Source: a virus. Taken from it: 17,578 bases of DNA. The stretch lies in the UHGV virus genome UHGV-0168812; one strand, written 5' to 3'. A program made the position numbers and the translations under genes. The notes under the pieces are model-generated. The model was not told the origin of the DNA. It did no database searches and saw only the letters and a list, made by a program, of their open reading frames with translations. This document shows, piece after piece, positions 1 through 17,578 of this stretch; the first letter of the stretch is position 1; each line of letters begins with the position of its first letter.

Positions 1-298
1 CGCGCGTTGTTTCCGGTATATCGACTTTGATGTACGGGTTAATTTGTCTGGCGACCGTGGCAAGGTCTTTATTCAGGAGGGCTTTGCATTCTGCTTCGGT
101 ATACGTTTTACTGGGAATGATGTCTTTTCCTGTATGCCCGTAACATACAGTCCATACACCAACTATGTCTTTGTAAGGATTATGTCTCACACCTTCCAGA
201 CCATCGTTACCACTTGGGCCAGTGATTAACACAGATGCTATAGCAATAGCCCCGCCACCAATAGCAGCAGCAACGGCTTTTCGTAATGATGGAGGCAT
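1..298 (-). CDS. R: SAR endolysin (phage-21 R-type lysozyme), N-terminal part; gene continues beyond window start
   Basis: Minus-strand translation from ATG at 298-296 reads [37 protein letters not shown]..., a Gly/Ala-rich signal-anchor-release N-terminus followed by lysozyme-like sequence; ATG overlaps the holin stop (TAATG). Identity to phage 21 R is from memory. Confidence 0.85.
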
Positions 299-513
299 TA
301 TTCACCTCTCGCAGCCTTTCTTCTGTCTTCTCTGATTTTGAAGTACAGATTTGTCAGATAAGTCAGGAAGCCCATAACCAGACTCCCCAGTACACCAATC
401 GCAGCCCACTGTGACGGACTGACCTGATCAAGCCACTGTAAAAACCAGTAGCCAGCACTGCCTGCGGAGGTGCCGTAGGCAATGCCCGTTGAAATTTTAT
501 CCATGGATTTCAT
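298..513 (-). CDS. S: Class II pinholin, phage-21 S-type, 71 aa with dual-start motif
   Basis: ORF track 71 aa [30 protein letters not shown]...; two in-frame Met codons (M1 at 513-511, M4 at 504-502) match the antiholin/holin dual start; two hydrophobic segments; directly upstream of and overlapping the endolysin. Confidence 0.9.
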
Positions 514-786
514 AGCCTCACCTCCGCACGGAACGGATGGCGTAATTCTTATATCGGGAAGGGAAAAAAGAAGGCCGCAGCATAACTGTCACTGATGAGT
601 TCAGGACAGCCAGTGGCTACGGCTCAGTTTGGGTTGTGCTGTTGCTGGGCGGCGATGACGCCTGTACGCATTTGGTGATCCGGTTCTGCTTCCGGTATTC
701 GCTTAATTCAGCACAACGGAAAGAGCACTCAATGCATTTAAGCCAAGCCCCATAAGGGAGAATGCTCTTACCTGTTACACAGATAT

Positions 787-843
787 AAAAAATCCCGAAA
801 CCGTTATGCAGGCTCTAACTATTACCTGCGAACTGTTTCGGGA
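787..843 (-). terminator. tR' intrinsic terminator of the late leader transcript
   Basis: Minus-strand transcript ends CCCGAAAC...GTTTCGGG followed by a U-run (A-run at 787-792 on + strand); region matches lambda tR' as I recall it. Confidence 0.7.
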
Positions 844-978
844 TTGCATTTTACAGACCTCTCAGCCTGCGATGGTTGGAGTTCCAGACGATACGTCGAA
901 GTGACCAACTAGGCGGAATCGGTAGTAAGCGCCGCCTCTTTTTATCTCACTACCACAACGAGCGAATTAACCCATCGT
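787..978 (-). ncRNA. Lambda-type 6S late leader RNA (pR' start to tR')
   Basis: Minus-strand sequence downstream of the pR' -10 begins ACGATGGGTTAATTCGCTCGTTGTGGTAGTGAG..., as recalled for lambda 6S RNA, and ends at tR'. Confidence 0.6.
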
Positions 979-1014
979 TGGGTCAAATTTACCCAACTTT
1001 ATTCAAAAAGTCAA
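979..1014 (-). promoter_or_regulatory. Late promoter pR' with overlapping qut (Q utilisation) site
   Basis: Minus strand has -35 TTGACT (1014-1009), 17-nt spacer, -10 TAAATT (991-986), located just downstream of Q stop; sequence TTGACT...GGGTAAATTTGAC matches lambda pR'. Confidence 0.7.
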
Positions 1015-1056
1015 TATCATGCCGTTAATATGTTGCCATCCGTGGCAATCATGCTG

Positions 1057-1680
1057 CTAACGTGTAACCGCATTCAATATGTTGTCTGCGATTGACTCTT
1101 CTTTGTGGCATTGCACCACCAGAGCGTCATACAGCGGCTTAACAGTGCGTGACCAGGTGGGTTGAGTAAGGTTTGGGATTAGCATCGTTACAGCGCGATA
1201 TGCGGCGCTTGCTGGCATTCTTGAATAGCCGACACCTTTGCATCTTCCGCACTCTTTCTCAACAACTCTCCCCCACTGCTCTGTTTTGACAATATCAACC
1301 GCACGGCCTGTACCGTGGCAATCTCTGCATCTTGCACCCGGCGTCGCGGCACTACGGCAATAATCCGCATAAGCGAATGTTGCGAGCACTTGCAGTACCT
1401 TTGCCTTAGTATTTCCTTCAAGCTTTGCCACACCACGGTATTTCCCCGATACCTTGTGTGCAAATTGCATCAGATAGTTGATAGCCTTTTGTTTGTCGTT
1501 CTGGCTGAGTTCGTGCTTACCGCAGAATGCAGCCATTCCGAATCCGGCTTGTGATTGCGCCATCCCCATAGCTGCCATCACATCAGTACCGGAAAGAGAG
1601 TCAGAAGCCGTGGCCCGTGGTGAGTCGCTCATCATCGGGCTTTTTGGCGAATGAAATTTAGCTACGCTTTCGAGTCTCAT
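1057..1680 (-). CDS. Q: Late antiterminator Q, lambda type, 207 aa
   Basis: ORF track 207 aa [31 protein letters not shown]...[12 protein letters not shown]...[11 protein letters not shown] (zinc-binding cysteines); start ATG overlaps the upstream phosphatase stop (ATGA). Confidence 0.95.
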
Positions 1681-2342
1681 GCGCCTTCTCCCTGTACCTG
1701 AATCAATGTGAGGTTTCCGCAGAACACTGCGCCGGTATCGATATACATCTGGTTGGCAAACTTGAGTGGTTTCACTGCTGGCGTATGACCAAAGATGAAC
1801 ATGTCCGCGCCTTTGATTTCTTTCACGATCCCGTCTTGTGAGTTGCTGATTCGTTCGCGGTTCCAGATTACCTGCTGATGATCAACTGGCTTTCCAAACT
1901 CGTATTCGTCACAAGGATAATCGGCGTGGCAGATGACATATTTTTTATCTTTGCTCACCAGTTCGATGATTAACGGAAGTTCATCTGCTTTATGGGCAAG
2001 AGCTTTAGCCAGAATTTCTTTGTCGTAATCGAGATTAAAGAACCAGCCACCGCCATTAAGCAGCCAGTGATTGACGTTTCCACGCTCTGATAAGCCATCA
2101 ATCATCATGTGCTCATGGTTTCCACGTACAGCTCTGAACCAGGGGAATGTGATTAATTCCAGGCATTCAACGTTCTCTGCACCACGATCAACCAAATCGC
2201 CAACCGAGATAAGCAGGTCTTTTTTGGTGTCGAATCCAATCGTATCCAGTTTGTTCATCAGGTTCGTGTAGCATCCGTGCAGGTCGCCAGCTACCCAAAT
2301 ATTTCGGTATTTGCTGCCATCAATTCTTTCGTAGATATTCAT
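1677..2342 (-). CDS. Ser/Thr protein phosphatase, lambda PPase (orf221) type, 221 aa
   Basis: ORF track 221 aa with calcineurin-like metallophosphatase motifs GDLHGCY, GDLVDRG, GNHE; position between nin genes and Q as in lambda. Confidence 0.95.
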
Positions 2343-2950
2343 GCTGCCTCACTTCTGCTGTTTCGCAGATTTTTAAGTTTCTGCTGATACTCCGCCTTGA
2401 TGGCCCTGCACTCTTCGACAGTCCAGCGATGGCGGTTATGGTTTAATTCGATTTCGTCTACTGCTTCCTGCCCGATGCGATTAATCAGTTCGACGCGATA
2501 CGGAACGAGATTTCCGCTTTTGTGCTGGTTGCACACCACGCATTGCTTGTGAATATTGCGTTCATCAAATCGGAGTTGAGGTGCCGCAGCAGTTGTCCGG
2601 TAATGTCCGGCATCCCACTGAGCAGACGTGAGCGTTCCGCACGAGATACATGGTAAGTCGCGGTCTCTTTCTCTGATGAAGGCGTTTACGGCTTGTTGGG
2701 CTTGTTTAATCCAGTAACTGCGGGGCTTTAAGGCGAGTTTTCGAATCTTAAGTTTATCTTTCTGTTTCTGCTCCTCTCGTCGTCGTTTCTTCTCTGCTGC
2801 TTTTTCCGCTTTTTCGCGTTCTTTACTTCGTCGTTCGAGTGCTATCTTGGTTCCACACTCTGGAGAGCACCACCACTGATTAGCGAATGCAGGATGAAAC
2901 CATTCCCGACATTTATCGTTTTTACATCATCTTCGCGCTGGTTTAGCCAT
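2339..2950 (-). pseudogene. ninG: ninG (rap) homolog interrupted by an in-frame TGA at codon 8
   Basis: ATG at 2950-2948 overlaps ninF end; reading frame gives MAKPARR then TGA (2929-2927), then stays open for about 195 codons to the stop at 2339, encoding ...[33 protein letters not shown]...[22 protein letters not shown].... The ORF track only reports the C-terminal 66 aa (2339..2539). Confidence 0.8.
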
Positions 2951-3155
2951 CGTCTTCTTCCTCGTGCATCGAGCTATTCGGATCGCTCATCAGTTCTGCA
3001 CAGCAGTGCTCACACACGTGAACTTCCAGCACATGCAGCTTCTGACCGCAATTAGCGCACGTTAAAGCCCGCTCGACGCTTTCTTGTTCGTAACTTCGAT
3101 TTTGGTCAATCACCTTGTTTTCCTCGCACGATGTCTTAGCCACCGGATATCCCAC
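2943..3155 (-). CDS. ninF: NinF-like small zinc-finger protein
   Basis: ORF track 70 aa ending ...[46 protein letters not shown]; true start may be the GTG at 3113 that overlaps the ninE stop (GTGA), giving about 56 aa. Confidence 0.8.
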
Positions 3156-3292
3156 AGGTGAGCCGTGTAGTTGAAGGTTTTTACGTCAGATTCTTTTGGG
3201 ATTGGCTTGCGTTTATTTCTGGAGCGTTTCGTTGGAAGGTATTTGCAGTTTTCGCAGATGATGTCGGTGAAACTTCGTCGCTGTCGCCTCAT
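3110..3292 (-). CDS. ninE: NinE-like protein, 60 aa
   Basis: [52 protein letters not shown]...; start chosen at the ATG that overlaps the ninB stop (ATGA) rather than the longer track ORF. Confidence 0.8.
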
Positions 3293-3735
3293 GCCTCCCT
3301 CCCTGTTCGTTGTGACCATTCATACTCTCGCCGGGAGTCATCACTCCACCGCACGTTGCGCTCTGAGCCGAACCAAAACATGATTTCGATAAGCTCAGTC
3401 ATGCTGGCCTTTCGCATTTTGCTGGTACGCACGCCAAGCATGACAACGCCACCGTCGATACCAGGCACACTTCGTTGCTCCAGTTTTTTGGTCTTAAGCC
3501 ACAGGGCAGTGAACAGGTCTTTCCAGTCTTCCGGCGCCAGCCGTTGACCATGCCATAGCACCTGACGCGAAACATCGTTCAGCATCGGCCACATACGGTC
3601 ATTCTGCGCTTTGCTACGCTTGGATTCTTTAACGTGGACTTCGTGGGGTGACTTGTCGTCGATGGGAAGTGAGAGTATTGCGTCTATGGCGTTATTTCTG
3701 ATTGCTTCGTTGCGAAGCATGTATATTTGCCTCAC
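3289..3735 (-). CDS. ninB: NinB-like recombination protein, 148 aa
   Basis: ORF track 148 aa; size and position immediately upstream of ninE match lambdoid ninB; sequence assignment by position and length rather than a confirmed motif. Confidence 0.7.
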
Positions 3736-3854
3736 CCTTAAACCTCCTGAATCGCATTCTGACTAACTTTTGCATCTCGCCACCTAATTACATGCCTGAG
3801 CAATGATTAGGTCGCCACAGGCTTATTTATGTGGCTTAAAATCGATTTTGCTTA

Positions 3855-3890
3855 CATACAAACAAAAGGCCTACGATTACCAGCAGGCCT
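3855..3890 (-). terminator. Hairpin plus T-rich tract downstream of the HNH gene (possibly bidirectional)
   Basis: Self-complementary AGGCCT at 3867-3872 and 3885-3890 flanking a 12-nt loop, followed on the minus strand by TTTGTTTGT and on the plus strand by TTATCTTTTTTT. Confidence 0.4.
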
Positions 3891-4502
3891 TTATCTTTTT
3901 TTAACACGCTTTCGAGTCCTTTTAGATTTTTCCTTAAGATATTCCGCAAGTTTATCCTCATCATTATTAAATTGAGATAAAAGCTCATGCTCGCAATTAA
4001 GTGCTTTACTCGCATAAGTTCCATATAGTTTCTTTCTTGCTAGTGCTGCTATGAATGCTGCATCTTCTTTGCTATCGAAATACCCTAACGATATTGTCTT
4101 ATTTTTATAACCAACATAAGACTTCCACCTGCCAGTTGTCTTATCCCAAGACACTCCAATCGCACCGGATGTGTTTAACCTATTCCCTACAATGTTTCTT
4201 GCATTCTGCTCCTCTGTTGCCAGTCTTAGATTTGAAATCCTATTGTCAAGTCTGTTCCCATTTACATGATCAATAAACTTAGGAGGCCATTTTTTGTATA
4301 CATAGAACCAAGCAAGTCTATGCGCATAATACAAAACATTATTTATGCTAATGCATATATAACCACCACTAACACCTCCAGCAATACTACCTTTTACTCT
4401 TACTACTGAATTTGTTTTTAGCCATTTAAATATTCCTGTTTCTGAGTCATATGATAATGTTGACAGAAGCTCATCGTGATCAATTAGTTTTTTTATTCGC
4501 AT
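3891..4502 (-). CDS. HNH homing endonuclease with C-terminal AP2-like DNA-binding domain, 203 aa
   Basis: ORF track 203 aa with HRLAWFYVYKKW...IDHVNGNRLDNRISNLRLATEEQNARN (HNH motif) and GVSWDKTTGRWKSYVGYKNKTISLGYFDSKEDAA (AP2-like); visibly AT-rich relative to flanks. Confidence 0.85.
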   Translation of the reverse strand: MRIKKLIDHDELLSTLSYDSETGIFKWLKTNSVVRVKGSIAGGVSGGYICISINNVLYYAHRLAWFYVYKKWPPKFIDHVNGNRLDNRISNLRLATEEQNARNIVGNRLNTSGAIGVSWDKTTGRWKSYVGYKNKTISLGYFDSKEDAAFIAALARKKLYGTYASKALNCEHELLSQFNNDEDKLAEYLKEKSKRTRKRVKKR

Positions 4503-4584
4503 AAAGAATATACTTAATAATATATACAGTAAGAACCATTAGTAACGATAACCCTGCTATCAGCTCAGTGATGTAGATGGCCAT

Positions 4585-6465
4585 TTAATACTCCGTCACG
4601 TTTTCCTGTCGCCACGCCTCGTCATATTCCGATTTCGGCATATTGGCGATGTAGCTATATGGCGATCCTGATTCAAGTTGCAGGAACTGGTGCGATTGCT
4701 CGTCAAGGAACAACGGGACACCACCTTCCCAACCTTCGCCGTTACGTTGTTTTTCAAGCATCAAAACAGATGCCGGAGACACCAGTAGCTGTTCGTCCTT
4801 CTCTGACATCTGTTCACCGCTTTGAACTCTCTGTAACGCTCTCTCGCGAGCCTTGTTACGCCAGATGATAAAAAGGTTGTCTGTCAGGTCTGTTATCGCT
4901 CCAGAGCCTTTTACGTCCATTTTCCCGGTTGGTTTTTCTTCGCTGTCTCCTTTTCGCGAGTGAGTAACGAGAATGACGTGGGAGTTTGTTTTGTTTTTGA
5001 AGTCGCAAATCGAGTCAACAAACGCCTTCTGCCCGTTATAGTCATCGTCGCCTATGCCACATTTCATCAGGCTGTCGATGATGAATAACTGGATCCCGTA
5101 TCGGCGGCGAGCGTAGTCGAATATTTCGATCAGCCTGTCGGCTTTCGCCGTTCCGGTCAGGCCAAACACCCAAAGTCTTTCGTCATAAAATTTAAATGCA
5201 GAGTCAATTTCCAGCACTGGCGGCATCTTGCAGCACGTCGCCTGACGGGTAAGGCGCTTAAGGAGAATACCAGGCTTCAGCTCAAGTGACGCGATGCACG
5301 TCTTCACACCCTGACGCATTGCCTCAAGTGCCATATGCCCGACAACCTCCGTTTTTCCGTGACCGTTCACCCCATTGACCAGCGTCAACTCTGCCTCACG
5401 GAACTGGAATTTATCTGCCAGAGATTCCCACGGTGGATTAAACAGATACTGCTGCTTGCCGTAGAAAGCGTTGATAGTGTCCTGGTAAAACTCTCGCGCG
5501 CTGTAGAGTTCTTCAGGATCGAAGTAGGATGCCGTGCCGATGTACTGCCAGATTTCATCCTCGGTAACACCGTTCATCAGGCATTCGTTGATGTCTTTGT
5601 ACGGCAGAGTAACAAGACGGCAACGATGTTCACCGAGTCGGCTTGCGATTTCCCTTGCGGCTTCACGACCAACATCATCAACGTCCATCGAGATGAATAT
5701 TTCCTCAAACCTGTCGAGGTTGTGATACTCAAACTCAATCCACTGTTGCTTAGCGCCTTTCCCGCCACCAAACGGCACGGATAACGCCGAGATGCCGTAT
5801 TGCGCATAGCTCATACAATCAATTTCGCCTTCGCAAAGCACAACCGCCCTCACGCCAGCGTCCAGAGCCTGCCATCCGAACAGGCAAGGTTCGCAATCAC
5901 CTTCTGCCATAATGACTTTCTTCCCGTCCGGGCGCTCAGTGCTGATTCGCTTGACCTGCAACAACTCACCATCGCGTTTGTACGGAATCACCAGAGCATC
6001 CAGTTCCCGCTCTCCATTCCACACCTTGCCGCTGACAACCTCGTAGCGCTTTACGATTTCTGGCGATATGCCACGCGATTGCAGGTACTCAAGATGGGAT
6101 TCTGTTCTGGTAACGTAGCGGGCGATTTTCTTGCGATCAGGTCTGGAGAATTTCTTCTCACGTCTGGCATCGAAATGGTGATCGTCATCCTTGATACCGA
6201 GAAATGCTTTCGCTTCCTGCATAGCCTGATGCAGGTTAATTCCACGACATGCCATCCACAAATCAAGCATGTCACCGCCGTCTCCCTCAGCGAAATCAGC
6301 CCATTTTTTCTTGCCGCTAAGGTTGACCTTAAGGCTGTTTCCCTTGTCACCGTTGACGTTACCGGCAACCCACTCATGCCCCTCTTTCTTGCCATTTGGC
6401 AACAGGTGCGGAGCCACCCTGTCAACCTGCGCCCAAAGCAGGTCGCTAAGTTCACTTGGCCTCAT
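4585..6465 (-). CDS. Bifunctional DNA primase / replicative helicase (Toprim plus DnaB-like ATPase), 626 aa
   Basis: ORF track 626 aa; Toprim-like VVLCEGEIDCMSYAQYG...FISMDVDDVGREAA; Walker A LVNGVNGHGKTE and Walker B-like LFIIDSLMK in the C-terminal half. Confidence 0.9.
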   Translation of the reverse strand: MRPSELSDLLWAQVDRVAPHLLPNGKKEGHEWVAGNVNGDKGNSLKVNLSGKKKWADFAEGDGGDMLDLWMACRGINLHQAMQEAKAFLGIKDDDHHFDARREKKFSRPDRKKIARYVTRTESHLEYLQSRGISPEIVKRYEVVSGKVWNGERELDALVIPYKRDGELLQVKRISTERPDGKKVIMAEGDCEPCLFGWQALDAGVRAVVLCEGEIDCMSYAQYGISALSVPFGGGKGAKQQWIEFEYHNLDRFEEIFISMDVDDVGREAAREIASRLGEHRCRLVTLPYKDINECLMNGVTEDEIWQYIGTASYFDPEELYSAREFYQDTINAFYGKQQYLFNPPWESLADKFQFREAELTLVNGVNGHGKTEVVGHMALEAMRQGVKTCIASLELKPGILLKRLTRQATCCKMPPVLEIDSAFKFYDERLWVFGLTGTAKADRLIEIFDYARRRYGIQLFIIDSLMKCGIGDDDYNGQKAFVDSICDFKNKTNSHVILVTHSRKGDSEEKPTGKMDVKGSGAITDLTDNLFIIWRNKARERALQRVQSGEQMSEKDEQLLVSPASVLMLEKQRNGEGWEGGVPLFLDEQSHQFLQLESGSPYSYIANMPKSEYDEAWRQENVTEY

Positions 6466-6569
6466 GATTCCCTCAGATTGAGATTTTTAAACCAGAAATC
6501 GACAAACGAAATACTTAACCAGCCGTGGTTATAACCAGCGACCAGTAGCGATTTGATTTTTGATTTCAT
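6462..6569 (-). CDS. Small hydrophobic ORF (33 aa) translationally coupled between the O-like gene and the primase-helicase
   Basis: ATG at 6569-6567 preceded by AGGTGA; MKSKIKSLLVAGYNHGWLSISFVDFWFKNLNLRES; stop TGA overlaps primase ATG. Too short for the ORF track. Confidence 0.3.
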   Translation of the reverse strand: MKSKIKSLLVAGYNHGWLSISFVDFWFKNLNLRES

Positions 6570-6572
6570 GGT

Positions 6573-7433
6573 TCACCTGTCGAAAAACACGTAGCCAGTT
6601 TTCGATACGGTGATTGCGGATGATGGTTTGGATTGTGGTTGAATGGTTTCTGGCTTTTCGTCGTTCCAGCGCTGACCGTTCAAGTAGCTCGATGGTAACA
6701 ACCTGTCGAATCCGAACTGCTTACCATTCCTGCATGCGATGTCTTCTGCCAGCATCGTGGCAAACTCGCTTGCCGTACCCCTGGTAGTTTTACGCCATTC
6801 CCTGAACTGTGTTCTGAATGCCGAAGCTGCGTTTTTTTTCCCGGCTTTCCGCATGCCTGCACACCAGAATATTTCCTCGAATGCCTTGTCGGTTTCTTCG
6901 TGACGGTCAGATGATTTTTCACACTCCGTCCGAACACTTTCGGACATAGTGTTTTTATTATTTCTTTTTTCTTTTGTAATAGTTTCTTTTGTGTGTCCCT
7001 GTTTTGGTGACAGCGCTGTCACCGTTTTGGTGACACTTTTTGTCACCAATGCAGTGACATTATCACCAGAGTAGTGACACCCTTCGATTTGCCATTCCTC
7101 GATGTTCTTGTTAGGCCCGATTTGCTGGCCTTCGCGAAGGATTACCTTCATCGCGATAAGCTCATTCTTGGCCTTGTTTACCTTCTGTCTTGGCAGCCTG
7201 GTAATTTGAGCTAACTGACTATCAGAGATGCGATCCATCTTTTTACCGTATCCGTATGTTTTACGGCATATGGCGTGGGCAACCTTGCTCTGATTTTTTG
7301 TTAAATCTGCGCCGATAAGCTCTTCATACAGGGCATTTGCAAGACGGGTATAACCATCTTCAACTTCTGCCACACGACGCTCCACAGGCCGTTGTGAGGG
7401 CCTTAAATGTGTTACGGTTGCAAGATTACTCAT
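6573..7433 (-). CDS. Replication initiator with lambda-O-like N-terminal domain and unrelated C-terminal domain, 286 aa
   Basis: N-terminus ...[58 protein letters not shown]... resembles lambda O N-terminal DNA-binding domain; iterons lie inside the gene; followed by primase-helicase instead of a P-like loader. Confidence 0.85.
6945..7085. repeat. Putative replication origin: GTGACA iterons plus adjacent AT-rich tract inside the O-like gene
   Basis: GGTGACAGCGCTGTCACC (7006-7023), GGTGACACTTTTTGTCACC (7029-7047), GTGACATTATCACC (7054-7067), GTGACAC (7074-7080), spaced about 23 bp; AT-rich run TTTTTATTATTTCTTTTTTCTTTTGTAATAGTTTCTTTT at about 6950-6990. Confidence 0.6.
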
Positions 7434-7572
7434 GACCTTTCTCCTTCTGCATCAGCTTCACTTTTTCCAACTCAGCCCGGAATCGACCAGGCTGCTTGAA
7501 GCTGGACAGGAAGCGATCACGTAGTATGTGTTTGTGAATTTTGTCCTGGTAAGGACTGAGTTGTTTTGTCAT
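7426..7572 (-). CDS. Small hypothetical protein (48 aa) between cII and the O-like gene
   Basis: Hand translation [48 protein letters not shown]; AGGAG 5 nt upstream of ATG; stop overlaps O-like start region. Confidence 0.45.
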
Positions 7573-7604
7573 AATTACTCCTGTGGATTGATCCAGTAAT
7601 TCCC

Positions 7605-7901
7605 TCAGAATTGCATATCAATTTGCTTAAAATCCTCGGTGGCAGCCGGGGATTTTTTCTTTGTGATTTCATCAAGCGCATACTTAAAAGCCCTGCTAAT
7701 CGGACTGATGTCTGATGCCATTCCGAAAGCACACAAGACCGAAGCAATAAATCTCCAGTCCGTTCTGCTTATCTTCGATTCATGACAGCCAATCATCTTT
7801 GCCAGACCGCGCTGGGTAAGCGTTGACAGGTTGATGAGTAAATCTGTTTCTGCGCGATCAACGTCGCGCTGTGATAGTTTGCTGTAACTTGTTTGTTCCA
7901 T
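7605..7901 (-). CDS. cII: CII-like transcriptional activator, 98 aa
   Basis: ORF track 98 aa; HTH region and C-terminal ...[18 protein letters not shown] resembling lambda CII C-terminus; position between cro and replication genes. Confidence 0.85.
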
Positions 7902-7986
7902 TTTTTAAGATTTCCAATAGTGAATAGTTAGTTGAAAGGTATGCGTGGAAACGCATATGGCCTTAGTTGGTCAGATATATTGGGAC

Positions 7987-8033
7987 TCGCTTTGTCAGCG
8001 ACGTAGGACGAATGTCCATTGTGAAAATAGCGG
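7987..8033 (-). promoter_or_regulatory. nutR-like site: boxA-like CGCTATTTTCAC and P22-type boxB hairpin
   Basis: Minus strand reads CGCTATTTTCACA (from 8033-8020) then about 19 nt later UCGCUGACAAAGCGA (8001-7987), a 5-bp stem with GACAA loop; lies just downstream of cro stop. Confidence 0.55.
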
Positions 8034-8039
8034 TGTTAC

Positions 8040-8267
8040 TTATGCAGCCAGAAGGTTCTTTTTGCTTATTTCAAGCATTTCGCTTGCTTGATATTTGCCA
8101 CCAGAAATCTCTTCGATTTTTGATGCGTATTTCGTTTTCCCAAAAAACTCAGTCTTAGGGAGGAAGCCGTTTTTGAGCCACTTATAGACAGCTCTTTCGC
8201 TAACTCCACAAGCCTTCGCAACTTCAGGGATGCCGACACCTTTAATCGGCTCATCAAGATTTTGCAT
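8040..8267 (-). CDS. cro: Cro-like repressor (HTH), about 75 aa
   Basis: Track ORF 8040..8300; start placed at internal ATG (8267-8265) which has AAGGA upstream; MQNLDEPIKGVGIPEVAKACGVSERAVYKWLKNG... HTH; divergent from cI. Confidence 0.75.
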   Translation of the reverse strand: MQNLDEPIKGVGIPEVAKACGVSERAVYKWLKNGFLPKTEFFGKTKYASKIEEISGGKYQASEMLEISKKNLLAA

Positions 8268-8345
8268 AGGGATATCCTTTTTCGTACTTTCAGTACGCAT
8301 TATGATTGAACTGAAAGTTTTTGCAAGTGCTTTAGTATCGTACTC
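8268..8345. promoter_or_regulatory. Immunity operator region (OR-like, three dyads) containing divergent promoters for cro and cI
   Basis: CGTACTTTCAGTACG (8283-8297), GAACTGAAAGTT (about 8307-8318) and AGTATCGTACT (about 8332-8342); centres about 23-24 bp apart. Confidence 0.6.
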
Positions 8346-9053
8346 ATGGTTCAGAATGAAAAAGTGCGCAAAGAATTCGCCCAGCGGCTAGCGCAAGCCT
8401 GTAAAGAAGCTGGTCTTGATGAACATGGTAGGGGAATGGCTATAGCCCGTGCCCTTTCTCTTTCGTCCAAAGGCGTTAGCAAATGGTTTAATGCTGAGTC
8501 TTTACCGCGTCAGGAAAAAATGAATGCGCTTGCGAAATTTCTAAACGTTGATGTTGTTTGGCTTCAGCACGGCACTTCGTTAAATGGAGCGAATGATGAA
8601 GATACTCTTTCATTTGTTGGCAAATTAAAAAAAGGGTTAGTGCGCGTGGTTGGTGAGGCAATTCTTGGTGTTGATGGTGCCATCGAGATGACCGAAGAGC
8701 GCGATGGGTGGCTCAAAATTTATAGCGATGATCCAGATGCCTTTGGCCTTCGTGTGAAAGGAGACAGCATGTGGCCCAGAATAAAATCAGGAGAATATGT
8801 ACTCATTGAGCCTAACACCAAAGTATTCCCGGGTGATGAGGTGTTTGTCAGAACCGTTGAAGGACACAACATGATTAAGGTTCTTGGCTATGACAGAGAT
8901 GGAGAATACCAATTTACAAGCATCAACCAAGACCACAGGCCTATAACGTTGCCTTATCATCAAGTAGCAAAGGTGGAGTATGTAGCTGGTATTCTGAAGC
9001 AATCTCGCCATCTGGATGACATCGAGGCAAGGGAGTGGCTGAAAAGTTCGTGA
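8346..9053 (+). CDS. cI: CI-like prophage repressor (N-terminal HTH, C-terminal S24 LexA-like peptidase), 235 aa
   Basis: ORF track 235 aa; HTH in first 70 aa; C-terminal GDSMWP serine motif and downstream Lys typical of autocleaving repressors. Confidence 0.9.
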   Translation: MVQNEKVRKEFAQRLAQACKEAGLDEHGRGMAIARALSLSSKGVSKWFNAESLPRQEKMNALAKFLNVDVVWLQHGTSLNGANDEDTLSFVGKLKKGLVRVVGEAILGVDGAIEMTEERDGWLKIYSDDPDAFGLRVKGDSMWPRIKSGEYVLIEPNTKVFPGDEVFVRTVEGHNMIKVLGYDRDGEYQFTSINQDHRPITLPYHQVAKVEYVAGILKQSRHLDDIEAREWLKSS

Positions 9054-9113
9054 CTTCATCGTCACATAGCTGGTAACCAGTGGCCTGAAGAGACGTTTGG
9101 GTGAGGAGGATAG

Positions 9114-9455
9114 ATGGCGTTCACTGACCTTGAATATCAAGCGGTCAAAAAAGAAGTTCACCAATTCATTGAAAGCATAAGGCCGCCTGAACATATCCGC
9201 AATGAACTGGATATTGTTTATAGCATCAATGACCAAACGATAGATATCGGCGAACAGCGCCCCGTGTGGCAGGGCAACCCAGGTGAAACAAACATCCTGC
9301 CATCAGCAAGAATCAAGTACATACGTTCTCTGGATAGATGGAAAATCTATTGGATGCGGAAGGATATGAAATGGCATCAGTACAGTACTGAACTTTCGCT
9401 GACTGATGCGCTTGAGCTTGTGCGTGCTGACCCGGATTGCTGCTTCTTCGGATGA
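9114..9455 (+). CDS. Small conserved protein of unknown function downstream of cI, 113 aa (possibly DUF3024-like)
   Basis: ORF track 113 aa; strong SD GAGGAGG before ATG; W/Y-rich segment RWKIYWMRKDMKWHQY; family name is an unverified recollection. Confidence 0.6.
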   Translation: MAFTDLEYQAVKKEVHQFIESIRPPEHIRNELDIVYSINDQTIDIGEQRPVWQGNPGETNILPSARIKYIRSLDRWKIYWMRKDMKWHQYSTELSLTDALELVRADPDCCFFG

Positions 9456-9645
9456 GTGAAGAGACATTTTGGTGATGGATGGTCGCAGAAGTGCGGCCTT
9501 TAATGTAATCGAAGAAAAGTAATCCTTGTAAAACTTGATTTGACTGTATTGTCACAAAGAAAGGAATCAACGATCGTTTCTTGGGTCTTGATTTGTTTTG
9601 ACGATCAAATTAGTATTGCCTCATCAACTGTATGAGGCTTTTTTT

Positions 9646-10179
9646 ATGCAAACCAAAAGCTACACCATCAAAGCATTTCAGGACTTCTTACAGATGCTTC
9701 CTGAGCTTGGTATCGTCAATGATGCTACAGCCCGCAATCTCCGTGACTCTTCCCTGCGCCTTCTTACTGTTCTTGGGTCGGATTTCACCGATGCCGATAT
9801 CCGTGATTATAGCGTTGCCAACTTAGCAAGTTCGTACGCAGACTCAGCAGAAAGCAAACCCTCTGAATCATCTTTGCAGGCATACAAAAGCCGGATGCAA
9901 AGTGCTATTGATAAATTTATCTCCTACCAGAATGGTGAGATTAATGTGTCAGTTGGTGATGTAAATAAAAAAAAGGAGCGTAAAAAGATGGCACCTAAGA
10001 AGAAGGCGGTAGCTGACGTACAGGTTGGTGTAAAAACATTTGAACTGCCGATTCCATTGCGCGGAGATCTTATCGTCACCATTGGCAACCTGCCTCGCGA
10101 CCTGACAAAAGATGAAGCCAAGCGTATCAGTCTGATTGTGGAATCTTTTGCGATGATTGATGGCGGAACAAAAGAATAA
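9646..10179 (+). CDS. Hypothetical protein, about 178 aa, with central Lys-rich linker
   Basis: Track ORF starts at TTG 9598; ATG at 9646 with GAGG upstream preferred; NKKKERKKMAPKKK linker separating two domains; followed directly by a terminator. Confidence 0.6.
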   Translation: MQTKSYTIKAFQDFLQMLPELGIVNDATARNLRDSSLRLLTVLGSDFTDADIRDYSVANLASSYADSAESKPSESSLQAYKSRMQSAIDKFISYQNGEINVSVGDVNKKKERKKMAPKKKAVADVQVGVKTFELPIPLRGDLIVTIGNLPRDLTKDEAKRISLIVESFAMIDGGTKE

Positions 10180-10204
10180 AGCCCCGAGGGAACGGGGCTT
10201 TTTG
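10180..10204 (+). terminator. Intrinsic terminator ending the cI-side operon (tImm-like)
   Basis: GCCCCG-AGGGAA-CGGGGC hairpin (10181-10198) followed by TTTTT. Confidence 0.7.
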
Positions 10205-10352
10205 GGTCGGAAATATATCCAGTATTTCCGAAGTGTATGGAGGATTACCTACCGCTACACCCTTGGCAACCGCAAGCCAAGGATAGCGGTTCTCCCAACA
10301 AACTACAACCTGTTCGGGTAAACAGGCTGTATACAAAAACAGGAGAAAAGCT

Positions 10353-10487
10353 ATGGCTCACGATGTTAATCGCGATGACTTCATCTACGAACACGACAAG
10401 CCGGTTTATGTGCGCAGTTACTGCCGCATACGTTTCGGTGAGCTCGAACATGTTCGTCAGCACTTCCGCTCTTATCCGAGCTGCTGA
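10353..10487 (+). CDS. Small ORF, 44 aa, hypothetical
   Basis: AGGAG 7 nt before ATG; MAHDVNRDDFIYEHDKPVYVRSYCRIRFGELEHVRQHFRSYPSC; followed by terminator; competing 72-aa antisense ORF exists. Confidence 0.4.
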   Translation: MAHDVNRDDFIYEHDKPVYVRSYCRIRFGELEHVRQHFRSYPSC

Positions 10488-10505
10488 AAATAACTAAATC
10501 TCAAA

Positions 10506-10531
10506 CCCGGCCTCAGCGCCGGGTTTTCTTT
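10506..10531 (+). terminator. Intrinsic terminator
   Basis: CCCGGC-CTCAGC-GCCGGG hairpin followed by TTTTCTTT. Confidence 0.65.
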
Positions 10532-10705
10532 GCCTCTCGATCCCCCACCTAAAAACACATAACCAATTGTATTTATTGATGTAACTCGCTAAACCATGCA
10601 GTTCTGATCCCTGCCGCATAACCCTCATCAGCCACATTTTCAAAAATAAATTTCCTTATATATCAGAATCATACTTCGTAGAGTTAATAAATCACCAAAA
10701 TTCGT

Positions 10706-10745
10706 ACCAATAGTTCTTGATAATATCGAACTATTGGTTCATTAT
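10706..10745 (+). promoter_or_regulatory. Putative pL promoter with overlapping operator palindrome
   Basis: ACCAATAGTTC (10706-10716) and GAACTATTGGT (10728-10738) form a perfect 11-bp inverted repeat; TTGATA (10717-10722), 17-nt spacer, CATTAT (10740-10745) reads toward N. Confidence 0.45.
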
Positions 10746-10814
10746 TATCGTCATCAGCAGGACGCATTACTCACCATGGCGGTGAATATACAACGATTCA
10801 AGCAAGAATCTACG

Positions 10815-10829
10815 GCGCTGACAAAGCGC
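10815..10829 (+). promoter_or_regulatory. nutL boxB hairpin, P22 type
   Basis: GCGCTGACAAAGCGC: 5-bp stem with GACAA loop, matching the P22 boxB as I recall it; about 115 nt upstream of the N-like start. Confidence 0.55.
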
Positions 10830-10944
10830 GATAACCAAAGTGAACTTTGGGATGTGGCAAGCGAGAAAGGGTAAAACGTGAAGATGGCCCTGACTTGTGC
10901 GGCTGGTTACCGCCCACATCACCAAAGTTCATCAGGAGGTCACC

Positions 10945-11328
10945 ATGACACGCAGAACAGCTTTCAAAGGTTCATCAGCAGCTCGTCGCCGTGAACGTTT
11001 AAAGGCGCAAGCCATTGCACAGGGTGTTGAAGCTCGTGAAGAGGTTATCAGTTCAGAGAAACTTCATCGCCCTACCCTCAGTCTGGCACAGATTCAGGCT
11101 AAAGGTAAACACGAAACGCCTGAGCGCATAGAAGACGCTAAGCCAATTAAGTTCATGGCACAGGACGTGATCTGGCAACAGAAAGAATACAGACGCAATC
11201 TGGAGAGAGCGGCCATTGTGTACGCGAATGAGTTTGGACATAAGCAACCAGAAACTGGTGTATGTCTTCCAGATGTAGCTCTTTACGCAGCAGGATACCG
11301 GAAATCAAAACAACTGACGGCGAGATGA
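10945..11328 (+). CDS. N: N-like transcription antiterminator with arginine-rich motif, about 127 aa
   Basis: Start at ATG 10945 with AGGAGG upstream; MTRRTAFKGSSAARRRERLKAQ arginine-rich N-terminus; C-terminus ...DVALYAAGYRKSKQLTAR resembles the C-terminus of P22 gene 24 / N-family proteins. Confidence 0.8.
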   Translation: MTRRTAFKGSSAARRRERLKAQAIAQGVEAREEVISSEKLHRPTLSLAQIQAKGKHETPERIEDAKPIKFMAQDVIWQQKEYRRNLERAAIVYANEFGHKQPETGVCLPDVALYAAGYRKSKQLTAR

Positions 11329-11386
11329 CTTGTGTTGGTCGCCAGAAAATGAAATTAGGCAGCAAACCACTTATTTGAGGTGAGAT

Positions 11387-11857
11387 ATGACAAAATCATG
11401 GAGCGTACCTTTTCCTGAATCAGAAGCTGAACATGATGGAATGCCTGTTTTCTGGAGATTCCAGGCGACAGTTGAAGAAGATGGGATCAAAATACTCGCA
11501 CTTCAATATATAGCTTTTCATCAGACAGAGCATTATGCATGGTTGGTTCCTGCGCATTGGATTGTTAATTTTAAACCAGCACCAAATCAGTGGTTACAGG
11601 AATGGAAACAAAGGAGAAATAGATATGCAATTAAGAAAGTAGCAAAAAATGCAGAAAGATCTTTTGCATTCCCGACGAAGAAACTTGCCATTGAAAGTTT
11701 ATTGCGCCGAAAGAAATACCATTTGATGAGAATCAAACAAGATTTGGCTGTTGTATCAACTCTTGTTGATGGGATGAAAAATATTGATACATCAACACCA
11801 GATATTGAATATAACTTTGGACACAACCAAGAAACAGAAAATTGGGTATTTTATTAG
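11387..11857 (+). CDS. Hypothetical protein, 156 aa, AT-rich gene immediately after N
   Basis: ORF track 156 aa; SD GAGGTGA; no recognisable motif; lower GC than neighbours; followed by a strong terminator. Confidence 0.6.
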   Translation: MTKSWSVPFPESEAEHDGMPVFWRFQATVEEDGIKILALQYIAFHQTEHYAWLVPAHWIVNFKPAPNQWLQEWKQRRNRYAIKKVAKNAERSFAFPTKKLAIESLLRRKKYHLMRIKQDLAVVSTLVDGMKNIDTSTPDIEYNFGHNQETENWVFY

Positions 11858-11961
11858 TACGAATAAGCACTGTGTATTCATTCCAACGAGTGAATACACG
11901 GAGCAATGTCGCTCGTAACTAAACAGGAGTCGACTTGTTCTGATTATTGGAAATCTTCTTT

Positions 11962-11986
11962 GCCCTCCAGTGTGAGGGCTTTTTTA
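11962..11986 (+). terminator. Intrinsic terminator (tL1-like)
   Basis: GCCCTC-CAGTGT-GAGGGC hairpin followed by TTTTTT. Confidence 0.7.
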
Positions 11987-12051
11987 TATGCATACCAATA
12001 ACGCTTAACTAGAGGCGTTTTCGTTATGCAATCAAACAGAAGGAGCATCCT

Positions 12052-12222
12052 ATGCAACAGTTCGCTATTGCAGGGGCGGCATCGGTTCGCCCTTTCAACC
12101 CGATTTTATCGGTACAGCATTCACGAAAAAATATTTTAACCGGAGCAGACTTTAAACAACCAAGAATGAAAAGTTTGCTCGAAAAGCTTTGGGATATTTT
12201 GAAACAACAAGGCCGCCCATGA
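12052..12222 (+). CDS. Small ORF, 56 aa, hypothetical
   Basis: AGGAG before ATG; MQQFAIAGAASVRPFNPILSVQHSRKNILTGADFKQPRMKSLLEKLWDILKQQGRP; stop overlaps next start (ATGA). Confidence 0.4.
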   Translation: MQQFAIAGAASVRPFNPILSVQHSRKNILTGADFKQPRMKSLLEKLWDILKQQGRP

Positions 12223-12377
12223 GTTTTACAGATAACTGGTCAGACGAAGAATTCATTCGTCAGATGAAAGAATTAATCGGTAACGAAGGAGATATTCATG
12301 TCACTTGCAACCACAGTGAAGGAGAGCAAGTTACAGAGGCGCATGTACACGCAGAAAGCTCTCTGGTATCGCCATAA
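12219..12377 (+). CDS. Small acidic ORF, 52 aa, hypothetical
   Basis: MSFTDNWSDEEFIRQMKELIGNEGDIHVTCNHSEGEQ...; start overlaps previous stop; track ORF begins earlier at 12189. Confidence 0.45.
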   Translation: MSFTDNWSDEEFIRQMKELIGNEGDIHVTCNHSEGEQVTEAHVHAESSLVSP

Positions 12378-12476
12378 TGGTGACCGCGAAGGAATGCGGG
12401 TATGCCTTAATTTGTCCAGAGTCGAAGTATTAAATCAGCGTTATTTCCTTGGTCCATGTCCATTCTGAGGTGAATT

Positions 12477-13184
12477 ATGGATTTAAATAAATTCGATGAG
12501 CCATTCAGCCCTGAAGATATTGAATGGCGAATACAGCAAAGCGGTAAAACACGCGATGGCAAGGTGTGGGCTATGGTGCTGGCTTATGTCACGAACCGGG
12601 CAATCATGAAACGCCTGGACGATGTTTGCGGCAAAGCAGGATGGCGCAATGAATACCGCGATATTCCCAACAACGGCGGCGTTGAATGCGGCATATCAAT
12701 AAAGATTGATTCCGAATGGGTAACCAAATGGGATGCTGCTGAAAACACGCAGGTAGAAGCCGTCAAAGGTGGTCGTTCCGGTGCAATGAAGCGTGCTGCC
12801 GTTCAGTGGGGAATCGGTCGGTATCTGTATAACCTTGAGGAAGGTTTCGCACAAACATCTCTCGATAAAAAGCAGGGGTGGCACAGGGCAAAACTGAAGG
12901 ATGGAACAGGATTTTACTGGCTCCCTCCATCGCTGCCGGGATGGGCAATCCCAGCATCAGATAACAAACCATCACCAGAAAATACCAACCAGAAATCTCT
13001 ATCGGTTGACTGCGAACGAATCCTGAAAGACTTCAGCGATTATGCTTCGACAGAAACTGACAAGAAAAAACTCATCGAACGTTATCAGCATGACTGGCAA
13101 TTAATGGCTGGCAATGAGGATGCGCAGGCTAAATGCGTTCAGGTAATGAACATCAGAGTTAACGAACTAAAACAGGCGGCATAA
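12477..13184 (+). CDS. Rad52-family single-strand annealing protein (Sak-like recombinase), 235 aa
   Basis: ORF track 235 aa; segment GGRSGAMKRAAVQWGIGRYLYNLEEGFA resembles the conserved core of phage Rad52/22-type annealing proteins; sits with ssb and an exonuclease. Confidence 0.8.
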   Translation: MDLNKFDEPFSPEDIEWRIQQSGKTRDGKVWAMVLAYVTNRAIMKRLDDVCGKAGWRNEYRDIPNNGGVECGISIKIDSEWVTKWDAAENTQVEAVKGGRSGAMKRAAVQWGIGRYLYNLEEGFAQTSLDKKQGWHRAKLKDGTGFYWLPPSLPGWAIPASDNKPSPENTNQKSLSVDCERILKDFSDYASTETDKKKLIERYQHDWQLMAGNEDAQAKCVQVMNIRVNELKQAA

Positions 13185-13700
13185 ATGGCAAGCAGAGGCG
13201 TAAATAAGGTGATCATTATTGGTCGCCTTGGGCATGATCCAGAAATCAGATATTCGCCATCAGGAACGGCATTTGCAAACCTTACAGTTGCTACGTCAGA
13301 ACAATGGCGTGATAAGCAAACTGGAGAGCAAAAGGAGCAGACGGAGTGGCACCGTGTGGTAATGAGCGGGAAACTGGCAGAAATTGCCAGCGAATATCTG
13401 CGAAAAGGCTCTGAGGTTTATCTTGAAGGCAAATTGCGGACAAGAAAATGGCAGGATCAAAGCGGACAGGATCGGTTCACTACCGAAGTTATCGTGGGCG
13501 TTGGTGGAACCATGCAAATGCTTGGTGGCAAGCAAGGAAGCAATGAACAGTCTTCACCTCAGCGAAATAACGGCCAGCAACAAAGACAGCAATCTCAGCA
13601 GCAGGGGAATCACAGCGAACCACCTATGGATTTTGACGACGATATACCCTTTGCGCCAGTAACTCTCCCCTTCCCTCGTCACGCTATTCACGCAATTTAA
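13185..13700 (+). CDS. ssb: Single-stranded DNA-binding protein with 15-aa extension after the DDDIPF motif, 171 aa
   Basis: OB-fold N-terminus [44 protein letters not shown]..., Gly/Gln-rich linker, [11 protein letters not shown] followed by [15 protein letters not shown] before the stop. Confidence 0.9.
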
Positions 13701-13708
13701 GGACTTAC

Positions 13709-14257
13709 ATGAATCACTTAATGGTTGACCTTGAAACAATGGGCAACGGGCCATACGCGCCAGTTATTTCTATTGGGGCGGTATTCTTTGACCCGAATAC
13801 CGGAGAAACAGGAGAAGAGTTCTCGGTAAATATCTCGCTTGAGTCATCAATGCGATATCGGGCGCGTCCTGACGCTTCAACGATTTTATGGTGGCTGGAA
13901 CAGAGTGAAGAAGCCAGAAAATCGCTAACCAGCAACACTCAGGAGCTTTCAACGGCTCTTTCATGGTTATCTGAATTCATCATAAAGAACGCTAACCACA
14001 AATTCGTTCAGGTTTGGGGGAATGGAGCATCATTTGACTGCGTTATTCTCCGCAACAGTTATTCGCTGACAGGGCAGCCAGTTCCGTGGCAGTGGTGGAA
14101 TGACCGCGACGTAAGAACAATCGTCGAACTTGGGAAGGTAATAGGATTCGACCCTAAGCGAGATATGCCATTCAAAGGAACTCGCCACAACGCGCTTGAT
14201 GATGCCATTCACCAAGCCAAATACGTTTCAGCGATCTGGAAAAAGTTAGCTAAATAA
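13709..14257 (+). CDS. DnaQ-like (DEDDh) 3'-5' exonuclease, 182 aa
   Basis: ORF track 182 aa; MVDLETMG (Exo I D-x-E) and HNALDDA (Exo III H-x4-D) motifs. Confidence 0.85.
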   Translation: MNHLMVDLETMGNGPYAPVISIGAVFFDPNTGETGEEFSVNISLESSMRYRARPDASTILWWLEQSEEARKSLTSNTQELSTALSWLSEFIIKNANHKFVQVWGNGASFDCVILRNSYSLTGQPVPWQWWNDRDVRTIVELGKVIGFDPKRDMPFKGTRHNALDDAIHQAKYVSAIWKKLAK

Positions 14258-14273
14258 TCAACAGGAGAAAACC

Positions 14274-14570
14274 ATGCCAGCGCCTCTGTATGGTGCGGAT
14301 GACGCGCGCCGCTGTTCCGGCAATTCCGTATCGGAGGTGCTGGATAAGTTCAGAAAAAACTACGATCGGATAATGTCGCTACCGCAGGAAACGAAAGAGG
14401 AAAAGGAATTTCGCCACTGTATATGGCTTGCAGAGAAAGAAGAACGAGAGCGAATTTACCAGACATCAATCCGACCATTCCGCAAAGCCACATATACCCA
14501 CTTCCCTGAACATATCGACCCGCGCCTGCGTAATTACCGCTCACGTTATGGTGCTATCAGTAATGACTGA
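14274..14570 (+). CDS. Hypothetical protein, 98 aa
   Basis: ORF track; AGGAG SD before ATG; same strand and tight spacing with neighbours. Confidence 0.6.
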
Positions 14571-14580
14571 GGAATTTACC

Positions 14581-14745
14581 ATGAGAGGACTTGCATACAA
14601 TCCCGGCATTCTTCCGGCAGAAATGATTATTCGCCAACGCGTAAAGCCAATGCCATCGAGAGAGGAATTGCTTAAGAGAAATTCTTTTCCGTCAGTGAAT
14701 CAAAACAAATATCTGAATGCGATGTTGCGGAGTGGGAAGAAATGA
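14581..14745 (+). CDS. Small hypothetical protein, 54 aa
   Basis: In-frame ATG with GAGGAA upstream inside the track ORF 14428..14745; alternative start ATG at 14563. Confidence 0.45.
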
Positions 14746-15281
14746 AACAAATGTCACTAATTGAGATGGATGGATTCCTGAAAGGTAAATGCATCCCAAG
14801 CGATTTAAAGGTTAACGAAACAAACGCTGAATATCTGGTGCGTAAATTTGCTGAAGCGGAGGCCAAGTGCGCGGCGCTGGCGGCGGAGAGTGCGCTGGCT
14901 CGTAAGGCAGTTCAGGCATTCTGCGATGTTGTTGGCGACAACACCGAGGTTATCTGTGAGGCGGTTGGGAGAGATGGCGTTCTGGTTATTTTGGAGGCCA
15001 TGAAGGCAACAGGAAATATGCCAGCCACCGATGCTTTCCTGGCTGAAGTGAAGACTGAAGCACGCAAGGAGGGCGCTTACTTTGTGGCGAACAGAATGCT
15101 GGCTGCCTGGGAAGCTGGTTTTATTGATGATACTGCGAAGAACGCCGCGGATATTGCCCGGATGATTCTTACCTCTACTGAGTTTATGGCTAATGCGCCG
15201 GAAGGCGATTTTGACCGCTCATTCTCTGATGGCGTTCTCGAAGATATCGCCGCCCAGCTTCGCAAAGGAGGCAACCAGTGA
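14742..15281 (+). CDS. Hypothetical protein, 179 aa
   Basis: ORF track; ATGA overlap with previous stop and GTGA overlap with next start indicate an operon. Confidence 0.65.
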
Positions 15282-16006
15282 GCAAGATTGACTATCAGGC
15301 ACTGCGTGAGGCGACAGAGAAAGCAACGTGTGGCGAGTGGTCGCTCGAATATGGAGATGGCCGATTTGATGGTGATGATGCACTAATTCATCGTGAAGTT
15401 GCTGGATATATTCCCATTTGCAGAATTGAAGGAGCGCATCCAGAAAGCCGTTTCTATGAAGATTTCCAAATGGAGCAGCAGGCCAATGCTGAATTCATCG
15501 CCGCAGCCAATCCAGCTACCGTGCTGGCACTGCTGGATGAACGGGAAAGAAACCTGCAATACATCAAAAGCCGCGATCAGGAGAACGAGGATATTGCGCT
15601 AACGGTAGGGAAGCTGCGTGTTGAGCTGGAAGCCGCAGAGAACAACCTTATTGATAGTGAGTGCCATGTTGCTGAACTGGAAGAAGCGCTACGCGATAAG
15701 CAGGCGTTACTTGAAGCATCAGAGAAGCGCATAGCAGAACTGGAAGCGCGGGAAATAAAACCAGCCAAAGGCGAAGTTCTTGTCGTTGTATCTGGTTTTA
15801 CTGGTTGCGGAAAAAGCGCCATTGCCGGGGAAATAGAAATCGCGATGAAGGCTATTGGTGTACCGGTTAAGTGGACTAATGGCGATGCAGAAAAGCGCAT
15901 GACTGGCGCTGACTGGCTGACAGCGATTGAGATGTACAAACCAACTGTGCGCATCGTGGAAGTTAATGTGCCACGCGCCGCAGGCATTCGCATCAAAGGA
16001 GAGTGA
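15278..16006 (+). CDS. Ead/Ea22-like protein with central coiled-coil, 242 aa
   Basis: GTG start with GGAGG upstream; N-terminus [43 protein letters not shown]... recalled as typical of Ea22-like prophage proteins; ELEAAENNL...ELEEALRDKQALLEASEKRIAELEAREI heptad-like segment. Confidence 0.75.
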   Translation: MSKIDYQALREATEKATCGEWSLEYGDGRFDGDDALIHREVAGYIPICRIEGAHPESRFYEDFQMEQQANAEFIAAANPATVLALLDERERNLQYIKSRDQENEDIALTVGKLRVELEAAENNLIDSECHVAELEEALRDKQALLEASEKRIAELEAREIKPAKGEVLVVVSGFTGCGKSAIAGEIEIAMKAIGVPVKWTNGDAEKRMTGADWLTAIEMYKPTVRIVEVNVPRAAGIRIKGE

Positions 16007-16007
16007 T

Positions 16008-16493
16008 ATGACCACTATTACCAAAGAGCGACTGCTGACAATCAGGCAGTGGCGCGAAACATACGGACCTGGTAGCAACGTTGTACTGCCAGCAGAAGAA
16101 GCGGAAGAACTGGCACGAATTGCTCTGGCATCGCTGACAGCAGAGCCGGTGGTTTACATGTGGGATAGCGAAAGAAAAGATATTGATGCCCCTGGGTATT
16201 ATCGGACTGAGCATTTAGTGTTCGCTGAGAGTAGTGTTAAGCAATGGGGAGGGCGAGTTGTTCCGCTTTACACCGCCCAGCCAGTGCCGGTAACTCCGGA
16301 TGGTTGGATAAGCTGTAGTGAGCGAATGCCGAACGACGCGCAGTGGTGCGTAGTGAACACAGAATACGGGTATTACGTGCAATGCAGGTCTGAAGGTCAA
16401 GGGTGGCTTGGTGATGATATCAGCATCCCTGAATGCGATGTAATCAATTGGATGCCGCTACCAGAACCGCCTCAGGAGGTTAACCGTGGCTAA
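16008..16493 (+). CDS. DUF551-like protein, about 161 aa
   Basis: ATG 16008 overlaps Ea22-like stop; C-terminal WISCSERMPNDAQWCVV...VINWMPLPEPP resembles the DUF551 signature common in enterobacterial prophages (from memory). Confidence 0.7.
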   Translation: MTTITKERLLTIRQWRETYGPGSNVVLPAEEAEELARIALASLTAEPVVYMWDSERKDIDAPGYYRTEHLVFAESSVKQWGGRVVPLYTAQPVPVTPDGWISCSERMPNDAQWCVVNTEYGYYVQCRSEGQGWLGDDISIPECDVINWMPLPEPPQEVNRG

Positions 16494-16597
16494 CCTGCAA
16501 CTTGCCGTCAAAGGTGAATACTTCGCAGATAGTTTTCCCCAAATATGGGGAAAATCCCGAATGGCGCGGCTTACAGCAGGATAAAGGCTACATGATT

Positions 16598-16685
16598 TGA
16601 CAAATCCGCCAGAGCTATCGCATACTGACCGCACTACAACGTCAGCGGTCAACCGCACCCGATAGCTTTGCGGCTTTTTTATGCC
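16598..16685 (+). ncRNA. Candidate small structured RNA or regulatory leader: promoter, nested inverted repeats, T-tract
   Basis: TTGACA (16598-16603), 18-nt spacer, CATACT (16622-16627); downstream GACCGC...GCGGTC and AGCTATCG...CGATAGCT inverted repeats, then TTGCGGCTTTTTT (16669-16681). No ORF with a start codon fits. Confidence 0.3.
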
Positions 16686-16834
16686 TGTTTACAGGTATCG
16701 CCATATCTATGGCGGGTCGAGAGAGCCTAATAGAACACCCTTTCGGGAAATAAGCTCCGCCGTCTGACGCGGTAGTTGAAGCCCGCCACCCCACTAAGGT
16801 GGCAGTCAATACTAAAACGTCAGGAGTCATGATT

Positions 16835-17458
16835 ATGGCTATTCAACTCATCCCCGTATTCAACGGCACTATCGCCAACGAAACCACTCTTCTCGTTAAT
16901 GCTCGCGATTTACATACTTTTCTTGGGGTAGGTAAACGCTTTGCATCGTGGATTACAGAACGCATTGCTGAATATGGTTTCGTTGAAAATCAGGACTATA
17001 TTTTGGTTTCCCCAAATCGGGAAATCAAAGGTCGAGGAGGCGATCGCCGTAGCAAAGACTATCACCTCACCCTCGATACGGCCAAAGAAACTGCGATGGT
17101 CGAGCGCAACGAAAAAGGCCGCCAGATACGCCGATACTTCATCGAGTGCGAAAAGAAACTTCGCAGCATGCAACCAGCGCAGCAATTCACAGACGAGGAA
17201 ATCATCCTCCTCTGCTACATGCAGGTACAGATGGAGAATGCACAGGACATCTGCAAACGCCTGTACCCGATAATGAAGGAACTTAACTCATCATACGCGA
17301 GTAAGCTGTATGACATTGCGTTTGAAACCTTCTATGCGGTGACGAAAAACAGAGATGTACTGCTCAGGGAGGCGACACGACTTGACCAGGCAAGCGCCGT
17401 TTTCGAACGGGCAAGACCAATGTTGAAAAGCCTTCGGGCGAGACAATTCGAATTTTAA
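16835..17458 (+). CDS. AntA-domain antirepressor-like protein, about 207 aa
   Basis: Start at ATG 16835 (AGGAG 9 nt upstream); ...LLVNARDLHTFLGVGKRFASWITERIAEYGFVENQDYILV matches the AntA N-terminal domain pattern as I recall it; C-terminal half unassigned. Confidence 0.65.
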   Translation: MAIQLIPVFNGTIANETTLLVNARDLHTFLGVGKRFASWITERIAEYGFVENQDYILVSPNREIKGRGGDRRSKDYHLTLDTAKETAMVERNEKGRQIRRYFIECEKKLRSMQPAQQFTDEEIILLCYMQVQMENAQDICKRLYPIMKELNSSYASKLYDIAFETFYAVTKNRDVLLREATRLDQASAVFERARPMLKSLRARQFEF

Positions 17459-17464
17459 TCATCA

Positions 17465-17486
17465 AAGGAGCTTCGGCTCCTTTTTT
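17465..17486 (+). terminator. Intrinsic terminator after the AntA-like gene
   Basis: GGAGC-TTCG-GCTCC hairpin (17467-17480) followed by TTTTTT. Confidence 0.8.
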
Positions 17487-17543
17487 GTTGGAGAAAAATC
17501 AACCACTACTCGTTCCCTTGCGAGTAATTGCGGAGACTTTGCG

Positions 17544-17578
17544 ATGTACTTGACACTTCAGGAGTGGAACGCTCGCCA
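17544..17578 (+). CDS. xis: Excisionase Xis, first 11 codons only (gene continues beyond window end)
   Basis: ATG at 17544 followed by codons for MYLTLQEWNAR, which matches the lambda Xis N-terminus from memory; only 35 nt available. Confidence 0.55.
   Translation, partial: MYLTLQEWNAR

Follow-up and report, generated by a model that had tools for sequence, protein, structure and literature searches.

What occupies the interval between the cI repressor gene and the pL-like promoter of the virus genome UHGV-0168812, and does it form one unit? In the window analyzed here, the whole stretch of 17,578 nucleotides, this interval holds three small genes, termed A, B, and C below. A sequence-only reading had joined A and B into a two-gene cassette at the position that lambda uses for rexAB; the open reading frames, hairpins, and terminators it described are all present, with coordinates within 1–2 nt. 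The interval is two independent things, not one two-gene cassette. Its features and their immediate neighbors are the following.

8346–9053, + strand: cI repressor, HTH and S24 peptidase (Pfam Peptidase_S24, E=4e-16; HTH_3)
9114–9455, + strand: gene A, DUF3024 protein of 113 aa, after the SD GAGGAGG at 9104–9110
9481–9498, + strand: terminator-like hairpin, end of the conserved cI+DUF3024 flank
~9490–10503, + strand: cargo insert (moron) of ~1 kb with putative promoter, B, structured RNA, and C, delimited by BLAST break points
9569–9616, + strand: control region of B, with a GATC palindrome, −35, second GATC site, and −10
9618–9645, + strand: hairpin GCCUCAU-N7-AUGAGGC and U7 run, with the SD of B within the 3′ arm
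9646–10179, + strand: gene B, 177 aa, with an integrase core-binding-like domain, Lys/Arg-rich linker, and C-terminal domain
9967–9974, + strand: A8 homopolymer tract within the B linker, a hotspot of frameshifting
10177–10352, + strand: structured RNA in the B-to-C spacer, from RNAfold z-score and covariation
10353–10487, + strand: gene C, 44 aa, PHROG 21154
10504–10531, + strand: intrinsic terminator (hairpin 10504–10525), AACCCGGCC-N4-GGCCGGGTT, then T-rich
10717–10745, + strand: pL-like promoter, TTGATA-17-CATTAT
10945–11328: N antiterminator (Pfam N_peptide, E=2e-15)

The cI gene is divergent from the minus-strand cro/cII/O/P genes. Terminator-like hairpins are enriched in 7800–11400, where 10 were counted versus 3.3 ± 1.8 in shuffled sequences.

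Gene A and the slot behind cI

Gene A, whose strong SD had been rightly pointed out, is a full-length Pfam DUF3024 protein (PF11225; 108.7 bits versus a cutoff of 24.9, residues 4–113 of 113, E=2e-31). It also matched the PADLOC PDC-S43 HMM (E=7.2e-42, residues 1–113 on profile positions 1–115 of 115); PDC-S43 is a bioinformatic single-gene defence candidate, and the literature lists the label without any test of protection. In 14 of 16 distinct contexts, DUF3024 directly follows an S24 repressor gene, and the DUF3024 segment is present in about one-fifth of the 1,256 matching records. In a 933W-type phage, cI, DUF3024, a RuvC-like gene, and stk shift expression jointly (PMC10789677, Table 3). 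Gene A is the conserved second gene behind RecA-cleavable S24 cI repressors, and in lysogens it most likely shares the cI transcript.

As 19 different cargo groups follow DUF3024, gene A is the left-hand border of a slot with variable content. In BLAST comparisons with loci carrying other cargoes, the left break points were 9476/9489 and the right ones 10504/10506; the slot flanks are 93–99% identical to these loci, from which the B–C insert is absent. The homologous slots contain the 933W Stk kinase (PD-T4-6), PD-Lambda-2_B, PDC-M63A/B, PDC-M24A/B, or a NYN nuclease, among others, so that the position is a genuine accessory and defence hotspot, in agreement with its earlier description as one for superinfection-exclusion or abortive-infection genes, and BstA occupies the slot in Yersinia. 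The rexAB genes of lambda, hex of 434, and stk of 933W are on the repressor transcript (PMC3564112). The right edge of the slot is a t_imm-like terminator just upstream of pL, and the same ~75 bp as the 10504 terminator region were found after rexB in lambda-type prophages. Thus, the 44-aa ORF is where it had been placed, but the terminator ascribed to it is the common right boundary of the slot.

With A located beside such a hotspot, the enrichment of PDC-S43 near defence genes can be explained by position. It is possible, if on the unlikely side, that gene A is a non-defence lysogeny accessory of S24 repressors, e.g., one that, like 434 Hex, tunes the RecA-dependent cleavage of the repressor, and that its PADLOC candidacy reflects position only.

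These comparisons make it highly improbable that A and B form a superinfection-exclusion or abortive-infection cassette of the RexA/RexB kind. The two genes are indeed neighbors on one strand at the position of rexAB, phage SH2026Stx1 and six complete E. coli genomes carry the A+B+C arrangement at 98.7% conservation, and A matches PDC-S43. However, their joint occurrence was observed only in near-identical E. coli/Shigella copies, and the other relatives of B all lack A, including those of Salmonella, Yersinia, Raoultella, Symbiopectobacterium, Leminorella, and phage VT2-Sakai (orf22). A precedes 19 different cargoes. A and B are not co-inherited, and this distribution largely refutes the cassette. 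In addition, a promoter-like site and a terminator-like hairpin lie between the two genes, and no RexB-like membrane segment was detected in A, B, or C (maximum 19-residue Kyte–Doolittle windows of 0.63, 0.81, and −0.36, respectively).

Gene B and its control region

The product of gene B had been given as roughly 178 aa with an internal Lys-rich linker; the linker was found, and the length is 177 aa. Residues 1–100 constitute an integrase core-binding (SAM-like) four-helix domain, residues ~101–130 a disordered Lys/Arg-rich linker, and residues ~130–170 a near-invariant C-terminal domain (KTFELPIPLRGDLIVTIGNLPRDLTKDEAKRIS.IVESFA), with residues 101–177 comprising the disordered basic linker and a single helix. 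Relatives of B gave weak Pfam Phage_int_SAM matches. No tyrosine recombinase catalytic domain (R-K-H-R-H/W-Y) was found in B, since the chain ends at residue 177 and Pfam Phage_integrase was unmatched. Searches of Pfam, NCBIfam, and PADLOC with B returned no family, a PDB sequence search with A and B yielded nothing below E=0.07, and no enzymatic domain was found in A, B, or C. The only PDB match of a B profile, Rpn8, was spurious. Hence, the statement that neither A nor B carries an assignable motif holds for RexA/RexB families but not beyond them, as A is DUF3024/PDC-S43 and the N-terminal half of B has the integrase core-binding fold. B is probably a nucleic-acid-binding protein.

The B family comprises ~1,100 clusters at 50% identity and is without a Pfam model. 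A scan of one genome per species recovered three loci only, and a scan of IMG/VR was far more productive; tblastn of B against the phage collection hit only Escherichia, Enterobacteria, Stx-converting, Salmonella (vB_SosS_Oslo), and Yersinia records. Some distant relatives (P0200) lie in chromosomal-looking contexts without a small ORF, indicating that B is not strictly a mobile-element or defence family. In three distinct contigs, each listed under a pair of locus ids (L038/L079, L039/L136, and L040/L106), B is split by an A7 allele of the homopolymer, and the 63-aa C-terminal fragment of frameshifted B is annotated on 613 contigs versus 662 with full-length B. Such frequent A8-to-A7 frameshift alleles point to an accessory, dispensable nature of the B module.

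Between A and B lies the 190-bp spacer noted before (9456–9645). Its control region contains a first GATC palindrome (AACGATCGTT, 9569–9578), a −35 element (TTGATT, 9588–9593), a second GATC site (9600–9608), and a −10 element (TAGTAT, 9611–9616). This promoter-like site agrees with the consensus at 8 of 12 positions, under the threshold of the promoter scan. TTGATT-N17-TAxxAT is kept in the window, Salmonella, Yersinia, and Symbiopectobacterium with a variable spacer sequence, and every subfamily has GATC-rich palindromes ahead of B. From these motifs, we infer sigma-70-type promoter activity upstream of B.

The −10 element adjoins the 5′ arm of the hairpin that had been proposed to sequester the SD of B. 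This hairpin is present, with GAGG in its 3′ arm 8 nt before the ATG at 9646, and spans 9618–9638 rather than 9620–9638. It is kept with compensatory changes among the closest relatives of B, the stem being altered to CACCUCAUA/UAUGAGGUG in Salmonella and UUCCUCAUCAA/UUGGUGAGGAA in Yersinia. The stem is conserved, and the U-run behind it is U7 in the window allele only, U4 in Salmonella, and absent in Yersinia.

These features bear on a reading of B–RNA–C as a regulatory or nucleoid-associated module, in which a DNA-binding B would silence or tune genes, modulate recombinase access to att/core sites, or autoregulate at the GATC palindromes, with C as a co-regulator. We regard this as somewhat unlikely. 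The core-binding-like DNA-binding fold and histone-like basic linker of B would suit it, as would the overlap of the GATC palindromes with the putative B promoter in all subfamilies and the chromosomal-looking contexts of distant relatives. Moreover, the Salmonella copy of the module lies directly behind a LexA-boxed dinI homologue, and in Gifsy phages induction regulators occupy this position (PMC3121763). On the other side, slots of this kind are otherwise filled by defence cargo, the frequent frameshifted alleles indicate that the module is dispensable, and B is probably not irsA or gftA, as the phage-collection tblastn hits included no Gifsy-named record. The gap behind the Salmonella dinI homologue is also too short for gftA.

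The spacer RNA, gene C, and a candidate role

The stretch behind B had been read as a terminator. A GC-rich hairpin is indeed located at 10178–10201, but relatives keep its stem and not its T-run. The conserved structured RNA that fills the B-to-C spacer had been overlooked. The spacer (~175 nt) folded with an RNAfold z of −7.2, and its helices are P1 (10178–10186/10193–10201), P2 (10209–10215/10223–10229), P3 (outer GGAG 10239–10242 with CUCC 10292–10295, inner 10251–10257/10284–10290), P4 (10261–10267/10276–10282), and P5 (10304–10314/10321–10331), followed by the SD of C (GGAG, 10342–10345). In almost all of the B loci examined, B is followed after 151–201 nt by the start of a small ORF, which belongs to one of three types. 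The best Rfam score for 10177–10352 was ≤21 bits versus gathering scores of 47–90; at the gathering threshold, nothing relevant was obtained from ten loci, and neither hairpin region was matched. The EHEC and prophage sRNAs AsxR, AgvB, and Pas sRNAs were set aside as candidates, as they map to the late PR′ moron site, outside the immunity region.

Spacers aligned with a covariance model were paired in 82% of cells versus ≤52% when slid, a comparison in which the fitted alignments are biased towards the model. Both sides of a pair had changed in 54 cells versus 22 in shuffles (0/500), and the covariation score was 0.198 versus 0.115 (0/500), the relatedness of the sequences meaning that this control overstates significance. 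P2, P4, and P5 stay paired despite wholly different sequences. The RNAalifold covariation terms were small (−1.29 and −0.18 kcal/mol). In the type 3 spacers, 13 compensatory pairs were found together with several conserved U.G pairs, by which the sense strand was assigned. The same strand test in the type 1/type 2 alignment was ambiguous (G.U versus A.C, 13 versus 17), with partly misaligned registers, and a realignment by covariance model R1 left the register differences in P2 and P4 between subgroups uncorrected. Type 3 spacers went undetected by a covariance model derived from types 1 and 2, and homology across all spacers rests on a short common CCGC...TAGCGG core judged by eye.

The SD/AUG region of C is an alternative partner for the 3′ strand of P3, with the SD pairing to xCC of P3 and column 163:218 covarying (AU 8, UA 6). 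The translation-initiation region of C copies the 5′ strand of P3, as GGAG..GCUA in the window and as GGUUAAC.GUUA in the divergent locus L010. In L010, two conformers are nearly isoenergetic, at −56.9 kcal/mol with SD and AUG paired and −55.9 kcal/mol with both free. In the minimum-energy fold of the window allele, the SD of C was paired even with inner P3 forced, so that the predicted ON state was not seen there. As modeled, the RNA seems able to close on itself or, alternatively, to base-pair with the RBS and AUG of C.

An alternative, which we hold to be rather improbable, is that these hairpins are plain terminators or mRNA-stabilizing stem-loops that do not switch and are conserved through recent common ancestry. 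The terminator-like P1 of the window allele, the relatedness of the sequences, the small RNAalifold terms, and the bias of the fitted alignments would be in keeping with it. Its weakness lies in the retained pairing of P2, P4, and P5, the constant spacer length across three small-ORF types, and the initiation regions of divergent alleles that copy the P3 5′ strand, and also in the P1 T-run, which is not conserved among relatives.

C is a hydrophilic 44-aa protein (MAHDVNRDDFIYEHDKPVYVRSYCRIRFGELEHVRQHFRSYPSC; GRAVY −0.90) that matched PHROG 21154 (E=2e-31), and its exact sequence occurs on 681 contigs. Searches of Pfam, NCBIfam, and PADLOC with the three small-ORF types returned no family; one sub-threshold match, to a treble-clef zinc finger, came from the type 2 ORF. 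C retains ~93% identity in comparisons in which B has dropped to 45%, and versus L010, 14 of its 16 substitutions are third-position changes (13 codons synonymous, 2 non-synonymous). At the sequence level, these values establish strong protein-level constraint on C. Rather than a mere appendage, C is the actual partner of B. The B–RNA–small ORF unit was found in lambdoid cI–N slots, at dinI-adjacent prophage ends, and in primase-bearing satellite-like islands, without DUF3024; positions 9712–10531, for instance, are 85% identical to the Salmonella locus beside the dinI homologue, which lacks both cI and DUF3024. The anatomy of B–RNA–C, the linkage of its parts, and the RNA structure are established by these comparisons.

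Could the unit be an addiction or toxin–antitoxin-like system, with C as a small toxin held off by its leader RNA (hok/tisB-type) and B as antidote or regulator? We consider this quite doubtful. C is extremely constrained with its start site occluded in predicted folds, and the module is compact and common on mobile elements, as would be expected. However, C is hydrophilic and has no membrane segment, unlike type I toxins; Tandem Repeats Finder (minimum score 30) detected no repeats in 9050–10760 such as those of type III systems; no antisense RNA was identified and no Rfam antisense family matched; and the genes neither overlap nor are tightly coupled as in type II systems. Furthermore, B is often frameshifted with C intact, a combination that cells could not survive if B were the antidote.

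Our preferred reading, held tentatively and at somewhat less than even confidence, is that the interval consists of the DUF3024 flank and a separate ~1-kb B–RNA–C insert acting in mobile-element conflict. We infer an autonomous insert, co-transcribed from its own sigma-70-type promoter through B, the ~175-nt sense RNA, and C. The 9618–9638 hairpin would act as a barrier to read-through of the repressor operon, by terminating transcription, occluding the SD, or both, whereas RNA initiated at the insert's own promoter would begin within the hairpin and so escape the block. The RNA may then serve as a two-state translational switch: the P3 3′ strand would pair either with the P3 5′ strand, leaving the RBS and AUG of C free, or with the RBS and AUG, blocking both. 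B–RNA–C could be an accessory module expressed in lysogens that, e.g., excludes or interferes with an incoming phage or satellite, with B as the specificity component and the riboregulated microprotein C as the effector; this defence role and division of labor are conjectured from position. Arguing against a conflict role are the failure of B and C to match PADLOC, Pfam, or NCBIfam, the lack of enzymatic and membrane domains in all three proteins, and the distant B relatives in chromosomal-looking contexts without the small ORF. A more specific version, in which an integrase-derived, catalytically empty B senses its target via a variable N-terminal domain, flips the RNA switch, and releases translation of an Arg/Cys/His-rich effector of 44–57 residues to halt either the invader or the host cell, seems improbable to us.

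If true, the three-part B/RNA/C switch would add a previously undescribed architecture to the known defences against phages or satellites, and its ~175-nt riboregulator with natural compensatory variants would allow study of the gating of small prophage proteins in lysogens. A widespread unannotated family, B, would then be coupled to a structured RNA and a microprotein in mobile elements of Enterobacterales, and orf22 of the reference Stx2 phage VT2-Sakai would be one of its members. Likewise, the DUF3024-anchored hotspot beside S24 repressors in Stx-type and related prophages could be mined for defence genes, and caution would be needed with PDC-S43, which may be a bystander label.

Comparison with known systems

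The A/B/C region shares its map position and orientation with lambda rexAB, 434 hex, and 933W stk. With rexAB it also shares the right boundary, the ~75-bp terminator segment 3′ of rexB, and with 933W, whose order is cI–DUF3024–RuvC-like–stk, it has gene A in common. RexA, RexB, and Stk have no sequence or family similarity to B or C, and A matches only PDC-S43 in PADLOC. RexB is a polytopic membrane protein that forms a channel; the kinase or membrane domains of Stk and RexB have no counterpart in A, B, or C. Whereas rexAB, hex, and stk are on the repressor transcript, B and C seem to be served by a promoter of their own and shielded from the cI transcript by a hairpin. As for PDC-S43/DUF3024, gene A is a full-length member that in this locus is the constant flank of the hotspot and not its cargo.

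B shares the CB (SAM-like) domain with tyrosine recombinases (lambda Int CB 2oxo, XerA/XerD, and IntI4) but is without their catalytic domain, in the place of which it has a basic linker and a ~40-residue beta-alpha domain not seen in recombinases. SPbeta MrpR and phi3T SroF are recombinase-derived regulators of ~320 residues according to their entry descriptions, and B is far shorter.

Morons of lambdoid phages, known from the Hendrix-lab literature, are self-contained promoter–gene–terminator inserts. The insert at 9490–10503 is likewise present or absent between homologous flanks, with a promoter-like site and a terminator at its end, but it has two cistrons with a conserved, putatively riboregulatory RNA between them and also occurs outside lambdoid phages. 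Finally, hok/mok and tisB-type leaders share with the predicted folds of the spacer RNA the sequestration of the SD and AUG of a small ORF by an upstream complementary segment, an alternative helix freeing them. In contrast to those systems, C is a hydrophilic protein and not a membrane peptide, and a conserved upstream gene, B, is part of the unit.

The variable slot between cI and pL

The window corresponds to the immunity region of a prophage that is lambdoid and Stx-phage-like (Traversvirus-type), oriented with pL transcription on the plus strand. Its features are as follows.

left of cI, minus strand: cro, cII, O and P
8346-9053: cI, with HTH and Peptidase_S24 domains
9114-9455: A, a 113-aa ORF downstream of cI
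9646-10179: B, a 177-aa ORF
10353-10487: C, a 44-aa ORF
10717-10745: pL-like promoter
10945-11328: N-type antiterminator (Pfam N_peptide)

Terminator-like hairpins were approximately three times commoner in 7800-11400 than in shuffled sequence, and the hairpins named in the sequence-only reading were all present, at most 2 bases from the positions assigned to them. A 156-aa ORF right after N (11387-11857) matched PHROG 1636, of unknown function (E = 4e-111), but no Pfam family; it is a further uncharacterised early-left gene.

A and B had been proposed to form a cassette. The parts were real, but their grouping needs revision. A is DUF3024 over its full length (PF11225, E = 2e-31), an ordinary member of DUF3024/PDC-S43 that also matched the PADLOC candidate PDC-S43 (E = 7e-42). 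In a BLAST search of 9054-10760, the order A-B-C was rare: phage SH2026Stx1 has it at ~98.7% identity, as do just 6 of 5,426 complete E. coli genomes. In about one-fifth of the 1,256 matching records the A segment was followed by other sequence. Pairwise BLAST placed the homology break points at 9476-9489 (left) and 10504 (right). Among 80 IMG/VR loci encoding DUF3024 and annotated genomes, the sequence directly 3' of A fell into 19 unrelated groups, several of them without any match; A is thus a constant flank rather than a partner of B.

Cargo found directly after A
RuvC-like gene and Stk kinase (933W arrangement): 28 loci; the kinase matches PD-T4-6 and mad6
B-C unit: 18 loci
Pair of 162 and 206 aa
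NYN-domain protein
ParA-like ATPases
PDC-M63A/B
PD-Lambda-2_B homologue, and PDC-M24A/B

A same-strand repressor of 214-258 aa, ending 10-370 nt before A, was its upstream neighbour in 14 of 16 distinct contexts, and all ten upstream neighbours scanned were Peptidase_S24 repressors of differing sequence. In the transcriptome of a 933W-type phage, cI, DUF3024, the RuvC-like gene and stk shift expression together (PMC10789677, Table 3), which fits a single transcript. We conclude that A is a gene linked to the repressor and borders a genuine defence hotspot on the left. The proposal that this position is such a hotspot held, as the slot of sister phages contains validated or candidate defence genes. 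The PDC-S43 label of A could be accounted for by this neighbourhood alone, and, by analogy, a Hex-like role of A in repressor stability (cf. PMC3564112) would be an attractive alternative.

The ~75-bp terminator segment at 10504-10579 is 84-96% identical in many hundreds of E. coli prophages and comes after rexB in lambda-type prophages; it resembles a recombination boundary that immunity regions have in common. In two IMG/VR loci (L128/L129), the position right after DUF3024 is taken by another member of the B family, itself strongly diverged (173 aa, MAKSNVSVQAFKDFLEELMSLNIMKEATARNLK...), indicating that the B family entered this slot more than once.

Architecture and control region of B

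Residues 1-100 of B were modelled confidently by AF2 as a four-helix bundle (block means 79-93), and members of the family gave six sub-threshold matches to Phage_int_SAM_1/3/4/6. Residues 101-130 form a disordered Lys/Arg-rich linker. Residues 130-170 are near-invariant in the family (KTFELPIPLRGDLIVTIGNLPRDLTKDEAKRIS.IVESFA) and of low confidence in the monomer model, as would be expected of an oligomerisation or partner-binding element. The core-binding fold is common to B and tyrosine recombinases, but their catalytic domain is absent from B, which therefore should not be filed as a recombinase; this candidate was ruled out. The earlier reading assigned to B no motif of RexA/RexB or another described system; Pfam, NCBIfam and PADLOC annotate none of the family, but residues 1-100 are core-binding-like (CB-like). 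The N-terminal domain occurs in at least two divergent subtypes joined to one and the same C-terminal domain, a pattern that would fit a specificity domain. A 320-aa Ala/Arg/Pro-rich relative from the representative search (P0237) has a tandem pair of CB-like N-terminal domains and a single C-terminal domain, and extends the LP.DLT..EA.R motif beyond the Enterobacterales relatives.

The linker contains an A8 run (9967-9974) that is A7 in three fetched contigs of related phages, splitting B. Annotations of the 63-aa C-terminal piece that results were present on 613 contigs and those of intact B on 662. These alleles mark B as dispensable, or possibly phase-variable. Just downstream of the run lies AAGGAG-N9-ATG (9973-9990), and the C-terminal domain might also be made separately through internal initiation.

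Upstream of B, TTGATT-N17-TA(G/T/C)(T/C)AT was kept in four diverged alleles while the spacer changed; this promoter-like site matches only 8 of 12 consensus positions and lies under the cutoff used for scanning. Every B subfamily has palindromes containing GATC at this site or a short way upstream; those of the window are AACGATCGTT (9569-9578) and another GATC site (9600-9608). Such palindromes were also seen in the comparison loci L014, L018, L047-L065 and L019/L066-L072 (ATCGATCGAT...TTGATCGATG; GATCTTTNAAAGATC). They suggest an operator, perhaps for autoregulation by B, or Dam/SeqA-sensitive sites.

The -10 element adjoins the 5' arm of the hairpin at 9618-9638, so transcripts from the putative B promoter would start within the hairpin and could not fold into it. 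The hairpin would fold in transcripts reading through from cI and A, where it would either terminate transcription or hide the ribosome-binding site (SD) of B. The U7 run after the hairpin is specific to the window allele; compensatory changes preserve the stem in Salmonella and Yersinia, and more distant subfamilies lack the hairpin stem. Sequestration of the SD, as first proposed, is thus reasonable, but its likely role is to keep the insert insulated from the repressor operon.

The small ORF C and its structured leader

Across the 74 loci fetched, almost all B loci examined have a small ORF beginning 151-201 nt past the B stop codon. Three types were distinguished: type 1, that of C (MAHDVNRDDFIYEHDKPVYVRSYCRIRFGELEHVRQHFRSYPSC), type 2 (MANGICPKCGNACEVIFRPYKRNPDGTLSYPKRAKVFAIPVCNC) and type 3 (MALKDIATKPLPAGFRWVKCRFRKARAKAGTPDSERKILDAHAYGYKCWSFPVRTKH). 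As all share a C-R-x-R...G-x-x-L core, they may be distantly related. Compared with its Raoultella copy, C differs at 16 nucleotides, 14 of them in the third position of a codon; 13 of the affected codons are synonymous and 2 non-synonymous. Identity of the C protein is ~93% in comparisons where that of B is just 45%. On these grounds there is no doubt that the type 1 small ORF is coding.

The 184 nt from the B stop codon to just past the C start codon gave a folding z of -7.2 and no match to an Rfam family. The same helices recur in type 1 and type 2 loci with differing sequences. P1 lies directly 3' of the B stop codon, with a T-run of 2 to 5 T among loci; P2 is GGAAAUA/UAUUUCC, GGUAAACA/UGUUUACC, GGGAAUA/UAUUCCC, GGAAGUUU/AAACUUCC or GGAAGAAAA/UUUUCUUCC; P3 is a long helix closing round the variable hairpin P4; and P5 is just 5' of the SD of C. 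In a MAFFT alignment, counting P1, P3 and P5 only, 86.6% of cells were paired versus 28-44% with partners slid, and the covariation score exceeded all 500 shuffles. In a covariance-model alignment of 19 sequences, counting all 45 pairs, 82% of cells were paired versus at most 52% when slid, both-side changes numbered 54 cells against 22 expected (reached by 0 of 500 shuffles), and the covariation score was 0.198 versus 0.115. These counts lend support but do not settle the matter, given the relatedness of the sequences and the fitting of the alignment to the model. The helix set of type 3 spacers, including one from a metagenomic 32%-identical B relative, is comparable. It has 13 pairs with compensatory change, and several U.G pairs are conserved on the sense strand, which argues for an RNA read in that direction.

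In the RNAalifold result, GGx of the C SD pairs with the xCC that ends P3 on its 3' side, and one flanking position covaries (AU 8, UA 6). By inspection, the translation-initiation region of C copies the 5' strand of P3, both in the window (GGAG..GCUAC vs GGAG..GCUAU) and in the Raoultella allele (GGUUAACUGUUAC vs GGUUAAUCGUUAU). In the Raoultella allele two conformers are near isoenergetic: one pairs the SD and AUG (-56.9 kcal/mol), and the other closes P3 and leaves both of them free (-55.9 kcal/mol). The RNA therefore appears to act as a switch that sets translation of C to one of two states. For the window allele, we only infer the ON state, since its computed folds favour the occluded one.

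Contexts, possible roles and known systems

The close B clusters (53) are all from Enterobacterales; a profile search returned 1,112 clusters at 50% identity, nearly all of 160-200 residues and alike in architecture. DUF3024 was absent from the Salmonella, Raoultella-type, Yersinia and VT2-Sakai contexts. In Salmonella, B and C are found at the end of a prophage, next to a dinI homologue with a LexA box; in one such locus (L005, 4575-4600 and 4614-4853) the box is consensus (CTGTATATTAATACAG) and the B-C unit comes immediately after the dinI homologue. This prophage end may be a second slot trading cargo with the cI-N slot. On one IMG/VR contig (L137), a dinI-like ORF lies upstream of DUF3024. 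In Raoultella and related hosts, B and C are within islands bearing primase and SSB, and in Yersinia B follows cI directly, or cI and BstA. A Yersinia pseudotuberculosis prophage (L014, 3899-4663) has a KilA-N + BstA_C protein of the BstA abortive-infection type before the B homologue in the cI-N slot, which is an example of hotspot stacking. In the reference Stx2 phage VT2-Sakai (L075, NC_000902), orf22 (5001-5522), a 39%-identical B paralogue, is the only annotated cI-to-N gene on that strand; in the ~150 nt that follow, the type 3 small ORF expected after it is unannotated, and an opposite-strand GeneMark ORF (5633-5794) is annotated instead.

We are highly confident of the slot boundaries, the B-RNA-C linkage, the CB-like fold, the coding status of C and the existence of a conserved RNA structure. 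The whole package of an insert with a riboregulated microprotein and a role in mobile-element conflict is put forward tentatively. The case for such a role is positional: validated or candidate defence genes occupy the slot in sister phages, B stands together with BstA in Yersinia, the unit also occurs in the accessory regions of islands that bear a primase, and B is frequently inactivated. Against it, neither B nor C matched known defence families, no enzymatic or membrane domain was found in A, B or C, and some distant B relatives lie in chromosomal-looking contexts without the small ORF. That B-RNA-C is purely regulatory or nucleoid-associated seems rather unlikely, and an addiction module is improbable, B being often broken while C remains intact.

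That accessory and defence genes make use of the cI-pL position was known before; no description of the three-part B-RNA-microprotein unit, or of DUF3024 as slot anchor, was found in the libraries searched. In its leader, C is similar to occluded small-ORF mRNAs, but the protein encoded is hydrophilic. The insert shares its map position with rexAB, hex and stk; it lacks both defining features of RexAB, and it would fit the moron concept.
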